DNA from: Escherichia coli
GTDB taxonomy: Bacteria; Pseudomonadota; Gammaproteobacteria; Enterobacterales; Enterobacteriaceae
Length of the DNA: 64,000 nucleotides
Direction: 5' to 3' (one strand)
Assembly: GCF_003018255.1 (NCBI RefSeq)
Contig: NZ_CP027440.1
Shown: piece by piece, positions 1 to 64,000 of the stretch
Position numbering within the stretch: the first letter of the stretch is position 1
Layout: the number at the start of each line of letters is the position of its first letter
Made by a program: the position numbers and the translations under genes
Notes under the pieces: generated by a model
Databases searched by the model: none
What the model was told of the DNA's origin: nothing
Seen by the model: the letters and a program-made list of their open reading frames with translations, nothing else

Positions 1-663
1 CGGGAAGCAAGCGTTTCATCATCGGGCGGCGGTGCTTTGATAACCGGTGCTTCGCCTTGCAGATAACGATTAATATCGCGCAGCAACGCCTGCGGCCCTT
101 TCCAGGTTTCAAAGACCACCTGGGCAATTTCACGCGGCAGCGGGTAGCAGTGGCGACGCCAGAAATCGGCGCAGGCCTGGTAGCGTAGCAGAGACTCATC
201 TTCAATCAGCTGCTGCTCAAACAGCATGCCGGATTCAAAGGCATTCAGGTTGAGCATGCGCTGGCAAAAACCGTGAATAGTAAAGACTGCCGCTTCATCC
301 ATCTGCCGTTCGGCTAACAACAACCACTGCGCGGCTTGCGCTTTATCGTCGATCTCCTCCAGCAGGAGTTTGTACAGTGGATTGTCGGTGGTTTCACGCA
401 GACAGGCGATGCGCAACTCGTGGATATTGCTACGGATACGACCGCGCAATTCTGCCGTGGCAGCCTCGGTAAAGGTGACCACCAGCAGTTCTTCAACGGT
501 CAGCGGGCGGGGAAAGGCGGCAGAACCGCCTAGTCCAAGTAACAGGCGCAAATAGAGCGCCGCAATCGTAAAGGTTTTGCCTGTGCCGGCAGAGGCTTCA
601 ATCAGGCGCTCGCCCTGTAAGGGCAAGCGCAAAGGATCTAGTGTCTCGGCGACATCACTCATT
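1..663 (-). CDS. recB: RecBCD helicase/nuclease subunit RecB, N-terminal fragment; the gene runs off the window start
   Basis: Reverse complement of 641-663 encodes MSDVAET; a Walker A motif (ASAGTGKTF) follows near aa 25-32. The start overlaps the ptrA stop. Confidence 0.9.
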
Positions 664-3543
664 CTTTTCACTCATCAGGGGCATTGTTTGCTGCAACGCG
701 CTGACGTTCTCCCACACTTTCCAGCCTTCAGGATGCACATATTCGGCTTTCCCGTTCTGGCTGCCGGAAATCTGCGACAGAATAGCCATGCCTTGCGGCT
801 CGACCACCGCCTGATGGAAGAAATCAGCAAGTTTTTGCGGCGTCAGCAGTTTTATCTGGGCCACGATTTTATCACGCGAATCGAAGCGCATATTGCCGCG
901 ATCGAAATCTTTACTTAACTTCGATGCTTCTTCGCCGAGCGTTTGCGGTGCCTGCAGCATCTGGGTTATTACCGCCTGCTGGATTTGCGCAAACTCCTCT
1001 GGCTTCATCGCCCGCAATTTTGCCTCTGCGGTTGGGAAAAACGCCTTGTAACGCTCCCACAAGAATGAAGGCTGTTTATCATTGCTTTGCAAAAGGAAGC
1101 CCATGCCCCACTGACGCCCCACGCTCATTGGAAACGCAAACACGGCATAGCCCAACTGTTCTTCGGTACGCAACTGATTGTAGAACCACGGCTGTACGAT
1201 CTGCCCCAACAGAGAGCTATAGGCTGAGCTGGTGTATTCATCGTAGCCAGTCGGTACAAATACCGCTGCCAGTGCGGAGTCGGTGCTGTTACCGGCTTTT
1301 TCAAAGATGACAGATTGTTTTTTATCGACCACGACATCTTTGTTACGGCACCACTCCGAACCATCAGCGCCCAACTGTTTTTGCACATCGCGTGCCAGCG
1401 TTGTTGCCTGGGCTTCGGTCATGTTGCCAATAACCATAAACTCTGGTCGAGCCCCTGATTTTAAGGCGTCGCGATAGGCCAGCACCTCTTTCAAAGTGAT
1501 TGAAGGCAAAATTTTGCGCCGTTCATCTCGCGAGAAGTACGGCACTTGCGAGAGCATCTGCGCGGGCATAATCGCCTGCTCGAACGCTTTGCCCTTTTCT
1601 GCGGAATCCATCATCTGGTTATACCAGGACTTCGCCTGCTCAAGCTGATCTTCCGTAGCGGTATAGCTAAAGTACCCCTCGAGCAATGCCTGGAACAGCT
1701 GCGGCAGACGCTGGGTGTAACCATTAGCATTAACCATAAGGCCGTTGTTAGCGTTGGTGGAAAAACTAATGCCACCAACCGACGCCTGGTTGCTTAACTG
1801 ATCAAGCGCTAGCCCGGCAAGATAATCATTGAGCGCAAACATCACCTGATTGCGGGCGCTGTCCATGGCTTTCGGATTACGCAAAATCAGGCTGACATCA
1901 GCTTTGGGTTCGCTGGAAAAATAACGGCTTGGCGCATAGACCACACGCAGATTCGACTCATCAACAATAAGCTCTGGATGGTCATATTTCTTCTCTGACT
2001 TAATCAGCGAGAAATCGTCAGGAATATAGGGGTTAAGCTCTGGCAAAGAGAGCGCAATGTCGGCGGCTTTTTTCTGCCAGTCAGCGAAAGTTTGTGCGCT
2101 AATTTTATCGACCTGATACGGCGCATCGACAAAGTAAGCCGTTTTGTTGTGCGGCTCTTTCGGGCTGATATACCAGATACGCGCATTCTGCGGCGTCATC
2201 ATCGCCAGGCGTTCTTTTACTGCTTTAGCGTCGTACCGATCGGCAATATTGACTGCATCCAGCGTATGCTCAACAGGAACGCGAATCATGGTATCTGCCA
2301 GCCATTCGACGTAATCCATATCACGGGTGATTGACGGATAACGAAAGTCGATATCCAGCACATTCGCCAGTTCATCGAAGTATTGTTTATCAATCCCTTT
2401 TTCGCGTAACAGATTGAGGTAGCTAAAAATGGCCGCCACAACCTGATCGCGATTCGCCAGACCTTTATCGGTTAAAGACGCAGAGATCGCTAATACGCCG
2501 CTGTTGCCGTTGACGATAGGATCGGAATTGGCGCTAATGCCCTCAACTAATCCCTGCTTTTGCAGCCAGTCAGAAAGTGTACCTGGGCTGCGATTACCGA
2601 TCAGATAGGTAATCAATTCATCCGTTTTACTACGGAACTTCGCTGAATTGTTATCGATGCGAAACTCAACGCGCAGAACTTTACGCGGCAGCGCCGGGAC
2701 GTAATGAATGATAATACCTTTTTGCGCGTCGGTGACTACCGGCACGGTGATTTCCGGTTTTTTGCTCTCTTTGTTCGGCACGCGACCAAAGGTGTCCGCC
2801 GCCATTTTTGCCAACTCCGGCAGCGGTTTATTGCTGTAAATAACCGCCTTCATCAGATTGGCAGAGTAATATTTCTCGTGAAAATCTTTCAGCGCCTGCT
2901 GCACCGGATTTCCGGGTTTGTCGCTTAAAGTTTCGAGGTTACCACCAGAAAACTTTGAACCGGGGTGTGCCGGGTTAATGGTTTCTGCGCTGACCTGTGC
3001 CATGCGCATCCCGTCACGCGTACGCGCCATGGTTAATTCGGCATTCACTGCATTACGTTCACGTTCGGCGTATTTCTTGTCGAGCAAGGGTTCTGCAATA
3101 GCGTCCGCCAGGCGGTCTACCGCACCGGGCAAGGCGTCGTTCTCAACTTCCAGATAGAAAGCCGTGCGATACGGTGCCGTGCTGGCATTGTGACTGCCGC
3201 CGTGCATTTTGAGATATTCGGCCAGACTGTCAGCCTGCGGGTACTTTTTCGACCCCATCAGACTCATATGTTCAAGGTAATGTGCCAGCCCCTGGTACGC
3301 CTCGGGATCTTCCAGCGACCCAACGGGCACTACCAGCGCCGAGAGCGATTTAACCGCCTGCGGATCAGAAACCAGCAAGACCACCATACCGTTATCCAGA
3401 CGTATAGCCTGATACTGGCGGTTATCTTTATCACTTTTACGGATGGTTTCCTGAATCGGCTGCCATCCCGTTTCTGCCTGACTTAAGGGTGCCCAAAGGG
3501 CAACAAACAACAATAATGCTTTGAACCAGGTGCTGCGGGGCAT
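655..3543 (-). CDS. ptrA: Protease III (pitrilysin), periplasmic M16 zinc metalloprotease
   Basis: 962-aa ORF with an N-terminal signal peptide and the inverted zinc-binding motif HYLEH. Confidence 0.93.
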   Translation of the reverse strand: MPRSTWFKALLLFVALWAPLSQAETGWQPIQETIRKSDKDNRQYQAIRLDNGMVVLLVSDPQAVKSLSALVVPVGSLEDPEAYQGLAHYLEHMSLMGSKKYPQADSLAEYLKMHGGSHNASTAPYRTAFYLEVENDALPGAVDRLADAIAEPLLDKKYAERERNAVNAELTMARTRDGMRMAQVSAETINPAHPGSKFSGGNLETLSDKPGNPVQQALKDFHEKYYSANLMKAVIYSNKPLPELAKMAADTFGRVPNKESKKPEITVPVVTDAQKGIIIHYVPALPRKVLRVEFRIDNNSAKFRSKTDELITYLIGNRSPGTLSDWLQKQGLVEGISANSDPIVNGNSGVLAISASLTDKGLANRDQVVAAIFSYLNLLREKGIDKQYFDELANVLDIDFRYPSITRDMDYVEWLADTMIRVPVEHTLDAVNIADRYDAKAVKERLAMMTPQNARIWYISPKEPHNKTAYFVDAPYQVDKISAQTFADWQKKAADIALSLPELNPYIPDDFSLIKSEKKYDHPELIVDESNLRVVYAPSRYFSSEPKADVSLILRNPKAMDSARNQVMFALNDYLAGLALDQLSNQASVGGISFSTNANNGLMVNANGYTQRLPQLFQALLEGYFSYTATEDQLEQAKSWYNQMMDSAEKGKAFEQAIMPAQMLSQVPYFSRDERRKILPSITLKEVLAYRDALKSGARPEFMVIGNMTEAQATTLARDVQKQLGADGSEWCRNKDVVVDKKQSVIFEKAGNSTDSALAAVFVPTGYDEYTSSAYSSLLGQIVQPWFYNQLRTEEQLGYAVFAFPMSVGRQWGMGFLLQSNDKQPSFLWERYKAFFPTAEAKLRAMKPEEFAQIQQAVITQMLQAPQTLGEEASKLSKDFDRGNMRFDSRDKIVAQIKLLTPQKLADFFHQAVVEPQGMAILSQISGSQNGKAEYVHPEGWKVWENVSALQQTMPLMSEKNE

Positions 3544-3718
3544 TCACGGACCTCATAATCAACTTTATTTTCTGGCCAGATTCAACAGGTTAACGCAAAT
3601 CATCTGCCAGAATTTAATCTTGTGCTGAACGAGTCAGCCTATGTCTATATATCCATCAGTCCGTGACTGGTGCGCATCATAAAGCAAGCAGATATATTGC
3701 GCAATTTTTATACAGCAC

Positions 3719-6700
3719 TCATGACTGATTAAAGCGAAACAGCGGTAACAGGAAACGTTGCGACTGTTCAACGATAGCCTCCATTGTCTCTGGTGTTAAT
3801 TGCCGCCAGAGCCGTTGATACCAGATATCATCACCTTCGCCACGCACCATCATGTTGCCTTCGTAAGCCTGAAGGAATTTCGTACGGGCTTTTTGTAACG
3901 TGGAATCGTCATCCAGCATGGCATCGTTTTGCGCGTCATAACAGGTTTTTAGCCACGCGCCGCCACTTTCAGGTAACACCAGCAATGGCGCGGACATTCC
4001 TTCACGATACCCCTCAATCAGTTGTGAGAGGTAATGCAAAGCCTGTTCGGCTGCAAGCGGCGGAAAACGCCACTCGCCGTCTTTGCGTAGAAAAAGGCGA
4101 CTTTCACCATTACCACCGCTGGCACAGTAGACAAGGTGTTCCAGCCAAAGTTGCATTCCCTGCGCCACACTTAATAAAGAGGGACGCCAGCGCAACAGGC
4201 CATCCGGCTGCACCTGCGGCAACCAGCCAGTTATCTGCACACCGTTGCAGGCGAGATCAATTTCCATACTCTGCCCCGGCTGGCGACGTGCAATGACTCT
4301 GTCGGCAAGCTGCTGCATCTCCTGGCACTGTGTTTCCCAGAAAATTTCACCAAAAGCGCCATACGGTAAATCCCCTGCCGCCCGGAAGCGGCGGAATAAG
4401 CGATCGGCATCATCCTGCTCAACCAGTGCATTCAATAACTGCTGATTGATTTGATAACGGCTAAGCCCTTCCAGAATAAATGGCTCGGTGTCGGGGATTT
4501 CGCTGTCTTCAGTACGGAAGTTCACCTGCAAACGCATCTGGAAGAACGCCCGTACCGGATGTGCCCAGAATCGTTGTAGCGTTTCCAGCGGCACGGTTTC
4601 CGGTAAGGTAAACGGCAGCGGCTGAACAAATTCAGAATGTGCTTTACCAGCCTGGCTGGCCGCAGGTAGCCATTCACGAGCATAGCTTTGTCGTTCGCCT
4701 GGCTGGTAGTTTTGCGGATCAAACGGCATCCGGGTATGGAGGCAAGTAAGATGCGCTTTTACCCTTGCCTCGCTTTCATCACAGTTGAGCGCTTCATCGC
4801 CCGGTAGATAATGGCTTTGCCCGATGTAGTCGATCAGTTCCTGCACCAGTACCGACGGGAAACGTTCACTGTTATCCTGAATAGAACGCCCGATATAGCT
4901 GATATAGAGTTTTTGCTGCGCGGAAATTAACGCTTCCAGGAACAGATAGCGGTCGTCATCGCGACGGCTACGGTCGCCACGCTTCGGTTTCTGGCTCATC
5001 AGGTCAAAGCCCAATGGCGCAAGCTGGCGTGGATAAACGCCGTCGTTCATTCCCAGCAGGCAAACCACTTTGAATGGGATGGAACGCATTGGCATCAGAG
5101 TACAAATGTTAACCGGTCCGGCGAGAAAACGCTGGCTGATACGTTCCTGATCCAGGCGCTGTGCCAGTTCATCACGCAATAGTGACAGCGGCACCGCGTC
5201 GCCATACTGCGCACCTAAACCTTCGGCGATAATCGCCTGCCATTGTTGTTCGATCAGCGTCATAGCCGCTTCGGTTTCCGCATCCGGCAGGAAGAAGGCG
5301 TTGAGCATATCGCGACAAACCGGCAACCACTCTTCCAGCGGACGCTCCTGCGCCAGCCCGCGACGCCAGATGTTTAGCTGCATTAGCAGTGAAGCCAGAT
5401 GCCCCACCAGTTCTGCAATTAAGCCGCTCGATTCATCATAAGGTAGAACCGATTGCCACTCGCCCTGCGCGCTCTCCATCGCGTAGCCCAGCAACATACG
5501 CGTCAGGCCAAATCGCCAGGTGTGTTGTCCGGTGGCGGGGAGTTCCAGCTCGCGAACGTTGTCGTCATCTATCCCCCAACGAATGCCGGATTCGTTGACC
5601 CACTGGCGTAAATAACGCAGCCCTTCTTCGGTGATGTCAAACCGCGCCGCCAGCACCGGCACATCCAGCAGCGCCAGCACATCCTCTGACACAAAGCGAC
5701 TGTCAGGCAGTGATAACAGGCTGATAAACGCTTCCAATACCGGATGTGACTGCCGCGCCCGACGGTCGGAAATGGCGTAAGGCAGGTAACGATCCGCAGG
5801 TGCGCTACCAAACACAGCCTGAATAAACGGACTGTAGCTGTCGATGTCGGCCACCATCACGATGATGTCGCGCGGAGTCAGTGTCGGGTCTTCCTCCAGC
5901 ATCGCCAGCAGGCGATCGTGTAAAACTTCAACTTCACGCTGCGGGCTATGGCAAACGTGAAAGGTGATACTGCTATCCAGTGGATCAAGCGGGCGTTTGT
6001 TATCGCTACGGGAAAACTCTTCGATGTTTACACCAGCAACGGCGCGGTTTTCCAGTTCCAGAATGTCAGACTGAATGTTATGCAGCAGGTTATCTGGCGT
6101 AACATCGACAAAAGCGTCCAGCTCCTGGCTGCTCTCCAGATCAGAAAGGAGATAAATGTAGTCGCGCCCAAGCTTGCCCCATGAGGCCAGCAGCGGGTTG
6201 CCGACATCCTGTTCACCATCGCTGTTAAAGAGCTGCCCGGCATTTTCGCTGTCGCGAAATAGCGGTAATTCTCGATCTTCAAAACTGTGTCGGCGCTGGC
6301 GAGTCAGTAGTTTCGCCAGATAAGCAGGATCTTTAATGTCGCCCCAGTAATAACGGCAGGGGTTGGTAAACAGGAGATGGATTTCAATATGTTTACCCAG
6401 CGCCTGGAGTGCCTGGAGATAAACAGGCGGTAACGCGGAAATACCGCATATAAAGACGCGCGAAGGTAACCCCGGCGGGCAGGTCGTCGCGGACTCCAGC
6501 GTTTCGATAAAGCGCTGATAGAGATTGGCGCGGTGCCAGCGCGGTTGCCCGAGTTCATGGGTATATTCCACCAACGCCTTCCACAACGGCGCTTGCCAGG
6601 CCTGTGCTTCTCCCAGCCCTTCAACCAAATGTCCTATTTCCCACTGTGCCAGCCAGTCCGGACGATAGACCAGATACTGGTCAAACAGGTCCGCCGCTTT

Positions 6701-7087
6701 TGAAGAAAGCTGGAACAGTTTTCGCTTGTCGCTATCGTCAGTCAGATAATGCCGCAACAGGGTAAAGTCTTCGCGCTCCAACAGTTGCGGCAGCAGAGTC
6801 ATCAGTTTCCAGCTCATGCTCTGTTTGTTAAAGGCGCTCTCTTTGGGGATTTCCGGTAACACCCGGACGAACATATCCCAGATAAAGCTCGCTGGCAGCG
6901 GAAAATCAATGTTTGCCGCAATACCAAACTTTTGCGACAGGGTCATTTGCAGCCACTGCGCCATACCGGTACTTTGCACCAGAATCATTTCTGGTTCGAA
7001 AGGATCGTCCAGCCGTTCGCGTTCGACGATAAACTCCATCAACGCTTCCAGCACGTCCAGACGATTGGAATGGTAGACCCTTAACAT
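3719..7087 (-). CDS. recC: RecBCD subunit RecC
   Basis: 1122-aa ORF of RecC length, in the conserved recB-ptrA-recC arrangement. Confidence 0.93.
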   Translation of the reverse strand: MLRVYHSNRLDVLEALMEFIVERERLDDPFEPEMILVQSTGMAQWLQMTLSQKFGIAANIDFPLPASFIWDMFVRVLPEIPKESAFNKQSMSWKLMTLLPQLLEREDFTLLRHYLTDDSDKRKLFQLSSKAADLFDQYLVYRPDWLAQWEIGHLVEGLGEAQAWQAPLWKALVEYTHELGQPRWHRANLYQRFIETLESATTCPPGLPSRVFICGISALPPVYLQALQALGKHIEIHLLFTNPCRYYWGDIKDPAYLAKLLTRQRRHSFEDRELPLFRDSENAGQLFNSDGEQDVGNPLLASWGKLGRDYIYLLSDLESSQELDAFVDVTPDNLLHNIQSDILELENRAVAGVNIEEFSRSDNKRPLDPLDSSITFHVCHSPQREVEVLHDRLLAMLEEDPTLTPRDIIVMVADIDSYSPFIQAVFGSAPADRYLPYAISDRRARQSHPVLEAFISLLSLPDSRFVSEDVLALLDVPVLAARFDITEEGLRYLRQWVNESGIRWGIDDDNVRELELPATGQHTWRFGLTRMLLGYAMESAQGEWQSVLPYDESSGLIAELVGHLASLLMQLNIWRRGLAQERPLEEWLPVCRDMLNAFFLPDAETEAAMTLIEQQWQAIIAEGLGAQYGDAVPLSLLRDELAQRLDQERISQRFLAGPVNICTLMPMRSIPFKVVCLLGMNDGVYPRQLAPLGFDLMSQKPKRGDRSRRDDDRYLFLEALISAQQKLYISYIGRSIQDNSERFPSVLVQELIDYIGQSHYLPGDEALNCDESEARVKAHLTCLHTRMPFDPQNYQPGERQSYAREWLPAASQAGKAHSEFVQPLPFTLPETVPLETLQRFWAHPVRAFFQMRLQVNFRTEDSEIPDTEPFILEGLSRYQINQQLLNALVEQDDADRLFRRFRAAGDLPYGAFGEIFWETQCQEMQQLADRVIARRQPGQSMEIDLACNGVQITGWLPQVQPDGLLRWRPSLLSVAQGMQLWLEHLVYCASGGNGESRLFLRKDGEWRFPPLAAEQALHYLSQLIEGYREGMSAPLLVLPESGGAWLKTCYDAQNDAMLDDDSTLQKARTKFLQAYEGNMMVRGEGDDIWYQRLWRQLTPETMEAIVEQSQRFLLPLFRFNQS

Positions 7088-7099
7088 AGCGGCTCCTGA

Positions 7100-7423
7100 C
7101 TACTGACGATTCGGGCAATGCAGGCGGGTCATCTCGCCTTCTCTGCCCCCGGGTGAAACTAGCGTAACGCTGATGCTGACACATCCCGCCTGCGATGTCT
7201 GCATTCGGTTGACCTGCCAGTTAGCAGGTGGCGAAATCGCGCGCAGTTGCGTTTGCTGCCAGCCATGCCGCCAGAGCTGTTGGTACTGGTTTCTGCTGGC
7301 AAGACTGTTCATTAATGTTCGCTGGAAACCCGATAACGCAGTGACAATCATCACCATCAACACCATCGCCAACATTACCTCCGGCAGACTAAAGCCTTGT
7401 TGATTCCTCAGGGAAGCTGACAT
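7100..7423 (-). CDS. ppdC: Prepilin-like protein PpdC
   Basis: Internal start [17 protein letters not shown] gives 107 aa with a prepilin-type N-terminus; the longer 136-aa frame is taken as a spurious upstream extension. Confidence 0.75.
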
Positions 7424-7815
7424 AACGCCCTCTCTTTCAGCGGACAAAAATCGCTCCAGCCGCGTGGCGAAAAAACAATGTTTCCATCGATGACTTCGCC
7501 TGTTCGCCACAACGAAACGCCTTCATAACCAGCAATCAATAAGGCTTCATTATCTGCCAGTAAACGCAGACAAACCCGGGCACCGGTGGCAGCATACAGT
7601 AAGCACTGAACTGCGGGCAGCGTCTGCCAGGAGTGCATTTTTCCCCACTCCAGCGCCGACTGAACGATGGCCTGGCGGCGCAATGACTGACTTTCCATGC
7701 TCACGCGAGAAGCAAAACTGCGATCCTGCTGACTCATTCCTTGCAATAGCAAGCTACCCAAAATCAGCAGCATCAGGACCAGAGCCAGTGACGAAACACC
7801 CTTTTCGCGGTTCAC
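7408..7815 (-). CDS. ygdB: Small membrane-anchored protein YgdB of the ppd operon
   Basis: 135-aa ORF with a hydrophobic N-terminus; overlaps ppdC by 16 nt and ppdB by 4 nt. Confidence 0.75.
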
Positions 7816-8375
7816 AGGTTGGATCCTGTCACGCTATAGCTGGCATCCACCACGGTTTGCGGATCAGCCTTGCTGGCAGCGTGCATATTAACCGTCAACA
7901 CCGGCGAGAAGCCGCTGACATCCTGACGTACGACCTGAAAAGTGTCGATAATGATGGCATCCGGATTAGTGACTTTATCCCAGCCCTTACCTTCACAGGA
8001 TGTCGCACCGCGTAGCGTTTCCAGCACATGCTCCTTCAGACGAAATCCAATCTGGTCGGACTCTTTTACCGGTTCGCGATCCCAGATACCATTACTGTTC
8101 GCATCCCACTGCACAATGACACAGTCACCCTGTCCGACAATTTCCAGCCCTTCGCCCGTACAGCTGCCATGGCAATAACCCGCCCTCTGGAGATGCTTCG
8201 CGACGGTAAATACCCGCAGCCAGATTTCATCTTCCAGCGCCAGCTTACGGGTGTTCGTTAAACTTTCACGCTGTAACGCAGGCAGAAAGCGTGCAGCCCC
8301 CAGCAACAATACGCTACTGATCGCCATAGCAATCAACACTTCCAGCAGAGAAAAACCTTGCTCTTTTACAGGCAT
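7812..8375 (-). CDS. ppdB: Prepilin-like protein PpdB
   Basis: Internal start [19 protein letters not shown] gives 187 aa with a prepilin N-terminal motif; the 267-aa frame is an upstream extension. Confidence 0.75.
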
Positions 8376-8836
8376 CCTTCTGTTTCTCCTTGCTGACAAA
8401 GCCGGAGTCTTCCCCACGGCGAAACCACTAGCCACCACTCGCCCGTTGAGTTTTTGAAGCGAATATGCCCGGCCCATGCGGTATTGCGCAGGCCAAAGAA
8501 AGCAAGCGAAGGTGTCAGGTCGCTCATTTCGACTTCGGGCCAGCGCGGCACAAAGACCAATGGTGAACTGCCATGACAGGTATTCGCCCCAGCAACGGAA
8601 CTCACAAGGCACCATAACGTCCCCTCCCTGATAAGACTGATACTGTGGTCGCGGTTATGCCAGTTGGCATCTTCACGTAAATAGAGCAAATAGTCCCGCG
8701 CCTGGCTGGCGGTTTGCCAAAGCCGTTGCGACTGCTGCCAGTATTGCCAGCCATAAAGCCCACTTGCGCTTAGCATGACCAGAATCAGCATCGCGACCAG
8801 CGTTTCAATCAGCGTATAACCACGTTGTGTTTTCAT
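8366..8836 (-). CDS. ppdA: Prepilin-like protein PpdA
   Basis: 156 aa; N-terminus [16 protein letters not shown] is a type IV prepilin leader with the conserved Glu. Confidence 0.82.
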
Positions 8837-8971
8837 GCCGGCAGTATGGAGCGAGGAGAAAAAAAGACGAGGGCCAGTTTCTATTTCTTCGGCACATCTT
8901 CCGGACTATTTACGCCGTTGCAGGACGTTGCAAAATTTCGGGAAGGTGTCTCGAAGAATTTAACGGAGGGC

Positions 8972-8999
8972 AAAAAAAACCGACGCACACTGGCGTCGG
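8972..8999 (-). terminator. Rho-independent terminator downstream of thyA
   Basis: On the minus strand, a GC hairpin (CCGACGC / GCGTCGG) is followed by T8 (plus-strand A8 at 8972-8979). Confidence 0.6.
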
Positions 9000-9020
9000 C
9001 TCTGGCAGGATGTTTCGTAA

Positions 9021-9815
9021 TTAGATAGCCACCGGCGCTTTAATGCCCGGATGTGGATCGTATCCTTCAATCTCAAAGTCTTCGAAACGGTAGTCGAAGA
9101 TGGATTCGGGTTTACGTTTGATAATCAACTTCGGCAGCGGACGCGGTTCGCGGCTTAATTGCAGATGAGTTTGATCCATATGGTTGCTGTAGAGATGCGT
9201 GTCGCCACCGGTCCAGACAAAATCACCCACTTCCAGATCGCACTGCTGCGCCATCATATGCACCAGTAACGCGTAGCTGGCAATGTTGAACGGCAGGCCG
9301 AGGAAGACGTCACAGGAGCGCTGATAAAGCTGGCAAGAGAGTTTGCCGTCTGCCACATAGAACTGGAAGAATGCATGGCACGGTGCCAGCGCCATTTTAT
9401 CCAGTTCGCCTACGTTCCACGCTGAAACAATAATGCGGCGGGAATCCGGGTCGTTTTTCAGCTGGTTCAGTACAGTAGTGATCTGGTCAATATGACGACC
9501 ATCCGGCGTTGGCCAGGCGCGCCACTGTTTACCATACACTGGCCCGAGGTCGCCGTTTTCATCGGCCCATTCGTCCCAGATGGTGACATTGTTTTCGTGT
9601 AGATAAGCAATGTTAGTGTCGCCCTGCAGGAACCACAGCAGTTCGTGGATGATGGAACGCAGGTGGCAACGTTTAGTTGTCACCAGCGGGAATCCATCCT
9701 GCAGGTTAAAACGCATCTGATGACCAAAAATGGAAAGCGTTCCGGTTCCGGTACGGTCGTTTTTCTGTGTGCCTTCGTCGAGCACTTTTTGCATCAGTTC
9801 TAAATACTGTTTCAT
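9021..9815 (-). CDS. thyA: Thymidylate synthase
   Basis: 264 aa with the active-site region ...[11 protein letters not shown]... and the conserved C-terminus. Confidence 0.95.
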
Positions 9816-9821
9816 GGTTCC

Positions 9822-10697
9822 TCAGGAAACGTGTTGCTGTGGGCTGCGACGATATGCCCAGACCATCATGATCACACCCGCGACAATCATCGGGATGGAA
9901 AGAATTTGCCCCATGCTGATGTACTGCACCCAGGCACCAGTAAACTGCGCGTCGGGCTGGCGGAAAAACTCAACAATGATGCGAAACGCGCCGTAACCAA
10001 TCAGGAACAAGCCTGAGACAGCTCCCATTGGGCGCGGTTTACGAATATACAGGTTGAGGATAATAAACAGCACCACACCTTCCAGCAGCAGCTCGTAAAG
10101 CTGTGATGGGTGGCGCGGCAGCACACCGTAAGTGTCGAAAATGGATTGCCACTGCGGATTGGTTTGCAGCAGCAAAATATCTTCTGTACGGGAGCCAGGG
10201 AACAGCATGGCAAACGGGAAGTTCGGGTCAACGCGGCCCCACAATTCACCGTTAATAAAGTTGCCCAGGCGCCCGGCACCAAGACCAAACGGAATGAGTG
10301 GGGCAATAAAATCAGAGACCTGGAAGAAGGAACGTTTAGTACGGCGGGCGAAGATAATCATCACCACGATAACGCCAATCAGGCCTCCGTGGAAGGACAT
10401 GCCGCCGTCCCATACACGGAAAAGATACAGCGGATCGGCCATAAACTGCGGGAAATTGTAGAACAGAACATAACCAATACGTCCACCGAGGAAGACGCCG
10501 AGGAAGCCCGCATAGAGTAAGTTTTCAACTTCATTTTTGGTCCAGCCACTGCCCGGACGATTCGCCCGTCGTGTTGCCAGCCACATTGCAAAAATGAAAC
10601 CCACCAGATACATCAGGCCGTACCAGTGAAGCGCCACGGGTCCTATTGAGAAAATGACCGGATCAAACTCCGGAAAATGCAGATAGCTACTGGTCAT
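9822..10697 (-). CDS. lgt: Prolipoprotein diacylglyceryl transferase
   Basis: 291-aa polytopic membrane protein with the Lgt signature [12 protein letters not shown]; 6 bp upstream of thyA. Confidence 0.93.
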
Positions 10698-10847
10698 CTG
10701 TCACCACAAGTTCTTGTTATTTCGCTGAAAGAGAACAGCGATTGAAATGCACGCCGCAGGTTTCAGGCGCTCCAAAGGTGCGAATAATAGCACAAGGGGA
10801 CCTGGCTGGTTGCCGGATACCGTTAAAAAATATGTATATGATCCGCG

Positions 10848-13094
10848 CTATAACCCCCCGCGAATCAACCCGCCCATGCCGCGACGCTCCATAAAGGCTG
10901 CAACCTGATGGCGAACTTCGGTCGCCAGTTGCGCTTCCAGACTACGCTGCGCAAGATTTTCTGCTTCAGCAAAATCAATGCGCCGCAGCAGGTATTTTAC
11001 GCGCGCTACAGAACGTCCGTTCATAGACAGATGGCGATACCCAAGCCCAATGAGGATTGCCACGCACATGGGATCGCCCGCCATTTCACCGCACAAACGG
11101 AGATCGATTCCATGTATTTCCGCTTCCCGGGCGATCATCGCCAGAGCTCGTAACATTGCAGGATGAAGACTGTCATAAATGTTCGCCACCCGGGTATTGT
11201 TGCGATCAACGGCCAGGATGTATTGAGTCAGATCGTTGGTGCCAACAGAGATGAAATCGACCCGCTTTGCCAGATGCGGCAGCATAAATACCATTGACGG
11301 CACTTCCAGCATGATGCCGATACGTGGTTTGGGAATTTCGTAACCGATCATCTCCTCGACTTCACGTCCGGCACGTTCAATCAGGCGGCGTGCTTCGTCA
11401 ACTTCATCGAGGCTTGTGACCATCGGCAACAGAATATTCAGGTTGCCCGTAGCGGCATTAGCACGCAGCATCGCCCGCACCTGGATCAAGAAGATCTCCG
11501 GCTGATCGAGCGTAATGCGAATCCCACGCCAACCCAGGCATGGATTCTCTTCGCTAATCGGCATGTAAGGCAGCTGCTTATCTGCTCCGACATCCAGCGT
11601 ACGCAAGGTGACGGGTTTATCATTAAACATTTGCAGCATCCCCTGATACTGCGCCACCTGTTCTTCTTCCGACGGAAAACCACTTTGCAGCATGAATGGG
11701 ATTTCAGTGCGATAAAGTCCTATGCCATCAATACGGCTGCCCAGTTTTTCTTCATGTTCCGGGCTTAAACCGGCATTGAGCATGACTTTAATGCGCTCGC
11801 CGCTTTTTAACTGGGCGGGTAAATTGACGTCATCTTCCGCCAGACGGCTAAGCTCGATCTCTTCACTAATTAGCCGCTGATATTCTTGCAGCAGTACCGG
11901 TTCCGGATCGACCAGCAATTCACCGCGATAACCATCGACGATCAGCGTCCGACGATGCAGTACCGAAGGCTGAATATCCGCGCCCATCACGGTAGGTATC
12001 CCCAGCGCACGTACCATGATCGCAGCATGGGAGTTGGCAGCGCCATCGCGCACGACAACACCGACTAAGCGATCCTGGGGCAGCTCAGCAAGCGTTGTCG
12101 CTGACAGTTCATCTGCCACCAGAATGAAACGTTCCGGCCAGGCGTTCGGCCCTTGATTAGCGTCATCAAGATGAAACAGCAATCGCTGACCCAGCGCACG
12201 TAAATCGCCAGCCCGCTCTTTGAGATAGTTATCGCTTAGCGCGGCAAACTGTTCGGCAAATTTTTCAATGACCGTTTTTACCGCCCACTCTGCCACCGAG
12301 CCTTTATCAACCTCGGCAAACAATTCGCGACGCAGCCGGGTATCCGAAAGCAGGTGTGAGTAAAGATCGAAAATAGCCGCCGTTTCTTTTTGTGCACCGG
12401 CAGCAAAGCGTTTGCTATAGCGGCGAAACTCGTTAGCCGCCTCTTCCAACGCCCCGGTCAGTCGTTCGCGTTCCAGAGCCGGATCCAGCGTTGATGCCTG
12501 ATACACCTGTTCCATTAAAGGTAACGTGGCATCCTGCCAGCCTTCGGCAATCGCCACACCAGGTGCTGCCGGTAATGCACGGATTCGCGTCTGGCGATAT
12601 TGCCCAAACAAGGCAGTCAACTGCGACTGAGAAAGAATAGCTGCCATCTGGGTGGCAAGCGTCACCAGGAAGGATTCTTCACTTTCGTCATACTGGCGCA
12701 ACTCTCGTTGCTGTACCACCAGTACACCAAGCAACTGGCGACGTTGAATAATTGGTACGCCTAAAAACGCGCGGAAACGTTCTTCTTTTACGGAGGGGAT
12801 GTATTTGAAGCTGGGGTGCTTTTGCGCATCTGCAAGGTTTATCGGTTCCGCCAGCCTGCCAACCAGGCCGACGATCCCTTCATCAAACGCGAGCGTTACA
12901 GTGCGACCGCGTGGTTTTTTCAGTCCCCGGGTCGCCATCAGGTAGTAACAACGTCGATCATGATCGGCCAGGTAGACCGAACAGACCTCGGTATCCATCG
13001 CAAGACAGATGTCGGTAACCAGAATATTTAACGCCTCATTCAGGCGTGGTGCGCTGGCTACCTTTTCGACTATTTCGCGCAGGCGAGTGAGCAT
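10848..13094 (-). CDS. ptsP: Nitrogen-PTS enzyme I (EI-Ntr), GAF domain plus PEP-utilising domains
   Basis: 748-aa ORF with a GAF-like N-terminus and EI-type PEP-utilising domains; follows rppH on the same strand. Confidence 0.92.
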   Translation of the reverse strand: MLTRLREIVEKVASAPRLNEALNILVTDICLAMDTEVCSVYLADHDRRCYYLMATRGLKKPRGRTVTLAFDEGIVGLVGRLAEPINLADAQKHPSFKYIPSVKEERFRAFLGVPIIQRRQLLGVLVVQQRELRQYDESEESFLVTLATQMAAILSQSQLTALFGQYRQTRIRALPAAPGVAIAEGWQDATLPLMEQVYQASTLDPALERERLTGALEEAANEFRRYSKRFAAGAQKETAAIFDLYSHLLSDTRLRRELFAEVDKGSVAEWAVKTVIEKFAEQFAALSDNYLKERAGDLRALGQRLLFHLDDANQGPNAWPERFILVADELSATTLAELPQDRLVGVVVRDGAANSHAAIMVRALGIPTVMGADIQPSVLHRRTLIVDGYRGELLVDPEPVLLQEYQRLISEEIELSRLAEDDVNLPAQLKSGERIKVMLNAGLSPEHEEKLGSRIDGIGLYRTEIPFMLQSGFPSEEEQVAQYQGMLQMFNDKPVTLRTLDVGADKQLPYMPISEENPCLGWRGIRITLDQPEIFLIQVRAMLRANAATGNLNILLPMVTSLDEVDEARRLIERAGREVEEMIGYEIPKPRIGIMLEVPSMVFMLPHLAKRVDFISVGTNDLTQYILAVDRNNTRVANIYDSLHPAMLRALAMIAREAEIHGIDLRLCGEMAGDPMCVAILIGLGYRHLSMNGRSVARVKYLLRRIDFAEAENLAQRSLEAQLATEVRHQVAAFMERRGMGGLIRGGL

Positions 13095-13106
13095 AATTGG
13101 CGTGAC

Positions 13107-13637
13107 TTAACCTCTTTTACGTCGATAAGCAGATGCGTTTTGTGGTTTTGGCGTATTTTCCTGCAGTGACATCACCACACTCGCGAACTCTTTCATTACC
13201 CTACGGTAGACATCACGTTTAAATGACACCACCTGTCTGACTGGATACCAGTAACTTACCCATCGCCAGCCGTCAAACTCTGGTGTACTGCTGGTTTGCA
13301 TATTGATTTCTGCATCGCCGCTCACCAGCTGCAAGAGAAACCATTTTTGTTTTTGGCCGATACAAACCGGCTTCGTGTCCCAACGCACCAAACGTTTCGG
13401 TAATTTGTAGCGCAACCAGTTACGCGTTGAAGCAAGGATTCGAACGTCTTTGCGGCTTAATCCTACTTCTTCAAACAATTCACGGTACATCGCCTGCTCT
13501 GCGGATTCTCCGGGGTTGATTCCGCCTTGCGGAAATTGCCAGGAGTGCTGACCAAATCGCCGGGCCCACATTACCTGCCCCTGGCGATTACAAATCACGA
13601 TACCTACGTTTGGGCGGTAGCCATCGTCATCAATCAC
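13107..13637 (-). CDS. rppH: RNA pyrophosphohydrolase (Nudix)
   Basis: 176 aa with a Nudix box ([23 protein letters not shown]). Confidence 0.93.
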
Positions 13638-14321
13638 CGGACTACCTCAAAATAAAGCTTTATATACGAATGATTGTTTCATACTCCAGGAAGACGGTAA
13701 ACCACTCTCTGCAGGGCATTACACACTAATAACAATTGAATAACTCACAGTTATGTGCAGAGTTATAAACAGAGGAAGGGGTGGATAGCCGTTTTTATTC
13801 ACCTTTTCTGTGGATAGAGTTGTGAAGAACTACGGAATTACTACGGGAAAACCCGGAGCATTCTGAATAAGACAGATACAGAGATTTTAAAATATTCATT
13901 ATCAGTCAATGCATTACATGTGATTTGAGTAATAAAAAAGAGTAATTCGTGACCCAGGTCACACCTCTCATTTACGGGTTGGCGAAAGATCAACCAATGC
14001 CGTATTTATCCACAGAATGTGCCACTAAGTTAAGCACTGAACCACTAAAAACTGGAGTTTCGTCGCACGTCAAGGCTGTAAATGGAAACAGTAGTGAAGG
14101 TTTTTCACAGTTATCCCAGCTTTCTGTGGATAACATGGTGTAAGATCCTGTTTATTTTCAGTGACCAGATTTGGAAAACCCGTTGCAGTGTTGCGCAACT
14201 CGATTACCGGCAACCTAAAAAGCAATATAAATCAGAGAATTGAACAACGCATGTGGAAAAAGTTACACTGCGAATATTCGGCACTTAATTGCTGTTTGTT
14301 TTTTAACCAAGGTATCATGAC

Positions 14322-15011
14322 ATGTCCCAACCTCGCCCACTGCTCTCTCCTCCCGAAACTGAAGAACAATTGTTAGCGCAAGCACAACAACTTTCTGGTT
14401 ATACATTGGGAGAACTGGCGGCACTTGCCGGGCTGGTTACGCCGGAGAATTTAAAACGCGATAAGGGCTGGATTGGCGTGTTACTGGAGATCTGGCTAGG
14501 TGCCAGCGCAGGGAGTAAACCTGAGCAAGATTTTGCTGCTCTGGGCGTGGAACTTAAAACTATCCCTGTGGATAGTCTTGGTCGTCCGCTGGAAACAACA
14601 TTCGTTTGTGTTGCCCCGTTAACGGGCAATAGCGGGGTGACCTGGGAAACCAGCCACGTGCGCCACAAGCTCAAACGCGTGCTGTGGATACCGGTTGAAG
14701 GCGAGCGCAGCATCCCGCTGGCAAAGCGTCGCGTAGGATCACCGTTGCTGTGGAGCCCGAATGAAGAGGAAGACCGACAGTTACGCGAAGACTGGGAAGA
14801 ATTAATGGATATGATTGTTCTCGGTCAGATTGAGCGGATCACCGCTCGTCACGGGGAATATTTACAGATACGACCGAAAGCAGCGAATGCGAAAGCGCTG
14901 ACCGAAGCTATTGGTGCCCGGGGCGAACGGATTCTGACGCTGCCGCGCGGATTTTATTTGAAGAAGAATTTCACCAGTGCGCTACTGGCCCGTCATTTTC
15001 TGATCCAGTAG
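14322..15011 (+). CDS. mutH: Methyl-directed mismatch repair endonuclease MutH
   Basis: 229 aa, N-terminus [33 protein letters not shown]. Confidence 0.93.
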
Positions 15012-15079
15012 CCATCGCTTTGACCTGCCGCTTTCCGGGCATATAATTACCGCTTCATTTTTTTGGCAGGGCTTTTTAG

Positions 15080-15793
15080 ATGTTATTTGCATGGATAACC
15101 GATCCTAACGCCTGGCTTGCGCTCGGTACACTGACGCTGCTGGAGATCGTTCTTGGGATCGACAATATTATTTTCCTTTCTCTGGTGGTGGCAAAGCTTC
15201 CCACAGCACAACGTGCTCATGCGCGCCGTCTGGGGTTGGCGGGAGCCATGGTCATGCGTCTGGCGCTGCTGGCATCCATCGCCTGGGTTACGCGCCTGAC
15301 GAATCCGCTTTTTACAATATTCAGTCAGGAAATTTCCGCCCGTGATTTGATCCTGCTTCTGGGTGGCTTGTTCCTTATCTGGAAAGCCAGCAAGGAAATC
15401 CACGAATCCATCGAAGGTGAAGAAGAAGGGCTGAAAACACGCGTTTCATCATTCCTCGGCGCTATCGTGCAGATTATGCTGCTGGATATTATCTTCAGCC
15501 TCGACTCGGTGATTACCGCTGTGGGTCTGTCAGATCACCTGTTTATTATGATGGCTGCCGTGGTGATTGCCGTAGGCGTGATGATGTTCGCCGCGCGCTC
15601 GATTGGTGATTTTGTCGAGCGCCATCCTTCGGTAAAAATGCTGGCGCTCTCTTTCCTGATTCTGGTGGGCTTTACCCTGATTCTGGAAAGTTTCGACATC
15701 CACGTACCGAAAGGTTACATCTACTTCGCGATGTTCTTCTCTATTGCGGTTGAAAGCCTCAACCTGATTCGCAACAAAAAGAATCCGCTCTGA
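15080..15793 (+). CDS. ygdQ: Integral membrane protein (TerC/UPF0053-like)
   Basis: 237 aa, multi-pass hydrophobic profile; gene-order match. Confidence 0.85.
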
Positions 15794-15930
15794 TACTCCG
15801 TACGCTCTCCTGCGGGAGGGCGTACTCACTCCTGTTACCCTCACAGTTTAAGATTTTCCTGCTTTCAAGATATATAACGTCGGTTTATAAACAGACTATT
15901 ATCATAGGTGGGCCAAATGAGGATAACCGG

Positions 15931-16149
15931 ATGAAAAAATGGGCAGTAATAATTTCTGCAGTCGGACTGGCGTTTGCTGTTTCCGGGTGTTCCAGTGATT
16001 ACGTCATGGCGACCAAAGATGGCCGTATGATTTTGACCGATGGAAAACCTGAAATTGATGATGATACCGGGCTGGTGAGTTATCACGATCAGCAAGGTAA
16101 CGCGATGCAAATTAACCGTGATGATGTTTCGCAAATTATTGAACGTTAA
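15931..16149 (+). CDS. ygdR: Small lipoprotein (DUF903-like)
   Basis: 72 aa with signal peptide and lipobox (AVSGC). Confidence 0.8.
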
Positions 16150-16154
16150 CAAAT

Positions 16155-16190
16155 AAGGTCAGCATCCGGCTGGCCTTAAGATTTTTCTCT
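16155..16190 (+). terminator. Rho-independent terminator after ygdR
   Basis: Hairpin AAGGTCAGC-loop-GCTGGCCTT followed by a T-rich tract. Confidence 0.55.
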
Positions 16191-16256
16191 TTCCCTTTTC
16201 CCTTCCCTCTGCCATTTTTATATTCCTTATGTCGTGATTATAAAAAGGAAACGGCT

Positions 16257-17297
16257 ATGCAATATCACCGTATACCCCACAGTTCGCTGGAAGTCAGCAC
16301 GCTGGGGCTTGGCACGATGACGTTTGGTGAACAGAACAGCGAAGCCGACGCCCACGCACAACTCGACTATGCCGTCGCTCAGGGCATTAACCTTATCGAC
16401 GTTGCCGAAATGTACCCAGTACCTCCGCGCCCCGAAACTCAAGGGCTAACCGAAACCTACGTCGGCAACTGGCTGGCGAAACATGGCAGCCGCGAAAAGT
16501 TAATTATCGCCTCCAAAGTGAGCGGACCGTCGCGCAATAATGACAAAGGCATCCGCCCGGATCAGGCGCTGGATCGGAAGAATATCCGCGAAGCGCTGCA
16601 TGACAGCCTCAAGCGTCTGCAGACTGATTACCTCGATCTTTATCAGGTGCACTGGCCGCAGCGCCCAACCAACTGCTTCGGCAAACTCGGTTATAGCTGG
16701 ACAGATTCTGCGCCTGCGGTTTCGCTGCTGGATACACTGGACGCACTGGCAGAGTACCAACGCGCGGGAAAAATTCGTTATATCGGCGTGTCGAACGAAA
16801 CTGCATTTGGCGTAATGCGCTACCTGCATCTGGCGGACAAACACGATCTGCCGCGTATTGTCACCATTCAGAACCCCTACAGTCTGTTAAACCGCAGTTT
16901 TGAAGTAGGTCTGGCAGAAGTCAGCCAGTATGAAGGGGTCGAACTGCTGGCCTATTCGTGCCTGGGTTTCGGCACGCTGACCGGGAAATATCTCAACGGT
17001 GCAAAACCCGCTGGCGCACGTAATACGCTCTTTAGTCGGTTCACCCGCTATAGCGGTGAGCAAACGCAAAAAGCCGTCGCGGCGTATGTTGATATAGCCA
17101 GACGTCATGGCCTGGATCCTGCACAGATGGCGCTCGCTTTTGTACGCCGTCAACCGTTTGTTGCCAGCACTCTGCTGGGCGCAACCACGATGGAGCAGCT
17201 GAAAACTAACGTCGAAAGTTTGCATCTGGAGTTAAGCGAAGACGTATTAGCAGAAATTGAAGCGGTGCATCAGGTTTACACTTATCCGGCACCATAA
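16257..17297 (+). CDS. tas: NADP(H)-dependent aldo-keto reductase Tas
   Basis: 346 aa aldo-keto reductase fold; gene-order match. Confidence 0.9.
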   Translation: MQYHRIPHSSLEVSTLGLGTMTFGEQNSEADAHAQLDYAVAQGINLIDVAEMYPVPPRPETQGLTETYVGNWLAKHGSREKLIIASKVSGPSRNNDKGIRPDQALDRKNIREALHDSLKRLQTDYLDLYQVHWPQRPTNCFGKLGYSWTDSAPAVSLLDTLDALAEYQRAGKIRYIGVSNETAFGVMRYLHLADKHDLPRIVTIQNPYSLLNRSFEVGLAEVSQYEGVELLAYSCLGFGTLTGKYLNGAKPAGARNTLFSRFTRYSGEQTQKAVAAYVDIARRHGLDPAQMALAFVRRQPFVASTLLGATTMEQLKTNVESLHLELSEDVLAEIEAVHQVYTYPAP

Positions 17298-17299
17298 GA

Positions 17300-17325
17300 T
17301 TAACGCCGGTTAAAACCGGCGTTAA
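17300..17325. terminator. Bidirectional hairpin between convergent tas and lplT
   Basis: Inverted repeat TTAACGCCGG ... CCGGCGTTAA immediately after the tas stop. Confidence 0.55.
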
Positions 17326-17328
17326 ATA

Positions 17329-20695
<3,367 letters not shown>

Positions 20696-20761
20696 TCAGT
20701 AAAAGCGAATGGAGGGAGATTACACGAGATAAAGAACGCGAGCGACAGTAAATTAGGTGCG

Positions 20762-20849
20762 AAAAAAAACCTGCGCATCCGCGCAGGTTGGTGCAAGAGA
20801 CAGGGTACGAAGAGCGTACCGAATAATCTCACCAATCAATACCTCTGGG
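20762..20849 (-). ncRNA. omrA: OmrA small regulatory RNA (OmpR-regulated, Hfq-dependent)
   Basis: 88-nt minus-strand sequence beginning CCCAGAGGUAUUGAUUGGUGAG and ending in a CCUGCGC...GCGCAGG hairpin plus U8. Confidence 0.9.
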
Positions 20850-20963
20850 ATCTTGATTGTGGTCTGCACGACGACTCTTCGCCAGTGAGAAAACGCAAAG
20901 GAATGAAGGGAAATGCAACGAGGTGTGTAAATTGTCGGTTACTGTTACAGATTGATGACCGGC

Positions 20964-21045
20964 AAAAAAAACCTGCGCATCTGCGCAGGCTGGTGTAATT
21001 CATGTGCTCAACCCGAAGTTGACTTCACCTATCAATACCTCTGGG
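20964..21045 (-). ncRNA. omrB: OmrB small regulatory RNA, paralog of OmrA
   Basis: 82-nt minus-strand sequence beginning CCCAGAGGUAUUGAUAGGUGAAG and ending in a terminator hairpin plus U8; it shares 5' and 3' ends with omrA. Confidence 0.9.
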
Positions 21046-21258
21046 ATCACCACTTTAGCAACCTGAAGCCAAACGCCACCAGCGGTCAATCGCAACAGCG
21101 TTTCGCAAAGTGTAACCAAAGGTTTGCAATCTCTTTTTTTGTCTTACTTATTTGCGTTTGGCTCACATTCCCACAATGAAAACACGCCGCCCCTTGAACC
21201 AACGGGCGTTTTCCGTAACACTGAAAGAATGTAAGCGTTTACCCACTAAGGTATTTTC

Positions 21259-22290
21259 ATGGCGACCATAAAGGATGTAGCCCGACTGGCAGGCGTTTCA
21301 GTCGCCACCGTTTCCCGCGTCATTAATAATTCACCCAAAGCCAGCGAAGCTTCCCGGCTTGCTGTGCATAGTGCAATGGAGTCTCTTAGCTATCACCCGA
21401 ACGCCAACGCCCGTGCGCTGGCGCAGCAGACCACTGAAACGGTCGGTCTGGTCGTTGGTGATGTTTCCGATCCGTTTTTCGGTGCAATGGTGAAAGCGGT
21501 CGAACAGGTGGCTTATCACACTGGTAATTTTTTATTGATTGGCAACGGTTACCACAACGAACAAAAAGAGCGTCAGGCCATTGAGCAACTGATCCGCCAT
21601 CGCTGTGCTGCGTTGGTCGTCCATGCCAAAATGATCCCGGATGCCGATTTAGCCTCATTAATGAAACAAATGCCCGGTATGGTGCTGATCAACCGTATCC
21701 TGCCTGGCTTTGAAAACCGTTGTATTGCTCTGGACGATCGTTACGGTGCCTGGCTGGCTACGCGTCATTTAATTCAGCAAGGTCATACCCGCATTGGTTA
21801 TCTGTGCTCTAACCACTCTATTTCTGACGCCGAAGATCGTCTGCAAGGGTATTACGATGCCCTTGCTGAAAGTGGTATTCCGGCCAATGACCGGCTGGTG
21901 ACATTTGGCGAACCAGACGAAAGCGGCGGCGAACAGGCAATGACCGAGCTTTTGGGACGAGGCAGAAATTTCACTGCGGTAGCCTGTTATAACGATTCAA
22001 TGGCGGCGGGCGCGATGGGCGTGCTCAATGATAATGGTATTGATGTACCGGGTGAGATTTCGTTAATTGGCTTTGATGATGTGCTGGTGTCACGCTATGT
22101 GCGCCCGCGTCTGACCACCGTGCGTTACCCAATCGTGACGATGGCGACCCAGGCTGCCGAACTGGCTTTGGCGCTGGCGGATAATCGCCCTCTCCCGGAA
22201 ATCACTAATGTCTTTAGTCCGACGCTGGTACGTCGCCATTCAGTGTCAACTCCGTCGCTGGAGGCAAGTCATCATGCAACCAGCGACTAA
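21259..22290 (+). CDS. galR: Galactose operon repressor GalR (LacI family)
   Basis: 343 aa; N-terminal HTH MATIKDVARLAGVSVATVSRVINN. Confidence 0.93.
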   Translation: MATIKDVARLAGVSVATVSRVINNSPKASEASRLAVHSAMESLSYHPNANARALAQQTTETVGLVVGDVSDPFFGAMVKAVEQVAYHTGNFLLIGNGYHNEQKERQAIEQLIRHRCAALVVHAKMIPDADLASLMKQMPGMVLINRILPGFENRCIALDDRYGAWLATRHLIQQGHTRIGYLCSNHSISDAEDRLQGYYDALAESGIPANDRLVTFGEPDESGGEQAMTELLGRGRNFTAVACYNDSMAAGAMGVLNDNGIDVPGEISLIGFDDVLVSRYVRPRLTTVRYPIVTMATQAAELALALADNRPLPEITNVFSPTLVRRHSVSTPSLEASHHATSD

Positions 22291-22296
22291 CCGCAG

Positions 22297-23559
22297 TTAA
22301 AGCAATTCCAGCGCCAGTAATTCTTCAATGGTCTGGCGACGGCGAATCAACCGCGCCTGACCATTATCAAACAGAACTTCTGGTAACAGCGGACGGCTGT
22401 TGTAGTTGGATGACATTGATGCGCCATATGCCCCTGTATCATGCAGTACCAGATAATCACCTGCCTTCACTTCCGGCAAGGCGCGGGTTTCGACATTTCC
22501 CCCTTCCTGCTGGGTAAAGACATCGCCCGATTCACATAACGGCCCGGCGACGACGGTTTCCACCGTTGGTGCGTGTTCCAGAGAACGACCATCAGCTGCC
22601 AGGGCACTGATATGGTGGTAACTACCGTACATTGCCGGGCGCATCAGATCGTTGAACCCGGCATCAACCAGCACAAAGTGGCGGCTACCCATTTGTTTGA
22701 CGCTCCGCACTTGAGTAATTAATACGCCAGACTGCGCTACCAGAAAGCGACCCGGTTCAATTTCCAGTTTCACAGGGTGGCCCAAATGGCGGGCGATTTG
22801 CTGACGCGCGGCATTCCACAGACCATAATAATGCTCGGTATCAACCGCCTCTTCACCCTGTTGATAAGGAACAGAAAGCCCACCGCCCGCAGAAATAGCC
22901 TGTAAATCCTGACCGAATTCGAGGACCTGACGCACCATAGCACCACATACCTGTTCCAGATGGGCATAATCGACGCCAGAACCAATGTGCATGTGAATGC
23001 CGACCAGCTGTAGATGATGACGTTGTATCACGTCCAGTGCGGCGGGCAGATCGGTGTACCAGATACCGTGCTTGCTGTTTTCGCCACCGGTATTGGTTTT
23101 TTGGCTATGCCCGTGACCAAACCCCGGATTAACACGCAGCCATACCCGATGCCCTGGCGAAACCTGACCCAGTTGGTCGAGCATATCAACAGAACCCGCA
23201 TTCACCGGAATTTGCAATTCACTGACGCGTTCAAGCGTCGCCTGATCGATAACATCTGCCGTAAAAACAATATCATCAGGGTGCGTTTGCGGATTGTAAC
23301 CCGCCGCCAGTGCACGCTCTATTTCGCCTAACGAGACGGAATCCACTTTCACGCCCTGCTCACGCATTAAGCGCAAAATATGAATATTGGAACAGGCTTT
23401 CTGTGCGAAGCGCACCACATCAAACTGTTTCAGCGCTGCAATCTGCCGACGAATAATTTGCGCATCGTAGACCCACACCGGGCAGCCAAATTCTGCGGGC
23501 AAACGCAGCAGATTTTCGGCGGTGAGATCGGTATCAGTGCTGAACAGTGAATGTGGCAT
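22297..23559 (-). CDS. lysA: Diaminopimelate decarboxylase
   Basis: 420-aa PLP-dependent decarboxylase, divergent from lysR. Confidence 0.93.
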   Translation of the reverse strand: MPHSLFSTDTDLTAENLLRLPAEFGCPVWVYDAQIIRRQIAALKQFDVVRFAQKACSNIHILRLMREQGVKVDSVSLGEIERALAAGYNPQTHPDDIVFTADVIDQATLERVSELQIPVNAGSVDMLDQLGQVSPGHRVWLRVNPGFGHGHSQKTNTGGENSKHGIWYTDLPAALDVIQRHHLQLVGIHMHIGSGVDYAHLEQVCGAMVRQVLEFGQDLQAISAGGGLSVPYQQGEEAVDTEHYYGLWNAARQQIARHLGHPVKLEIEPGRFLVAQSGVLITQVRSVKQMGSRHFVLVDAGFNDLMRPAMYGSYHHISALAADGRSLEHAPTVETVVAGPLCESGDVFTQQEGGNVETRALPEVKAGDYLVLHDTGAYGASMSSNYNSRPLLPEVLFDNGQARLIRRRQTIEELLALELL

Positions 23560-23680
23560 AACAAACTCCAGATAAGTGCTTTTTTATGATTACGCCACAT
23601 CATAAAAAGAATAAAAAATATCGATTTATGTCGAGTCTATGCAAAAATGATATGGATTACCGGATTGCGAGAGAGCGCTA

Positions 23681-24616
23681 ATGGCCGCCGTTAACTTACG
23701 TCATATTGAAATTTTTCATGCGGTAATGACCGCCGGAAGCCTGACTGAGGCGGCACACCTGCTACACACCTCACAGCCAACTGTCAGCCGCGAACTGGCG
23801 CGCTTTGAGAAGGTGATCGGGCTGAAATTGTTTGAGCGCGTACGTGGACGATTGCATCCTACCGTGCAAGGACTGCGTCTGTTTGAAGAAGTGCAACGAT
23901 CCTGGTACGGACTGGATCGCATTGTCAGCGCCGCAGAAAGTCTGCGCGAGTTTCGCCAGGGAGAACTGTCTATTGCCTGCCTGCCGGTCTTTTCGCAATC
24001 TTTTTTACCGCAGCTCCTGCAACCCTTTCTGGCACGTTATCCCGATGTCAGCTTAAATATCGTGCCCCAGGAATCACCGCTACTTGAAGAGTGGCTCTCG
24101 GCCCAGCGTCATGATTTAGGACTCACGGAGACACTCCATACGCCTGCGGGAACAGAACGTACCGAATTACTCTCTTTAGATGAAGTGTGTGTGTTACCTC
24201 CGGGCCATCCGCTGGCGGTAAAAAAGGTATTAACGCCGGATGATTTTCACGGTGAAAACTACATCAGCCTTTCCCGTACTGACAGCTATCGCCAGTTGCT
24301 GGATCAATTGTTTACTGAGAATCAGGTTAAACGACGCATGATCGTAGAAACCCACAGCGCCGCGTCAGTCTGCGCAATGGTACGGGCGGGGGTAGGTGTT
24401 TCGGTGGTTAACCCGCTCACCGCACTGGATTATGCGGCAAGCGGTTTAGTGGTACGGCGGTTCAGTATTGCGGTTCCGTTCACCGTCAGCCTGATCCGCC
24501 CCCTGCACCGCCCGTCATCAGCGCTGGTTCAGGCGTTTAGTGAGCATTTACAAGCGGGATTACCGAAACTGGTCACTTCTCTTGACGCTATTTTGTCGTC
24601 AGCTACGACAGCATAA
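23681..24616 (+). CDS. lysR: LysR-type activator of lysA
   Basis: 311 aa; LTTR-type HTH ([24 protein letters not shown]). Confidence 0.93.
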
Positions 24617-25295
24617 AAGCGACAGCATCCTCGGCATGGATCGCCGCAGTATCAAACACAGGCAGAACACTGCGCTCTTCTGGCACCAGTAAACCAATTT
24701 CCGTACAGCCAAAAATGACACCCTGTGCGCCCTGTTCTGCAAGGCGAGCAATCACTTGCGCATAATAAGTGCGTGACGCTTCGGTAAATTGCCCCAGACA
24801 CAGTTCTTCAAAAATAATCTGATTAATTTTCGCCCGTTTATCCGCTTCAGGAATGAGACAGTTGATGGAAAATTGTTCCGTCAGCCGCCCGCGATAAAAA
24901 TCCTGTTCCATGGTGTAACGCGTACCCAGCAGCGCCACACGAGTCATTCCAGCCCGGATAATTGCACGTCCAGTGGCATCCGCTATGTGTAAGAAAGGCA
25001 GAGAGCAACGAGACTCAATGGCATCCGCCACTTTATGCATCGTATTGGTGCATAACACAATACCTTCTGCGCCCGCCCGCTGTAAGCCAAGCGCCGCCTC
25101 AGCCAGAATATCCCCGGTTTTGTCCCACTCACCGCGACGCTGGCACTCTTCTATTTCATGAAAATCGACGCTATGTAGCAGCACTTGCGCAGAGTGAAGC
25201 CCACCAAGCCGCTGTTTAATGCCTTCATTTATCAGACGATAGTAAGGAATAGTGGATTCCCAGCTCATTCCTCCCAGCAAACCAATTGTTTTCAT
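24603..25295 (-). CDS. ygeA: Asp/Glu/hydantoin racemase-family amino-acid racemase
   Basis: 230 aa; N-terminus [15 protein letters not shown] typical of Asp/Glu racemases; 3' end overlaps the lysR 3' end. Confidence 0.88.
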
Positions 25296-25384
25296 TCCTC
25301 TCTCCTGATGTGTGTTACCGCAACAAGGCTGAATAAGGAACGAGACAAACGCCTCAACGGCCAGGTGCCTAATCTCTATTAACG

Positions 25385-25417
25385 AAAAAAGGGCCGGATG
25401 TACAGCACATCCGGCCC
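25385..25417 (-). terminator. Rho-independent terminator of araE
   Basis: On the minus strand, hairpin GGGCCGGATGT-loop-ACATCCGGCCC followed by T6. Confidence 0.75.
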
Positions 25418-25423
25418 GTGAAA

Positions 25424-35680: not shown

Positions 35681-36559
35681 ATGTTTGATTTTGCTTCTTA
35701 CCATCGCGCAGCAACCCTTGCCGATGCCATCAACCTGCTGGCTGACAACCCGCAGGCCAAACTGCTCGCCGGTGGCACTGACGTACTGATTCAGCTCCAC
35801 CATCACAATGACCGTTATCGCCATATTGTTGATATTCATAATCTGGCGGAGCTGCGGGGAATTACGCTGGCGGAAGATGGCTCACTACGTATCGGCTCTG
35901 CAACGACATTTACCCAGCTCATTGAAGATCCTGTAACTCAACGTCATCTCCCGGCGTTATGTGCTGCGGCCTCATCCATTGCCGGACCGCAGATCCGTAA
36001 CGTCGCTACCTACGGTGGAAATATTTGCAACGGTGCCACCAGCGCAGATTCTGCCACGCCAACGCTAATTTATGACGCGAAACTGGAGATCCACTCCCCG
36101 CGCGGTGTTCGTTTCGTCCCGATTAATGGCTTTCACACCGGGCCGGGCAAAGTGTCTCTTGAGCATGACGAAATCCTTGTCGCCTTTCATTTTCCGCCCC
36201 AGCCGAAAGAACACGCGGGCAGCGCGCATTTTAAATATGCCATGCGCGACGCAATGGATATTTCAACGATTGGCTGCGCCGCACATTGCCAACTGGATAA
36301 CGGCAATTTCAGCGAATTACGCCTGGCATTTGGTGTTGCCGCGCCAACGCCAATTCGCTGCCAACATGCCGAACAGACTGCACAAAATGCGCCATTAAAC
36401 CTGCAAACGCTGGAAGCCATCAGCGAATCAGTCCTGCAAGATGTCGCCCCGCGTTCGTCATGGCGGGCCAGTAAAGAGTTTCGTCTGCATCTCATCCAGA
36501 CGATGACCAAAAAAGTGATTAGCGAAGCCGTCGCCGCGGCGGGGGGAAAATTGCAATGA
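35681..36559 (+). CDS. xdhB: Xanthine dehydrogenase, FAD-binding subunit
   Basis: 292 aa; FAD-binding motif [12 protein letters not shown]; overlaps xdhC by 4 nt. Confidence 0.92.
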
Positions 36560-37035
36560 ATCACAGCGAAACAATTACCATCGAATGCACCATTAACGGG
36601 ATACCTTTTCAGCTTCACGCCGCACCAGGCACGCCGCTCTCGGAATTACTCCGCGAACAAGGACTGCTAAGTGTCAAACAAGGGTGCTGCGTGGGTGAAT
36701 GTGGTGCCTGTACGGTGCTGGTCGACGGCACAGCAATAGACAGTTGCTTATACCTTGCCGCCTGGGCTGAAGGAAAAGAGATCCGCACGCTGGAAGGTGA
36801 AGCGAAAGGCGGAAAACTTTCTCATGTTCAGCAGGCTTATGCGAAATCCGGCGCAGTGCAGTGCGGGTTTTGTACGCCGGGCCTGATTATGGCTACCACG
36901 GCAATGCTGGCGAAACCACGCGAGAAGCCATTAACCATTACGGAAATTCGTCGTGGACTGGCGGGAAATCTTTGTCGCTGCACGGGGTATCAGATGATTG
37001 TAAATACAGTTCTGGATTGCGAGAAAACGAAGTAA
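36556..37035 (+). CDS. xdhC: Xanthine dehydrogenase, 2x[2Fe-2S] subunit
   Basis: 159 aa with cysteine motifs [19 protein letters not shown] and NLCRCTGY. Confidence 0.92.
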
Positions 37036-37041
37036 AAGGAT

Positions 37042-37065
37042 ATCCGGCCTGAATTCAGGCCGGAT
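37042..37065. terminator. Bidirectional terminator palindrome between convergent xdhC and ygeV
   Basis: Perfect 24-nt palindrome ATCCGGCCTGAATTCAGGCCGGAT. Confidence 0.55.
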
Positions 37066-37074
37066 TCACTGAGG

Positions 37075-38853
37075 TTATGTGTTTAACAACTCATATTTCT
37101 TAATCTTGCGATAGAGCGTAGCAATGCCGATGCCCAGTTCATCAGCAACTTCCTTCTTGCTGTTATGACGTGAAAGCGCCTCGCGGATCATTTGCTTTTC
37201 CATCTCCTCCAGCGCCGTGCCGCCCGCATCATCGAGTGCCAGGTGCGCCTCACTGACCTCTGTTACATCACTTTGCTCCGTTGTGCCATTATTCAGCAGA
37301 TTTGGCGGCAATAGCGTGCTGTCGATAACTTCACCTGAAGGAACCACGTTAACCAGATATTCCATCAAATTGCTTAACTCGCGCAGGTTTCCGGGCCAAC
37401 GATGCTTACGCAATATTTCGACGACATCGGGAGCAATGCCCGGATAAACCGATCCCAGACGACGGGTATGCAGATGTAAAAAGTAATGCACCAGTAGTTC
37501 AATATCTTCCTGACGTTCACGCAGCGGTGGCAGAGTTATCGGGATAACATTAAGTCGGTAGAAGAGATCTTCGCGGAATTTACCTTCGGAAATGAACTGG
37601 GCCAAATTCTGGTTAGTTGCAGAAATGATGCGAATGTCGACTTGTATTGGGCTACTGGCACCAATCGGCAGAATTTCACGTGCCTCAATAGCGCGCAGTA
37701 ATTTAGCCTGCAACATTAATGGCATATCACCTATTTCATCGAGAAACAGCGTGCCCGTATTCGCCGCCTGAATCAACCCTGTTTTACCGTTGGCAGAAGC
37801 GCCAGTAAATGCGCCTTTAACATAACCGAACAGTTCGCTCTCCAGAAGCTGCTCCGGAATCGCGGCACAGTTGATAGCAATAAAAGGTTTATTCCGTCTT
37901 CCGCTCAACTTATGGATTGCACGGGCGACGACTTCTTTACCCGTGCCGCTTTCGCCAACCACCATAACGCTGGATGGGCTGGGTGCAATACGGCTAATGA
38001 GTCGTTTTAATTGCCGCATAACACGGCACTCGCCAACCAATTGTTCAATATGCGGTTCATCAGGTGCATTTGCTACAGAAAAACTGGTATGCGATTGGTG
38101 AAACGCCATTAAAAATAATTGTCGGCCCTGAATGTTATGCAATTGACCAATGATTAATTCACTTTTATCGTCCCACGAAACAATATGCTGCATATGTCCA
38201 TGGGTAAAATTACTCTCAAATGTTAATGGTCTGAAACGAACAGGTTTCCCAATAATATTATTTTGCACAACACCGAGTGTTTTTAAGGCAGTCTGATTAA
38301 CAAACTGAACCCGATTTTCGTCATCAACAACTAAAACGCCCTGATCCATATTATCGATCATGGTCGCGAATATTTTACTGATGTTATCTCCTGGCCCCTG
38401 ATCCTCCAGAAGTTTCGAAACAAAAATGGTGGATATATGGCGAACGTAATCAGAAAATTCGCGTAAATTATCACTGATATGTTCTTGTTGCTCGTGGGTA
38501 ACGGCAATCAAACTTATCACCCCAACACAACGATCCTGTAAAATGACAGGCGTACCCAGAAATGCTTTTTCGCGGCAATTTTCTTTACTATCGCAACCTT
38601 CACAAAGGGGATCGAAGCGAGACTGTGTCACAACTTTTTCAGTTTTCGTTTCCAGGACGTGGCGGAGCAGGCGTGAGTTGCCGCTCAACTGGCGACCAAG
38701 AAACTTCCCATACGCGCCCGTTCCGGCGACGCGACACAAGTTTTCATCAACGATCTCAACCTCAAGCTGCAAAACGCTGGCAAGCATTCTGGCAAAACGC
38801 TGAATTGTCGGTTGAATTTGCATCAATACTGACTGCGTAGTAGCAAGCTCCAT
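37075..38853 (-). CDS. ygeV: Sigma-54-dependent transcriptional activator (bacterial enhancer-binding protein)
   Basis: 592 aa; AAA+ Walker A GESGTGKE, the sigma-54 contact motif GAFTGA, C-terminal HTH, N-terminal sensory domain. Confidence 0.92.
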   Translation of the reverse strand: MELATTQSVLMQIQPTIQRFARMLASVLQLEVEIVDENLCRVAGTGAYGKFLGRQLSGNSRLLRHVLETKTEKVVTQSRFDPLCEGCDSKENCREKAFLGTPVILQDRCVGVISLIAVTHEQQEHISDNLREFSDYVRHISTIFVSKLLEDQGPGDNISKIFATMIDNMDQGVLVVDDENRVQFVNQTALKTLGVVQNNIIGKPVRFRPLTFESNFTHGHMQHIVSWDDKSELIIGQLHNIQGRQLFLMAFHQSHTSFSVANAPDEPHIEQLVGECRVMRQLKRLISRIAPSPSSVMVVGESGTGKEVVARAIHKLSGRRNKPFIAINCAAIPEQLLESELFGYVKGAFTGASANGKTGLIQAANTGTLFLDEIGDMPLMLQAKLLRAIEAREILPIGASSPIQVDIRIISATNQNLAQFISEGKFREDLFYRLNVIPITLPPLRERQEDIELLVHYFLHLHTRRLGSVYPGIAPDVVEILRKHRWPGNLRELSNLMEYLVNVVPSGEVIDSTLLPPNLLNNGTTEQSDVTEVSEAHLALDDAGGTALEEMEKQMIREALSRHNSKKEVADELGIGIATLYRKIKKYELLNT

Positions 38854-39222
38854 AGCTTTACCTTCCAGACTTACTTAAAAGTCGATCATTGAAGACGTTG
38901 ATGGTTCATAGATCATGATGATATTAACTCAGGCGAAATTGGCTTTGATAAAAACATAAGATTTTTATCACTTTCTAATGAAATTATGGAAGAGATATCA
39001 CATTTCTATATCAATATGAGAATTACGGCGGTGAGTTTATCAAACTGAAGAGAGATCGCCTGTCCCTTTATCTTATTTCTGATACTTAGCAGCAAATAAA
39101 TAACGCGATAAAAAAAGCCAAACGTTTTCGTATTTTACAAACAACCAGAAGCTGGCATCAATTTGTGATCAACCCCACACATTATCCGTCAAATTAGTCT
39201 TTTGCAGCCCCGTGGATAATTC

Positions 39223-39237
39223 TGGCACACTTATTGT
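39223..39237 (+). promoter_or_regulatory. Candidate sigma-54 promoter upstream of ygeW (weak -12 element)
   Basis: TGGCAC-ACTTA-TTGT has the correct -24 element and spacing but GT instead of GC at -12; about 92 bp upstream of ygeW. Confidence 0.3.
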
Positions 39238-39328
39238 TAGTCCCAGGTATAGCTGTGAAAACACCAATCACGTTGGCAAGTCACAGTGAAATAAACCACT
39301 TTGCCTGTCATTCCACTACCGGGACTTT

Positions 39329-40519
39329 ATGATGAAAACTGTTAATGAGCTGATTAAGGATATCAATTCGCTGACCTCTCACCTTCACGAGAAAGATTTT
39401 TTGTTAACGTGGGAACAGACGCCAGATGAACTGAAACAAGTACTGGACGTTGCCGCAGCATTAAAAGCACTGCGTGCTGAAAACATCTCAACCAAAGTCT
39501 TTAATAGTGGATTAGGTATTTCCGTATTCCGCGACAACTCCACCCGTACCCGCTTCTCTTATGCTTCCGCGCTTAACCTGCTCGGCCTTGCACAGCAAGA
39601 TCTCGACGAAGGCAAATCACAAATCGCTCACGGCGAAACCGTGCGTGAAACCGCCAATATGATCTCCTTCTGCGCCGACGCTATTGGTATTCGCGACGAT
39701 ATGTATCTGGGCGCAGGCAACGCCTATATGCGTGAAGTTGGCGCTGCACTTGATGACGGTTACAAGCAGGGTGTGCTGCCGCAACGTCCGGCTTTAGTGA
39801 ACCTGCAATGCGATATTGACCACCCGACTCAGTCAATGGCTGACCTGGCATGGTTACGTGAACACTTTGGTTCACTGGAAAACCTGAAAGGTAAAAAAAT
39901 CGCCATGACCTGGGCCTACTCCCCAAGCTATGGCAAACCGCTCTCTGTACCACAAGGCATCATCGGTCTGATGACTCGCTTCGGTATGGATGTCACCCTG
40001 GCCCATCCGGAAGGCTACGACCTGATCCCGGATGTCGTTGAAGTCGCTAAAAACAATGCTAAAGCCTCCGGCGGTAGCTTCCGTCAGGTCACCAGCATGG
40101 AAGAAGCCTTCAAAGACGCAGACATCGTTTATCCGAAGTCATGGGCACCTTACAAAGTGATGGAAGAGCGTACTGAATTGCTGCGTGCGAACGATCACGA
40201 AGGCTTAAAAGCACTGGAAAAACAGTGTCTGGCACAGAACGCGCAACACAAAGACTGGCATTGTACTGAAGAGATGATGGAACTGACCCGTGATGGCGAA
40301 GCCCTGTACATGCACTGCCTGCCAGCTGATATCAGCGGCGTATCCTGCAAAGAAGGTGAAGTGACTGAAGGCGTATTCGAAAAATACCGTATCGCTACCT
40401 ACAAAGAAGCCAGCTGGAAGCCTTATATCATCGCCGCGATGATCCTGTCCCGTAAATACGCCAAACCAGGTGCACTGCTCGAGCAACTGCTGAAAGAAGC
40501 GCAAGAACGCGTGAAATAA
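39329..40519 (+). CDS. ygeW: Carbamoyltransferase (OTC/ATC superfamily, non-canonical substrate)
   Basis: 396 aa with the carbamoyl-phosphate-binding STRTR motif (FRDNSTRTRFSYA). Confidence 0.9.
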   Translation: MMKTVNELIKDINSLTSHLHEKDFLLTWEQTPDELKQVLDVAAALKALRAENISTKVFNSGLGISVFRDNSTRTRFSYASALNLLGLAQQDLDEGKSQIAHGETVRETANMISFCADAIGIRDDMYLGAGNAYMREVGAALDDGYKQGVLPQRPALVNLQCDIDHPTQSMADLAWLREHFGSLENLKGKKIAMTWAYSPSYGKPLSVPQGIIGLMTRFGMDVTLAHPEGYDLIPDVVEVAKNNAKASGGSFRQVTSMEEAFKDADIVYPKSWAPYKVMEERTELLRANDHEGLKALEKQCLAQNAQHKDWHCTEEMMELTRDGEALYMHCLPADISGVSCKEGEVTEGVFEKYRIATYKEASWKPYIIAAMILSRKYAKPGALLEQLLKEAQERVK

Positions 40520-40576
40520 CCCCTCGGGCCGATCAGCTGGTCGGCCCTCTATTTCCAGAGGCCAAAAGGATAGGAT

Positions 40577-41773
40577 ATGTCCGTTTTCTCATTGAAGATT
40601 GATATCGCCGATAACAAATTTTTCAACGGCGAAACATCACCGCTTTTTTCGCAAAGCCAGGCAAAACTGGCACGCCAGTTCCACCAGAAAATTGCTGGTT
40701 ATCACCCAACACCGCTTTGTGCGCTGGACGATCTCGCAAACCTGTTTGGTGTAAAGAAAATTCTCGTCAAAGACGAATCAAAACGATTCGGTCTGAACGC
40801 CTTCAAAATGCTTGGCGGTGCGTACGCCATCGCTCAATTATTGTGTGAAAAATATCATCTTGATATCGAAACGCTGTCATTTGAGCACCTGAAAAATGCC
40901 ATCGGCGAAAAAATGACTTTCGCGACTACCACCGACGGCAACCACGGGCGCGGTGTGGCATGGGCAGCACAGCAACTCGGACAGAATGCGGTGATTTACA
41001 TGCCGAAAGGTTCTGCTCAGGAACGCGTTGACGCCATTCTAAACCTCGGTGCCGAGTGCATCGTCACGGATATGAACTATGACGATACCGTTCGCCTGAC
41101 CATGCAACACGCGCAGCAGCACGGCTGGGAAGTGGTACAGGACACGGCATGGGAAGGTTACACCAAAATCCCAACCTGGATCATGCAAGGCTACGCAACA
41201 CTGGCGGATGAAGCCGTCGAGCAAATGCGTGAAATGGGCGTCACCCCGACACACGTTCTGCTGCAAGCCGGTGTCGGTGCAATGGCCGGTGGTGTGCTGG
41301 GTTATCTGGTCGACGTCTATAGCCCGCAAAATCTGCACAGCATTATTGTTGAACCTGACAAAGCTGACTGTATTTATCGCTCCGGCGTCAAAGGCGACAT
41401 CGTCAACGTTGGCGGTGATATGGCCACCATCATGGCGGGCCTGGCCTGCGGCGAACCTAACCCACTGGGCTGGGAAATCCTACGTAACTGCGCCACCCAA
41501 TTCATCTCCTGCCAGGACAGCGTTGCCGCATTAGGTATGCGCGTGCTGGGTAATCCGTATGGCAACGACCCGCGCATCATCTCCGGTGAATCCGGCGCTG
41601 TCGGTTTGGGCGTTCTCGCAGCGGTTCATTATCACCCGCAACGTCAAAGCCTGATGGAAAAACTGGCGCTGAACAAAGATGCCGTGGTGCTGGTTATCAG
41701 CACTGAAGGCGACACCGACGTGAAGCACTACCGCGAAGTTGTCTGGGAAGGCAAACACGCTGTAGCACCTTAA
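40577..41773 (+). CDS. ygeX: PLP-dependent diaminopropionate ammonia-lyase
   Basis: 398-aa ORF of the Trp-synthase-beta-like PLP enzyme fold, assigned by recognition and position. Confidence 0.88.
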   Translation: MSVFSLKIDIADNKFFNGETSPLFSQSQAKLARQFHQKIAGYHPTPLCALDDLANLFGVKKILVKDESKRFGLNAFKMLGGAYAIAQLLCEKYHLDIETLSFEHLKNAIGEKMTFATTTDGNHGRGVAWAAQQLGQNAVIYMPKGSAQERVDAILNLGAECIVTDMNYDDTVRLTMQHAQQHGWEVVQDTAWEGYTKIPTWIMQGYATLADEAVEQMREMGVTPTHVLLQAGVGAMAGGVLGYLVDVYSPQNLHSIIVEPDKADCIYRSGVKGDIVNVGGDMATIMAGLACGEPNPLGWEILRNCATQFISCQDSVAALGMRVLGNPYGNDPRIISGESGAVGLGVLAAVHYHPQRQSLMEKLALNKDAVVLVISTEGDTDVKHYREVVWEGKHAVAP

Positions 41774-41830
41774 TCACCCTATTGGAACTGCTCCCTGCAA
41801 AACGGGGAGTAAAAAATCTGGAGAAAAATA

Positions 41831-43042
41831 ATGGCTAAGAATATTCCATTCAAACTGATTCTTGAAAAAGCAAAAGATTACCAGGCAGACATGACTCGCT
41901 TCCTGCGCGATATGGTTGCTATTCCCAGTGAAAGCTGCGACGAGAAACGCGTAGTACATCGTATTAAAGAAGAGATGGAAAAAGTCGGCTTCGATAAAGT
42001 TGAAATCGACCCGATGGGCAACGTTCTCGGTTATATCGGCCACGGCCCGCGTCTGGTGGCAATGGACGCTCATATCGATACCGTCGGCATTGGCAACATC
42101 AAAAACTGGGACTTCGATCCGTACGAAGGCATGGAAACTGATGAGCTGATCGGTGGTCGCGGTACTTCCGACCAGGAAGGCGGCATGGCATCTATGGTTT
42201 ATGCCGGTAAAATCATTAAAGACCTCGGTCTGGAAGATGAATATACCCTGCTGGTTACCGGTACTGTGCAGGAAGAAGACTGCGACGGCCTGTGCTGGCA
42301 GTACATTATTGAACAATCCGGCATTCGCCCGGAATTTGTGGTCAGTACCGAACCAACCGACTGCCAGGTATACCGTGGTCAGCGCGGTCGTATGGAAATT
42401 CGTATTGATGTTCAGGGTGTGAGCTGCCACGGTTCTGCACCAGAACGCGGTGACAACGCCATTTTCAAAATGGGTCCGATTCTTGGCGAATTACAAGAAC
42501 TCTCCCAACGTCTGGGTTATGACGAATTCCTCGGCAAAGGCACCCTCACCGTTTCTGAAATCTTCTTCACATCCCCAAGCCGTTGCGCTGTAGCAGATAG
42601 CTGCGCCGTCTCTATTGACCGCCGTCTGACCTGGGGCGAAACCTGGGAAGGCGCGCTGGACGAAATCCGCGCCCTGCCTGCAGTACAGAAAGCTAACGCG
42701 GTTGTTTCTATGTACAACTACGACCGTCCGTCCTGGACTGGCCTGGTTTACCCAACCGAATGCTACTTCCCGACCTGGAAAGTGGAAGAAGATCACTTCA
42801 CCGTTAAAGCACTGGTGAATGCCTACGAAGGTCTGTTTGGCAAAGCGCCGGTTGTTGATAAGTGGACCTTCTCAACTAACGGCGTATCTATCATGGGCCG
42901 TCACGGCATTCCGGTGATCGGCTTTGGCCCGGGTAAAGAACCTGAAGCGCATGCACCTAACGAAAAAACCTGGAAATCTCACCTGGTGACCTGTGCCGCG
43001 ATGTACGCTGCAATCCCGTTAAGCTGGCTGGCAACCGAATAA
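41831..43042 (+). CDS. ygeY: M20-family metallopeptidase / deacylase (ArgE/DapE-like)
   Basis: 403-aa ORF of the M20 peptidase family, assigned by recognition and position. Confidence 0.88.
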
Positions 43043-43058
43043 TTACTCTTCACTTATT

Positions 43059-43084
43059 CCCCTCCGGTTCGCCGGAGGGTTTTT
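43059..43084 (+). terminator. Intra-cluster terminator or attenuator between ygeY and hyuA
   Basis: Hairpin CCCCTCCGG-ttcg-CCGGAGGG followed by TTTTT. Confidence 0.6.
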
Positions 43085-43094
43085 GGAGTTTGCT

Positions 43095-44480
43095 ATGCGC
43101 GTATTGATCAAAAACGGCACTGTCGTTAACGCAGATGGACAAGCCAAACAAGATTTGCTGATTGAGAGCGGGATTGTTCGCCAATTGGGCAGCAATATTT
43201 CGCCGCAGGTCCCGTATGAAGAAATTGATGCCACTGGCTGTTACGTTTTCCCTGGCGGCGTGGATGTCCATACGCATTTCAATATTGATGTCGGCATCGC
43301 GCGCAGTTGTGATGATTTTTTTACCGGTACCCGCGCAGCTGCGTGTGGCGGTACAACAACCATTATTGACCATATGGGATTTGGCCCGAATGGCTGCCGG
43401 TTACGCCATCAACTGGAAGTTTATCGCGGTTATGCCGCCCACAAAGCAGTCATCGACTACAGCTTTCACGGTGTCATTCAACATATCAATCACGCTATCC
43501 TCGACGAAATTCCGATGATGGTTGAGGAAGGACTGAGCAGTTTTAAACTCTATTTAACCTATCAATATAAACTCAACGATGATGAAGTGTTGCAGGCATT
43601 ACGCCGCTTGCATGAATCCGGCGCGCTGACCACCGTGCACCCGGAAAATGACGCAGCTATCGCCAGCAAGCGGGCGGAGTTTATCGCCGCAGGGTTAACC
43701 GCGCCGCGTTATCATGCCTTGAGTCGACCTCTGGAATGCGAAGCGGAAGCCATCGCCCGCATGATTAACCTGGCACAAATTGCCGGTAACGCCCCGCTCT
43801 ATATCGTGCACCTGTCTAACGGCTTAGGTCTGGATTATCTGCGTCTTGCCCGTGCGAATCACCAGCCAGTCTGGGTTGAAACCTGCCCACAATATCTCCT
43901 GTTGGACGAACGCAGTTACGATACAGAAGATGGCATGAAGTTCATTCTTAGCCCACCGCTGCGTAACGTACGCGAGCAGGACAAACTGTGGTGTGGCATC
44001 AGCGATGGTGCGATTGACGTGGTAGCGACCGATCACTGCACATTCTCGATGGCTCAACGCCTGCAAATTTCTAAAGGCGATTTCAGTCGCTGCCCAAATG
44101 GCTTACCCGGTGTGGAAAACCGCATGCAGTTACTGTTTTCCAGTGGCGTTATGACGGGACGTATAACACCGGAACGTTTTGTTGAATTAACCAGCGCGAT
44201 GCCCGCCAGGCTGTTTGGCCTGTGGCCGCAAAAAGGATTATTAGCGCCCGGTTCCGATGGCGACGTGGTGATTATCGACCCACGTCAGAGTCAACAAATT
44301 CAGCATCGCCATCTCCACGACAACGCCGACTACTCGCCATGGGAGGGTTTTACCTGTCAGGGCGCGATTGTCAGAACTTTATCCCGTGGTGAAACGATTT
44401 TCTGTGACGGCACCTTTACAGGCAAAGCCGGGCGAGGTCGTTTCCTGCGACGCAAACCGTTTGTCCCTCCCGTGCTCTAA
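43095..44480 (+). CDS. hyuA: D-phenylhydantoinase-type cyclic amidohydrolase
   Basis: Start MRVLIKNG gives 461 aa; amidohydrolase metal-binding motif GGVDVHTH. Confidence 0.9.
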   Translation: MRVLIKNGTVVNADGQAKQDLLIESGIVRQLGSNISPQVPYEEIDATGCYVFPGGVDVHTHFNIDVGIARSCDDFFTGTRAAACGGTTTIIDHMGFGPNGCRLRHQLEVYRGYAAHKAVIDYSFHGVIQHINHAILDEIPMMVEEGLSSFKLYLTYQYKLNDDEVLQALRRLHESGALTTVHPENDAAIASKRAEFIAAGLTAPRYHALSRPLECEAEAIARMINLAQIAGNAPLYIVHLSNGLGLDYLRLARANHQPVWVETCPQYLLLDERSYDTEDGMKFILSPPLRNVREQDKLWCGISDGAIDVVATDHCTFSMAQRLQISKGDFSRCPNGLPGVENRMQLLFSSGVMTGRITPERFVELTSAMPARLFGLWPQKGLLAPGSDGDVVIIDPRQSQQIQHRHLHDNADYSPWEGFTCQGAIVRTLSRGETIFCDGTFTGKAGRGRFLRRKPFVPPVL

Positions 44481-44527
44481 CCACTGCCAGGGATCTATAC
44501 ACAATCAAGAATGATGAGTGAGGAAAA

Positions 44528-45460
44528 ATGAGTAAGAAAATTGTTCTCGCCCTGGGCGGGAATGCGCTGGGCGATGACCTGGCCGGACAAATGAAAGCGG
44601 TAAAAATTACTTCTCAGGCAATTGTTGATTTAATTGCCCAGGGACATGAAGTTATCGTCACTCACGGTAACGGGCCACAGGTGGGCATGATTAACCAGGC
44701 CTTTGAAGCTGCCGCAAAAACTGAAGCGCACTCGCCAATGCTGCCGATGTCTGTCTGTGTTGCCTTAAGCCAGGGTTATATTGGTTACGATCTACAAAAC
44801 GCATTAAGAGAAGAACTGCTTTCTCGTGGCATTAATAAACCTGTAGCAACGCTGGTTACCCAGGTCGAAGTCGATGCTAACGACCCGGCATTCCTCAACC
44901 CGACCAAGCCGATCGGTTCGTTCTTTACCGAGCAGGAAGCAGAGCAACTGACAAAACAGGGTTACACTCTGAAAGAAGATGCTGGTCGCGGCTATCGCCG
45001 TGTTGTTGCCTCGCCGAAACCGGTTGATATTATTGAAAAAGAGACGGTAAAAGCGCTGGTAGAAGCAGGCCAGGTAGTGATCACCGTTGGCGGTGGTGGC
45101 ATTCCCGTTATTCGTGAAGGGAACCATCTGCGCGGTGCCAGTGCGGTTATCGATAAAGACTGGGCCAGCGCCCGTTTAGCAGAAATGATTGATGCCGATA
45201 TGCTGATCATTCTGACTGCGGTAGAAAAAGTGGCCATTAACTTCGGTAAAGAGAATGAACAGTGGCTCGATCGCCTGTCATTAAGTGATGCTGAACGCTT
45301 TATCGAAGAAGGTCATTTTGCGAAAGGTTCTATGCTGCCTAAAGTGGAAGCTGCCGCCTCGTTTGCTCGCTCTCGCGCAGGTCGTGAAGCACTGATTACC
45401 GTATTGAGCAAAGCGAAAGAAGGGATTGAAGGCAAAACCGGAACGGTGATTTGTCAGTAA
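44528..45460 (+). CDS. yqeA: Carbamate kinase-like protein
   Basis: 310 aa; amino-acid-kinase family N-terminus KIVLALGGNAL. Confidence 0.9.
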   Translation: MSKKIVLALGGNALGDDLAGQMKAVKITSQAIVDLIAQGHEVIVTHGNGPQVGMINQAFEAAAKTEAHSPMLPMSVCVALSQGYIGYDLQNALREELLSRGINKPVATLVTQVEVDANDPAFLNPTKPIGSFFTEQEAEQLTKQGYTLKEDAGRGYRRVVASPKPVDIIEKETVKALVEAGQVVITVGGGGIPVIREGNHLRGASAVIDKDWASARLAEMIDADMLIILTAVEKVAINFGKENEQWLDRLSLSDAERFIEEGHFAKGSMLPKVEAAASFARSRAGREALITVLSKAKEGIEGKTGTVICQ

Positions 45461-45466
45461 TTTAAA

Positions 45467-45502
45467 GGCCGGGTGGGTAATACCATCCGGCCATTTTCAT
45501 TT
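45467..45502. terminator. Bidirectional terminator between convergent yqeA and yqeB
   Basis: Hairpin GGCCGGGTGG ... CCATCCGGCC followed by ATTTTCATTT. Confidence 0.6.
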
Positions 45503-47126
45503 AAGCCACTTCCAGCACTTCTTTCGTCGCTTTAACGCCCTGATGCATCAACATCATTAACGCCTCAAGTACGCCGCCGCCAATCGCCCGGGCTTTATCA
45601 GAAACGCTGGTGAAATCAGCCGTTTCACCACGAGGATCGATATCACCAATTTTAAAACCACCGACCACTGCCAGTCCGTCGTTCAACAAGCCACGCACCA
45701 TCCCCGTCAACGGTGCTTTAATTTCATGCTCACCAATCCAGGCAATCACATCGCCCTCTTTCACCAGATCGCCTAATTTCACGTTGGATCGCATAATGCC
45801 TGCAGCAGGAGCACGGATCACCCGTCGGGTGGTATGCCCCATAATATTGCCAGGAACACCGGTATTCTCCTGCGCACAACCAGAGTAAATCACCTGACCG
45901 AGCCAGTGCCCGCGATTTGTTTCAATTACCGCATGACAATCCTTCCCTGCAGTAAAGCCCGGCCCAAGCGCGATTGTTACTGGTGCCATATCTGCCCGCG
46001 TCCCCAAATTCTGTTTCGCCAGAATAGCGTCCACCACGCAAAGCGGTTTCAGTTCATCAAGCAATGAACAGGCGGGATCTACTATCACAGGGATGAATCC
46101 GCATTCGGTAAGTTTCATCGCCTCCGCAGAGCTGGTTGCCAGGCGGGCGGTGACGCCTTCGACCGTCATTTCGCCATCGAACACGGCCTGGGCAAATGCC
46201 ACGGTACAACGAATCACTGTCGGTTTTTCCACTTCCAGCATGATCACTTTAAAACCCGCATGATACAGACGTAGCGCTACACCACTGGCGATATCCCCCG
46301 CACCACGAATCACCACCAGCTGGTGTCCGGAAGGATGAGAAGGCTTCATCATCAGCCCACCCGGCGCGTTATTTTTCACCTGTAATATTTCTGCCAGCAC
46401 GCTGATGGCGATCTCCTGCGGCGTTTCCGCACCTATGTTGTAACCAACGGGCGCATGTAAACGGGCAATATGTTCTTCAGCCACGCCTTTCTCACGCAAT
46501 TGGCGCAGGAAAAGCTGAACCTTGCGGCGACTTGCCAGCAACCCCAGCCATGCAATGGGTTGTTCAATGAGTTTGTCGAGGGCTTCACGATCCTGATTAT
46601 TCGTGGCAATCAGGACAAAATTATCAGGGCGAATATCCAGTGCTTCCACTGCCGCACCAAACGACTCAGCATGGAGAAGCGTGGTTGATGGTGGGAATAG
46701 TTCAGGATTGAGGCTTTCGCGATAAATATCGGCAACGGCGATATCAAATCCTAATAGCGCCGCACTCTGGGCTATCGCCCGGTTGACATGCCCCGCGCCA
46801 ATCAACACCAGACGTGGACGCATACCATGGACGCTGATAAATACTGACATTGCACCTCCACAATCTGACCCGACAGCATCCGCACCGTTACGAGCCATAC
46901 GTCCATGGAATAATCGCGGCTTACGTTCCTGCAATGCCTGAAGCGACTCTTCAATCACCTTCCGCTCAACCATTCCGCCACCAATTGTACCGACGATAGA
47001 GCCATCGGCGCGCACTAACATTTGTGCAGAATGGCGGGGGGTTGAGCCTCGGCTATCAACAATTTGCGCCATCGCAAACGGACAATTTTGCTCTTCGAGT
47101 TTTGCAGCCTCTGTGAAAATATTCAT
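45501..47126 (-). CDS. yqeB: YqeB-family accessory protein of selenium-dependent molybdenum hydroxylases (XdhC/CoxI-like)
   Basis: 541 aa with XdhC/CoxI-like and Rossmann-like regions (LIGAGHV). Confidence 0.85.
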   Translation of the reverse strand: MNIFTEAAKLEEQNCPFAMAQIVDSRGSTPRHSAQMLVRADGSIVGTIGGGMVERKVIEESLQALQERKPRLFHGRMARNGADAVGSDCGGAMSVFISVHGMRPRLVLIGAGHVNRAIAQSAALLGFDIAVADIYRESLNPELFPPSTTLLHAESFGAAVEALDIRPDNFVLIATNNQDREALDKLIEQPIAWLGLLASRRKVQLFLRQLREKGVAEEHIARLHAPVGYNIGAETPQEIAISVLAEILQVKNNAPGGLMMKPSHPSGHQLVVIRGAGDIASGVALRLYHAGFKVIMLEVEKPTVIRCTVAFAQAVFDGEMTVEGVTARLATSSAEAMKLTECGFIPVIVDPACSLLDELKPLCVVDAILAKQNLGTRADMAPVTIALGPGFTAGKDCHAVIETNRGHWLGQVIYSGCAQENTGVPGNIMGHTTRRVIRAPAAGIMRSNVKLGDLVKEGDVIAWIGEHEIKAPLTGMVRGLLNDGLAVVGGFKIGDIDPRGETADFTSVSDKARAIGGGVLEALMMLMHQGVKATKEVLEVA

Positions 47127-47173
47127 ACCAACCTCAATGGATATCCTTTCAGTAACCCGGAATACCCGGGCCG

Positions 47174-47944
47174 CTAATTCACAAATCTGCGCGCGATTGC
47201 AGGATGTTCTTGTATATCGCCCAGCCAGATTGCCTCTACGTCGTGTTGTTGCAGCGGTTGAAGGAGCTCGCTTTGCGCAATCGCATTCTCACATTGAGAA
47301 AAACGGTTAATGAACCAGACTCGCCGACAACCTTGCGGTACGTTTTTAAACGCCCCCTGAGGGTGGCGAACCAGCGCAACGAGATCGCTCAGTTGCAAGG
47401 TTGCATCAGGTGTTAACCCGGTAATATCAGCAAACTGCGACCAGCGATGGACATTTTCTGTGCTCACTTTCGCACCCAAAATATGTCCTCCCATCACAGC
47501 AATCACGCAGCAACTGCTTTTAGGTATGCAAGGTTCGTGCTCATCAGGCGCTTTTAACGGCATTCCACGCGAGCCATCTGCCTCAATGAGAATTACGTCA
47601 CACTCTGATCGTTGTACCAGTGCATCAATCGCTTCTGGCGTAAATCCCTGCACTTTTCCCTGGTTCGCTTTCCAGCTGTGAAAACAAAATGAAATGGGGG
47701 ATATAAAAGACGCATGAGGAAGCATGGCGGGATCACGACAGAAAACCACGGGCCAGTGAGATGTTGGCATAAACATATGTGTCGTCGTAGTGATTAATAC
47801 ACGCCTGCCGCTCGCCTGGAACAGTTCTGCCAGCCAAAAAAGCAAGCTGGTTTTCCCCCCAGCACCAACAACAGAAATCACAGTGGGACGTTTCTGCGCG
47901 CCTAAATCAATGAATAATGCCGATGGGTCAATTATACTTTTCAC
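47174..47944 (-). CDS. yqeC: YqeC-family accessory protein with P-loop-like motif
   Basis: 256 aa; motif VVGAGGKTS near the N-terminus; directly downstream of yqeB. Confidence 0.85.
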   Translation of the reverse strand: MKSIIDPSALFIDLGAQKRPTVISVVGAGGKTSLLFWLAELFQASGRRVLITTTTHMFMPTSHWPVVFCRDPAMLPHASFISPISFCFHSWKANQGKVQGFTPEAIDALVQRSECDVILIEADGSRGMPLKAPDEHEPCIPKSSCCVIAVMGGHILGAKVSTENVHRWSQFADITGLTPDATLQLSDLVALVRHPQGAFKNVPQGCRRVWFINRFSQCENAIAQSELLQPLQQHDVEAIWLGDIQEHPAIARRFVN

Positions 47945-48047
47945 GCGTCTTTATGGACCTCTCTGGGATAAATTACCCTCAACTTAATCCATCAGGAAGT
48001 AACGCAATTATCAGGCGTTATTAGCTCCTGTAAATAATGGAATCACT

Positions 48048-48626
48048 ATGTCAGCCATCGACTGTATAATTACCGCCGCAGGATTATCATCAAGAATGGG
48101 GCAATGGAAAATGATGTTACCCTGGCAACAGGGAACAATTCTTGATACAAGTATCAAAAATGCGTTGCAGTTTTGTAGCCGAATTATTTTAGTCACCGGC
48201 TATCGTGGTAATGAACTGCACGAACGTTATGCGAACCAGAGCAATATCACTATTATCCACAACCCAGATTATGCGCAGGGTTTACTGACATCAGTAAAGG
48301 CCGCAGTACCCGCGGTGCAAACAGAACATTGTTTTCTCACCCACGGAGATATGCCAACCCTCACCATCGATATTTTTAGAAAAATCTGGTCGTTACGAAA
48401 TGATGGCGCAATACTGCCACTCCATAATGGCATCCCCGGCCATCCGATTTTAGTGTCAAAACCATGCCTGATGCAGGCAATCCAGCGACCCAATGTCACC
48501 AATATGCGTCAGGCACTCCTTATGGGAGAACATTATTCCGTCGAAATAGAAAATGCAGAAATAATTTTAGATATTGATACTCCTGACGACTTTATTACAG
48601 CGAAGAAAAGGTATACTGAAATTTAG
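48048..48626 (+). CDS. ygfJ: Molybdenum cofactor cytidylyltransferase (MobA-like)
   Basis: 192 aa; nucleotidyltransferase N-terminus IDCIITAAGLSSRMG. Confidence 0.88.
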   Translation: MSAIDCIITAAGLSSRMGQWKMMLPWQQGTILDTSIKNALQFCSRIILVTGYRGNELHERYANQSNITIIHNPDYAQGLLTSVKAAVPAVQTEHCFLTHGDMPTLTIDIFRKIWSLRNDGAILPLHNGIPGHPILVSKPCLMQAIQRPNVTNMRQALLMGEHYSVEIENAEIILDIDTPDDFITAKKRYTEI

Positions 48627-48780
48627 AAAACGTAGTTAAACGATTGCGTTCAAATATTTAATCCCTCCAGCACTCTTTATCATAATGATAAGGAATCACT
48701 GATTTTGAGAAAAGAGAAAAAGTGATAAATGGGCTGGCAATAATAATTTTCAGGAGTGATTTTAATTCTCATTTGGCACC

Positions 48781-48796
48781 TGTGAGTTCATTCACA
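48781..48796 (+). promoter_or_regulatory. Candidate CRP binding site upstream of ygfK
   Basis: TGTGAgttcatTCACA, both CRP half-sites with 6-bp spacer, about 150 bp upstream of ygfK. Confidence 0.45.
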
Positions 48797-48850
48797 AAAA
48801 GCCATTAAGTTTCGAGCCGCCTCACATTTTTTTATATTTCCCGCCAAACC

Positions 48851-48866
48851 TGGCAAGAGTGGTGCG
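48851..48866 (+). promoter_or_regulatory. Candidate sigma-54 promoter upstream of ygfK
   Basis: TGGCAA-GAGTG-GTGCG with GG-N10-GC spacing, about 83 bp upstream of ygfK. Confidence 0.35.
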
Positions 48867-48947
48867 ATTGTTGCTCTATCCCCCTAAACCACCGGATTTC
48901 TCAACACCGGTCACTCAATGATATCTGTATAAGCTAAGGAGAGGGTT

Positions 48948-51900
48948 ATGGGGGATATTATGCGTCCCATTCCGTTTGAGGAACTTTTGACGCGCATATT
49001 TGATGAATACCAACAACAACGCTCAATCTTTGGTATTCCCGAGCAACAGTTTTACTCACCCGTAAAAGGTAAAACTGTTAGCGTCTTCGGTGAAACCTGT
49101 GCCACTCCCGTCGGCCCTGCCGCTGGCCCGCACACGCAGCTCGCGCAAAATATTGTCACTTCCTGGCTGACTGGCGGACGCTTCATCGAACTAAAAACCG
49201 TCCAAATTCTTGACCGCCTGGAGCTGGAAAAGCCCTGTATCGATGCCGAAGACGAGTGCTTTAACACCGAATGGTCTACCGAATTTACCCTGCTTAAAGC
49301 CTGGGATGAATACCTCAAAGCCTGGTTTGCCCTGCACCTTCTCGAAGCGATGTTCCAGCCTTCTGATTCCTGTAAATCGTTCATCTTTAATATGAGCGTC
49401 GGTTACAACCTCGAAGGTATTAAGCAACCGCCGATGCAGCAGTTCATCGACAATATGATGGACGCATCTGACCATCCGAAATTCGCTCAATACCGCGATG
49501 CACTTAATAAGCTACTCCAGGATGACGCATTTTTAGCCCGCCACGGCTTACAGGAAAAACGCGAAAGCTTGCAAGCCTTACCCGCTCGCATCCCCACCAG
49601 CATGGTACAAGGGGTTACCCTCTCCACCATGCACGGCTGTCCTCCGCATGAAATCGAAGCCATTTGCCGCTACATGCTGGAAGAAAAAGGGCTCAACACC
49701 TTTGTGAAACTCAACCCGACCTTACTGGGGTACGCGCGTGTTCGTGAGATCCTCGATGTCTGCGGTTTCGGTTACATCGGCTTAAAAGAAGAGTCATTTG
49801 ATCACGACCTCAAGCTGACGCAAGCACTGGAAATGCTGGAACGCCTGATGGCACTGGCAAAAGAAAAATCACTCGGCTTTGGCGTAAAACTGACTAACAC
49901 TCTCGGCACCATTAATAACAAAGGCGCACTGCCCGGTGAAGAGATGTATATGTCAGGCCGTGCGCTGTTCCCGCTCTCCATCAACGTTGCAGCAGTTCTC
50001 TCTCGCGCCTTTGACGGCAAACTGCCCATTTCTTATTCCGGTGGTGCCAGTCAGCTGACTATCCGCGATATTTTTGATACTGGTATTCGCCCTATTACTA
50101 TGGCAACCGACCTGCTGAAACCTGGCGGCTATCTGCGCTTAAGTGCCTGCATGCGCGAGCTGGAAGGCTCAGATGCCTGGGAGCTTAACCACGTTGACGT
50201 CGAACGACTGAACAGACTGGCAGCAGACGCGTTAACCATGGAATACACCCAGAAACACTGGAAGCCAGAAGAGCGTATTGAAGTGGCTGAAGACCTGCCG
50301 CTGACCGATTGCTACGTTGCCCCCTGTGTTACTGCCTGCGCTATCAAGCAAGATATTCCGGAATACATCCGTCTGCTTGGCGAACACCGCTATGCCGACG
50401 CGCTGGAACTCATCTATCAACGCAACGCCCTGCCCGCCATTACCGGTCATATTTGCGATCACCAGTGCCAATACAACTGTACCCGCCTGGATTACGACAG
50501 TGCGCTGAATATCCGCGAACTGAAAAAAGTCGCGCTGGAAAAAGGTTGGGATGAATATAAGCAACGCTGGCACAAACCAGCCGGTTCTGGTTCACGCCAT
50601 CCGGTTGCCGTGATTGGTGCAGGTCCGGCGGGTCTGGCAGCAGGTTACTTCCTTGCCAGAGCGGGCCATCCGGTTACGCTGTTTGAACGCGAAGCCAATG
50701 CGGGCGGCGTGGTGAAAAATATCATTCCTCAGTTCCGTATTCCTGCAGAGTTAATTCAGCACGATATCGATTTTGTTGCCGCTCACGGCGTAAAATTTGA
50801 GTATGGCTGCTCACCGGATCTGACCGTTGAACAGTTAAAAAATCAGGGCTTCCACTATGTTCTGATTGCCACCGGCACTGATAAAAATAGCGGTGTGAAA
50901 CTGGCGGGCGACAACCAAAATGTCTGGAAATCACTCCCCTTCCTGCGTGAATACAACAAGGGCACAGCGCTCAAGCTGGGCAAACATGTGGTCGTTGTCG
51001 GGGCGGGTAACACGGCAATGGACTGCGCTCGTGCGGCGTTACGCGTTCCAGGCGTAGAAAAAGCAACGGTCGTTTACCGTCGTTCACTGCAAGAGATGCC
51101 AGCATGGCGCGAAGAGTATGAAGAAGCGTTGCACGACGGCGTGGAGTTCCGTTTCCTGAATAATCCGGAACGTTTCGATGCTGATGGCACCTTAACCTTG
51201 CGCGTTATGTCGCTTGGCGAACCTGATGAGAAAGGTCGTCGCCGTCCGGTTGAAACCAACGAAACAGTAACACTGCATGTAGACAGCCTGATCACCGCCA
51301 TTGGTGAACAGCAGGATACTGAAGCCCTGAATGCGATGGGCGTGCCGCTGGACAAAAACGGCTGGCCAGACGTCGACCATAATGGCGAAACGCGTCTGAG
51401 TGACGTCTTTATGATCGGCGACGTACAGCGCGGACCATCCTCCATTGTCGCTGCTGTCGGAACCGCGCGTCGGGCGACCGATGCCATCCTGAGTCGGGAA
51501 AATATCCGTTCCCACCAGAACGATAAATACTGGAATAACGTCAATCCGGCGGAAATCTATCAACGTAAAGGCGATATCTCTGTCACTCTGGTGAACAGTG
51601 ACGATCGTGACGCGTTTGTCGCGCAGGAAGCCGCTCGCTGCCTTGAATGTAACTACGTTTGCAGCAAGTGTGTGGATGTCTGCCCGAACCGCGCCAACGT
51701 ATCCATTGCGGTCCCAGGCTTCCAGAACCGTTTCCAGACGCTGCATCTCGACGCCTACTGCAACGAATGCGGCAACTGCGCCCAATTCTGCCCGTGGAAC
51801 GGTAAACCGTACAAAGACAAAATCACCGTCTTCAGCCTGTCGCAAGACTTTGATAACAGCAGCAACCCAGGCTTCCTTGTGGAAGATTGCCGGGTACGCG

Positions 51901-52046
51901 TACGTCTGAATAACCAAAGCTGGGTGTTAAACATCGACAGCGAAGGTCAGTTCAACAACGTACCACCGGAGCTGAACGATATGTGCCGCATCATTAGCCA
52001 TGTCCACCAGCATCATCATTATCTGCTGGGCCGTGTGGAGGTGTAA
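48948..52046 (+). CDS. ygfK: Large Fe-S flavoprotein oxidoreductase (glutamate-synthase-small-subunit / PreT-like)
   Basis: 1032 aa; dinucleotide-binding motif [21 protein letters not shown] and C-terminal 4Fe-4S motifs CLECNYVCSKCVDVCPN and CNECGNCAQFCPW. Confidence 0.9.
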   Translation: MGDIMRPIPFEELLTRIFDEYQQQRSIFGIPEQQFYSPVKGKTVSVFGETCATPVGPAAGPHTQLAQNIVTSWLTGGRFIELKTVQILDRLELEKPCIDAEDECFNTEWSTEFTLLKAWDEYLKAWFALHLLEAMFQPSDSCKSFIFNMSVGYNLEGIKQPPMQQFIDNMMDASDHPKFAQYRDALNKLLQDDAFLARHGLQEKRESLQALPARIPTSMVQGVTLSTMHGCPPHEIEAICRYMLEEKGLNTFVKLNPTLLGYARVREILDVCGFGYIGLKEESFDHDLKLTQALEMLERLMALAKEKSLGFGVKLTNTLGTINNKGALPGEEMYMSGRALFPLSINVAAVLSRAFDGKLPISYSGGASQLTIRDIFDTGIRPITMATDLLKPGGYLRLSACMRELEGSDAWELNHVDVERLNRLAADALTMEYTQKHWKPEERIEVAEDLPLTDCYVAPCVTACAIKQDIPEYIRLLGEHRYADALELIYQRNALPAITGHICDHQCQYNCTRLDYDSALNIRELKKVALEKGWDEYKQRWHKPAGSGSRHPVAVIGAGPAGLAAGYFLARAGHPVTLFEREANAGGVVKNIIPQFRIPAELIQHDIDFVAAHGVKFEYGCSPDLTVEQLKNQGFHYVLIATGTDKNSGVKLAGDNQNVWKSLPFLREYNKGTALKLGKHVVVVGAGNTAMDCARAALRVPGVEKATVVYRRSLQEMPAWREEYEEALHDGVEFRFLNNPERFDADGTLTLRVMSLGEPDEKGRRRPVETNETVTLHVDSLITAIGEQQDTEALNAMGVPLDKNGWPDVDHNGETRLSDVFMIGDVQRGPSSIVAAVGTARRATDAILSRENIRSHQNDKYWNNVNPAEIYQRKGDISVTLVNSDDRDAFVAQEAARCLECNYVCSKCVDVCPNRANVSIAVPGFQNRFQTLHLDAYCNECGNCAQFCPWNGKPYKDKITVFSLSQDFDNSSNPGFLVEDCRVRVRLNNQSWVLNIDSEGQFNNVPPELNDMCRIISHVHQHHHYLLGRVEV

Positions 52047-52048
52047 TC

Positions 52049-53377
52049 ATGTTGATTCTGAAGAATGTCACCGCAGTGCAGTTACACCCAGCGAAAGTGC
52101 AGGAAGGCGTTGATATCGCCATCGAAAATGATGTGATTGTCGCTATCGGCGATGCCCTGACGCAACGCTACCCCGATGCCAGCTACAAAGAGATGCATGG
52201 TCGGATTGTGATGCCAGGAATTGTCTGCTCGCACAACCATTTTTACTCGGGGCTGTCCCGCGGAATTATGGCAAACATCGCCCCCTGCCCGGATTTCATC
52301 TCAACGCTGAAAAATCTCTGGTGGCGACTCGATCGCGCCCTTGATGAAGAGTCGCTCTATTACAGCGGACTGATTTGTTCCCTGGAAGCGATTAAGGGCG
52401 GATGTACATCGGTTATCGATCACCATGCCTCTCCGGCGTATATCGACGGGTCGCTCTCCACATTGCGCAACGCATTTTTAAAAGTTGGCCTGCGCGCGAT
52501 GACCTGTTTTGAAACTACTGACCGTAACAACGGTATCAAAGAGTTGCAGGAAGGTGTAGAAGAAAACATCCGCTTCGCCCGTCAGATTGATGATGCGAAG
52601 AAAGCGGCAACTGAACCGTATCTGGTAGAGGCTCATATTGGTGCTCACGCGCCGTTTACTGTGCCGGATGCCGGTCTGGAAATGCTGCGTGAGGCCGTGA
52701 AAGCCACAGGCCGTGGTTTACATATTCACGCTGCGGAAGACCTTTACGATGTTTCCCATAGTCATCACTGGTACGGCAAAGATCTGCTGGCACGATTAGC
52801 GCAATTCGATCTCATCGACAGCAAAACGCTGGTCGCTCATGGGCTTTATCTGTCTAAAGACGACATCGCGTTGCTCAATCAGCGTGATGCATTCCTGGTG
52901 CATAACGCCCGTTCAAACATGAACAACCATGTCGGCTACAACCATCATCTTTGCGACATCCGCAATCTGGCGTTGGGTACGGACGGTATTGGTTCAGATA
53001 TGTTTGAAGAGATGAAATTTGCCTTCTTTAAACATCGCGATGCGGGTGGTCCGCTGTGGCCTGACAGCTTTGCCAAAGCTCTGGCTAACGGCAACGAACT
53101 GATGAGCCGCAACTTTGGCGCGAAATTTGGCCTTCTGGAAGCCGGTTACAAAGCCGATTTAACCATTTGCGATTACAACTCGCCGACGCCGCTGCTGGCA
53201 GACAATATCGCCGGGCATATCGCTTTCGGTATGGGCTCAGGCAGCGTTCACAGCGTGATGGTCAATGGTGTGATGGTCTATGAAGACCGTCAGTTTAACT
53301 TCGATTGCGATTCCATTTATGCGCAAGCCAGAAAAGCCGCTGCCAGTATGTGGCGTCGGATGGATGCGCTGGCATAA
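52049..53377 (+). CDS. ssnA: Amidohydrolase (chlorohydrolase/deaminase-like)
   Basis: 442 aa; metal-binding motif PGIVCSHNHF; starts 2 nt after the ygfK stop. Confidence 0.9.
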   Translation: MLILKNVTAVQLHPAKVQEGVDIAIENDVIVAIGDALTQRYPDASYKEMHGRIVMPGIVCSHNHFYSGLSRGIMANIAPCPDFISTLKNLWWRLDRALDEESLYYSGLICSLEAIKGGCTSVIDHHASPAYIDGSLSTLRNAFLKVGLRAMTCFETTDRNNGIKELQEGVEENIRFARQIDDAKKAATEPYLVEAHIGAHAPFTVPDAGLEMLREAVKATGRGLHIHAAEDLYDVSHSHHWYGKDLLARLAQFDLIDSKTLVAHGLYLSKDDIALLNQRDAFLVHNARSNMNNHVGYNHHLCDIRNLALGTDGIGSDMFEEMKFAFFKHRDAGGPLWPDSFAKALANGNELMSRNFGAKFGLLEAGYKADLTICDYNSPTPLLADNIAGHIAFGMGSGSVHSVMVNGVMVYEDRQFNFDCDSIYAQARKAAASMWRRMDALA

Positions 53378-53427
53378 ATAACAGCTCCCCTCTTCTTTCA
53401 GAGAAGAGGGGAAATTAAGGAAAGACG

Positions 53428-54207
53428 ATGATTGAACAATTTTTCAGACCCGACTCTGTCGAACAGGCGCTGGAACTGAAGCGCCGCTACCAGGATGAAG
53501 CCGTCTGGTTCGCCGGGGGCAGCAAACTCAACGCTACACCAACCCGTACCGATAAAAAGATTGCCATTTCCTTACAGGATCTGGAACTGGACTGGGTTGA
53601 CTGGGATAACGGTGCACTGCGGATTGGCGCGATGTCTCGCTTGCAAACACTGCGTGATGCGCGATTTATTCCTGCAGCACTGCGTGAAGCTCTCGGTTTT
53701 GTTTACTCACGCCATGTTCGTAATCAGTCGACCATTGGTGGTGAAATTGCCGCCCGGCAAGAAGAGTCAGTGCTGCTTCCCGTCCTGCTGGCACTGGATG
53801 CTGAACTGGTTTTTGGCAACGGCGAAACTCTGTCAATTGAGGAGTACCTGGCCTGCCCATGCGATCGCCTGCTAACCGAAATCATCATTAAAGATCCGTA
53901 TCGCACCTGTGCGACTCGCAAAATTAGCCGTTCTCAGGCAGGTTTAACCGTCGTGACGGCAGCCGTTGCAATAACAGACCACGACGGTATGCGAATTGCG
54001 CTGGATGGCGTAGCCAGTAAAGCACTGCGTCTGCACGATGTTGAAAAACAAAACCTGGAAGGTGATGCCCTTGAACAGGCTGTCGCCAACGCCATTTTCC
54101 CGCAGGAAGATTTGCGGGGCAGCGTGGCCTATAAACGCTATATCACGGGAGTTCTGGTAGCCGACCTTTATGCCGACTGCCAACAGGCTGGGGAGGAAGC
54201 CGTATGA
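53428..54207 (+). CDS. ygfM: FAD-binding subunit of a molybdenum hydroxylase (XdhB/CoxM-like)
   Basis: 259 aa; FAD motif VWFAGGSKLNA comparable to xdhB; overlaps xdhD by 4 nt. Confidence 0.88.
   Translation: MIEQFFRPDSVEQALELKRRYQDEAVWFAGGSKLNATPTRTDKKIAISLQDLELDWVDWDNGALRIGAMSRLQTLRDARFIPAALREALGFVYSRHVRNQSTIGGEIAARQEESVLLPVLLALDAELVFGNGETLSIEEYLACPCDRLLTEIIIKDPYRTCATRKISRSQAGLTVVTAAVAITDHDGMRIALDGVASKALRLHDVEKQNLEGDALEQAVANAIFPQEDLRGSVAYKRYITGVLVADLYADCQQAGEEAV

Positions 54208-64000: not shown

What the first reader, a model, noticed from the sequence alone, without database searches (positions are those of the whole stretch)
655..7087. ptrA nested between recB and recC with overlapping stop and start
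The recB start codon (663) lies inside the last codons of ptrA (stop at 655), and ptrA is separated from recC by 175 bp. A periplasmic protease is thus co-oriented and probably co-transcribed with two subunits of the recombination nuclease.
Basis: partly seen in the sequence, partly recalled or inferred. Interest (0 to 1): 0.25.

Follow-up and report, generated by a model that had tools for sequence, protein, structure and literature searches.

The report
Known E. coli ptrA-recB-recD operon junction
This is the long-known E. coli arrangement in which the gene for a periplasmic protease (ptrA) sits between the DNA-repair genes recC and recB and overlaps the start of recB by 8 bases; it is real but ordinary and already described.

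Summary
On the minus strand, recC is 7087..3719 and ptrA (pitrilysin) is 3543..655. recB starts at ATG 662..660, not 663, so ptrA and recB share 8 nt (ATGAGTGA). The recC-ptrA gap is 175 bp.

The window is E. coli chromosome, and 5423 of 5426 complete E. coli genomes carry the same 7.6 kb. All 27 other Enterobacteriaceae loci examined (25 where the contig reaches recC) keep recC-ptrA-recB. The junction itself drifts: 8-nt overlap, 4-nt overlap, gaps of 2 or 11 nt, and 130 nt in one genus.

- ptrA-recB-recD is one operon and recC belongs to another.
- The recB ribosome-binding site lies inside ptrA, suggesting translational coupling.
- The operon is induced by sigma-E and limited by Hfq at the ptrA 5'UTR.
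- ptrA is thought to be an insertion into an ancestral recC-recB-recD operon.

My own analysis agrees. A conserved sigma-70-like promoter sits just after the recC stop, no terminator is evident, and recB has a weak Shine-Dalgarno. Co-transcription with recC is not established.

One weak new lead is a patch of synonymous-site conservation about 200 nt upstream of recB.

Verdict: already known, low interest.

The parts
3719..7087 (-). recC (exodeoxyribonuclease V gamma subunit), 1122 aa; stop TGA 3721..3719
   Evidence: ORF. NCBIfam NF008289 scores 2125 bits against a cut-off of 1470. PGAP annotation of the identical record.
3544..3718 (-). 175-bp recC-ptrA intergenic region, i.e. the ptrA promoter and 5'UTR
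   Evidence: Sequence. Alignment of 13 genera. No terminator-like site and no unusual folding (z -0.5).
3676..3704 (-). Sigma-70-like promoter: -35 TTGCGC (3704..3699), 17-nt spacer, -10 TATGAT (3681..3676)
   Evidence: Conserved as ATTGCGCA-N17-TATGAT in 12 of 13 genera and in Salmonella and Klebsiella. The position agrees to within about 10 nt with 'promoter 76 nt upstream of the Hfq site' in PMC12342828. Assigned by conservation, not by transcript mapping.
3654..3667 (-). Conserved 5'UTR block GTCACGGACTGATG, function unknown
3558..3593 (-). Counterpart of the 36-nt Hfq-binding region deleted in PMC12342828; 3 substitutions relative to K-12
   Evidence: Sequence comparison. Experimental role reported in the paper.
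3551..3554 (-). ptrA Shine-Dalgarno GAGG, 7 nt before the ATG
   Evidence: Invariant in all 13 genera. Anti-SD duplex energy is -6.3 kcal/mol.
655..3543 (-). ptrA (pitrilysin / protease III), 962 aa; signal-peptide-like N-terminus; HYLEH zinc motif at residues 88-92
838..912 (-). Patch of highest synonymous-site conservation within ptrA (codons 878-902). It contains the extended -10-like TGATAAAAT at 874..866. Candidate embedded element, unverified.
   Evidence: (z 3.3, permutation p 0.014). No conserved RNA fold. The motif alone is not significant.
655..662 (-). 8-nt ptrA/recB overlap ATGAGTGA: recB ATG 662..660, ptrA TGA 657..655
   Evidence: Same overlap in Escherichia, Salmonella and Citrobacter.
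671..673 (-). Weak SD-like GAG, 8 nt upstream of the recB ATG, inside ptrA codons
   Evidence: Best anti-SD duplex is only -2.5 kcal/mol, against -6.3 for ptrA and -6.6 for recC. A (G)GAG at this position recurs in most of the other genera.
1..662 (-). recB 5' part (first 220 codons; the gene runs off the window), with Walker A at GTGKT

Best explanation
This is the known Enterobacteriaceae recC / ptrA-recB-recD locus.

Transcription of ptrA, recB and recD starts at a promoter in the 175-bp gap just downstream of the recC stop. It is sigma-70-like, and published work adds sigma-E induction. The roughly 125-nt 5'UTR carries an Hfq site next to the ptrA ribosome-binding site.

Ribosomes translate ptrA, whose product is exported to the periplasm, and terminate at TGA 657..655. 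That is 5 nt past the recB ATG at 662..660. recB has only a weak Shine-Dalgarno embedded in the last ptrA codons. Its initiation is therefore most likely fed largely by ribosomes finishing ptrA (translational coupling or re-initiation), which keeps RecB output low. recD follows recB with a 1-nt overlap and a strong Shine-Dalgarno.

The protease has no known role in recombination. Its position is best read as a historical insertion into an ancestral recC-recB-recD operon. The insertion placed recB and recD under the protease's promoter and its envelope-stress and Hfq control.

Shown here: gene identities, coordinates, the overlap, the weak SD, the conserved promoter-like element, the absence of a terminator, and conservation of gene order.
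Taken from the literature: the operon, sigma-E induction, the Hfq effect, and the insertion hypothesis.
Inferred: that the overlap itself mediates coupling.
For: - Coordinates and identities.
- 5423 of 5426 complete E. coli genomes hold the whole 7.6 kb.
- All 25 Enterobacteriaceae loci from the genome scan (23 where the contig reaches recC), plus Salmonella and Klebsiella, keep recC-ptrA-recB. In 26 of 27 the junction is an overlap or a gap of at most 11 nt.
- The promoter-like element and the invariant ptrA SD are conserved.
- No terminator and no special RNA structure in the gap or at the junction.
- The recB SD is weak.
- No sigma-70 consensus match within 2 kb upstream of recB.
- PMC12342828: two operons, recB RBS inside ptrA, and a 5'UTR deletion that halves recB mRNA and doubles RecB translation efficiency.
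- PMC2731931 and PMC2909356: sigma-E induction of ptrA, recB and recD.
- PMC10545897: ptrA is treated as the first gene of an operon with recB and recD in Serratia.
- PMC2828478: uninterrupted recC-recB-recD with overlapping frames in Pseudomonas syringae.
- Endozoicomonas PtrA homologues (31% identity) have no recB or recC beside them.
Against: - The exact junction is not conserved: 8-nt overlap, 4-nt overlap, gaps of 2 and 11 nt, and a 130-nt insert in Dryocola. The overlap as such is therefore not indispensable.
- Coupling has not been tested directly. The Hfq and 5'UTR result is indirect.
- A patch of synonymous constraint about 200 nt upstream of recB leaves room for an additional internal promoter or other element.
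- The insertion history rests on a citation I could not read (Cromie 2009; one search failed) and on only a few outgroup loci here.
Confidence: 0.85

Rival explanations
1. An internal promoter or other regulatory element lies in the 3' part of ptrA, around window 838..912, with the extended -10-like TGATAAAAT at 874..866. It supplies a meaningful share of recB-recD mRNA independently of ptrA, and the stop/start overlap is incidental.
For: The strongest synonymous-site conservation in the whole ptrA gene lies at codons 878-902 (z 3.3, permutation p 0.014). TGATAAA(A/G)T is kept in 16 of 17 sequences from 14 genera. There is no conserved RNA fold to explain the constraint. [quoted passage not shown]
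Against: The motif alone is at chance frequency: 74 matches in the window against 99 expected. It has no usable -35, and the consensus scan finds nothing there. The constraint signal is modest, comes from related sequences, and coincides with a very conserved peptide. Deleting the distant ptrA 5'UTR already halves recB mRNA. As I recall it (not verifiable here; searches failed), the 1986 recB sequence paper reported no recognisable promoter.
Confidence: 0.15
2. recC, ptrA, recB and recD, possibly starting from ppdA, are also expressed as one long read-through transcript. On this view the protease is co-transcribed with all three nuclease subunits, as the first reader implied for recC.
For: There is no intrinsic terminator between recC and ptrA. 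recC rises 4.5-fold together with ptrA (10.7-fold), recB and recD on sigma-E over-expression, and is listed with them as a putative operon (PMC2731931). ppdA-ppdB-ygdB-ppdC-recC are tightly packed on the same strand, and the arrangement is conserved in Salmonella and Klebsiella.
Against: The literature describes two separate operons. A conserved promoter sits in the gap. The gap is kept at 125-182 bp in nearly all genera rather than collapsing. Rho-dependent termination cannot be assessed here.
Confidence: 0.25
3. The 8-nt overlap is a neutral by-product of compact operon packing. RecB initiation is independent of ptrA translation, so there is no functional coupling.
For: The junction geometry varies among genera and tolerates a 130-nt insert in Dryocola. 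Overlaps are common: 9 of 35 same-strand pairs in this window. No RNA structure sequesters the recB start (z 0.1).
Against: The recB SD is very weak. The tight junction is retained in 26 of 27 loci. Altering the ptrA ribosome-binding region changes RecB translation efficiency 2.9 kb downstream.
Confidence: 0.2

Closest known systems
E. coli K-12 ptrA(ptr)-recB-recD operon in the thyA-argA region
   Same: It is the same locus. Gene order is recC-ptrA-recB-recD, the recB RBS lies inside ptrA, and recC is separate (PMC12342828; PMC2586629). The 7.6 kb is 95-100% identical across E. coli genomes.
   Different: Only strain-level differences. For example, there are 3 substitutions in the 36-nt Hfq region of the 5'UTR relative to K-12.
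Uninterrupted recC-recB-recD operon, e.g. Pseudomonas syringae Lz4W
   Same: The same three nuclease genes lie on one strand with overlapping reading frames (PMC2828478).
   Different: There is no protease gene between recC and recB. Here ptrA with its own promoter splits recC from recB-recD.
Classical translationally coupled cistron pairs with overlapping stop and start (the trp and gal operon cases cited in PMC12342828)
   Same: Stop/start overlap and a downstream start with a weak SD of its own inside the upstream gene.
   Different: Dependence of RecB synthesis on ptrA translation has not been measured directly. The partners are functionally unrelated and go to different cell compartments.
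recB-recD junction of the same operon
   Same: An overlapping stop and start within the same transcript (TAATG, 1 nt).
   Different: recD has a strong SD (GGAGGAGG). recB has almost none.

Membership tests
Enterobacterial recC / ptrA-recB-recD locus | Genes are pitrilysin, RecC and RecB | tested here: met
   NCBIfam equivalogs: pitrilysin scores 1854.7 bits against a cut-off of 765, and RecC scores 2125.2 against 1470. The RecB fragment aligns to positions 2-221 of the model; it is truncated, so it falls below the full-length cut-off.
Enterobacterial recC / ptrA-recB-recD locus | Order recC-ptrA-recB-recD on one strand | tested here: met
   recD is seen in the identical record just outside the window.
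Enterobacterial recC / ptrA-recB-recD locus | recB start overlaps the ptrA end | tested here: met
   8 nt, ATGAGTGA, at 662..655.
Enterobacterial recC / ptrA-recB-recD locus | Promoter between recC and ptrA | tested here: inconclusive
   A conserved TTGCGC-N17-TATGAT is present, at the place implied by the paper. The simple consensus scan did not call it, and no transcript data could be examined.
Enterobacterial recC / ptrA-recB-recD locus | One mRNA spans ptrA, recB and recD | not testable with these tools
   Published, not tested here. No terminator is seen in the sequence.
Translationally coupled overlapping cistrons | Upstream stop at or within a few nt of the downstream start | tested here: met
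   The stop lies 5 nt after the recB ATG. The junction is an overlap or a gap of at most 11 nt in 26 of 27 related loci.
Translationally coupled overlapping cistrons | Downstream gene lacks a strong ribosome-binding site of its own | tested here: met
   The anti-SD duplex is -2.5 kcal/mol, against -6.3 for ptrA and -6.6 for recC.
Translationally coupled overlapping cistrons | Downstream translation depends on upstream translation | not testable with these tools
   Only indirect published evidence exists: the 5'UTR/Hfq-site deletion changes RecB translation efficiency.
Pitrilysin (M16A zinc metallopeptidase, periplasmic) | Inverted zinc-binding motif HxxEH | tested here: met
   HYLEH at residues 88-92.
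Pitrilysin (M16A zinc metallopeptidase, periplasmic) | N-terminal export signal | tested here: inconclusive
   MPRSTWFKALLLFVALWAPLSQA/ETGW looks like a Sec signal on inspection. No predictor was run.
Canonical contiguous recCBD operon | recC immediately followed by recB | tested here: not met
   2889 bp of ptrA plus a 175-bp gap lie between them.

The most novel reading that the evidence does not exclude
The patch of unusually strong synonymous-site conservation inside the 3' end of ptrA (window 838..912) contains a conserved extended -10-like TGATAAA(A/G)T about 200 nt before recB. It may mark an undescribed internal promoter or regulatory element. Such an element would let cells make RecB and RecD independently of the sigma-E- and Hfq-controlled ptrA message.
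Probability: 0.12. Interest if true: 0.35.

Novelty: already known. Interest (0 to 1): 0.08.

Why it matters
The arrangement explains why the RecB and RecD subunits of the main double-strand-break repair enzyme are made in tiny amounts. It also explains why they respond to envelope stress (sigma-E) and to Hfq: they ride on the message of an unrelated periplasmic protease. All of this is already in the literature, so the finding adds nothing new. Its practical use is as a reminder that ptrA mutations can be polar on recB and recD. The only open point worth an experiment is whether an internal element in the 3' end of ptrA contributes to recB expression.

Tried and rejected
1. The original 1986 sequence papers (recB, ptr), Amundsen 1986 and Cromie 2009 are not held. 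Statements about them are second-hand, via PMC12342828 and PMC2586629, or from memory.
2. Transcript-level data gave nothing. The SMRT-Cappable-seq supplements contain no recB, ptrA or recC entries, and the dRNA-seq paper is not held.
3. The text held for the Rhodius 2006 sigma-E paper does not mention ptr or recB, probably because the tables are not held. By eye I could not place a convincing sigma-E promoter (GGAACTT-N16-TCTGA, from memory) in the gap. The conserved GGACTGA...GCTGA is a poor match, so it is left unassigned.
4. RNA structure as a coupling device is rejected. The junction fold has z 0.1 and the gap fold has z -0.5.
5. RNA structure as the cause of the synonymous constraint is rejected. 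The alifold energy is -5.5, against a gene-wide -6.9 +/- 3.8.
6. The protein homologue search listed only relatives of at least 83% identity. It therefore did not extend the comparison beyond Enterobacteriaceae. More distant Enterobacterales, Vibrio and Pasteurellaceae were not examined, apart from the Serratia paper.
7. A sigma-28 SELEX peak inside recB is unrelated to the junction.
Full report
**Observation.** All genes discussed lie on the minus strand.
- A 962-codon ORF runs from ATG 3543..3541 to TGA 657..655. A 1122-codon ORF runs from 7087 to 3719.
- Direct reading of the junction gives ...GAA AAG AAT GAG TGA in the first frame and ATG AGT GAT GTC GCC... in the frame of the next gene. 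That ATG is at 662..660.
Everything else is exact: stop at 655, 175-bp gap at 3544..3718, recC ending at 7087.
- The two frames share 8 nt, ATGAGTGA.
- NCBIfam identifies the products as pitrilysin (1854.7 bits, cut-off 765), RecC (2125.2 bits, cut-off 1470) and the first 220 residues of RecB.
- The protease has the HYLEH zinc motif and a signal-peptide-like N-terminus. The RecB fragment has its Walker A motif.

**Source and frequency.**
- The first 7.6 kb of the window is 100% identical to an E. coli chromosome. It is present nearly full-length in 5423 of 5426 complete E. coli genomes.
- PGAP annotates recD, recB, ptrA, recC, ppdC, ygdB, ppdB and ppdA in a row on one strand, with exactly these coordinates.
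- Overlapping neighbours are ordinary here. In this stretch, 9 of 35 same-strand adjacent pairs overlap, and lplT/aas also overlap by 8 nt.

**Relatives.** A scan of one genome per species with PtrA returned 25 Enterobacteriaceae loci and 3 Endozoicomonas loci.
- Every Enterobacteriaceae locus has recB downstream of ptrA, and recC upstream in 23 of 25; in the other two the contig ends inside ptrA, or the recC match is fragmentary in a frameshifted assembly. So do Salmonella and Klebsiella.
- The junction varies:

| Junction | Genera |
|---|---|
| 8-nt overlap | Escherichia, Salmonella, Citrobacter |
| 4-nt ATGA overlap | Klebsiella, Enterobacter, Lelliottia, Leclercia, Huaxiibacter, Shimwellia, Entomohabitans |
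| 2-nt gap | RIT714 |
| 11-nt gap | Cedecea, Buttiauxella |
| 130-nt palindromic insert | Dryocola |

- Close apposition is therefore maintained, but the particular overlap is not.
- The Endozoicomonas homologues (31% identity) have no recB or recC beside them.
- In Pseudomonas syringae the three rec genes form one uninterrupted operon with overlapping frames (PMC2828478).

**Signals.**
- An alignment of the recC-ptrA gap from 13 genera shows a conserved ATTGCGCA-N17-TATGAT right after the recC stop. In the window this is -35 at 3704..3699 and -10 at 3681..3676.
- The same alignment shows a conserved block GTCACGGACTGATG (3667..3654) and an invariant GAGG Shine-Dalgarno. All three are also present in Salmonella and Klebsiella.
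- There is no terminator-like hairpin between recC and ptrA, and the gap does not fold unusually.
- The junction has no stable structure.
- recB's best anti-SD pairing is only -2.5 kcal/mol, against -6.3 for ptrA and -6.6 for recC. recD is preceded by GGAGGAGG.
- The consensus scan finds no sigma-70-type promoter within 2 kb upstream of recB.

**Literature.**
- PMC12342828 (eLife 2025) states that RecBCD is encoded by two operons. One is for recC and the other is polycistronic for PtrA, RecB and RecD.
- It also states that the recB RBS lies within ptrA, suggesting translational coupling. It adds that ptrA probably entered by horizontal transfer into the usual recC-recB-recD order.
- The same paper maps Hfq binding next to the ptrA RBS. 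Deleting that 36-nt region halves recB mRNA and raises RecB translation efficiency from 7.9 to 16.3 proteins per mRNA.
- So recB mRNA comes at least largely from the ptrA promoter. Events at the ptrA start are felt at recB, 2.9 kb downstream.
- The window carries that site at 3593..3558 with three substitutions relative to K-12.
- Sigma-E over-expression induces ptrA 10.7-fold, recB 4.5-fold, recD 3.1-fold and recC 4.5-fold (PMC2731931; see also PMC2909356).
- In Serratia, ptrA is treated as the first gene of an operon with recB and recD (PMC10545897).
- From memory, and not verifiable here, the 1986 recB sequence paper already reported the ptr-recB overlap and the lack of a recognisable recB promoter.

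**Mechanism.**
- The best-supported reading is the known one. A promoter just past recC drives ptrA-recB-recD.
- Ribosomes finishing ptrA terminate 5 nt beyond the recB ATG. Because recB has hardly any SD, they are probably the main source of recB initiation, which keeps RecB scarce.
- Transcription across the junction and regulation from the ptrA 5' end are shown in the literature. That the overlap itself mediates coupling is inferred.

**A weak lead.**
- Across 15 Enterobacteriaceae ptrA sequences from 13 genera, synonymous-site identity corrected for amino-acid composition peaks at codons 878-902, window 838..912 (z 3.3, permutation p 0.014 for the maximum window).
- The patch holds TGATAAAAT (874..866). 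This is TGATAAAGT in the Klebsiella/Enterobacter clade. It is an extended -10-like motif about 200 nt upstream of recB.
- No conserved RNA fold explains the patch.
- The motif alone is at chance frequency, and the sequences are related. This is a lead, not a finding.

**Verdict.** The feature is already known and is of low interest.

Noticed in passing
window 838..912 (- strand), motif at 874..866: This is the strongest synonymous-site conservation within ptrA (codons 878-902; z 3.3, permutation p 0.014). It contains the extended -10-like TGATAAA(A/G)T, conserved in 16 of 17 sequences from 14 genera, about 200 nt upstream of recB. It may be an internal promoter or other embedded element.
   Followed up: partly
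window 3654..3667 (- strand): GTCACGGACTGATG in the ptrA 5'UTR is conserved across Escherichia, Salmonella, Citrobacter, Klebsiella, Enterobacter, Lelliottia and Huaxiibacter, with one change in Leclercia. Its function is unknown. It is a poor match to a sigma-E -35.
   Followed up: partly
window 3558..3593 (- strand): The 36-nt Hfq-binding region characterised in K-12 (PMC12342828) differs here at 3 positions. Whether Hfq control of RecB differs between E. coli lineages is untested.
   Followed up: no
L016:7890-8019 (Dryocola boscaweniae): A 130-nt insert separates ptrA from recB. It folds into a long imperfect hairpin (-42.8 kcal/mol, z -2.4). From memory it resembles an ERIC/IRU intergenic repeat. 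It shows that the tight junction can be broken.
   Followed up: partly
window 7100..8836 (- strand): ppdA-ppdB-ygdB-ppdC form a chain of overlapping genes ending 12 bp before recC. The chain is conserved in Salmonella and Klebsiella. recC is probably transcribed with these prepilin-like genes.
   Followed up: no
window ~31737..32960 (yqeG end, tRNA-Gly(CCC) at 32053..32126, actS): yqeG is followed directly by tRNA-Gly(CCC) and actS. From memory, K-12 carries the degenerate ETT2 type III secretion island at this tRNA. It appears to be absent in this strain.
   Followed up: no
window 20762..20849 and 20964..21045 (- strand): The OmrA and OmrB sRNA genes lie in tandem (Rfam RF00079; 96.6 and 86.1 bits). 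This is the expected E. coli arrangement between aas and galR.
   Followed up: no
window ~18515..18522: lplT and aas overlap by 8 nt, the same geometry as ptrA/recB.
   Followed up: no
summary (E. coli genomes): One plasmid record carries a match to this chromosomal 7.6 kb, and at least one genome has two places. Three of 5426 genomes lack a near-full-length copy.
   Followed up: no
L029 (Leclercia adecarboxylata NCTC13032): The ptrA, recC and recB matches are fragmented as if frameshifted. This is probably assembly error rather than pseudogenes.
   Followed up: no

What the first reader, a model, noticed from the sequence alone, without database searches (positions are those of the whole stretch)
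7100..8836. Cryptic prepilin-like operon ppdA-ppdB-ygdB-ppdC packed directly upstream of recC
Four small genes with type IV prepilin leaders (G-F/Y-T/S-L-I/L-E) overlap each other by 4-16 nt and end 12 bp before recC, with no assembly ATPase, secretin or peptidase nearby. This looks like an orphan minor-pilin set whose partner machinery is elsewhere.
Basis: partly seen in the sequence, partly recalled or inferred. Interest (0 to 1): 0.4.

Follow-up and report, generated by a model that had tools for sequence, protein, structure and literature searches.

The report
Known E. coli minor-pilin operon
These four small overlapping genes are the already-described E. coli ppdA-ppdB-ygdB-ppdC operon, which makes the starter/tip subunits of a normally silent type IV pilus whose motor, channel and peptidase are encoded elsewhere, so the finding is correct but ordinary.

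Summary
On the minus strand lie ppdA (8366-8836), ppdB (7812-8375), ygdB (7408-7815) and ppdC (7100-7423). They overlap by 10, 4 and 16 nt and end 12 nt before recC. One correction: YgdB has a pilin-type leader but no Glu+5 and fails the N-methylation model, like GspK/PilX.

The locus is 100% identical to an E. coli chromosome and present in 5425 of 5426 complete genomes. A scan anchored on recC found the same thyA-ppdA-ppdB-ygdB-ppdC-recC order in 69 of 69 informative Enterobacteriaceae species. ORFs of conserved length were recovered in all 69, and dN/dS was 0.07-0.25.

The literature already identifies these genes as the core minor pilins (FimU/PilW/PilX/PilV equivalents) of the PpdD type IVa pilus. 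They are induced by Sxy/CRP-S and work with ppdD-hofBC, hofMNOPQ and gspO.

Three promoter-level details came up in passing and I did not find them reported:
- ppdA has no Shine-Dalgarno in any of 70 loci, but a conserved CAYACT placed as a -10 box for a leaderless mRNA.
- Two conserved CytR-type TGCAACG half-sites lie beside the CRP-S site.
- A block inside ppdC is conserved even at synonymous sites, possibly an internal recC promoter.

The parts
8366..8836 (-). ppdA: 156-aa minor pilin, FimU/GspH type, leader MKTQRG|YTLIE
   Evidence: ORF and start. RefSeq CDS. Pfam N_methyl E 3e-7 and NCBIfam PRK10506 equivalog E 2e-74. AF2 model pLDDT 90.2 matches EpsH/GspH, FimU and XcpH at probability 0.99-1.00, TM 0.46-0.65.
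7812..8375 (-). ppdB: 187-aa minor pilin, PilW/GspJ position, leader MPVKEQG|FSLLE, preceded by the SD AAGGAG
   Evidence: N_methyl E 6.5e-9 and PRK10557 E 3.5e-99. Best profile match among K-12 Gsp proteins is GspJ at 91.7%, N-terminal region only. Weak PDB sequence hit to Thermus TTHA1219, E 0.065.
7408..7815 (-). ygdB: 135-aa Glu5-less pilin-like protein (PilX/GspK position), GTG start in a GTGA overlap with the ppdB stop; four invariant Cys
7100..7423 (-). ppdC: 107-aa minor pilin, PilV/GspI type, leader ..NQQG|FSLPE
   Evidence: PF12528 T2SSppdC E 8.5e-31, N_methyl E 8e-7, PRK10332 E 7e-65. hhalign to K-12 GspI 91.5% over residues 5-100.
3719..7087 (-). recC (exonuclease V gamma subunit): co-oriented, 12 nt downstream of ppdC with its own SD and no intervening terminator
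   Evidence: The ppdC-to-recC gap is 27 nt or less in 63 of 69 species.
8972..9000 (-). thyA intrinsic terminator (GCCGACGC-loop-GCGTCGG followed by T8), which insulates the ppdA promoter from thyA
   Evidence: Sequence. Stem and T-run conserved with compensatory changes across 62 species.
8937..8958 (-). Candidate CRP-S (Sxy-dependent CRP) site, core TTCGA-GACACC-TTCCC at 8955-8940
   Evidence: Two mismatches to the published E. coli CRP-S motif TGCGA-N6-TTCCA (PMC6728893). The footprint shows two conserved pentamers around a variable 6-bp spacer, and several genera carry TGCGA. Pattern count alone is not significant. Assignment inferred.
8916..8932 (-). Two direct TGCAACG repeats 10 bp apart (8932-8926 and 8922-8916). 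The proximal CTGCAA may be the -35 hexamer; both match the CytR udp half-site
   Evidence: Among the most conserved positions of the intergenic region. udpO half-site ATTTATGCAACGCA (PMC5934615). The udp promoter architecture was reproduced. ppdD has CTGCAACG at the same offset from its CRP-S centre. Function inferred.
8837..8848 (-). Conserved CATACT followed by GCCGGC directly before the ppdA ATG, in place of a Shine-Dalgarno; geometry of a -10 box for a leaderless transcript
   Evidence: SD duplex of -6 kcal/mol or stronger in 0 of 70 ppdA starts, against 74-94% for ppdB, ppdC and recC. A-11 in 62/70, A-9 in 59/70, T-7 in 60/70. No conserved RNA structure and no conserved upstream ORF. Function inferred.
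7171..7187 (-). Block GGGATGTGTCAGCATCA inside ppdC, conserved even at synonymous positions; contains the extended -10-like TGT-CAGCAT (7181-7173), a candidate internal recC promoter
   Evidence: Third-codon-position information 1.13 bits here against 0.26-0.89 elsewhere in ppdC. ppdC has lower dS than the other three genes. Function inferred.

Best explanation
This is the E. coli core minor-pilin operon ppdA-ppdB-ygdB-ppdC.

Proposed mechanism:
1. The four products are inner-membrane-anchored pilin-like proteins. Three of them (PpdA, PpdB, PpdC) carry the canonical prepilin leader and Glu+5, and are cleaved by a prepilin peptidase (GspO or PppA).
2. Together with the Glu5-less YgdB they assemble into a small complex on the HofB/HofC/HofMNOP platform.
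3. That complex primes polymerisation of the major pilin PpdD and ends up at the tip of the type IVa pilus, which exits through the HofQ secretin.

Correspondence to other systems: PpdA = FimU/GspH, PpdB = PilW/GspJ, YgdB = PilX/GspK (the cap subunit, lacking Glu5), PpdC = PilV/GspI.

Regulation and organisation: the operon is silent in laboratory culture and is switched on by cAMP-CRP together with Sxy (TfoX) through a weak CRP-S site upstream of ppdA, as part of the competence/DNA-uptake regulon. The tight 4-16 nt overlaps give translational coupling and hence fixed stoichiometry. The operon runs without a terminator into recC, an arrangement conserved throughout Enterobacteriaceae and reported also in Pasteurellaceae (comNOPQ-recC).

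What is shown here: gene structure, family and fold assignments, conservation, selection, and the promoter footprint. What is taken from the literature: priming function, Sxy induction and the partner genes. What is inferred: the exact promoter, co-transcription with recC, and the order of subunits in the complex.
For: Gene models and junctions.

Family assignments: N_methyl in PpdA, PpdB and PpdC, and equivalog-level NCBIfam hits for all four.

Glu+5 pattern: present in 68, 67 and 66 of 69 PpdA, PpdB and PpdC orthologs and in 0 of 69 YgdB orthologs. K-12 GspK likewise reads G|VALLIV, and PilX and GspK are documented to lack Glu5 (PMC7541494).

Published correspondence: FimU=ppdA, PilV=ppdC, PilW=ppdB, PilX=ygdB (PMC7248040 Table 1).

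Function: deleting these genes gives strong pilus-assembly defects in EHEC (PMC7248040 citing Luna Rico 2019). PpdAB-YgdB-PpdC can prime PulG assembly in a pulHIJK mutant (PMC5131608 citing Cisneros 2012). hofBC + hofMNOPQ + ppdAB-ygdB-ppdC + gspO suffice for PpdD pili (10.1101/856302).

Regulation: the operon is Sxy-regulated and ppdA is the most strongly induced gene (PMC12616744 citing Sinha 2009 and Jaskolska & Gerdes 2015). A CRP-S-type footprint lies upstream of ppdA. Sxy-induced DNA uptake in E. coli depends on hofQ (PMC3330819).

Partner loci located in K-12.

Maintenance by selection: 5425 of 5426 E. coli genomes; 69 of 69 species with all four ORFs recovered at near-constant lengths in the same order; dN/dS 0.07-0.25.
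Against: - No experiment here shows processing, assembly or expression; all functional statements rest on cited papers, two of which (Sinha 2009, Luna Rico 2019) could not be read directly.
- Sequence similarity to GspH/I/J/K is confined to the N-terminal helix, except for PpdC-GspI. With the helix removed no profile match is significant, and all Gsp NCBIfam scores are below cut-off.
- The E. coli CRP-S candidate has T instead of the contact base G5 and is not significant by pattern count.
- Natural conditions that induce the operon in E. coli are unknown (PMC3330819).
Confidence: 0.9

Rival explanations
1. The four proteins are spare minor pseudopilins of the Gsp type II secretion system rather than type IV pilus subunits.
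For: They can prime assembly of the Klebsiella T2SS pseudopilin PulG (PMC5131608). Pfam names the PpdC family 'Type II secretion prepilin peptidase dependent protein C'. The peptidase used in the reconstitution is gspO.
Against: The K-12 gsp operon already encodes its own gspH-I-J-K. All four proteins score far below the GspH/I/J/K NCBIfam cut-offs. They are co-regulated by Sxy with ppdD and hof rather than with gsp. YgdB lacks GspK's large insertion (135 aa against 327 aa).
Confidence: 0.04
2. The operon is a decaying evolutionary relic: cryptic, never used, and kept only because it is wedged between thyA and recC.
For: No expression under standard laboratory conditions, and no PpdD pilin in any of 72 ECOR strains (PMC3330819). 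The proteins diverge fast: 28-93% identity against 85-100% for ThyA.
Against: All four ORFs were recovered at near-constant lengths in 69 of 69 species, and the overlaps are conserved. dN/dS is 0.07-0.25, well below 1. Four Cys and several Trp of YgdB are invariant. Leader peptides, Glu+5 and promoter elements are conserved. The locus is present in 5425 of 5426 E. coli genomes. The genes are functional in reconstitution.
Confidence: 0.02
3. The main job of the set is DNA capture for competence, not filament priming. PpdA (= ComN) would be the DNA receptor at the pilus tip, and the linkage to recC would reflect a shared role in handling incoming DNA.
For: The Pasteurellaceae orthologs comNOPQ are each required for DNA uptake, and ComN/PpdA is predicted to bind DNA, sharing electropositive residues with E. 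coli PpdA (PMC12616744). The operon belongs to the Sxy competence regulon. Sxy-induced DNA uptake in E. coli needs hofQ. Linkage to recC holds in 69 of 69 species.
Against: DNA binding by E. coli PpdA is only modelled, not measured. This reading does not exclude priming, since tip complexes commonly do both (PMC7248040). In EHEC the same pilus acts in adhesion and twitching. recC must be expressed constitutively, and a conserved block inside ppdC suggests it has its own promoter, so the linkage need not be regulatory.
Confidence: 0.35

Closest known systems
Core minor pilins of type IVa pili (P. aeruginosa FimU-PilV-PilW-PilX; Neisseria PilH-I-J-K)
   Same: Four clustered genes. Three have canonical prepilin leaders with Glu+5 and one (PilX/PilK = YgdB) lacks Glu5. 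PpdA's predicted fold matches the FimU crystal structure. The role in priming pilus assembly is documented for the E. coli set.
   Different: Gene order is A(FimU)-B(PilW)-YgdB(PilX)-C(PilV). There is no PilY1 adhesin and no PilE equivalent (PMC7248040 Table 1). The operon is unlinked from all the machinery and fused to recC. The proteins are small and very divergent in sequence.
Type II secretion minor pseudopilins GspH-GspI-GspJ-GspK
   Different: Below all GspH/I/J/K family cut-offs. E. coli has a separate gspHIJK inside the gsp operon. YgdB, at 135 aa, lacks the large domain that makes GspK 327 aa. Regulation is by Sxy/CRP-S rather than with gsp.
Haemophilus influenzae comNOPQ (HI0938-0941)
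   Same: Treated as orthologous. It has four similar-sized prepilin-peptidase-dependent genes directly upstream of recC and in the same orientation, belongs to the CRP-S/Sxy regulon, and is required for DNA uptake (PMC1635313; PMC12616744).
   Different: BLAST does not connect the two sets. H. influenzae is naturally competent and has no CytR (PMC3739930), while E. coli shows only weak Sxy-forced uptake. I did not retrieve Pasteurellaceae loci myself.
Vibrio cholerae minor-pilin cluster VC0857-VC0861
   Same: Competence-pilus minor pilins induced by TfoX (Sxy).
   Different: In V. cholerae expression also needs CytR, by an undetermined mechanism (PMC4581735). I found no report of CytR involvement for E. 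coli ppdA, although CytR-type half-sites are present. Linkage to recC in Vibrio was not examined here.

Membership tests
Type IV pilin-like proteins (class III signal peptide; Pfam PF07963 / TIGR02532) | Short basic leader ending in Gly(-1), followed by a ~20-residue hydrophobic helix | tested here: met
   All four proteins: MKTQRG|Y.., MPVKEQG|F.., MNREKG|V....NQQG|F... Gly-1 is present in 69 of 69 orthologs of each.
Type IV pilin-like proteins (class III signal peptide; Pfam PF07963 / TIGR02532) | Match to the N-terminal cleavage/methylation motif model above its curated cut-off, including Glu at +5 | tested here: met
   This row covers PpdA, PpdB and PpdC only. PF07963 scores are 30.1, 35.4 and 28.8 bits against a cut-off of 21.2; TIGR02532 is also above cut-off. 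Glu+5 is present in 66-68 of 69 orthologs.
Type IV pilin-like proteins (class III signal peptide; Pfam PF07963 / TIGR02532) | Same motif model and Glu+5, tested for YgdB | tested here: not met
   No PF07963 or TIGR02532 hit; only DUF2509. Glu+5 is present in 0 of 69 orthologs. This is the known exception shared by GspK and PilX (PMC7541494; K-12 GspK leader).
Type IV pilin-like proteins (class III signal peptide; Pfam PF07963 / TIGR02532) | Pilin 'lollipop' fold: a long N-terminal helix packed on an antiparallel beta-sheet | tested here: met
   PpdA model pLDDT 90.2, helix 9-60 plus sheet. YgdB model pLDDT 91.4, helix 3-60 plus five strands. Best structural neighbours are pilins or pseudopilins. 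PpdB and PpdC were not modelled.
Type IV pilin-like proteins (class III signal peptide; Pfam PF07963 / TIGR02532) | Cleavage and N-methylation by a prepilin peptidase | not testable with these tools
   gspO is present in K-12 and is used in the reconstitution. Processing of the four proteins was not examined here.
T4aP core minor-pilin set (FimU/PilV/PilW/PilX = GspH/I/J/K equivalents) | Four pilin-like genes clustered in one operon, exactly one of them lacking Glu5 | tested here: met
   Conserved in 69 of 69 species.
T4aP core minor-pilin set (FimU/PilV/PilW/PilX = GspH/I/J/K equivalents) | One-to-one structural correspondence of each member to H, I, J and K | tested here: inconclusive
T4aP core minor-pilin set (FimU/PilV/PilW/PilX = GspH/I/J/K equivalents) | Required for, and able to prime, filament assembly | not testable with these tools
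   Literature only: PMC7248040, PMC5131608, 10.1101/856302.
Gsp type II secretion minor pseudopilins (NCBIfam TIGR01708 / 01707 / 01711 / NF037980) | Score above the curated equivalog cut-off, and location within a gsp operon | tested here: not met
   GspH 18.2 bits against 80, GspJ 20.4 against 64.9, GspK 12.8 against 130, and GspI 16.5 bits against 44.4 (that GspI hit was for PpdB; PpdC had none). The locus lies between thyA and recC, and K-12 has a separate gspHIJK.
Sxy/CRP-S (competence) regulon | A CRP-S site (E. coli motif TGCGA-N6-TTCCA) in the promoter region | tested here: inconclusive
   The best candidate, TTCGAGACACCTTCCC (8955-8940), has two mismatches, including G5, and is not significant by count. 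Its two pentamers are conserved around a variable spacer in 62 species, and several genera have TGCGA. The experimentally defined site (Sinha 2009) could not be read.
Sxy/CRP-S (competence) regulon | Transcription induced by Sxy in a CRP- and cAMP-dependent way | not testable with these tools
   Reported for this operon, with ppdA the most strongly induced gene (PMC12616744).
CytR regulon (considered, not claimed) | CytR half-sites (TGCAA core) in the promoter | tested here: met
   Two TGCAACG at 8932-8926 and 8922-8916, identical to the core of the udp half-site ATTTATGCAACGCA (PMC5934615). Conserved across genera.
CytR regulon (considered, not claimed) | Operator flanked by two CRP sites about 52-53 bp apart | tested here: inconclusive
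   The udp control shows 52 bp. At ppdA the multi-species consensus has TTCGA-N6-TCGTA 52 bp downstream of the CRP-S. The E. coli version (CGGAAGATGTGCCGAA, 8903-8888) is degenerate, and conservation there is weak.
CytR regulon (considered, not claimed) | CytR- and cytidine-dependent expression | not testable with these tools
   No report found for E. coli ppdA. The V. cholerae ortholog cluster is CytR-dependent.

The most novel reading that the evidence does not exclude
The ppdA promoter is more than a plain Sxy/CRP-S promoter. In this reading, the two conserved CytR-type TGCAACG half-sites directly downstream of the weak CRP-S site let CytR bind cooperatively with CRP. That would tie minor-pilin expression to nucleoside availability in Enterobacteriaceae, and it would supply the direct mechanism that is still missing for the CytR + TfoX dependence of the orthologous V. 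cholerae pilin operons.

In addition, ppdA, which has no Shine-Dalgarno in any of 70 loci, may be translated from a leaderless mRNA started by the conserved CAYACT box 6 nt upstream of its ATG.
Probability: 0.25. Interest if true: 0.45.

Novelty: already known. Interest (0 to 1): 0.12.

Why it matters
The operon itself is textbook-level for people who work on type IV pili and on the Sxy regulon, so confirming it adds no new biology. It matters mainly as a correct call by the first-stage reader.

Three by-products could be useful to specialists:
- **Regulatory inputs.** The footprint of the ppdA promoter across about 60 genera pins down which bases matter: the CRP-S pentamers, the two TGCAACG repeats, and a CAYACT box in place of a ribosome-binding site. 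It points to testable inputs (CytR, leaderless initiation) for a regulon whose natural inducing conditions in E. coli are still unknown.
- **recC expression.** The block inside ppdC that is conserved at synonymous sites offers an explanation for how recC stays constitutively expressed behind a silent operon.
- **YgdB.** A confident structural model is now available for YgdB, the PilX/GspK-position subunit. A 2019 review noted that no structure existed for that position in a type IVa system.

Tried and rejected
- A pattern search for the CRP-S motif gave 69 matches in the window against 73 expected, so pattern alone cannot identify the site. Only the cross-species footprint was informative.
- The consensus promoter/terminator scan found nothing useful on the minus strand. 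Its three terminator-like hits are at chance level and lie in coding sequence.
- PDB sequence searches found nothing for PpdA, YgdB or PpdC, and only E 0.065 for PpdB.
- Profile comparison of the globular domains alone against GspG/H/I/J/K and PpdD found nothing significant.
- There is no conserved RNA secondary structure around the ppdA start: the alifold consensus is empty and z is about 0.
- Translational coupling of ppdA to an upstream mini-ORF is not conserved: 29 of 70 loci, heterogeneous, and absent in E. coli.
- No Rfam family matches in 6900-9200.
- The idea that both TGCAAC repeats must be CytR sites was weakened. ppdD has CTGCAA, and dprA has TTGCAA one base further upstream, at nearly the same offset from their CRP-S sites, so the proximal repeat may simply be a -35 hexamer. 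sxy, comM and hofM have no such motif.
- Three papers could not be read: Sinha 2009 and Luna Rico 2019 are not held, and Sernova & Gelfand 2012 was blocked by the paper cap. Term counts show its main text has no 'prepilin', 'ygdB' or 'ppdB', and it is not among papers containing 'ppdA'.
- The assumption that the window equals strain JNE23-011 throughout was wrong. It is identical up to 20,971, then has a 1-bp indel and 99.6% identity. Annotation-based coordinates beyond that point shift by one base.
Full report
**1. What is there**

Listing ORFs and checking start codons shows four consecutive minus-strand genes:

| Gene | Coordinates | Length | Start |
|---|---|---|---|
| ppdA | 8366-8836 | 156 aa | ATG |
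| ppdB | 7812-8375 | 187 aa | ATG, preceded by AAGGAG |
| ygdB | 7408-7815 | 135 aa | GTG |
| ppdC | 7100-7423 | 107 aa | ATG |

Successive genes overlap by 10 nt (ATGCCTGTAA), 4 nt (GTGA) and 16 nt. The ppdC stop is followed by 12 nt (TCAGGAGCCGCT, which carries recC's Shine-Dalgarno) and then the recC ATG at 7087. thyA ends at 9021 and is followed by a clean intrinsic terminator at 9000-8972.

The 2.1-kb stretch is 100% identical to E. coli JNE23-011. It is found at 80% coverage or more in 5425 of 5426 complete E. coli genomes, at 95-100% identity. RefSeq annotates exactly these four CDS. The window is collinear with that strain: identical to 20,971, then a 1-bp indel, then 99.6% identity. 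The annotation of all 64 kb contains no pilus or secretion ATPase, secretin, platform protein or prepilin peptidase.

**2. Correction to the observation**

Three proteins have canonical prepilin leaders: PpdA G|YTLIE, PpdB G|FSLLE and PpdC G|FSLPE. All three pass Pfam N_methyl and TIGR02532.

YgdB (MNREKG|[11 protein letters not shown]...) has Gly-1 and the hydrophobic helix but lacks Phe/Tyr+1 and Glu+5. It matches only DUF2509. This is not a quirk of E. coli. In 69 other species Glu+5 is present in 68, 67 and 66 of the PpdA, PpdB and PpdC orthologs and in none of the YgdB orthologs. Lack of Glu5 is the hallmark of the cap subunits GspK and PilX (PMC7541494), and K-12 GspK itself reads MNNEQRG|VALLIV.

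**3. Independent comparative test**

I anchored a plain-DNA scan of one genome per species on the recC N-terminus rather than on the pilins. That keeps the test unbiased as to whether pilin genes lie upstream.

- All 120 hits were Enterobacteriaceae.
- All 69 loci with at least 2.3 kb upstream of recC had thyA-ppdA-ppdB-ygdB-ppdC-recC in that order.
- Junctions are conserved. The 4-nt ppdB/ygdB overlap is present in 64 of 69. The 16- or 19-nt ygdB/ppdC overlap is present in 62 of 69. The ppdC-recC gap is 27 nt or less in 63 of 69.
- The pilins are 28-93% identical to the window proteins, while ThyA is 85-100% identical.
- All four ORFs were recovered at near-constant lengths in every locus. 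dN/dS is 0.07-0.22 against the closest relative and about 0.25 more widely, compared with about 0.02 for thyA.

The genes evolve fast but are clearly maintained by selection, so they are 'cryptic' only in being unexpressed in the laboratory.

**4. Structure**

With ortholog alignments, AlphaFold2 gave confident models: YgdB at pLDDT 91.4 and PpdA at 90.2.

- PpdA's best PDB matches are the minor pseudopilin EpsH (GspH), the minor pilin FimU and XcpH, at probability 0.99-1.00 and TM 0.46-0.65.

Profile-sequence comparison with K-12 GspG/H/I/J/K gave best-in-row hits PpdB-GspJ and PpdC-GspI, the latter over residues 5-100. Otherwise similarity is limited to the N-terminal helix and vanishes when the helix is removed. 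All Gsp family scores are below cut-off. The four proteins therefore work like, but are not members of, the Gsp minor pseudopilin families. The gsp operon has its own H-I-J-K.

**5. What the literature already says**

- A review table equates FimU=ppdA, PilV=ppdC, PilW=ppdB and PilX=ygdB (=GspH, I, J, K). It states that deleting these genes causes strong pilus-assembly defects in EHEC (PMC7248040).
- A plasmid with hofBC, hofMNOPQ, ppdAB-ygdB-ppdC and gspO assembles PpdD pili (10.1101/856302).
- Cameron & Redfield (PMC1635313) noted in 2006 that four prepilin-peptidase-dependent genes sit next to recC in both Enterobacteriaceae and Pasteurellaceae. They treated them as orthologs of the H. influenzae competence genes now called comNOPQ.
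- A 2025 paper repeats this. It states that the E. coli operon is Sxy-regulated with ppdA the most induced gene, and proposes ComN/PpdA as a DNA receptor (PMC12616744).
- Sxy expression gives hofQ-dependent DNA uptake in E. coli (PMC3330819).

I located the partner loci in K-12: ppdD-hofB-hofC, hofMNOPQ and gspO.

**6. How it most likely works**

- *Shown in the cited papers.* The four proteins are the core minor pilins that prime PpdD polymerisation on the Hof machinery after processing by a prepilin peptidase.
- *Inferred from analogy with GspHIJK and PilVWX.* PpdC(I)-PpdB(J)-YgdB(K) form the tip, with the Glu5-less YgdB on top and PpdA(H) linking to PpdD.
- *Inferred from sequence.* The overlaps couple translation of ppdB, ygdB and ppdC. 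Strong SDs precede ppdB and ppdC, and ygdB starts in a GTGA overlap. Transcription can read through into recC, because no terminator lies in the 12-nt gap.

**7. Promoter anatomy (new here, partly unresolved)**

Aligning 62 thyA-ppdA intergenic regions, most of them 183-185 nt, gives the following footprint.

(a) The thyA terminator is conserved, with compensatory stem changes.

(b) There are two conserved pentamers around a variable 6-bp spacer, T(G/T)CGA-N6-TTCC(A/C). In the window this is TTCGAGACACCTTCCC at 8955-8940. It fits the asymmetric E. coli CRP-S motif TGCGA-N6-TTCCA (PMC6728893), and several genera carry TGCGA.

(c) Directly downstream are two TGCAACG repeats 10 bp apart (8932-8926 and 8922-8916).

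(d) A weaker CRP-like TTCGA-N6-TCGTA lies 52 bp downstream of (b) in the consensus. It is degenerate in E. coli (8903-8888).

(e) CCAYACTG lies immediately before the ATG.

*On (c).* TGCAACG is the core of the CytR half-site used in binding studies (udpO ATTTATGCAACGCA; PMC5934615). My control on the K-12 udp promoter reproduced the classical CRP-52 bp-CRP arrangement with TGCAACG in between. In V. cholerae the orthologous minor-pilin cluster, pilA and pilM require both CytR and TfoX, by a mechanism described as undetermined (PMC4581735). No paper in the searchable library links CytR with ppdA, ppdB, ygdB or prepilins.

Against a simple CytR reading, ppdD has CTGCAACG at exactly the same offset (25.5 bp) from its CRP-S centre. 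dprA has TTGCAA with its TGCAA core at 24.5 bp, one base nearer its CRP-S centre. sxy, comM and hofM have nothing comparable. The proximal repeat may therefore just be the -35 hexamer of a class-I CRP-S promoter, which leaves only the distal repeat unexplained.

*On (e).* None of 70 ppdA starts has a Shine-Dalgarno. The median anti-SD duplex is +0.3 kcal/mol, against -7.3, -8.4 and -6.6 for ppdB, ppdC and recC. The hexamer at -12..-7 from the A of the ATG is CAYACT-like, with A-11, A-9 and T-7 each conserved in 59-62 of 70 loci. It is followed by a GC-rich 6-mer. This is the geometry of a -10 box for a leaderless mRNA.

There is no conserved RNA structure, no conserved upstream ORF and no Rfam hit. 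However, a start at 8836 would put the CRP-S centre at -111.5, which is awkward. A start near 8888 fits class-I activation but has no convincing -10. I cannot resolve this without transcript mapping.

**8. recC**

Inside ppdC the block GGGATGTGTCAGCATCA (7187-7171) is conserved across genera even at third codon positions: 1.13 bits there against 0.26-0.89 elsewhere. ppdC also shows lower synonymous divergence than the other three genes. The block contains TGT-CAGCAT, an extended -10-like element 86 nt upstream of the recC ATG. I propose it as a candidate internal recC promoter, which would let recC be expressed while the pilin genes are silent. This is inference only.

**9. Verdict**

- Novelty: already known. 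Interest is low.
- The most novel reading not excluded is CytR input and/or leaderless initiation at the ppdA promoter.

Noticed in passing
window 8837-8848 (minus strand), directly upstream of the ppdA ATG at 8836: ppdA has no Shine-Dalgarno in 0 of 70 Enterobacteriaceae loci. Instead it has a conserved CAYACT (CATACT here) at -12..-7 from the A of the ATG, followed by a GC-rich hexamer. That is the geometry of a -10 box for a leaderless mRNA. No conserved RNA structure or upstream ORF explains it.
   Followed up: partly
window 8916-8932 (minus strand): Two direct TGCAACG repeats 10 bp apart lie immediately downstream of the CRP-S candidate and are among the most conserved bases of the intergenic region. 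They are identical to the core of the CytR udp half-site. I found no report linking CytR to this operon in E. coli, whereas the V. cholerae counterpart is CytR-dependent.
   Followed up: partly
L123 3655-3694 (K-12 ppdD promoter, minus strand); also L127 (dprA/smf) and L128 (ybaV/comEA) promoters: The ppdD promoter has a CRP-S core, TTCGTAACGCCTCGCA, and a CTGCAACG starting 25.5 bp downstream of its centre, the same offset as the proximal repeat at ppdA. dprA has TTGCAA, with its TGCAA core at 24.5 bp. comEA has GTTGCA next to a TCGCA half-site. sxy, comM and hofM have none.
   Followed up: partly
window 7171-7187 (minus strand), inside ppdC: GGGATGTGTCAGCATCA is conserved across genera even at synonymous third positions. 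It contains an extended -10-like TGT-CAGCAT 86 nt upstream of the recC start, making it a candidate internal recC promoter.
   Followed up: partly
window 8888-8903 (minus strand): In the multi-species consensus a second CRP-like site (TTCGA-N6-TCGTA) lies 52 bp downstream of the CRP-S site, which is the spacing typical of CytR-controlled promoters. The E. coli version (CGGAAGATGTGCCGAA) is degenerate.
   Followed up: partly
window about 31737-32052, between yqeG and tRNA-Gly(CCC) at 32053-32126: The roughly 11.7-kb ETT2 type III secretion island remnant that K-12 carries between yqeG and glyU (yqeH ... ygeQ, with IS2) is absent from this window. yqeG is followed by the tRNA after about 316 bp.
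   Followed up: yes
L079 about 1973-2491 (Escherichia sp. E1V33): The ppdA ORF is longer (173 codons), and its similarity to E. coli PpdA stops early. The single 62-nt ppdA/ppdB overlap seen may belong to this locus, but I did not check. It could be a frameshifted or otherwise altered 3' end.
   Followed up: no
window 20972: The window is identical to E. coli JNE23-011 up to 20,971, then differs by a 1-bp indel in the aas-galR intergenic region, and is only 99.6% identical in the second half. The source is therefore a close relative rather than that strain.
   Followed up: yes

What the first reader, a model, noticed from the sequence alone, without database searches (positions are those of the whole stretch)
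13638..14321. Unusually long AT-rich rppH-mutH divergent intergenic region with a palindrome and small ORFs
The 684 bp between the divergent rppH and mutH starts contain a perfect palindrome GTGACC-CA-GGTCAC (13949-13962) and two small frames (13949-14143 and 14161-14376). This much space suggests an unannotated small protein, sRNA or regulatory hub rather than two simple promoters.
Basis: seen in the sequence. Interest (0 to 1): 0.3.

Follow-up and report, generated by a model that had tools for sequence, protein, structure and literature searches.

The report
Known DARS2 replication-control DNA element
The long gap between rppH and mutH is DARS2, a well-studied stretch of non-coding E. coli DNA that recharges the replication initiator DnaA, and the palindrome in it is a published CRP-binding site, so the finding is real but already explained.

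Summary
The rppH-mutH spacer is 684 bp with about 40% G+C. The palindrome and both small frames sit at the stated coordinates.

The spacer is DARS2, the DnaA-reactivating sequence 2 of E. coli. Published deletion primers, oligonucleotides and mutagenesis primers map onto the window base for base. They place core DnaA boxes I-III at 13795-13829, IHF sites at 13888-13916, the Fis 21-mer at 13984-14004, and boxes IV, V and VI.

The palindrome is a CRP site reported by genomic SELEX, ChIP-seq and Footprint-seq (Kd about 2.7 nM).

No small protein or sRNA is supported. The annotated ygdT ORF is intact in only 8 of 80 Enterobacteriaceae. No frame shows codon periodicity, and Rfam finds nothing.

Three things seen here go beyond the DARS2 papers I read:
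- The CRP half-sites and all spacings across about 330 bp are fixed in 78-80 of 80 species.
- A LexA-type box lies 228 bp upstream of mutH and is invariant.
- The "dispensable" right half is the best conserved part and holds a second core-like DnaA-box triplet.

Verdict: already known, low interest. One modest open question remains: do CRP and LexA modulate DARS2?

The parts
13638..14321 (.). rppH-mutH divergent intergenic spacer, 684 bp
   Evidence: Length is 678-688 bp in 78 of 79 other Enterobacteriaceae species.
13772..14226 (.). DARS2 as cloned (455-bp fragment of Kasho 2014)
   Evidence: The left end is set by primer MutH-4 (GAGGAAGGGGTGGATAGCC), which starts at 13772. The right end is 13772 + 454 by the stated length; I did not read primer MutH-2.
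13772..14004 (.). Minimal DARS2 (Delta-Right construct pOA67)
   Evidence: [quoted passage not shown]
13795..13803 (+). Core DnaA box I, TTATTCACC
   Evidence: The deletion primers MutH-9/MutH-10 of Frimodt-Moller 2015 flank exactly 13795-13829 ('DnaA box I-III'). Scan. Conserved 99-100% in 80 species except the last base, 13803 (46%), which varies.
13809..13817 (-). Core DnaA box II, CTATCCACA; head-to-head with box I across a 5-bp spacer
13821..13829 (-). Core DnaA box III, TTCTTCACA; 3 bp from box II
   Evidence: This is the 'double DnaA box' gTTCTTCACAactCTATCCACAg of the DnaA ChIP-seq paper.
13862..13870 (-). DnaA box IV, TTATTCAGA
   Evidence: Mutagenesis primers Ksh-30/31; scan.
13888..13916 (.). 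IHF-binding sites: IBS1 (13888-13900, TAAAATATTCATT) and IBS2 (13904-13916, minus strand TAATGCATTGACT), 3 bp apart
   Evidence: Consensus scan. The 3-bp gap is stated in Kasho 2014. Primers Ksh-16/19.
13940..13954 (.). Fis site FBS1, GAGTAATTCGTGACC (perfect Fis consensus; dispensable for DARS2 activity)
   Evidence: Primers Ksh-3/4 replace exactly these 15 bp. Scan. Its left part is not conserved across species.
13948..13963 (.).
   Evidence: Genomic SELEX lists TGTGACCTGGGTCACG for rppH-ptsP< <ygdT. CRP ChIP-seq in ETEC reports the same sequence. Footprint-seq gives Kd about 2.7 nM. GTGA-N6-TCAC is present in 80 of 80 species with a variable centre.
13984..14004 (.). Essential 21-mer holding Fis sites FBS2-3, GAAAGATCAACCAATGCCGTA
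   Evidence: Difference between primers MutH-11 and MutH-17, and MutH-24/25. GAAAGATC is invariant in 80 species.
13976..14027 (.). FBS2-5 cluster with low-affinity DnaA boxes Va-c (52-bp oligonucleotide of Miyoshi 2021)
   Evidence: Oligonucleotide FBS2-5-f is identical to the window sequence.
14006..14014 (+). DnaA box V, TTATCCACA (negative-feedback site for ATP-DnaA)
   Evidence: 100% conserved.
14074..14093 (.). LexA-type (SOS) box GGCTGTAAATGGAAACAGTA, ending 228 bp before the mutH ATG
   Evidence: CTGT-N8-ACAG lies inside an invariant block. My rough heterology index is about 11, rank 2 of 127,962 positions in the window. Salmonella mutH is reported with one SOS box 228 bp from the ATG, HI 12.99, 3.6-fold induced. 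Binding in E. coli was not shown here.
14111..14145 (.). Second core-like DnaA-box triplet: TTATCCCAG (14111-19, +), box VI TTATCCACA (14125-33, minus), TCTTACACC (14137-45, minus)
   Evidence: Same 5-bp and 3-bp spacing as the DARS2 and DARS1 cores. Box VI by primers Ksh-34/35. Strongest DnaA ChIP-seq peak and a 'double box'. Nearly invariant.
14183..14197 (.). Fis site FBS6 (approximate)
   Evidence: Primers Ksh-9/10. Poorly conserved.
13990..14136 (-). Annotated ORF ygdT (48 aa), most likely not a real coding gene
   Evidence: Annotated in RefSeq. 48 aa kept in 8 of 80 species, with stops at several independent positions and the start lost in 17. No codon periodicity. No NCBIfam model.
13949..14143 (+).
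14161..14376 (+).
14240..14269 (+). Putative proximal mutH promoter, TTGAAC-18 bp-TACACT (inferred). A perfect TTWTNCACA DnaA box (TTTTCCACA, 14252-14260, minus strand) lies in its spacer.
   Evidence: The -10 is TAAACT in most genera; box. A different prediction, TCGGCA-18-TTTAAT (14278-14307), is printed in Shimada 2014. No start site was mapped here.
13673..13701 (-). Putative proximal rppH promoter, TTTACC-17 bp-AACAAT (inferred)
   Evidence: Both hexamers lie in 100% conserved blocks. The tool's stricter consensus scan found none. Not mapped experimentally here.
13729..13771 (.). Two invariant blocks (ATAACAATTGAATAACTCACAG and GTTATAAACAG) just left of the cloned DARS2, at fixed spacing to the core; function unknown

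Best explanation
The spacer is DARS2 (DnaA-reactivating sequence 2), flanked by short promoter regions for rppH-ptsP and mutH. It works as DNA, not through a transcript or a protein.

Mechanism shown experimentally in K-12 and taken from the papers:
- ADP-DnaA binds core boxes I-III. The head-to-head pair on boxes I and II lets the AAA+ domains interact so that ADP is released.
- IHF at IBS1-2 bends the DNA, so that Fis bound about 180 bp away at FBS2-3 reaches the core complex.
- Apo-DnaA leaves and binds ATP, which raises ATP-DnaA before replication initiation.
- ATP-DnaA then oligomerises from box V over FBS2-5 and evicts Fis, a negative feedback.

Inferred here for this strain: it works the same way, because every mapped site is identical to K-12.

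The palindrome is a high-affinity CRP site, and the invariant block at 14074-14093 is a LexA-type box. Both lie inside DARS2. Whether they act on rppH/mutH transcription, on DARS2, or on both is not known.
For: 1. Published reagents map exactly onto the window:
- The deletion primers that remove 'DnaA box I-III' flank 13795-13829.
- The 52-bp FBS2-5 oligonucleotide equals 13976-14027.
- Primers for the minimal fragment, the 21-mer, FBS1, FBS6, IBS1-2 and boxes IV-VI all anchor in the window.

2. The spacer differs from MG1655 at 10 of 684 bases, with no indel, and none of the differences falls in a mapped site.

3. Perfect DnaA boxes are about 37 times denser here than in the 64-kb window as a whole.

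4. DnaA ChIP-seq in K-12 gives three peaks. After converting coordinates (window + 2,955,340) they fall on the core, box V and box VI.

5. Conservation in 80 Enterobacteriaceae species:
- The core, the 21-mer and boxes V and VI are invariant.
- Core to CRP site is 144 bp in 80 of 80, and core to the right module is 316 bp in 78 of 80.
- Indels are confined to the two promoter-proximal flanks.

6. The core architecture equals that of DARS1.

7. The region is present in 5,424 of 5,426 complete E. coli genomes at 95% identity or more.
Against: - Nothing in the sequence contradicts the explanation.
- Nucleotide-exchange activity cannot be tested with these tools and is taken from the literature for K-12.
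- RefSeq does not annotate DARS2. It annotates only ygdT in this spacer.
- The founding paper (Fujimitsu 2009) is not in the library, so its statements reach me through later papers.
- Parts of the spacer are not explained by the published DARS2 model: the invariant blocks 13729-13771, 14058-14097 and 14146-14180, and the fact that the right half is more conserved than the minimal element.
Confidence: 0.96

Rival explanations
1. The spacer encodes a small protein: the annotated YgdT (minus strand, 48 aa) or one of the first reader's plus-strand frames.
For: - The ORFs exist.
- ygdT is annotated in RefSeq genomes, including MG1655 (b4610).
- The ygdT ORF is kept within Escherichia and in a few Salmonella and Citrobacter species.
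Against: - ygdT keeps 48 aa in 8 of 80 species. Stops appear after 9-39 codons at several independent positions, and the start codon is lost in 17 species, although the DNA is 76-83% identical by codon phase and never shifts frame.
- Variability by codon phase is flat (0.17/0.22/0.21), against 0.16/0.085/0.55 in mutH and 0.076/0.038/0.38 in rppH.
- Frame A keeps its length in 29 of 80 species, frame B in 1 of 80.
- No NCBIfam family matches any of the three.
- The two 'ygdT' mentions I read are misprints of ydgT. Of the other hits in the search (35 in all, 20 listed), the apparently genuine mentions (PMC3469383, PMC4666226, PMC2646356) were not read. No expression evidence was found.
Confidence: 0.04
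2. The conserved right half (about 14058-14180) encodes an sRNA or a structured leader RNA.
For: - The block is nearly invariant and shows no coding pattern.
- The minus strand folds slightly better than shuffles (z = -2.0).
- A promoter-like TTGACG-18-TTTAGT on the minus strand was predicted by Shimada 2014.
Against: - No Rfam match even at E = 1, while OmrA/B in the next spacer are found.
- The plus strand folds no better than shuffles (z = -0.75).
- The main hairpin is just the inverted pair of DnaA boxes.
- The terminator-like sites are weak and not conserved.
- The predicted -10 is not conserved outside Escherichia.
- The invariant bases coincide with DnaA boxes that are bound in vivo.
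Confidence: 0.05
3. For the palindrome only: it is an ordinary transcriptional CRP site for a distal promoter of rppH-ptsP (or mutH) and has nothing to do with DARS2.
For: - All three CRP studies assign it to rppH or to rppH/mutH.
- ptsP encodes a PTS-type enzyme I, a plausible CRP target (my own knowledge).
- One more distant relative (L178, MutH 78% identical) keeps the DARS2 core, the 21-mer, box V, the LexA-type box and the right module but has no CRP box.
- The subFBS1 mutation destroys the left half-site yet did not change DARS2 activity or the ori/mass ratio.
Against: - The centre (13955.5) is about 290 bp from the putative proximal rppH promoter and about 310 bp from the putative mutH promoter. 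I found no conserved -10 element at class I or class II distance on either strand (my reading).
- The site lies inside the minimal DARS2, between IBS1-2 and FBS2-3, at exactly 144 bp from the core in 80 of 80 species.
- The subFBS1 tests were done in glucose-casamino-acid medium or in vitro without CRP. cAMP is low in glucose medium (my own knowledge).
Confidence: 0.55
4. The spacer is just two promoters plus neutral AT-rich filler.
For: AT-rich spacers are common between divergent genes (my own knowledge).
Against: - 52% of positions in 14005-14226 are at least 95% identical across 80 species. This stretch is less variable (0.24) than the mutH coding sequence (0.265).
- Spacings are fixed to the base pair.
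- There is experimental literature on the element.
Confidence: 0.01

Closest known systems
DARS2 of E. coli K-12 (Fujimitsu 2009; Kasho 2014; Miyoshi 2021; Kasho 2025)
   Same: It is the same locus: between rppH (ygdP) and mutH, with identical core boxes I-III, box IV, IBS1-2, FBS1, 21-mer/FBS2-3, box V, box VI and FBS6.
   Different: Ten single-base differences from MG1655, all in spacers or near the mutH promoter. Otherwise none.
DARS1 (bioD-uvrB spacer)
   Same: [quoted passage not shown] A LexA box also lies in the same intergenic region (the uvrB SOS box; plus my own knowledge).
   Different: DARS1 is reported to need no IHF or Fis and to be about 101 bp. DARS2 has a long regulatory arm, a CRP site and a second core-like triplet.
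datA and oriC (other DnaA/IHF nucleoprotein sites)
   Same: Clusters of DnaA boxes with an IHF site and base-pair-exact spacing that is conserved between strains.
   Different: datA promotes ATP hydrolysis and oriC promotes unwinding. Their functional DnaA oligomers are head-to-tail, whereas the DARS core uses a head-to-head pair.
CRP sites (TGTGA-N6-TCACA)
   Same: 9 of 10 half-site bases match. The site is bound in vitro and in vivo.
   Different: No promoter was identified at a canonical distance. The site is embedded in a replication-control element and overlaps a Fis site.
SOS (LexA) box upstream of mutH in Salmonella and Vibrio
   Same: CTGT-N8-ACAG at the same distance from the ATG (228 bp) as the Salmonella box. 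LexA binds the Vibrio parahaemolyticus mutH promoter in EMSA.
   Different: I found no report for E. coli. The heterology index is borderline (about 11-13), and the box is far from any mapped promoter.

Membership tests
DARS (DnaA-reactivating sequence) | [quoted passage not shown] | tested here: met
   TTATTCACC(+)-5 bp-CTATCCACA(-)-3 bp-TTCTTCACA(-) at 13795-13829. The layout is the same in DARS1.
DARS (DnaA-reactivating sequence) | Identity with the experimentally defined DARS2 locus (rppH/ygdP-mutH spacer of K-12) | tested here: met
   Primers and oligonucleotides from three papers match. 674 of 684 bases are identical to MG1655.
DARS (DnaA-reactivating sequence) | DARS2-specific regulatory sites: IBS1-2 and FBS2-3 at the published spacing | tested here: met
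   IBS1 and IBS2 are 3 bp apart. The 21-mer is at 13984-14004. The spacing is invariant in 80 species.
DARS (DnaA-reactivating sequence) | DnaA occupancy in vivo | not testable with these tools
   Taken from the literature for K-12: three ChIP-seq peaks at the core, box V and box VI.
DARS (DnaA-reactivating sequence) | Promotes ADP release from ADP-DnaA and raises ATP-DnaA and initiation | not testable with these tools
   Shown for K-12 in Kasho 2014 and Miyoshi 2021. Inferred for this strain from identical sites.
CRP-binding site | TGTGA-N6-TCACA inverted repeat | tested here: met
   CGTGA-CCCAGG-TCACA, one mismatch. GTGA-N6-TCAC in 80 of 80 species.
CRP-binding site | Binding by cAMP-CRP | not testable with these tools
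   Literature for the identical sequence: genomic SELEX, ChIP-seq in ETEC, Footprint-seq with Kd about 2.7 nM.
CRP-binding site | Position relative to a CRP-dependent promoter (class I or class II) | tested here: inconclusive
   I found no conserved -10 at the expected distances by reading. No start-site data are available.
LexA (SOS) box | CTGT-N8-ACAG with A/T-rich centre and a low heterology index | tested here: inconclusive
   CTGT and ACAG are present. HI is about 11 with a matrix I rebuilt from memory; my training sites score at most 9.2. The Salmonella paper gives 12.99.
LexA (SOS) box | LexA binding and damage induction of the neighbouring gene | not testable with these tools
   Salmonella mutH is 3.6-fold up in nalidixic acid. 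Vibrio EMSA. Nothing was found for E. coli.
Protein-coding small gene (ygdT and the two plus-strand frames) | ORF kept open across related species | tested here: not met
   Kept in 8 of 80 species (ygdT), 29 of 80 (frame A) and 1 of 80 (frame B).
Protein-coding small gene (ygdT and the two plus-strand frames) | Excess variation at third codon positions | tested here: not met
   Flat by phase, against a strong signal in the mutH and rppH controls.
Small RNA gene | Match to a described family, or own promoter plus terminator plus conserved structure | tested here: not met
   No Rfam match. No conserved terminator. Fold z-scores of -0.75 and -2.0.

The most novel reading that the evidence does not exclude
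cAMP-CRP is a built-in modulator of DARS2. CRP bends DNA sharply (my own knowledge). Its high-affinity site sits inside the minimal element, in the arm between the IHF sites and the essential Fis sites, overlaps Fis site FBS1, and is held at a base-pair-exact distance from the core in all 80 Enterobacteriaceae examined. On this reading CRP changes the loop geometry or competes with Fis, so that DnaA reactivation, and with it initiation mass, responds to carbon supply. LexA at the box at 14074-14093 might similarly link DARS2 or its right-hand DnaA module to DNA damage. The DARS2 papers I could read never mention CRP, cAMP or LexA, and DARS function has been studied almost only in glucose-casamino-acid medium, where cAMP is low (my own knowledge).
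Probability: 0.2. Interest if true: 0.6.

Novelty: already known. Interest (0 to 1): 0.2.

Why it matters
As given, the finding rediscovers from raw sequence one of the four non-coding loci (oriC, datA, DARS1, DARS2) that set the timing of E. coli chromosome replication. That is a good check on the scan but not new knowledge.

Three practical points follow:
1. RefSeq annotates this spacer only with ygdT, an ORF that comparative data say is not a gene, and leaves DARS2 unmarked. That is why a naive reader sees an 'empty' spacer.
2. CRP and LexA-type sites reported in transcription-factor surveys lie inside DARS2, and the replication papers I read do not discuss them. This gives a cheap, testable link between carbon status or DNA damage and DnaA recharging.
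3. The part of DARS2 found dispensable in plasmid assays is the part evolution conserves best, so the current minimal-element model probably misses a function.

Tried and rejected
- Rfam at a permissive threshold on the spacer: nothing.
- Consensus promoter scan: none found. Two weak terminator-like sites were found, and neither is conserved.
- RNA folding of 14040-14200 on both strands: unremarkable.
- NCBIfam scan of ygdT and both frames: nothing.
- Literature on 'ygdT': the two mentions I read are misprints of ydgT. The last search brought nothing useful.
- Fujimitsu 2009 is not held in the library.
- Reaching families beyond Enterobacteriaceae:
  - The search for homologous proteins lists only the 120 closest MutH proteins.
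  - The 50%-identity representatives are too distant, and their mutH is not next to rppH.
  - A metagenome scan with a degenerate core pattern gave mostly chance hits and DARS1. It yielded a single informative DARS2 locus, L178.
- A first check of frame B was invalid by design because the region was cut at the mutH ATG. It was redone properly.
- The idea that the palindrome is a transcription terminator for ygdT was rejected: its centre varies between species and the T-run is not conserved.
Full report
WHAT IS THERE

The window is E. coli chromosome. It is 100% identical over the tested stretch to strain RM14723 and 98.5% identical to K-12. The gene order is ptsP-rppH on the minus strand and mutH-ygdQ-ygdR-tas on the plus strand. 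G+C is 0.38-0.42 in the spacer against 0.50-0.59 in the flanks. It is the longest gap between annotated genes in the 50 kb I checked. The runner-up, aas-galR at 585 bp, holds the sRNAs OmrA and OmrB. The palindrome GTGACC-CA-GGTCAC is at 13949-13962, and the two plus-strand frames exist.

IDENTIFICATION

The spacer holds 4 of the 10 perfect DnaA boxes (TTWTNCACA) of the whole 64-kb window, and 10 boxes if one mismatch is allowed. No other 684-bp stretch of the window reaches 8. This pointed to DARS2, the DnaA-reactivating sequence described between ygdP (rppH) and mutH.

I tested that lead with published reagents rather than memory:
- The lambda-Red primers that Frimodt-Moller et al. 2015 used to delete 'DnaA box I-III' match window 13745-13794 and 13830-13871. 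The deleted piece is therefore exactly 13795-13829: TTATTCACC-ttttc-TGTGGATAG-agt-TGTGAAGAA.
- The 52-bp 'FBS2-5' oligonucleotide of Miyoshi et al. 2021 is identical to 13976-14027 and contains box V, TTATCCACA, at 14006-14014.
- The primer table of Kasho et al. 2014 fixes these features:
  - the left end of the cloned DARS2 at 13772;
  - the right end of the minimal element at 14004;
  - the essential 21-mer with Fis sites FBS2-3 at 13984-14004;
  - FBS1 at 13940-13954;
  - FBS6 near 14183-14197;
  - box IV at 13862-13870;
  - box VI at 14125-14133.
- The two IHF sites fit the published consensus and lie 3 bp apart, as the paper states, at 13888-13900 and 13904-13916.
- Against MG1655 the spacer has 10 substitutions and no indel. 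None falls in a mapped site.
- DnaA ChIP-seq peaks reported for K-12 fall on the core, box V and box VI once coordinates are converted (window + 2,955,340).

I regard the identification as settled.

HOW IT WORKS

These steps are shown in K-12 by others:
- ADP-DnaA binds the core.
- The head-to-head pair on boxes I and II promotes ADP release.
- IHF at IBS1-2 bends the DNA so that Fis at FBS2-3 acts on the core complex.
- Apo-DnaA rebinds ATP.
- ATP-DnaA then spreads from box V over FBS2-5 and displaces Fis.

That this strain behaves the same way is inferred from identical sites.

THE PALINDROME

Taken alone it is not beyond chance: 61% of dinucleotide shuffles of the spacer have such a palindrome. 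Across 80 Enterobacteriaceae species, anchored on MutH and therefore unbiased for the spacer, only GTGA and TCAC are invariant. The six central bases vary freely. That is the signature of a CRP-type site, TGTGA-N6-TCACA. The extra complementarity that made it a 'perfect palindrome' is an E. coli accident.

The literature confirms CRP binding:
- Genomic SELEX lists TGTGACCTGGGTCACG (the reverse complement) for the rppH-ygdT spacer.
- CRP ChIP-seq in ETEC H10407 reports the same sequence.
- A 2026 Footprint-seq preprint gives it a Kd of about 2.7 nM, among the 77 tightest of 1,217 sites.

None of these papers mentions DARS2. The DARS2 papers and review I could read never mention CRP or cAMP.

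The site overlaps Fis site FBS1 and lies inside the minimal DARS2. It is exactly 144 bp from the core in 80 of 80 species and 36 bp before the conserved AAAGATC of the 21-mer. The published subFBS1 mutation destroys its left half-site and had no effect. However, the assays were done in glucose-casamino-acid medium or in vitro without CRP, and cAMP is low in glucose medium (my own knowledge).

One more distant relative, a metagenome contig with MutH 78% identical, keeps the 687-bp spacer, the core, the 21-mer, box V and the right-hand module but has no CRP box. CRP is therefore not part of the ancestral DARS2 mechanism.

My best guess is an ordinary transcriptional role for rppH-ptsP or mutH (0.55). 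A real minority chance (0.2) is that CRP modulates DARS2.

NO SMALL PROTEIN, NO sRNA

Coding tests:
- From the aligned start codons, ygdT keeps its 48 aa in 8 of 80 species. Elsewhere it is cut after 9-39 codons at several independent positions, or it has lost its ATG. This happens even though the DNA never shifts frame.
- Frame A keeps 64 aa in 29 of 80 species. Its GTG is the CRP half-site.
- Frame B keeps 71 aa only in the window.
- Variability by codon phase is flat in all three. mutH (0.16/0.085/0.55) and rppH (0.076/0.038/0.38) show the expected third-position excess.
- No NCBIfam model matches.

RNA tests:
- Rfam finds nothing in the spacer, even at E = 1, but finds OmrA/B next door.
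- Fold energies are ordinary.
- The terminator-like sites are not conserved.

WHAT THE PUBLISHED MODEL DOES NOT COVER

1. Fixed spacing. From about 13729 to about 14180 there is essentially no indel in 80 species. Core to the right-hand module is 316 bp in 78 of 80, and the block at 13741 to the core is 63 bp in 76 of 77. All length variation sits in the two promoter-proximal flanks.

2. The right half is the best conserved part. The stretch 14005-14226, which was dispensable in plasmid assays, is more conserved (variability 0.24, with 52% of positions at least 95% identical) than the minimal element (0.41). It is also more conserved than the mutH coding sequence (0.265).

3. A second core-like triplet. 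The right half contains TTATCCCAG-ctttc-TGTGGATAA-cat-GGTGTAAGA at 14111-14145, with the same spacers as the DARS2 and DARS1 cores. Its first box is degenerate (6 of 9). The pair formed by box VI and its neighbour was noted as a 'double DnaA box' and is the strongest DnaA ChIP-seq peak.

4. A LexA-type box. The invariant block 14068-14096 contains CTGT-N8-ACAG. It ends 228 bp before the mutH ATG. That is exactly the distance given for the single SOS box of Salmonella mutH (HI 12.99; 3.6-fold induction by nalidixic acid). LexA binds the mutH promoter of Vibrio parahaemolyticus. I found no E. coli report. My heterology index of about 11 rests on a matrix rebuilt from memory and is only a yardstick. 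DARS1 also shares its spacer with a LexA box, that of uvrB (plus my own knowledge).

PROMOTERS (INFERRED ONLY)

- For mutH, TTGAAC-18-TACACT at 14240-14269. The -10 is TAAACT in most genera.
- For rppH, TTTACC-17-AACAAT at 13701-13673. Both hexamers lie in invariant blocks.
- Shimada 2014 prints other predictions.
- No start site was available to me.

VERDICT

The element and the CRP site are both already known. Interest is low (0.2). The most novel reading still open is that CRP, and perhaps LexA, feed into DARS2 (probability about 0.2).

Noticed in passing
window 13948-13963 and loci L003-L082: The CRP half-sites GTGA and TCAC are invariant in 80 of 80 Enterobacteriaceae, while the 6-bp centre varies. 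The site is exactly 144 bp from the DARS2 core in every species. It is missing in the single more distant DARS2 locus found (L178). No DARS2 paper I read mentions CRP.
   Followed up: partly
window 14074-14093: A LexA-type box (CTGT-N8-ACAG) lies inside an invariant block of the DARS2 right half, 228 bp upstream of mutH. This matches the SOS box reported for Salmonella mutH. It is also kept in L178. I found no E. coli report.
   Followed up: partly
window 14005-14226: The DARS2 right half, dispensable in plasmid assays, is more conserved than the minimal DARS2 and than the mutH coding sequence. It holds a second DnaA-box triplet (14111-14145) with the same spacers as the DARS1 and DARS2 cores.
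   Followed up: partly
window 13990-14136 (minus strand): The RefSeq gene ygdT (b4610) looks like a spurious ORF lying on conserved DARS2 DNA. It is open in 8 of 80 species and has no codon periodicity and no family model. DARS2 itself is not annotated in the records I saw.
   Followed up: yes
window 13950-13995 and the aligned loci: In most genera the centre of the CRP box is [TC]GATC[AG], and a further GATC lies about 12 bp downstream. Together with the invariant GATC of the 21-mer this gives three Dam sites within about 45 bp. E. coli keeps only the last one (13988). A possible SeqA or methylation link was not examined.
   Followed up: no
window 13729-13771: Two invariant blocks (ATAACAATTGAATAACTCACAG and GTTATAAACAG) lie just outside the cloned DARS2, at a fixed 63 bp from the core in 76 of 77 species. 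Function unknown: an rppH regulatory site or a further part of DARS2.
   Followed up: no
window 14146-14180 and 13846-13854: An invariant block CCTGTTTATTTTCAGTGACCAGATTTGGAAAACC follows the right-hand triplet. GGAAAACCC also follows the core (13846), 11 bp closer to its triplet than the copy at 14173 is to the right-hand triplet. This suggests an old duplication of a core-plus-flank module. Unexplained.
   Followed up: no
window 14252-14260 and aligned loci around 14270: A DnaA box overlaps the putative mutH promoter. In E. coli it is TTTTCCACA, between the -35 and -10. In Klebsiella, Enterobacter, Raoultella and others it is CTATCCACA, just after the -10. This suggests DnaA control of mutH.
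   Followed up: no
window 20762-20849 and 20964-21045 (minus strand): The sRNAs OmrA and OmrB (Rfam RF00079) lie in the aas-galR spacer, the second-longest spacer of the region. They served as a positive control for the Rfam scan.
   Followed up: yes
window 30325, 39164, 48781: Three other near-consensus CRP boxes in the window (yqeF-yqeG, ygeV-ygeW and ygfJ-ygfK regions) are the same sequences listed in the genomic SELEX table of Shimada 2011.
   Followed up: partly
window 1-663, 32209-32963, 33377-35673: In the 100% identical RefSeq record (strain RM14723), recB, actS and xdhA are marked as frameshifted pseudogenes. I did not check whether these are real or assembly errors.
   Followed up: no

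What the first reader, a model, noticed from the sequence alone, without database searches (positions are those of the whole stretch)
20762..21045. Tandem paralogous sRNAs OmrA and OmrB in the aas-galR intergenic region
Two minus-strand sRNAs about 200 bp apart share the same 5' seed (CCCAGAGGUAUUGAU) and a nearly identical terminator (CCUGCGCAU[C/U]CGCGCAGG plus U8) but differ in the middle, which is a clear local duplication. Each has GTTACA-type motifs upstream consistent with OmpR control.
Basis: partly seen in the sequence, partly recalled or inferred. Interest (0 to 1): 0.45.

Follow-up and report, generated by a model that had tools for sequence, protein, structure and literature searches.

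The report
Known E. coli sRNAs OmrA and OmrB

Summary
Confirmed and already known. Window 20762-20849 (-) and 20964-21045 (-) match Rfam RF00079 (OmrA-B) at 96.6 and 86.1 bits against a gathering score of 40. They are 100% identical to the curated K-12 genes omrA (b4444, 88 nt) and omrB (b4445, 82 nt), and they lie in the same aas-galR intergenic region. The two copies share 19 of the first 20 nt and 32 of the last 35 nt, but only about 50% of the middle. Their 5' ends are 196 bp apart.

A scan of one genome per species found full-length copies only in Enterobacterales, always just upstream of aas. The terminator helix shows compensatory changes. The GTTACA upstream of omrB (-71..-66) lies in a box invariant across 19 species, and published mutations there (T-75C/A-68G) nearly abolish OmpR activation. 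The omrA promoter has conserved TGTAACA/TTTACA/GTTGCA boxes and the -12C that the literature links to sigma-S dependence.

The mechanism is published: these are Hfq-dependent, seed-pairing repressors of outer-membrane and other mRNAs, including ompR itself. The window's 5' ends pair with the ompR leader (about -19 kcal/mol).

Interest is low.

The parts
20762..20849 (-). omrA, 88-nt Hfq-binding sRNA (aas-proximal copy)
   Evidence: Rfam RF00079 at 96.6 bits, full-length. 100% identical to K-12 b4444. My own CM gives 90.8 bits.
20964..21045 (-). omrB, 82-nt Hfq-binding sRNA (galR-proximal copy)
   Evidence: Rfam RF00079 at 86.1 bits, full-length. 100% identical to K-12 b4445. My own CM gives 89.0 bits.
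20830..20849 (-). OmrA 5' end (nt 1-20, CCCAGAGGUAUUGAUUGGUG): single-stranded target-pairing seed plus GGUG
   Evidence: Unpaired nt 1-15 in the MFE fold. 19/20 identical to OmrB. GGUG is invariant in 56 copies although it was not part of the search pattern. Pairs with the ompR leader at -19.4 kcal/mol. Published compensatory mutants are in PMC2588501.
21026..21045 (-). OmrB 5' end (nt 1-20, CCCAGAGGUAUUGAUAGGUG): seed
   Evidence: PMC2588501.
20762..20789 (-). OmrA Rho-independent terminator (hairpin 20789-20768, then U8)
   Evidence: Terminator scan, fold, and compensatory changes in 3 pairs with none broken across 56 copies.
20964..20991 (-). OmrB Rho-independent terminator (hairpin 20991-20970, then U8)
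20856..20861 (-). omrA -10 hexamer CACAAT (-12..-7), with -12C
   Evidence: Position computed. CCACAAT is conserved in Enterobacteriaceae. The review of published mutagenesis reports -12C as the sigma-S determinant (PMC12692685).
21052..21057 (-). omrB -10 hexamer TAAAGT (-12..-7), with canonical -12T
   Evidence: PMC12692685.
21104..21120 (-). PomrB upstream box TTTGGTTACACTTTGCG (-75..-59), containing GTTACA at -71..-66; OmpR (and candidate RstA) site
   Evidence: TTACA and TTTGC are invariant in 19 species from Escherichia to Edwardsiella and Serratia. T-75 and A-68 map here. The T-75C/A-68G mutant loses OmpR activation (PMC13425233).
21087..21098 (-). PomrB second conserved box CTGTTGCGATTG (about -53..-42)
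   Evidence: Near-invariant block in 19 species. It probably corresponds to one of the two conserved PomrB boxes described in PMC13425233; that correspondence is my inference.
20894..20949 (-). PomrA upstream conserved region: TGTAACA (-100..-94), TTTACA (-82..-77), GTTGCA (-70..-65), TTTGCG (-50..-45)
   Evidence: Positions, conservation. Four conserved regions in PomrA are reported in PMC13425233. Assigning individual boxes to OmpR is inference.
18515..20674 (-). aas (flanking gene, co-oriented, 87 nt downstream of the omrA 3' end)
   Evidence: ORF, annotation, and conserved synteny across Enterobacterales.
21259..22290 (+). galR (flanking gene, divergent)

Best explanation
These are the E. 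coli genes omrA and omrB: two tandem, independently transcribed, Hfq-dependent trans-acting small RNAs.

Each transcript has three parts:
- a single-stranded 5' end (CCCAGAGGUAUUGAU);
- a variable central hairpin closed by an invariant GGUG/CACC helix;
- a G+C-rich terminator hairpin with a U8 tail, the usual Hfq-binding module.

The 5' end base-pairs near the translation initiation region of many mRNAs: ompT, cirA, fecA, fepA, csgD, flhD, flgM, dgcM and ompR itself. This blocks translation and promotes RNase E-dependent decay. Pairing with ompR-envZ closes a negative feedback loop on the sRNAs' own activator. The divergent middle gives copy-specific targets, for example btuB for OmrA.

Shown here: identity, anatomy, conservation, covariation, promoter-box conservation and seed-ompR complementarity. 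Taken from the literature: transcription, Hfq and RNase E dependence, OmpR, RpoS and RstA control, and the targets.
For: - **Family and identity.** Rfam RF00079 full-length hits at 96.6 and 86.1 bits against a gathering score of 40. Exact identity to the curated K-12 ncRNA genes. The 584-bp intergenic region differs from K-12 at only 3 positions, none inside the RNAs.
- **Spread in E. coli.** The region is present in 5421 of 5426 complete genomes. OmrA is identical in 4913/5416 and OmrB in 5332/5413.
- **Terminators and folds.** Terminators are on the minus strand only. The folds leave nt 1-15 free in OmrA (z = -2.7).
- **Phylogenetic spread.** Across 120 loci holding the exact 15-mer, only Enterobacterales loci have full-length copies. 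My own CM scores them 53-96 bits, against 28 bits or less for the chance loci. All of these lie next to aas and/or galR.
- **Structure.** The terminator helix has 3 pairs with double compensatory changes and none broken. GGUG/CACC is invariant.
- **Promoters.** Promoter boxes are conserved, and the published mutated positions map onto the window.
- **Target pairing.** Seed-ompR leader duplexes are -19.4 and -19.0 kcal/mol at -10..-39 from the AUG; about 1% of shuffled seeds do as well.
- **Literature.** PMC2588501 (Hfq, RNase E, compensatory mutants), PMC13425233, PMC12692685, PMC3945435 (OmpR ChIP) and bioRxiv 10.64898/2026.06.26.734639.
Against: Nothing found contradicts this reading.

- Expression in this particular strain was not and cannot be measured here.
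- The hexamer GTTACA alone is not enriched in the window.
- The cirA duplex is not better than shuffled seeds (11-16% of shuffles do as well), even though that pairing is experimentally validated. The duplex test is therefore weak.
- PGAP-annotated RefSeq genomes carry no feature here. That is an annotation gap, not counter-evidence.
Confidence: 0.98

Rival explanations
1. The two elements act mainly in cis. They would be tandem terminator or attenuator modules in a long leader of the downstream aas-lplT operon, or read-through from omrA/omrB would drive aas. On this view they are not free-standing trans-acting sRNAs.
For: Both are co-oriented with aas. omrA ends only 87 nt before the aas ATG. 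The omr-aas adjacency holds across Enterobacterales. The consensus scan found no sigma-70-like promoter on the minus strand in the gap.
Against: Both end in strong terminators: 9-bp stems with 6 G-C pairs, then U8. Discrete sRNAs and trans regulation with compensatory mutants are published (PMC2588501). The omrA-aas spacer contains a conserved TAnnnT block about 45 nt before the ATG, which fits an aas promoter of its own. In Pantoea a whole PBP gene separates the two copies, so the copies are independent units.
Confidence: 0.03
2. The repeat is a non-functional intergenic repeat, such as a REP/BIME-like element or a relic of a mobile element, that merely resembles sRNAs.
For: It is a tandem direct repeat containing palindromic G+C-rich hairpins.
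Against: There are only two copies in the 64 kb window and a median of one locus per E. coli genome, unlike dispersed REP elements. The position is syntenic across an entire bacterial order. The 5' end is invariant, the helix changes are compensatory and the promoters are conserved. Both copies match a curated RNA family full-length.
Confidence: 0.005
3. One or both transcripts are dual-function and encode a small protein.
For: Mechanical ORFs overlap the region: 20753-20869 (-) 38 aa, 20836-21003 (-) 55 aa and 21000-21119 (-) 39 aa.
Against: These ORFs start upstream of the mapped 5' ends or run through the terminators. The central region varies in length by non-multiples of three (72-94 nt RNAs) and in sequence between genera, while the helices are kept. 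That pattern indicates RNA-level rather than protein-level constraint.
Confidence: 0.005

Closest known systems
OmrA / OmrB of E. coli K-12 (omrA b4444, omrB b4445; earlier names RygA/RygB, SraE; Rfam RF00079)
   Same: Sequence is 100% identical over 88 and 82 nt. The locus, order, orientation, spacing, promoters (-12C versus -12T) and terminators are the same.
   Different: Nothing differs within the RNAs. There are three substitutions elsewhere in the 584-bp intergenic region, at window 20886, 21175 and 21189. Position 20886 is at -37 of PomrA and is also variable in another E. coli strain.
Single-copy or chimeric Omr loci of other Enterobacterales (for example Dickeya, Pectobacterium, Lelliottia, Tatumella)
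   Same: The 5' seed, the GGUG/CACC helix, the terminator and the position upstream of aas are the same. This is described in PMC13425233.
   Different: The window has the two-copy Escherichia/Citrobacter/Enterobacter arrangement, with distinct A-type and B-type central regions.
Other seed-at-the-5'-end, Hfq-dependent envelope sRNAs (for example RybB) and other paralogous sRNA sets (Vibrio Qrr)
   Same: These work alike: a conserved single-stranded 5' seed, multiple mRNA targets near the ribosome-binding site, and dependence on Hfq and RNase E. The comparison with RybB is made in PMC2588501 and with Qrr in the 2026 preprint.
   Different: They are unrelated in sequence, have different regulators (sigma-E for RybB, from my own knowledge) and lie at different loci. 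They are not members of RF00079.

Membership tests
OmrA-B sRNA family (Rfam RF00079) | Covariance-model score above the curated gathering threshold, full-length | tested here: met
   96.6 and 86.1 bits against a gathering score of 40, model positions 1-87 of 87, not truncated.
OmrA-B sRNA family (Rfam RF00079) | Conserved 5' end CCCAGAGGUAUUGAU(N)GGUG, starting at the transcript's +1 | tested here: met
   Exact in both copies. GGUG is invariant in 56 enterobacterial copies. The +1 is inferred from identity with the K-12 annotation.
OmrA-B sRNA family (Rfam RF00079) | Rho-independent terminator with a long U-tract (Hfq-binding 3' module) | tested here: met
   9-bp stems with 6 G-C pairs, then U8, in both copies. 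Three pairs show compensatory changes and none is broken.
OmrA-B sRNA family (Rfam RF00079) | [quoted passage not shown] | tested here: met
   aas is 18515-20674 (-) and galR is 21259-22290 (+). The synteny holds in Enterobacterales loci.
OmrA-B sRNA family (Rfam RF00079) | Identity with the curated reference genes omrA and omrB | tested here: met
   88/88 and 82/82 identical to NC_000913.3 b4444 and b4445.
OmrA-B sRNA family (Rfam RF00079) | OmpR-dependent promoter | tested here: inconclusive
   The boxes shown by published mutagenesis to be needed for OmpR activation of omrB (T-75, A-68) are present and phylogenetically invariant. OmpR ChIP is published. OmpR dependence in this strain, and the assignment of the omrA TGTAACA box to OmpR, cannot be tested with these tools. 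The hexamer alone is not enriched.
OmrA-B sRNA family (Rfam RF00079) | The 5' end is complementary to the translation initiation regions of known targets | tested here: met
   ompR leader: -19.4 and -19.0 kcal/mol, sRNA nt 1-9 against ACCUUUGGG just upstream of the RBS, with about 1% of shuffled seeds as good. The cirA duplex is not significant by this crude test. In vivo compensatory mutants are in PMC2588501.
OmrA-B sRNA family (Rfam RF00079) | Expressed as discrete ~80-90 nt transcripts that bind Hfq | not testable with these tools
   Literature only: Northern blots and Hfq dependence in PMC2588501.

The most novel reading that the evidence does not exclude
The order-wide adjacency of the omr genes to aas would reflect a cis link as well as trans regulation. 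Partial read-through of the omrA terminator, or overlap of its terminator with the aas promoter region, would couple OmpR/sigma-S activity to expression of the aas-lplT lysophospholipid-repair operon. A 2026 preprint remarks on the synteny but does not address transcriptional coupling.
Probability: 0.05. Interest if true: 0.35.

Novelty: already known. Interest (0 to 1): 0.05.

Why it matters
It matters only as a correct annotation. OmrA and OmrB are a textbook pair of paralogous Hfq-dependent sRNAs. They link the EnvZ-OmpR system, and for OmrA sigma-S, to outer-membrane protein composition, iron-siderophore receptors, curli and biofilm, motility and, in recent work, carbon and lipid metabolism. 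They also feed back on ompR.

The practical point is that NCBI's PGAP pipeline leaves them unannotated in essentially all RefSeq E. coli genomes other than curated K-12. A sequence-only reader therefore recovered real genes that the standard annotation omits.

Tried and rejected
- **GTTACA enrichment.** 28 found against 23.7 expected, not significant. The motif argument therefore had to rest on position, conservation and published mutagenesis.
- **Consensus promoter scan.** It found no sigma-70-like promoter for either sRNA. This is expected for activator-dependent promoters with poor -35 elements. The -10 hexamers were located from the known +1 instead.
- **Genome-collection scan with the 15-mer.** These hits were filtered out by the terminator test and by my own CM, so the survey is a sample and not a census.
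- **RNAalifold on the MAFFT alignment.** It recovered only the closing helix and the terminator, not the central hairpin, because the middle is not alignable between A-type, B-type and other lineages. I did not pursue a structure-aware realignment.
- **cirA duplex.** It is not better than shuffled seeds, so the crude duplex test has low power.
- **A third copy.** None was found in the window.
- **Small-ORF, REP-like and aas-leader readings.** All were considered and rejected; see the rival explanations.
- **Footprinted OmpR sites.** A search of Brosse et al. 2016 found none described there.

Full report
**Observation**

Reading the minus strand of window 20500-21400 shows two elements that begin with CCCAGAGGTATTGAT and end in a G+C-rich hairpin followed by eight T. 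They lie between the start of a minus-strand ORF (ATG at 20674) and the start of a divergent plus-strand ORF (ATG at 21259).

A cmscan of the whole window against Rfam 15 gave three hits above gathering score. Two are full-length matches to RF00079 (OmrA-B): 20762-20849 (-) at 96.6 bits (E = 6e-18) and 20964-21045 (-) at 86.1 bits (E = 2e-15), against a gathering score of 40. The third is a tRNA.

The 15-mer occurs only at these two places in the window. The terminator scan finds both hairpins on the minus strand only: 9 pairs, 6 of them G-C, a 4-nt loop and a T-tract. The copies are identical at 19 of the first 20 nt and 32 of the last 35 nt. The central 30-36 nt are about 50% identical, which is background for the alignment used. 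The 5' ends are 196 bp apart.

- The terminator string was written from the plus strand, and its variable position is misplaced by one. The RNAs read CCUGCGCGGAUGCGCAGG in OmrA and CCUGCGCAGAUGCGCAGG in OmrB.
- GTTACA as a bare hexamer is not enriched in the window (28 found, 23.7 expected).

**Identity**

The 1.1 kb around the locus is found at 95% identity or more in 5421 of 5426 complete E. coli genomes, flanked by aas and galR. In curated K-12 MG1655 the same intergenic region carries ncRNA genes omrA (b4444, 88 nt, next to aas) and omrB (b4445, 82 nt, next to galR).

The window's two RNAs are base-for-base identical to these genes. The whole 584-bp intergenic region differs from K-12 at three positions (20886, 21175 and 21189), none inside the RNAs. 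PGAP-annotated genomes show no feature here. That explains why the region looks empty in ordinary annotation, but it is not novelty.

Within E. coli, OmrA is identical in 4913 of 5416 genomes and OmrB in 5332 of 5413. The most divergent OmrA allele I examined changes the central region and one terminator base, not the seed.

**Comparative test**

Many were chance hits in archaea, Bacteroidota, cyanobacteria and other groups, as expected for a 15-mer in about 300 Gb.

Requiring a perfect hairpin and a T-run 70-95 nt downstream kept 68 copies, all from Enterobacterales. The three non-enterobacterial candidates that also had a downstream T-run all failed the hairpin test. A covariance model I built from 56 of these copies scored every Enterobacterales copy at 53-96 bits and nothing else above 28 bits. 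It found exactly two copies in the window.

tblastn with the window's Aas and GalR shows the sRNA or sRNAs immediately upstream of aas and co-oriented with it, usually with galR divergent, from Escherichia to Serratia, Edwardsiella and Pantoea.

In the alignment, GGUG (nt 17-20) and CACC are invariant although they were not part of the search pattern. The terminator helix has three pairs with double compensatory changes (G-C to A-U in 14 sequences, U-A to C-G in 3, C-G to U-A in 5) and no broken internal pairs. The central hairpin differs in sequence and length between lineages, with RNAs of 72-94 nt.

In Escherichia, Citrobacter, Enterobacter, Kosakonia and Pluralibacter, the upstream copy is B-like and the downstream copy A-like. 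The A/B split therefore predates these genera. All of this agrees with the description in PMC13425233.

**Promoters**

With +1 at 21045 and 20849, taken from identity with K-12, the -10 hexamers are:
- omrB: TAAAGT, with -12T;
- omrA: CACAAT, with -12C.

The review PMC12692685 reports that -12C makes omrA sigma-S dependent, and that changing it to T removes that dependence.

Alignment of 125 nt upstream of each copy in 19-20 two-copy genomes shows deep footprints:
- **omrB:** TTTGGTTACACTTTGCG at -75..-59, with TTACA and TTTGC invariant even in Serratia and Edwardsiella, and CTGTTGCGATTG at about -53..-42.
- **omrA:** CTGTAACAG at about -100, TTTACA at -82, GTTGCA at -70, TTTGCG at -50 and CCACAAT at the -10.

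PMC13425233 reports that the T-75C/A-68G double mutation cuts OmpR activation of PomrB from 81-fold to 3.3-fold and abolishes activation by RstAB. Both bases are present at those positions in the window.

OmpR ChIP-chip binding at both genes is reported in PMC3945435, and direct OmpR activation of both in PMC12692685. The OmpR inference is therefore well supported for omrB. For omrA the conserved boxes are real, but which of them bind OmpR is not established in what I could read.

The two promoter regions align better than all 500 shuffles (score 51 against 34.0 +/- 5.0). This is consistent with a duplication unit that included the promoter.

**Mechanism**

Both RNAs fold with a terminator hairpin and a central stem-loop. 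In the OmrA minimum-free-energy fold nt 1-15 are unpaired. In the OmrB fold part of the 5' end (nt 7-15) is drawn into the closing helix.

The first 21-23 nt of each window sRNA form a duplex with the K-12 ompR leader at -10..-39 from the AUG, at -19.4 and -19.0 kcal/mol. Nucleotides 1-9 pair with ACCUUUGGG, and about 1% of shuffled seeds do as well. The same crude test is not significant for cirA.

PMC2588501 shows by compensatory mutations that the 5' end pairs in vivo with ompT, cirA and ompR mRNAs. [quoted passage not shown] Repression of ompR-envZ gives negative feedback on the sRNAs' own activator.

Copy-specific behaviour comes from two sources. The central region of OmrA pairs with btuB. 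The promoters also differ, with RpoS acting at omrA and RstA at omrB.

**Rivals**

- **cis-acting aas-leader reading.** The strong terminators, the published trans genetics and a conserved TAnnnT block about 45 nt before the aas ATG, which fits an aas promoter of its own, all make this unlikely. A minor read-through contribution cannot be excluded and is offered as the novel case.
- **REP-like repeat.** This is excluded by copy number, synteny and conservation.
- **Small-protein coding.** This is disfavoured because the middle varies by non-multiples of three while the helices are kept.

**Verdict**

The feature is already known in every respect, so interest is low.

Noticed in passing
L124 (E. 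coli strain 300709, NZ_CP025903.1); insertion point corresponds to window 20912-20915: An IS3-family element is inserted at about -63..-66 of the omrA promoter. It separates the conserved TTTACA and TGTAACA upstream boxes from the core promoter. Both sRNA genes remain intact. This is a natural variant predicted to uncouple omrA from its upstream activator sites.
   Followed up: partly
L123 (E. coli RIVM_C019217 and at least five sister strains); insertion point corresponds to window 20963-20970: An IS200/IS605-family element (tnpA) is inserted in or at the T-tract of the omrB terminator, between omrB and the omrA promoter. Both sRNAs still score full-length with the CM.
   Followed up: partly
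L030 (Pantoea stewartii) 2747-2822 and 4789-4879; also L059, L076/L077, L102: In Erwiniaceae the two Omr copies are about 2 kb apart, not about 200 bp. An FtsI-like class B penicillin-binding protein gene (687 bits to NF011685, below its 737-bit cutoff) lies between them. A BisC-family S/N-oxide reductase gene lies between galR and the first copy.
   Followed up: partly
L092 (Mangrovibacter yixingensis) 1698-1986; L066 (Serratia grimesii) 10379-10747: The two copies in each of these genomes have central regions 76% identical to each other. That is more than to either E. coli OmrA or OmrB, and suggests lineage-specific re-duplication or gene conversion rather than inheritance of the A/B pair.
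   Followed up: partly
window 31738-32053 (between yqeG 30508-31737 and tRNA-Gly(CCC) 32053-32126): The window lacks the roughly 11.9 kb yqeH-ygeQ segment that K-12 carries between yqeG and glyU. From my own knowledge that segment is the ETT2 type III secretion remnant plus IS2. Here yqeG is followed directly by the tRNA, as in strain JNE23-011.
   Followed up: partly
window 20675-20761 (omrA-aas spacer), especially 20742-20748 and 20717-20722: The short spacer contains a conserved CTGTCGC block and a TAnnnT block (TAATCT in E. coli) about 45 nt before the aas ATG, across Enterobacteriaceae and Serratia. This is a plausible aas -10 element with a weak -35 that abuts the omrA terminator.
   Followed up: partly
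window 21229-21244 (+): A gal-operator-like sequence ATGTAAGCGTTTACCC, with 2 mismatches to GTGKAANCGNTTMCAC, lies 15 nt upstream of the galR ATG. Related genera show closer matches, such as GTGTAATCGTTACAC, at the equivalent place. It contains TTACA-like bases that should not be counted as OmpR boxes. The match is not statistically strong on its own (2 found, 0.61 expected).
   Followed up: no
RefSeq E. coli genomes generally (for example L001, hits H38-H53): PGAP annotation leaves omrA and omrB unannotated ('none' under the match) in the genomes listed. Only the curated K-12 MG1655 record names them.
   Followed up: yes

What the first reader, a model, noticed from the sequence alone, without database searches (positions are those of the whole stretch)
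24603..24616. Convergent lysR and ygeA overlap at their 3' ends; racemase sits beside the lysine genes
The last 14 nt of lysR (plus strand) and ygeA (minus strand) are shared, so transcripts must overlap antisense with no room for a terminator between them. The position of a broad-type amino-acid racemase next to lysA and lysR may reflect a functional link to diaminopimelate or lysine metabolism.
Basis: partly seen in the sequence, partly recalled or inferred. Interest (0 to 1): 0.28.

Follow-up and report, generated by a model that had tools for sequence, protein, structure and literature searches.

The report
Known lysR–ygeA tail-to-tail gene overlap
Two well-known E. coli genes on opposite strands, lysR and the racemase gene ygeA, really do share their last 14 bases, but this is an ordinary, already annotated overlap whose transcript overlap is published, and the racemase's position beside the lysine genes is a lineage-specific accident, not evidence of a lysine function.

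Summary
lysR (23681-24616, +) and ygeA (24603-25295, -) overlap by 14 nt. RefSeq annotates K-12 MG1655 the same way, and the junction is present in 5423 of 5426 complete E. coli genomes.

It is not unusual. E. coli has 58-75 convergent CDS overlaps, depending on the annotation. The inference that the transcripts overlap is already supported:
- lysR-ygeA is one of 165 convergent 'excludons' called from 58 RNA-seq data sets (NAR 2025).
- A bicyclomycin-sensitive (Rho) termination region on the lysR strand peaks about 134 nt past the lysR stop, inside ygeA (eLife 2021).

No intrinsic terminator-like site lies downstream of either gene.

The overlap length drifts among relatives: a 4-nt gap in E. 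albertii, overlaps of 4, 14 or 26-29 nt in other Enterobacteriaceae, and an inserted transporter gene in one. The shared protein tails are not conserved.

The metabolic reading is not supported. Only the Enterobacteriaceae loci have lysR and lysA next to a YgeA homolog (9 of 80 sampled; the other 71 do not). YgeA is a characterised, very slow broad-spectrum racemase that prefers homoserine. It is arabinose-induced and partly co-transcribed with araE.

Verdict: real, ordinary, already known.

The parts
23681..24616 (+). lysR CDS (LysR, activator of lysA), 311 aa, stop TAA at 24614-24616
   Evidence: ORF listing. NCBIfam PRK11013 equivalog, 591 bits, aligned to residues 1-308, so the last 3 residues lie beyond the family model. 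RefSeq annotation.
24603..25295 (-). ygeA CDS (PLP-independent amino acid racemase YgeA, also called EcL-DER), 230 aa, stop TAG at 24605-24603
   Evidence: ORF listing. NCBIfam PRK10200 equivalog, 509 bits. PDB 5ELL/5HQT at E=2e-149. C197 is invariant in 46 homologs.
24603..24616 (.). 14-nt tail-to-tail CDS overlap, CTACGACAGCATAA. It covers LysR residues 308(part)-311 plus stop, and YgeA residues 227(part)-230 plus stop.
   Evidence: The lysR TAA lies on the complement of YgeA's conserved Phe-Met codons (TTTATG), seen in the alignment.
24617..24750 (+). 3' extension of lysR transcription running antisense into ygeA, up to the peak of a Rho termination region (MG1655 2980090 = window 24750). 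The method gives coarse resolution.
   Evidence: PMC7815308 supplementary file 2: -BCM 73 reads upstream and 17 downstream, +BCM 146 and 129, Rho score 3.79, p=1.8e-6, classed antisense to ygeA. The RNA here is C-rich and G-poor, with C/G 1.4-1.8. No intrinsic terminator-like site.
25381..25417 (-). araE intrinsic terminator (12-bp stem, 8 G-C pairs, T6 run) between araE and ygeA. Partial read-through feeds ygeA.
   Evidence: Scan. Sequence identical to K-12 across the hairpin and T run. ygeA is reported as '50% cotranscribed with araE' and arabinose-induced 7-fold in Salmonella (PMC8341724, citing Stringer 2014).
25424..26842 (-). araE CDS (arabinose:H+ symporter), upstream of ygeA on the same strand
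   Evidence: tblastn and annotation.
22297..23559 (-). lysA CDS (diaminopimelate decarboxylase), divergent from lysR and on the same strand as ygeA and araE
   Evidence: NCBIfam TIGR01048, 487 bits. Annotation.

Best explanation
This is an ordinary convergent (tail-to-tail) gene overlap in the E. coli chromosome.

How it arose: in the ancestor of the Enterobacteriaceae, ygeA, which lies downstream of araE, came to abut lysR with no spacer. Since then each gene's stop codon has drifted within the other gene's dispensable C-terminal tail. In E. coli this gives 14 shared bases.

How transcription ends: there is no intergenic DNA, so neither mRNA can end between the genes.
- lysR transcription runs into ygeA antisense and is stopped there by Rho. 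This step is shown by published data.
- araE-ygeA or ygeA transcription runs into lysR antisense and is presumably also stopped by Rho or by polymerase collision. This step is inferred.

The overlapping RNA ends make the pair an 'excludon' by the coverage definition. No regulatory consequence has been shown.

Why the racemase is there: its position next to lysR and lysA is a lineage-specific rearrangement without functional meaning. YgeA is a slow, broad-spectrum racemase that prefers homoserine, and it is expressed with the arabinose transporter gene araE.
For: Geometry, gene identity and annotation.

Commonness: E. coli has 75 convergent overlapping pairs (PMC4161906), or 58 in an older annotation. 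Only 20% of the genes in those pairs have a predicted Rho-independent terminator (PMC2174442).

No intrinsic terminator-like site lies downstream of either gene. The small hairpin at the junction has no U-tract and is not conserved.

Rho termination of + strand transcription occurs about 134 nt past the lysR stop (PMC7815308 supplementary file 2). Transcript overlap was seen in at least 50% of 58 RNA-seq samples (PMC12288877).

Drift of the junction:
- 4-nt gap in E. albertii.
- 4-nt overlap in two Enterobacter sp.
- 14-nt overlap in E. coli, Citrobacter FP75 and Superficieibacter.
- 26-29-nt overlap in Mangrovibacter, E. cloacae DSM 26481 and C. werkmanii.
- An MFS transporter gene inserted between the two genes in Enterobacter sp. 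Ag1.
- A ygeA nonsense allele in one E. coli strain that removes the overlap.
- LysR tails differ between genera: SSATTA, DRPTTA, HPQTKA, QNVL, ILDG, GEP, GNPPA, LRKA.

Synteny: lysR and lysA flank the YgeA homolog only in the 9 Enterobacteriaceae loci among the 80 sampled, and in none of the other 71. The 134 neighbours taken from 70 of those 71 loci fall into 143 Pfam families with no recurrent partner.

Enzyme and regulation.
Against: - The tight junction itself (4-nt gap to 29-nt overlap) persists in 8 of the 9 Enterobacteriaceae loci sampled outside E. coli. That could mean selection for compactness or for antisense interplay, not pure drift.
- The pair appears in a published excludon list, and that paper argues such pairs are regulatory.
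- No 3' end or Rho region was recorded for the - strand inside lysR in the one data set I could read, so termination of ygeA transcripts is inferred, not shown.
- The genome sample was capped at 80 loci and lacks Salmonella and Klebsiella.
- I could not read the primary YgeA papers, so whether lysine or DAP were assayed rests on secondary sources.
Confidence: 0.85

Rival explanations
1. Functional excludon. The convergent overlap is a regulatory device. Arabinose-induced read-through from araE into ygeA and on into antisense lysR interferes with lysR expression and hence with lysA activation, through polymerase collision or RNase III cleavage of the RNA duplex. Conversely, lysR transcription dampens ygeA.
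For: - lysR-ygeA is listed among the 165 convergent excludons of E. coli MG1655.
- ygeA is induced 7-fold by arabinose and partly co-transcribed with araE.
- There is no terminator on the - strand between ygeA and the lysA promoter region.
- The spacer-less junction persists in most Enterobacteriaceae sampled.
- The - strand RNA around the junction folds somewhat better than shuffles, z=-2.1.
Against: - Inclusion in the list rests on coverage overlap only. No mutually exclusive expression, dsRNA or RNase III data specific to this pair were found (no supplements held).
- lysR and lysA are absent from the arabinose differential-expression tables in Salmonella.
- The overlap length and sequence are not conserved, and the junction is broken or separated in some lineages.
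- Read counts around the Rho region are low (73 and 17 reads), which indicates weak lysR transcription.
Confidence: 0.1
2. Metabolic link. ygeA sits beside lysR and lysA because the racemase acts on lysine, DAP or a related intermediate and belongs functionally to the lysine pathway.
For: - The homolog RacX of B. subtilis prefers lysine, arginine and ornithine.
- YgeA is broad-spectrum. Its best substrate, homoserine, comes from aspartate semialdehyde, the branch point shared with DAP and lysine (established pathway knowledge).
- The linkage is kept in most Enterobacteriaceae sampled.
Against: - None of the 71 loci outside Enterobacteriaceae has LysA or a LysR ortholog within about 5 kb, and there is no recurrent neighbour.
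- The genes are convergent, so they are not co-transcribed.
- Regulation follows AraC and arabinose.
- YgeA is catalytically very poor, with kcat/Km 0.76 M-1 s-1 on homoserine.
- The reported physiological phenotype concerns homoserine, and growth is rescued by Met, Thr or Ile, not by lysine.
- DAP epimerisation in E. coli is carried out by DapF, which belongs to a different fold family (established knowledge).
Confidence: 0.04
3. Annotation artefact: one of the two reading frames is extended wrongly, so there is no true overlap.
For: Nothing specific. The last residues of LysR fall outside the family model, and the tails are poorly conserved.
Against: - Stop codons are unambiguous, unlike start codons. 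Both frames are open to the stated stops.
- The YgeA family model aligns to the last residue, 230 of 230.
- The crystallised protein chains cover residues 1-230.
Confidence: 0.01

Closest known systems
Convergent (tail-to-tail) overlapping gene pairs of bacteria, as catalogued for E. coli (PMC4161906; PMC2174442)
   Same: Two real protein-coding genes on opposite strands with a short overlap limited to the stop codons and a few C-terminal codons. The overlap is created by movement of stop codons. Most such genes lack Rho-independent terminators.
   Different: Nothing material. 14 nt is longer than the commonest 4-nt class, and relatives show 4-29 nt.
Excludons: overlapping transcription of neighbouring opposite-strand genes (ExcludonFinder map of E. 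coli MG1655, PMC12288877)
   Same: lysR-ygeA is explicitly listed as one of the 165 convergent excludons. The neighbouring pair galR-lysA is listed too.
   Different: For this pair only coverage overlap is documented. The defining functional outcome, mutually exclusive expression with RNase III processing, has not been shown.
Rho-dependent termination of transcripts that run antisense into a convergent neighbour (Adams et al. 2021, PMC7815308)
   Same: A bicyclomycin-sensitive drop in + strand coverage about 134 nt past the lysR stop, classed as antisense to ygeA. The untranslated RNA there is C-rich and G-poor.
   Different: Only the lysR side is documented. The ygeA side is inferred.
Bidirectional intrinsic terminators between convergent genes
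   Same: The same genomic situation: convergent genes that need termination in both directions.
   Different: There is no intergenic space and no G+C-rich hairpin flanked by A- and U-tracts. The 5-bp hairpin at the junction has its U/A runs on the wrong sides and is not conserved.
Asp/Glu/hydantoin racemase family (PF01177): YgeA/EcL-DER of E. coli and RacX of B. subtilis
   Same: The window protein is YgeA itself: equivalog match, and E=2e-149 to PDB 5ELL and 5HQT.
   Different: None. The lysine-preferring member is RacX, not YgeA.

Membership tests
Convergent overlapping gene pair | Two adjacent protein-coding genes on opposite strands whose 3' ends share nucleotides | tested here: met
   lysR ends at 24616 (+) and ygeA ends at 24603 (-), sharing 14 nt. 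RefSeq annotates the same.
Convergent overlapping gene pair | Both ORFs are genuine genes, not spurious antisense ORFs | tested here: met
   Equivalog-level NCBIfam matches for both. Solved structures exist for YgeA.
Excludon | Transcripts of the two neighbouring genes overlap in vivo | tested here: met
   Not testable from sequence. Met by published data read here: the pair is listed in at least 50% of 58 RNA-seq samples (PMC12288877), and + strand transcription extends to about 24750 (PMC7815308).
Excludon | Mutually exclusive expression of the two genes, with RNase III processing of the duplex | not testable with these tools
   No pair-specific data found. The supplements of PMC12288877 are not held. 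lysR and lysA are absent from the arabinose differential-expression tables in Salmonella.
Bidirectional intrinsic terminator | G+C-rich hairpin flanked by an A-tract upstream and a U-tract downstream, so that it works on both strands | tested here: not met
   No terminator-like site on the + strand in 23400-25600, or on the - strand below 24603. The junction hairpin 24589-24615 has a 5-bp core, no 3' U-tract on either strand and no excess stability on the + strand, z=-0.2.
Rho-dependent terminator (lysR side) | Read-through increases when Rho is inhibited by bicyclomycin | tested here: met
   Published table: Rho score 3.79, p=1.8e-6 at MG1655 2980090 (+), which is window 24750. C/G ratio of 1.4-1.8 in the first 140 nt after the stop.
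Rho-dependent terminator (ygeA side) | Read-through increases when Rho is inhibited by bicyclomycin | tested here: inconclusive
   No - strand entry at MG1655 2979000-2979999 in the same tables. ygeA is weakly expressed without arabinose, so absence from the table is not informative.
Lysine/DAP biosynthesis gene cluster (as a home for ygeA) | Conserved gene neighbourhood with lysine genes across distant taxa | tested here: not met
   Only the 9 Enterobacteriaceae loci among the 80 sampled have LysR and LysA nearby. The other 71 have neither. No Lys-pathway family recurs among 134 neighbours.
Lysine/DAP biosynthesis gene cluster (as a home for ygeA) | Co-transcription or co-regulation with lysA or lysR | tested here: not met
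   ygeA is convergent to lysR, so they cannot share an mRNA. Its expression follows araE and arabinose. LysR-dependence itself was not tested.
Lysine/DAP biosynthesis gene cluster (as a home for ygeA) | Enzyme acts preferentially on lysine, DAP or their precursors | not testable with these tools
   Secondary sources give homoserine as the preferred substrate (Km 171 mM) and call YgeA a homoserine racemase. The primary papers are not held.
Asp/Glu racemase family (PF01177), YgeA equivalog | Full-length match above the curated cutoff, with a conserved catalytic Cys | tested here: met
   PRK10200 at 509 bits against a cutoff of 417, aligned 1-230 of 230. Close homologs carry PF01177. C197-T198-E199 are invariant in 46 homologs.

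The most novel reading that the evidence does not exclude
The all-minus-strand run araE-ygeA-(antisense lysR)-lysA, with no intrinsic terminator between ygeA and lysA, lets arabinose-induced read-through transcription collide with or silence lysR. It might even continue into lysA. Either way, sugar availability would be coupled to control of the last step of lysine synthesis through a genuine excludon mechanism.
Probability: 0.06. Interest if true: 0.45.

Novelty: already known. Interest (0 to 1): 0.08.

Why it matters
It matters little. The overlap is in every reference annotation, the transcript overlap and the Rho termination are in published genome-wide tables, and the racemase has been crystallised and assayed.

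The useful outcome is negative: gene neighbourhood here should not be read as functional association, because the linkage is restricted to one bacterial family and the genes are convergent.

If the low-probability excludon reading were true, it would be a concrete case of cross-talk between the arabinose regulon and lysine biosynthesis in the best-studied bacterium. It could be tested with simple reporter constructs.

Tried and rejected
1. Intrinsic or bidirectional terminator at the junction: rejected. There is only a 5-bp hairpin without a U-tract, and it is not conserved.
2. A structured or known RNA at the junction: no Rfam family matches there. The only window hits are OmrA, OmrB and tRNA-Gly.
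3. The 9-nt direct repeat CGACAGCAT (24606-24614 and 24620-24628) as a footprint of a duplication that created the overlap: rejected as probable chance. About 0.09 such pairs are expected in 221 nt, the two copies are in different reading frames, and the repeat is absent from Citrobacter and Superficieibacter.
4. A conserved neighbourhood for distant YgeA homologs that might hint at function: none found. The top family, Peptidase_M15 (D-Ala-D-Ala dipeptidase), occurs in only 4 of 70 loci.
5. Reading the primary YgeA papers (PMID 28894939, 36214408) and Stringer 2014 (PMC3911152): not held. I relied on secondary citations.
6. Pair-specific details in the ExcludonFinder supplements and the Dar & Sorek Rho 3'-end tables: not held.
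7. A - strand Rho region or Term-seq 3' end inside lysR: none listed. One apparent hit was a numeric coincidence.

Full report
**What the window is**

The 2.1 kb around the finding matches 5423 of 5426 complete E. coli genomes at 95-100% identity. The gene order is galR (21259-22290, +), lysA (22297-23559, -), lysR (23681-24616, +), ygeA (24603-25295, -), araE (25424-26842, -), then kduD and kduI. All four central ORFs reach equivalog-level NCBIfam scores: GalR 735 bits, LysA 487, LysR 591 and YgeA 509. The YgeA product matches the crystallised E. coli protein (PDB 5ELL, 5ELM, 5HQT) at E=2e-149.

**The observation**

It is correct to the base.
- lysR ends ...GCT ACG ACA GCA TAA at 24616.
- ygeA, read on the minus strand, ends ...TTT ATG CTG TCG TAG at 24603.
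- The shared stretch is CTACGACAGCATAA, 14 nt.

RefSeq annotates the same geometry in K-12 MG1655 (lysR 2979021-2979956, ygeA 2979943-2980635). The 94-nt junction is present at >=95% identity in 5423 genomes. An annotation artefact is excluded. Stop codons are unambiguous, and the YgeA family model and the crystallised chains run to residue 230.

**Is it unusual?**

No.
- A survey of E. coli counted 663 overlapping adjacent pairs, of which 75 are convergent (PMC4161906).
- An older survey counted 58 convergent overlaps. Only 23 of the 116 genes involved (20%) had a predicted Rho-independent terminator (PMC2174442).
- In this window the next convergent junction, galR/lysA, has a 6-nt spacer. 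In the closest annotated strain, three further convergent junctions have 31-40 nt.

Spacer-poor convergent junctions are therefore the local norm.

**Termination and transcript overlap**

The consensus scan finds no intrinsic-terminator-like site on the + strand anywhere in 23400-25600, and none on the - strand below 24603.

The junction contains an imperfect hairpin (24589-24599 / 24605-24615). It is not a terminator:
- Its core is 5 bp.
- The U/A runs lie on the wrong sides for a terminator on either strand.
- The + strand RNA is no more stable than shuffles, z=-0.2.
- The stem is destroyed in E. albertii and Citrobacter.

The - strand RNA folds somewhat better than shuffles, z=-2.1, but has no U-tract.

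Published experiments fill the gap.
- Adams et al. 2021 (PMC7815308, supplementary file 2) list a Rho termination region on the + strand peaking at MG1655 2980090, classed as antisense to ygeA. Reads were 73 upstream and 17 downstream without bicyclomycin, and 146 and 129 with it. The Rho score is 3.79 and p=1.8e-6. With the offset 2955340, this is window 24750, about 134 nt past the lysR stop. The method uses 800-nt windows, so the position is approximate.
- The RNA there is C-rich and G-poor, with C/G 1.4-1.8, as expected for a Rho substrate.
- ExcludonFinder (PMC12288877) lists lysR-ygeA, and also galR-lysA, among 165 convergent pairs whose RNA-seq coverage overlaps in at least 50% of 58 MG1655 data sets.

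No 3' end or Rho region is listed for the - strand inside lysR. Termination of ygeA transcripts is therefore inferred.

**How ygeA is expressed**

A canonical intrinsic terminator follows araE: a 12-bp stem with 8 G-C pairs and a T6 run at 25417-25381 on the - strand. It is identical to K-12 across the hairpin and T run. No promoter-like site was found on the - strand between it and ygeA.

In Salmonella, ygeA is induced 7-fold by arabinose. It is described as '50% cotranscribed with araE' (citing Stringer et al. 2014) and falls 10.7-fold in an araE deletion (PMC8341724). ygeA therefore belongs transcriptionally to the arabinose regulon. lysR and lysA do not appear in that study's differential-expression tables.

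**Comparative anatomy of the junction**

A profile of 46 diverse YgeA homologs retrieved 80 loci from species-representative genomes. Nine of them are Enterobacteriaceae with lysR and lysA next door. With E. coli itself, the junction varies as follows:

| Organism | Junction |
|---|---|
| E. albertii | 4-nt gap (LysR stops six codons earlier) |
| Two Enterobacter sp. | 4-nt overlap |
| E. coli, Citrobacter sp. FP75, Superficieibacter | 14-nt overlap |
| Mangrovibacter, E. cloacae DSM 26481, C. werkmanii | 26-29-nt overlap (YgeA extended by 4-7 residues) |
| Enterobacter sp. Ag1 | 1373-nt gap |

In Enterobacter sp. Ag1 the gap holds an inserted MFS transporter gene, whose stop lies 1 nt from the lysR stop. 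One E. coli strain (2023CK-01341) carries a nonsense allele that shortens YgeA to 221 aa and leaves a 13-nt gap.

The LysR tails differ between genera (SSATTA, DRPTTA, HPQTKA, QNVL, ILDG, GEP, GNPPA, LRKA). The last three E. coli LysR residues lie outside the family model. The alignment shows that the lysR TAA sits on the complement of YgeA's conserved Phe-Met codons (TTTATG -> CATAAA). Any LysR frame that reaches that point must therefore stop there.

This is the pattern expected from neutral stop-codon drift at a spacer-less junction. It is not the pattern of a conserved overlap.

**The racemase and lysine**

None of the other 71 loci has a LysA homolog or a LysR ortholog within about 5 kb. 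These include Yersinia, Serratia, Brenneria, Budvicia, Providencia, Vibrio, Shewanella, Rheinheimera, Firmicutes, Actinobacteria and others. The nearest upstream and downstream ORFs at 70 of these loci (134 proteins) hit 143 different Pfam families. The commonest, Peptidase_M15, occurs 4 times. Gene context therefore gives no support for a lysine or DAP role.

Biochemically, YgeA (also called EcL-DER) is a PLP-independent racemase of the Asp/Glu racemase family, with Thr/Cys catalytic residues. Reported values for L-homoserine are Km 171 mM, kcat 0.13 s-1 and kcat/Km 0.76 M-1 s-1. Reviews call it a homoserine racemase, while the B. subtilis homolog RacX prefers Lys, Arg and Orn (PMC8142540). 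A 2022 study, as summarised in PMC12838360, links YgeA to L-/D-homoserine metabolism, with growth defects rescued by Met, Thr or Ile.

The only link to lysine is that homoserine and DAP share aspartate semialdehyde as a precursor (pathway knowledge). DAP epimerisation itself is done by DapF, which has a different fold (own knowledge).

**Mechanism and rivals**

- Best explanation (confidence 0.85): an ordinary convergent overlap maintained by drift. lysR transcripts are terminated by Rho inside ygeA (shown). araE-ygeA transcripts are terminated inside lysR (inferred). The lysine neighbourhood has no functional meaning.
- Rival 1 (0.10): a genuine excludon that couples arabinose-driven araE-ygeA transcription to lysR and lysA. 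It is attractive because araE, ygeA and lysA are all on the minus strand, with lysR as the lone opposing gene and no intrinsic terminator between ygeA and lysA. It rests on coverage overlap alone, and the non-conserved junction argues against it.
- Rival 2 (0.04): a lysine or DAP function for YgeA.
- Rival 3 (0.01): annotation artefact.

**Verdict**

The feature is real, correctly located, ordinary and already known. Interest is low.

Noticed in passing
window 22290-22297, and about 22731 (+): The other flank of the lysA-lysR unit is just as tight. The galR and lysA stops are separated by 6 nt. Published tables list a Rho termination region on the + strand at MG1655 2978071 (about window 22731), antisense to lysA, with Rho score 7.3. 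galR-lysA is also in the excludon list.
   Followed up: partly
window 24606-24614 and 24620-24628; hairpin 24589-24615: An exact 9-nt direct repeat, CGACAGCAT, spaced 14 nt apart, straddles the overlap, together with an 11-nt imperfect inverted repeat. Both are specific to E. coli and E. albertii and are probably chance.
   Followed up: yes
L082 1268-1933 (E. coli 2023CK-01341); L002 2797-2802 (E. albertii): Natural alleles remove the overlap. A C-to-A change (CCTCGG -> CCTAGG) truncates YgeA to 221 aa in one E. coli strain, leaving a 13-nt gap. E. albertii LysR stops six codons early, leaving a 4-nt gap.
   Followed up: yes
L006 5857-7071: In Enterobacter sp. Ag1 a 404-aa MFS-type transporter gene is inserted between ygeA and lysR. 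Its stop lies 1 nt from the lysR stop, so a new tight convergent junction has formed.
   Followed up: partly
window 32053-32126 (-): tRNA-Gly(CCC) (glyU) lies directly between yqeG and actS/xdhA. This strain therefore has an empty glyU site, with no P4-like island such as the one carried by strain 2014C-3338. The 29500-34500 segment is contiguous in only 1406 of 5423 genomes.
   Followed up: partly
window 25426 versus 25381-25417 (-): A Term-seq 3' end is listed 131 nt upstream of the ygeA start (MG1655 2980766), which falls at the araE stop codon. That is about 40 nt upstream of the U-tract of the predicted araE terminator hairpin. The discrepancy is unexplained.
   Followed up: no
window 20762-20849 and 20964-21045 (-): The sRNA genes omrA and omrB lie upstream of galR (Rfam RF00079, 96.6 and 86.1 bits).
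   Followed up: no
Loci L010-L081 (neighbours of distant YgeA homologs): D-Ala-D-Ala dipeptidase (Peptidase_M15) is the most frequent neighbour of YgeA-like racemases outside Enterobacteriaceae (4 of 70 loci). This is a weak hint of a D-amino-acid or cell-wall context, not a lysine one.
   Followed up: no
window 24450-24650 (-): The minus-strand RNA spanning the ygeA 3' end and antisense lysR folds better than shuffles (-72.7 kcal/mol, z=-2.1, 5 of 200 shuffles as good). It has no terminator-like U-tract. Its significance is unknown.
   Followed up: no

What the first reader, a model, noticed from the sequence alone, without database searches (positions are those of the whole stretch)
39223..39237. 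Degenerate sigma-54 element (TGGCAC-N5-TTGT) upstream of ygeW
The -24 box and spacing are perfect, but the -12 GC is GT. It sits in a 475-bp AT-rich divergent region shared with ygeV, which suggests a weak or activator-dependent RpoN promoter for the ygeW operon.
Basis: seen in the sequence. Interest (0 to 1): 0.4.

Follow-up and report, generated by a model that had tools for sequence, protein, structure and literature searches.

The report
Known sigma-54 promoter of ygeW operon

Summary
The window is E. coli chromosome. TGGCAC-N5-TTGT sits at 39223-39237 (+), 92 nt before the ygeW ATG, in the 475-bp, 63% A+T spacer shared with the divergent activator gene ygeV.

The same 17-mer (CTGGCACACTTATTGTT) is row OS30 of the sigma-54 ChIP-seq table of Bonocora et al. 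2015 (weak occupancy, FAT 3). The spacer also lies in an earlier ChIP-chip region and gives an in vitro RpoN-holoenzyme SELEX peak. ygeW was predicted as a sigma-54 regulon member in 2011.

Added here:
- The site is conserved at the same place in 40 proteobacterial ygeW loci, and none has C at -12 (T 22, A 13, G 5).
- TTGT is shared with the confirmed pspA and pspG promoters.
- A conserved CRP box (39164-39179) lies 59-61 bp upstream of TGG.
- A conserved palindrome, TATCA-N3-TGATA (39009-39021, second copy 39038-39050), recurs upstream of xdhA, ygfK and ygfT/uacT. It is a candidate YgeV enhancer site.

Most likely mechanism: a low-affinity sigma-54 promoter fired by YgeV from about -205/-234, with CRP-cAMP as co-factor. 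No mapped start site or rpoN/ygeV dependence of ygeW mRNA turned up in the papers searched. Verdict: already known, low interest.

The parts
39222..39238 (+). Sigma-54 (RpoN) promoter 17-mer CTGGCACACTTATTGTT. The -24 GG is at 39224-39225. The -12 position is GT at 39236-39237 instead of GC.
   Evidence: Sequence. Identical to motif OS30 of Bonocora 2015. Leave-one-out PSSM 13.7 bits, rank 6 of 127,968. Conserved in 40 loci. GG and TTGTT invariant in 7 E. coli haplotypes.
39249..39249 (+). Predicted transcription start, about 12 nt after the -12 T, giving an 80-nt leader. Inferred, not mapped.
   Evidence: Rule used by Bonocora 2015: start is 19 nt after the motif centre, distance 80 to ygeW. 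The leader fold is unremarkable, z = -0.02. No Rfam family matches.
39164..39179 (.). CRP-like box TGTGATCAACCCCACA (1 mismatch to TGTGA-N6-TCACA), centred about -77.5 from the predicted start.
   Evidence: Conserved in Enterobacterales. TGTGA lies 59-61 bp before TGG in 18 of 21 genera and 49 bp in 3. The ygeV<>ygeW spacer is listed among predicted CRP targets from genomic SELEX in Shimada 2011. A 'native Crp-binding site' in this spacer is mentioned in PMC12507026.
39009..39021 (.). Candidate enhancer (UAS) site 1, TATCAATATGAGA. It has 1 mismatch to the palindrome TATCA-N3-TGATA. Its centre is 208 bp before TGG (about -234).
   Evidence: Strongest conserved block of the spacer. The palindrome is perfect in 14 other genera. 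The same motif lies upstream of xdhA, ygfK and ygfT/uacT. Binding by YgeV is inferred, not shown.
39038..39050 (.). Candidate enhancer site 2, TATCAAACTGAAG (2 mismatches), 29 bp downstream of site 1 (about -205).
   Evidence: TTATCA...TG is conserved across genera, and the palindrome is perfect in Cedecea colo.
37075..38853 (-). ygeV, the divergent sigma-54 enhancer-binding protein (592 aa).
   Evidence: Pfam: PAS 162-205, Sigma54_activat 272-439, AAA_lid_14, HTH_8 548-587. RefSeq annotation.
39329..40519 (+). ygeW (knotted carbamoyltransferase), first gene of the downstream same-strand run ygeW-ygeX/dpaL-ygeY-hyuA-yqeA/arcC (to about 45460).
   Evidence: ORF list. RefSeq annotation of the identical region.

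Best explanation
The element is the sigma-54 (RpoN) promoter of the ygeW operon.

Shown: RNA polymerase-sigma-54 binds the 17-mer at 39222-39238 in vivo and in vitro, weakly, as a closed complex that is silent in standard medium.

Inferred from sequence:
- YgeV, encoded divergently, binds the conserved TATCA-N3-TGATA sites at 39009-39021 and 39038-39050 (about -234 and -205). It contacts the closed complex by DNA looping and uses ATP hydrolysis to open the promoter, with a start near 39249.
- The CRP box at 39164-39179 (about -77.5) lies between enhancer and promoter at a conserved distance. CRP-cAMP most likely acts there as a bending or co-activating factor, in place of the IHF site that many weak sigma-54 promoters use.
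- The operon would then need both a YgeV signal (purine/urate related) and absence of glucose.
- The non-consensus -12 base (T, never C in 40 orthologues) keeps holoenzyme affinity low, which would make the promoter dependent on this upstream architecture.
For: Binding:
- ChIP-seq OS30 has the identical motif, + strand, FAT 3.
- The site overlaps an earlier ChIP-chip region.
- RpoN holoenzyme SELEX gives a peak in the spacer at 53-55%.
- Two higher-scoring PSSM hits inside genes (22301, 55926) are absent from both ChIP-seq peak lists, so occupancy here is not just motif strength.

Conservation:
- In 40 loci from Enterobacterales, Aeromonas, Photobacterium and Betaproteobacteria, the best PSSM hit upstream of ygeW is the orthologous TGGCA[CT]-N5-TTG[T/A/G]. 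Its centre lies 74-118 nt before the ATG, with one outlier at 237.
- The surrounding spacer is largely unalignable.
- Non-proteobacterial ygeW loci lack the site.

Activator:
- YgeV has the AAA+ sigma-54 interaction domain and an HTH_8 domain.
- A ygeV-like gene is divergent from ygeW in most of the loci that carry the site.
- ygeWXY sits in one co-expression module with xdhABC, ygfK-ssnA-ygfM-xdhD, ygfT and uacT.

Enhancer: there are 4 hits with at most 1 mismatch in 920 bp upstream of the three sigma-54 promoters, against 0.09 expected (0 of 2000 shuffles). The identical 13-mer occurs in the ygfT/uacT spacer.

CRP:
- The box and its spacing are conserved.
- CRP SELEX lists ygeV<>ygeW, ygfK and ygfT<>ygfU.
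- Glucose represses urate degradation in wild type but not in a strain with this spacer's promoter region replaced.
- No IHF consensus with at most 1 mismatch occurs in 38990-39225.
- No sigma-70-like promoter was found on the + strand between the CRP box and the leader.
- pspA and pspG show that TTGT promoters work.
Against: - No transcription start has been mapped here. None of the papers I found measures ygeW mRNA in rpoN, ygeV or crp mutants.
- The only ygeV-mutant expression effect cited is on ygfT.
- ChIP occupancy is low (FAT 3, against 11 for xdhA and 26 for ygfK).
- The iModulon link is a correlation.
- YgeV binding to TATCA-N3-TGATA is unproven.
- The helical-phase argument for the enhancer distance is only suggestive. 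Rayleigh P is about 0.01-0.04 on distinct values, and periods of 12-13 score similarly.
- The CRP-box offsets at the sister promoters (49, 50, 79 bp) were noticed post hoc, and most are 2-mismatch matches.
- CRP is known to repress some sigma-54 promoters (my own knowledge: dctA, glnAp2), so its sign here rests only on the glucose phenotype.
- One low-scoring candidate orthologue (L036, Rubrivivax, 9.5 bits) has TGC at -12.
Confidence: 0.8

Rival explanations
1. Sigma-54 holoenzyme binds here but never fires (a poised or decoy site). ygeW would in fact be transcribed from a CRP-dependent sigma-70 promoter overlapping the same DNA.
For: Bonocora et al. state that binding sites are not necessarily promoters and saw almost no sigma-54 transcription in their conditions. 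A good CRP box lies upstream. If a start lay about 6 nt upstream of the predicted sigma-54 start, the CRP boxes of the cluster would sit near classical class I positions (-61.5, -71.5, -91.5). This is my arithmetic. GATAAT occurs at 39215-39220.
Against: The consensus scan finds no sigma-70-like promoter on the + strand between the CRP box and the leader. The hexamers at the required -10 position (TTATTG, CTTATT) lack the key A2. GATAAT is conserved only in E. coli and Citrobacter, while the sigma-54 element and the CRP box are conserved much more widely. The strict invariance of GG and TTG across 40 loci, beside an activator gene, is what a used sigma-54 promoter predicts.
Confidence: 0.1
2. 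It is a genuine sigma-54 promoter, but it is activated by an enhancer-binding protein other than YgeV. YgeV would control only xdhA, ygfK and ygfT.
For: The only cited ygeV-mutant effect is on ygfT. Several Aeromonas and betaproteobacterial loci keep the promoter without an adjacent divergent ygeV-like gene within 3 kb.
Against: A divergent ygeV is present in most loci that carry the site. The same palindrome occurs upstream of all promoters of the module. Co-expression falls in one iModulon.
Confidence: 0.07
3. It is a chance match to a short pattern in an A+T-rich spacer.
For: The exact pattern is expected 0.19 times per window, and 18% of shuffles contain one.
Against: Three independent binding datasets place sigma-54 here. 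The site is conserved in 40 loci while the flanks diverge.
Confidence: 0.01

Closest known systems
The site itself: sigma-54 binding site OS30 (ygeW) of Bonocora, Smith, Lapierre and Wade 2015, PLoS Genet (PMC4591121)
   Same: Identical 17-mer, strand, downstream gene and predicted start.
   Different: Nothing differs. That paper reports binding and conservation in Citrobacter, Yokenella and Raoultella. It does not report the conserved non-C at -12, the CRP box spacing or the upstream palindrome.
pspA and pspG promoters of E. coli (PspF-dependent sigma-54 promoters)
   Same: TGGCA[CT]-N5-TTGT with T instead of C at -12. Both are EcoCyc-confirmed and bound in ChIP-seq. The pspA motif score stays high across most of the genera scored.
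   Different: They use a different activator (PspF, constitutively active and held in check by PspA), a different regulon and higher occupancy (FAT 21 and 15, against 3). From my own knowledge, pspA uses IHF. No IHF consensus was found here.
prpR<>prpBCDE (propionate catabolism) of E. coli and Salmonella
   Same: A divergent activator gene, a sigma-54 promoter for a catabolic operon, and a CRP site in the shared spacer giving catabolite repression.
   Different: prpBCDE also needs IHF, and its -12 element is canonical (GTGGCACACCCCTTGCT). CRP dependence of ygeW transcription is inferred, not measured.
xdhA (33301-33317) and ygfK (48859-48875) sigma-54 promoters in the same cluster
   Same: Same co-expression module. 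Both are bound by sigma-54 in ChIP-seq. The same TATCA-N3-TGATA motif and CRP-like boxes lie upstream.
   Different: Both have a canonical GC at -12 and higher occupancy (FAT 11 and 26). Their enhancer motifs lie closer (105-176 bp before TGG, against 179-208).
DioR sigma-54 regulon of Clostridiales (PMC6615313)
   Same: A sigma-54 activator controls ygeW-ygfK-ssnA-ygeY, dpaL, yqeB and related genes. Sigma-54 control of this pathway therefore spans phyla.
   Different: Different phylum, operon order and activator. I did not compare promoter or operator sequences.

Membership tests
Sigma-54 (-24/-12) promoter | GG at -24 within TGGCAC | tested here: met
   TGGCAC at 39223-39228. GG is invariant in 40 orthologous loci and 7 E. 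coli haplotypes.
Sigma-54 (-24/-12) promoter | Exact spacing: GG-N10-GC, i.e. TGGCAC-N5-TTGC | tested here: met
   A 5-nt spacer lies between TGGCAC and TTGT. The same spacing holds in all orthologues.
Sigma-54 (-24/-12) promoter | GC dinucleotide at -12 | tested here: not met
   The G is present and the C is replaced by T (39237). Only 10 of 135 ChIP-bound E. coli sites lack this C. Four have T, including ygeW, pspA and pspG. The feature is therefore frequent but not obligatory for bound, functional promoters.
Sigma-54 (-24/-12) promoter | Occupied by RNA polymerase-sigma-54 | tested here: met
   Established by look-up of published data, not by my own experiment: ChIP-seq OS30 FAT 3, an overlapping ChIP-chip region, and an RpoN holoenzyme SELEX peak.
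Sigma-54 (-24/-12) promoter | A cognate AAA+ enhancer-binding protein is available | tested here: met
   YgeV: Sigma54_activat E = 9e-71, HTH_8 E = 2.7e-13. The gene is divergent and adjacent.
Sigma-54 (-24/-12) promoter | Upstream enhancer sites bound by the activator | tested here: inconclusive
   A conserved palindrome, TATCA-N3-TGATA, occurs at 39009-39021 and 39038-39050 and is shared with xdhA, ygfK and ygfT/uacT. Protein binding was not tested.
Sigma-54 (-24/-12) promoter | rpoN- and activator-dependent transcript starting about 12 nt after the -12 element | not testable with these tools
   No start-site or mutant expression data for ygeW appear in the papers found.
CRP co-dependent sigma-54 promoter (prpBCDE type) | CRP site between the activator gene and the promoter, bound by CRP | tested here: met
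   TGTGATCAACCCCACA at 39164-39179, conserved with fixed spacing. ygeV<>ygeW is among the CRP SELEX targets.
CRP co-dependent sigma-54 promoter (prpBCDE type) | Catabolite repression of the operon acting through that CRP site | tested here: inconclusive
   Glucose represses urate degradation in wild type but not after the spacer's promoter region is replaced. This is pathway-level evidence, not promoter-level.
CRP co-dependent sigma-54 promoter (prpBCDE type) | IHF site assisting looping | tested here: not met
   No WATCAANNNNTTR match with at most 1 mismatch in 38990-39225 on either strand.

The most novel reading that the evidence does not exclude
The promoters of the YgeV (anaerobic purine/urate) regulon may form a distinct design class of sigma-54 promoter. 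CRP, not IHF, would be the obligatory architectural partner, placed on one helical face (TGTGA 49, 59 or 79 bp before TGG at ygeW, xdhA, ygfK, uacT and ygfT). At ygeW, selection would actively keep the -12 base away from consensus C (T, A or G in 40 of 40 orthologues) so that firing requires both YgeV bound at TATCA-N3-TGATA and CRP-cAMP. Neither the operator nor this AND-gate logic appears in the papers I could search.
Probability: 0.35. Interest if true: 0.45.

Novelty: already known. Interest (0 to 1): 0.18.

Why it matters
The ygeW-ygeX-ygeY-hyuA genes belong to the gut-bacterial anaerobic urate degradation cluster, which is now being engineered in E. coli Nissle against hyperuricaemia. 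Knowing that the native promoter is a weak sigma-54 promoter, probably gated by YgeV and CRP, would explain two observations. The operon is silent in ordinary cultures, and it is repressed by glucose. It also indicates which elements to mutate or keep when rewiring the operon. As a discovery the promoter itself adds nothing, because it has been in the literature since 2011-2015. The candidate YgeV operator and the phase-locked CRP boxes are the only parts that might be new.

Tried and rejected
- Second sigma-54-like sequence CTGGCATCAATTTGTGA at 39152: it does not reach the top 40 PSSM scores and overlaps the CRP box. Rejected.
- Sigma-54 site facing ygeV: none among the high-scoring hits in the spacer.
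- Sigma-70 promoter for ygeW: the scan gives only a - strand site (39161-39132, not conserved) and one overlapping the start codon.
- IHF site: none with at most 1 mismatch.
- Leader RNA element: Rfam finds only sub-threshold noise. The fold has z = -0.02.
- Helical phasing of the enhancer distance: the Rayleigh test is only suggestive and not specific to 10.5 bp.
- Perfect palindrome TATCATCTTGATA inside ygeX (40853-40865): it encodes conserved KYHLDI, and the DNA palindrome decays at third codon positions in other genera. It is a coding by-product.
- Reitzer and Schneider 2001 (PubMed 11528004) could not be read.
- Low-stringency ChIP-seq table: no additional peak lies inside this window.

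Full report
1. OBSERVATION

The window is E. coli chromosome. The ygeV-ygeW region matches several strains at 100% identity and is present in 5181 of 5426 complete genomes. RefSeq annotation of an identical strain gives the order xdhABC, ygeV (-), ygeW, dpaL/ygeX, ygeY, hyuA, arcC/yqeA (+).

The sequence reads ...TTC TGGCAC ACTTA TTGT TA... with TGGCAC at 39223-39228 and TTGT at 39234-39237. ygeV ends its coding strand at 38853, and the ygeW ORF starts at 39329. It is about 63% A+T, against 49% for the window.

The exact pattern occurs once in the window. With 0.19 expected and 18% of shuffles containing one, the match alone is not significant.

I built a position matrix from the other 134 sites in the tables of Bonocora et al. 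With it the 17-mer scores 13.7 bits. That is rank 6 of 127,968 positions and above 37% of genuine sites. It is a mid-to-low-range site, not a wreck.

2. ALREADY PUBLISHED

- Bonocora et al. 2015 (PMC4591121), Table 1, row OS30 reads: peak 3004190, FAT 3, motif CTGGCACACTTATTGTT, + strand, b2870 ygeW, distance 80, PSSM 9.837, no EcoCyc flag.
- Their S3 Table shows the peak inside a sigma-54 region (3003550-3004653) of an earlier ChIP-chip study.
- Their S5 Table scores the orthologous site at 9.46 in Citrobacter, 9.84 in Yokenella and 10.55 in Raoultella.
- Shimada et al. 2021 (PMC8743547) list a type-A RpoN-holoenzyme SELEX peak in the ygeV/ygeW spacer, at 53% alone and 55% with NtrC.
- Francke et al. 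2011 (PMC3162934) had already named ygeW a likely sigma-54 regulon member.
- PRECISE-1K (PMC10602906) cites sigma-54 promoters upstream of xdhABC and ygeWXY and defines a YgeV iModulon. The gene list used by a later study shows that the module also contains hyuA, ygfK, ssnA, ygfM, xdhD, ygfT and uacT.
- In Clostridiales a sigma-54 activator, DioR, is predicted to control ygeW-ygfK-ssnA-ygeY.

3. INDEPENDENT CHECKS

3a. Conservation. A scan of one genome per species with YgeW returned 80 loci.
- In 39 proteobacterial loci, plus E. coli, the best sigma-54 PSSM hit in the 600 nt upstream of ygeW is the orthologous site. These loci come from Citrobacter, Atlantibacter, Klebsiella, Edwardsiella, Pluralibacter, Trabulsiella, Kluyvera, Enterobacter, Serratia, Cedecea, Hafnia, Kosakonia, Morganella, Erwinia, Intestinirhabdus, Aeromonas, Photobacterium and several Betaproteobacteria.
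- The scores are 11.3-15.4 bits. The site centre lies 74-118 nt before the ATG, with one outlier at 237.
- Most of these loci have a divergent ygeV-like gene.
- Riflebacteria, Bacteroidota, Lentisphaerota and similar loci lack the site.
- In a MAFFT alignment of 25 spacers, the promoter (TGGCA[CT]-NN-TTATTG[TAG]) is one of very few alignable islands.
- Seven E. coli haplotypes differ at up to 5 of the 75 positions around it. GG and TTATTGTT stay fixed.

3b. The -12 base. Among the 40 sites it is T in 22, A in 13 and G in 5, and never C.
- By contrast, 125 of 135 E. coli ChIP sites have C there.
- A further weak candidate (Endozoicomonas, TTGG) fits the pattern. One weak candidate (Rubrivivax L036, 9.5 bits) has TGC.
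- The four E. coli ChIP sites with T at this position include pspA (TTGGCACGCAAATTGTA) and pspG (TTGGCATGATTCTTGTA), both EcoCyc-confirmed.
- TTGT is therefore a rare but proven functional variant. Here it looks maintained rather than decayed.

3c. Occupancy is not simply motif strength. Two higher-scoring intragenic hits (22301-22317 on the - strand and 55926-55942 on the + strand) appear in neither the high- nor the low-stringency ChIP-seq lists.

4. ANATOMY OF THE SPACER

The alignment shows three further footprints.

i. A CRP-like box, TGTGATCAACCCCACA, at 39164-39179.
- It is conserved through Enterobacterales. TGTGA starts 59-61 bp before TGG in 18 of 21 genera and 49 bp before it in the other three, one helical turn less.
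- It is absent from Photobacterium and from the betaproteobacterial locus.
- CRP genomic SELEX lists ygeV<>ygeW, ygfK and ygfT<>ygfU as predicted targets.
- A 2025 paper speaks of the native Crp site in this spacer. It shows that glucose represses urate degradation unless the region is replaced by constitutive promoters.

ii. A palindrome, TATCA-N3-TGATA.
- The E. coli copy is TATCAATATGAGA at 39009-39021. It is perfect in 14 other genera.
- Its centre lies 208-212 bp before TGG in most Enterobacterales. The distance is 188, 196, 198, 221 or 222 bp in others, and 149-180 bp in Photobacterium and the betaproteobacterial locus.
- A second, half-conserved copy lies 29 bp downstream, at 39038-39050.
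- The same motif occurs upstream of xdhA (33170 and 33191), of ygfK (48678, perfect) and, as the identical 13-mer, in the ygfT/uacT spacer (L082:5764).
- That makes 4 hits with at most 1 mismatch in 920 bp, against 0.09 expected (0 of 2000 shuffles).
- I read this as the YgeV operator. The papers I could search mention no YgeV binding motif.

iii. An FNR-like box on the ygeV side (see section 8).

Other results for the spacer:
- No IHF consensus lies between the enhancer and the promoter.
- No sigma-70-like promoter faces ygeW.
- YgeV has PAS, AAA+ sigma-54 interaction, lid and HTH_8 domains.

5. MECHANISM

Shown: sigma-54 holoenzyme occupies 39222-39238, and occupancy is low.

Inferred:
- YgeV bound at about -234 and -205 loops to the closed complex and opens it.
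- CRP-cAMP at about -77.5 supplies the bend or contact.
- The sub-consensus -12 base keeps intrinsic affinity low, so that both inputs are needed.

CRP-like boxes also sit 49, 50 or 79 bp before TGG at xdhA, uacT, ygfT and ygfK. This would put all of them on one helical face. However, most are 2-mismatch matches, and the regularity was seen post hoc. The enhancer-distance phasing test is only suggestive.

The nearest worked-out analogue is prpR<>prpBCDE, which combines sigma-54, IHF and direct CRP dependence.

6. RIVALS

- Poised, non-productive binding with a sigma-70/CRP promoter doing the work. This is possible in principle, because Bonocora et al. stress that binding does not prove a promoter. 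There is no credible -10 element, and the putative GATAAT is not conserved.
- Activation by a different enhancer-binding protein. This is unlikely given the synteny and the shared operator.
- A chance match. This is excluded by the binding data and by conservation.

7. VERDICT

- The finding is already known.
- Interest is low (0.18). The modest new material is the conserved avoidance of C at -12, the candidate YgeV operator and the fixed CRP spacing.

8. OTHER THINGS SEEN

These are listed under Noticed in passing:
- other published sigma-54 sites in the window;
- an FNR-like box near ygeV;
- a sequence-only uacT sigma-54 candidate;
- YgeV lacking a receiver domain, despite being called an orphan response regulator.

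Noticed in passing
window 39009-39021, 39038-39050, 33170-33182, 33191-33203, 48678-48690; L082:5764-5776: A palindrome, TATCA-N3-TGATA, recurs upstream of every sigma-54 promoter of the purine/urate cluster (ygeW, xdhA, ygfK, ygfT/uacT) and is conserved across genera at ygeW. It is a candidate YgeV operator that I did not find described in the searchable literature.
   Followed up: partly
window 39164-39179, 33253-33268, 48781-48796, 48811-48826; L082:5837-5852: CRP-like boxes lie 49, 50, 59 or 79 bp before the TGG of the sigma-54 promoters of ygeW, xdhA, ygfK, uacT and ygfT. The steps are about 10 bp, so all fall on one helical face. The ygfK box TGTGAGTTCATTCACA is a perfect core. The pattern was noticed post hoc, and most of the others are 2-mismatch matches.
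   Followed up: partly
window 38945-38958: On the ygeV side of the spacer, E. coli has TTGATAAAAACATA. The aligned position is a perfect FNR-type box, TTGAT-N4-ATCAA, in Serratia and Hafnia, and TTGAT-N4-ATCAG in Photobacterium. This may reflect anaerobic control of ygeV itself, degenerate in E. coli.
   Followed up: no
window 33301-33317 (+), 48859-48875 (+), 1382-1398 (-), 6710-6726 (+), 47527-47543 (-), about 63867-63883 (-): Six more published sigma-54 ChIP-seq sites fall in this window: xdhA OS29, ygfK OS31, ptrA IS33, recC IA22, yqeC IS34 and ygfT OS32. In this strain the ygfT motif reads CATGCCCATTTATTGCA rather than TATGCCCGTTTATTGCA.
   Followed up: partly
window 22301-22317 (-) and 55926-55942 (+): CTGGCGCTGGAATTGCT (3' end of lysA) and CTGGCGGAACAATTGCA (inside xdhD) score higher on the sigma-54 matrix than the ygeW site. 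Neither appears in the high- or low-stringency ChIP-seq lists.
   Followed up: partly
L082:5885-5901 (just beyond the window's right end): CTGGCACTCCACGAGCA (GG-N10-GC) lies about 70 nt before the uacT start codon, with the TATCAATATGAGA motif 116 bp upstream. It is a sequence-only candidate sigma-54 promoter for uacT, which is in the YgeV iModulon. It has no ChIP-seq peak.
   Followed up: partly
window 40853-40865: A perfect TATCATCTTGATA lies inside ygeX/dpaL. It encodes the conserved peptide KYHLDI, and the DNA palindrome is not kept in other genera. It is probably a coding by-product rather than an operator.
   Followed up: yes
window 37075-38853 (-), ygeV: Pfam finds PAS, AAA+ sigma-54 interaction, lid and HTH_8 domains but no receiver domain. 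Residues 1-160 match nothing. The 'orphan response regulator' label used when the gene was renamed isrR (PMC9426417) therefore looks inaccurate, and the N-terminal sensor is uncharacterised.
   Followed up: partly
L086 and L087 (E. coli M11957, FCI48), position equivalent to window 39228 and 39230: These are natural promoter variants, TGGCATAG instead of TGGCACAC. The 75-nt region around the promoter is unusually polymorphic in E. coli: only 1774 of 5175 genomes are at least 99% identical to this window.
   Followed up: partly
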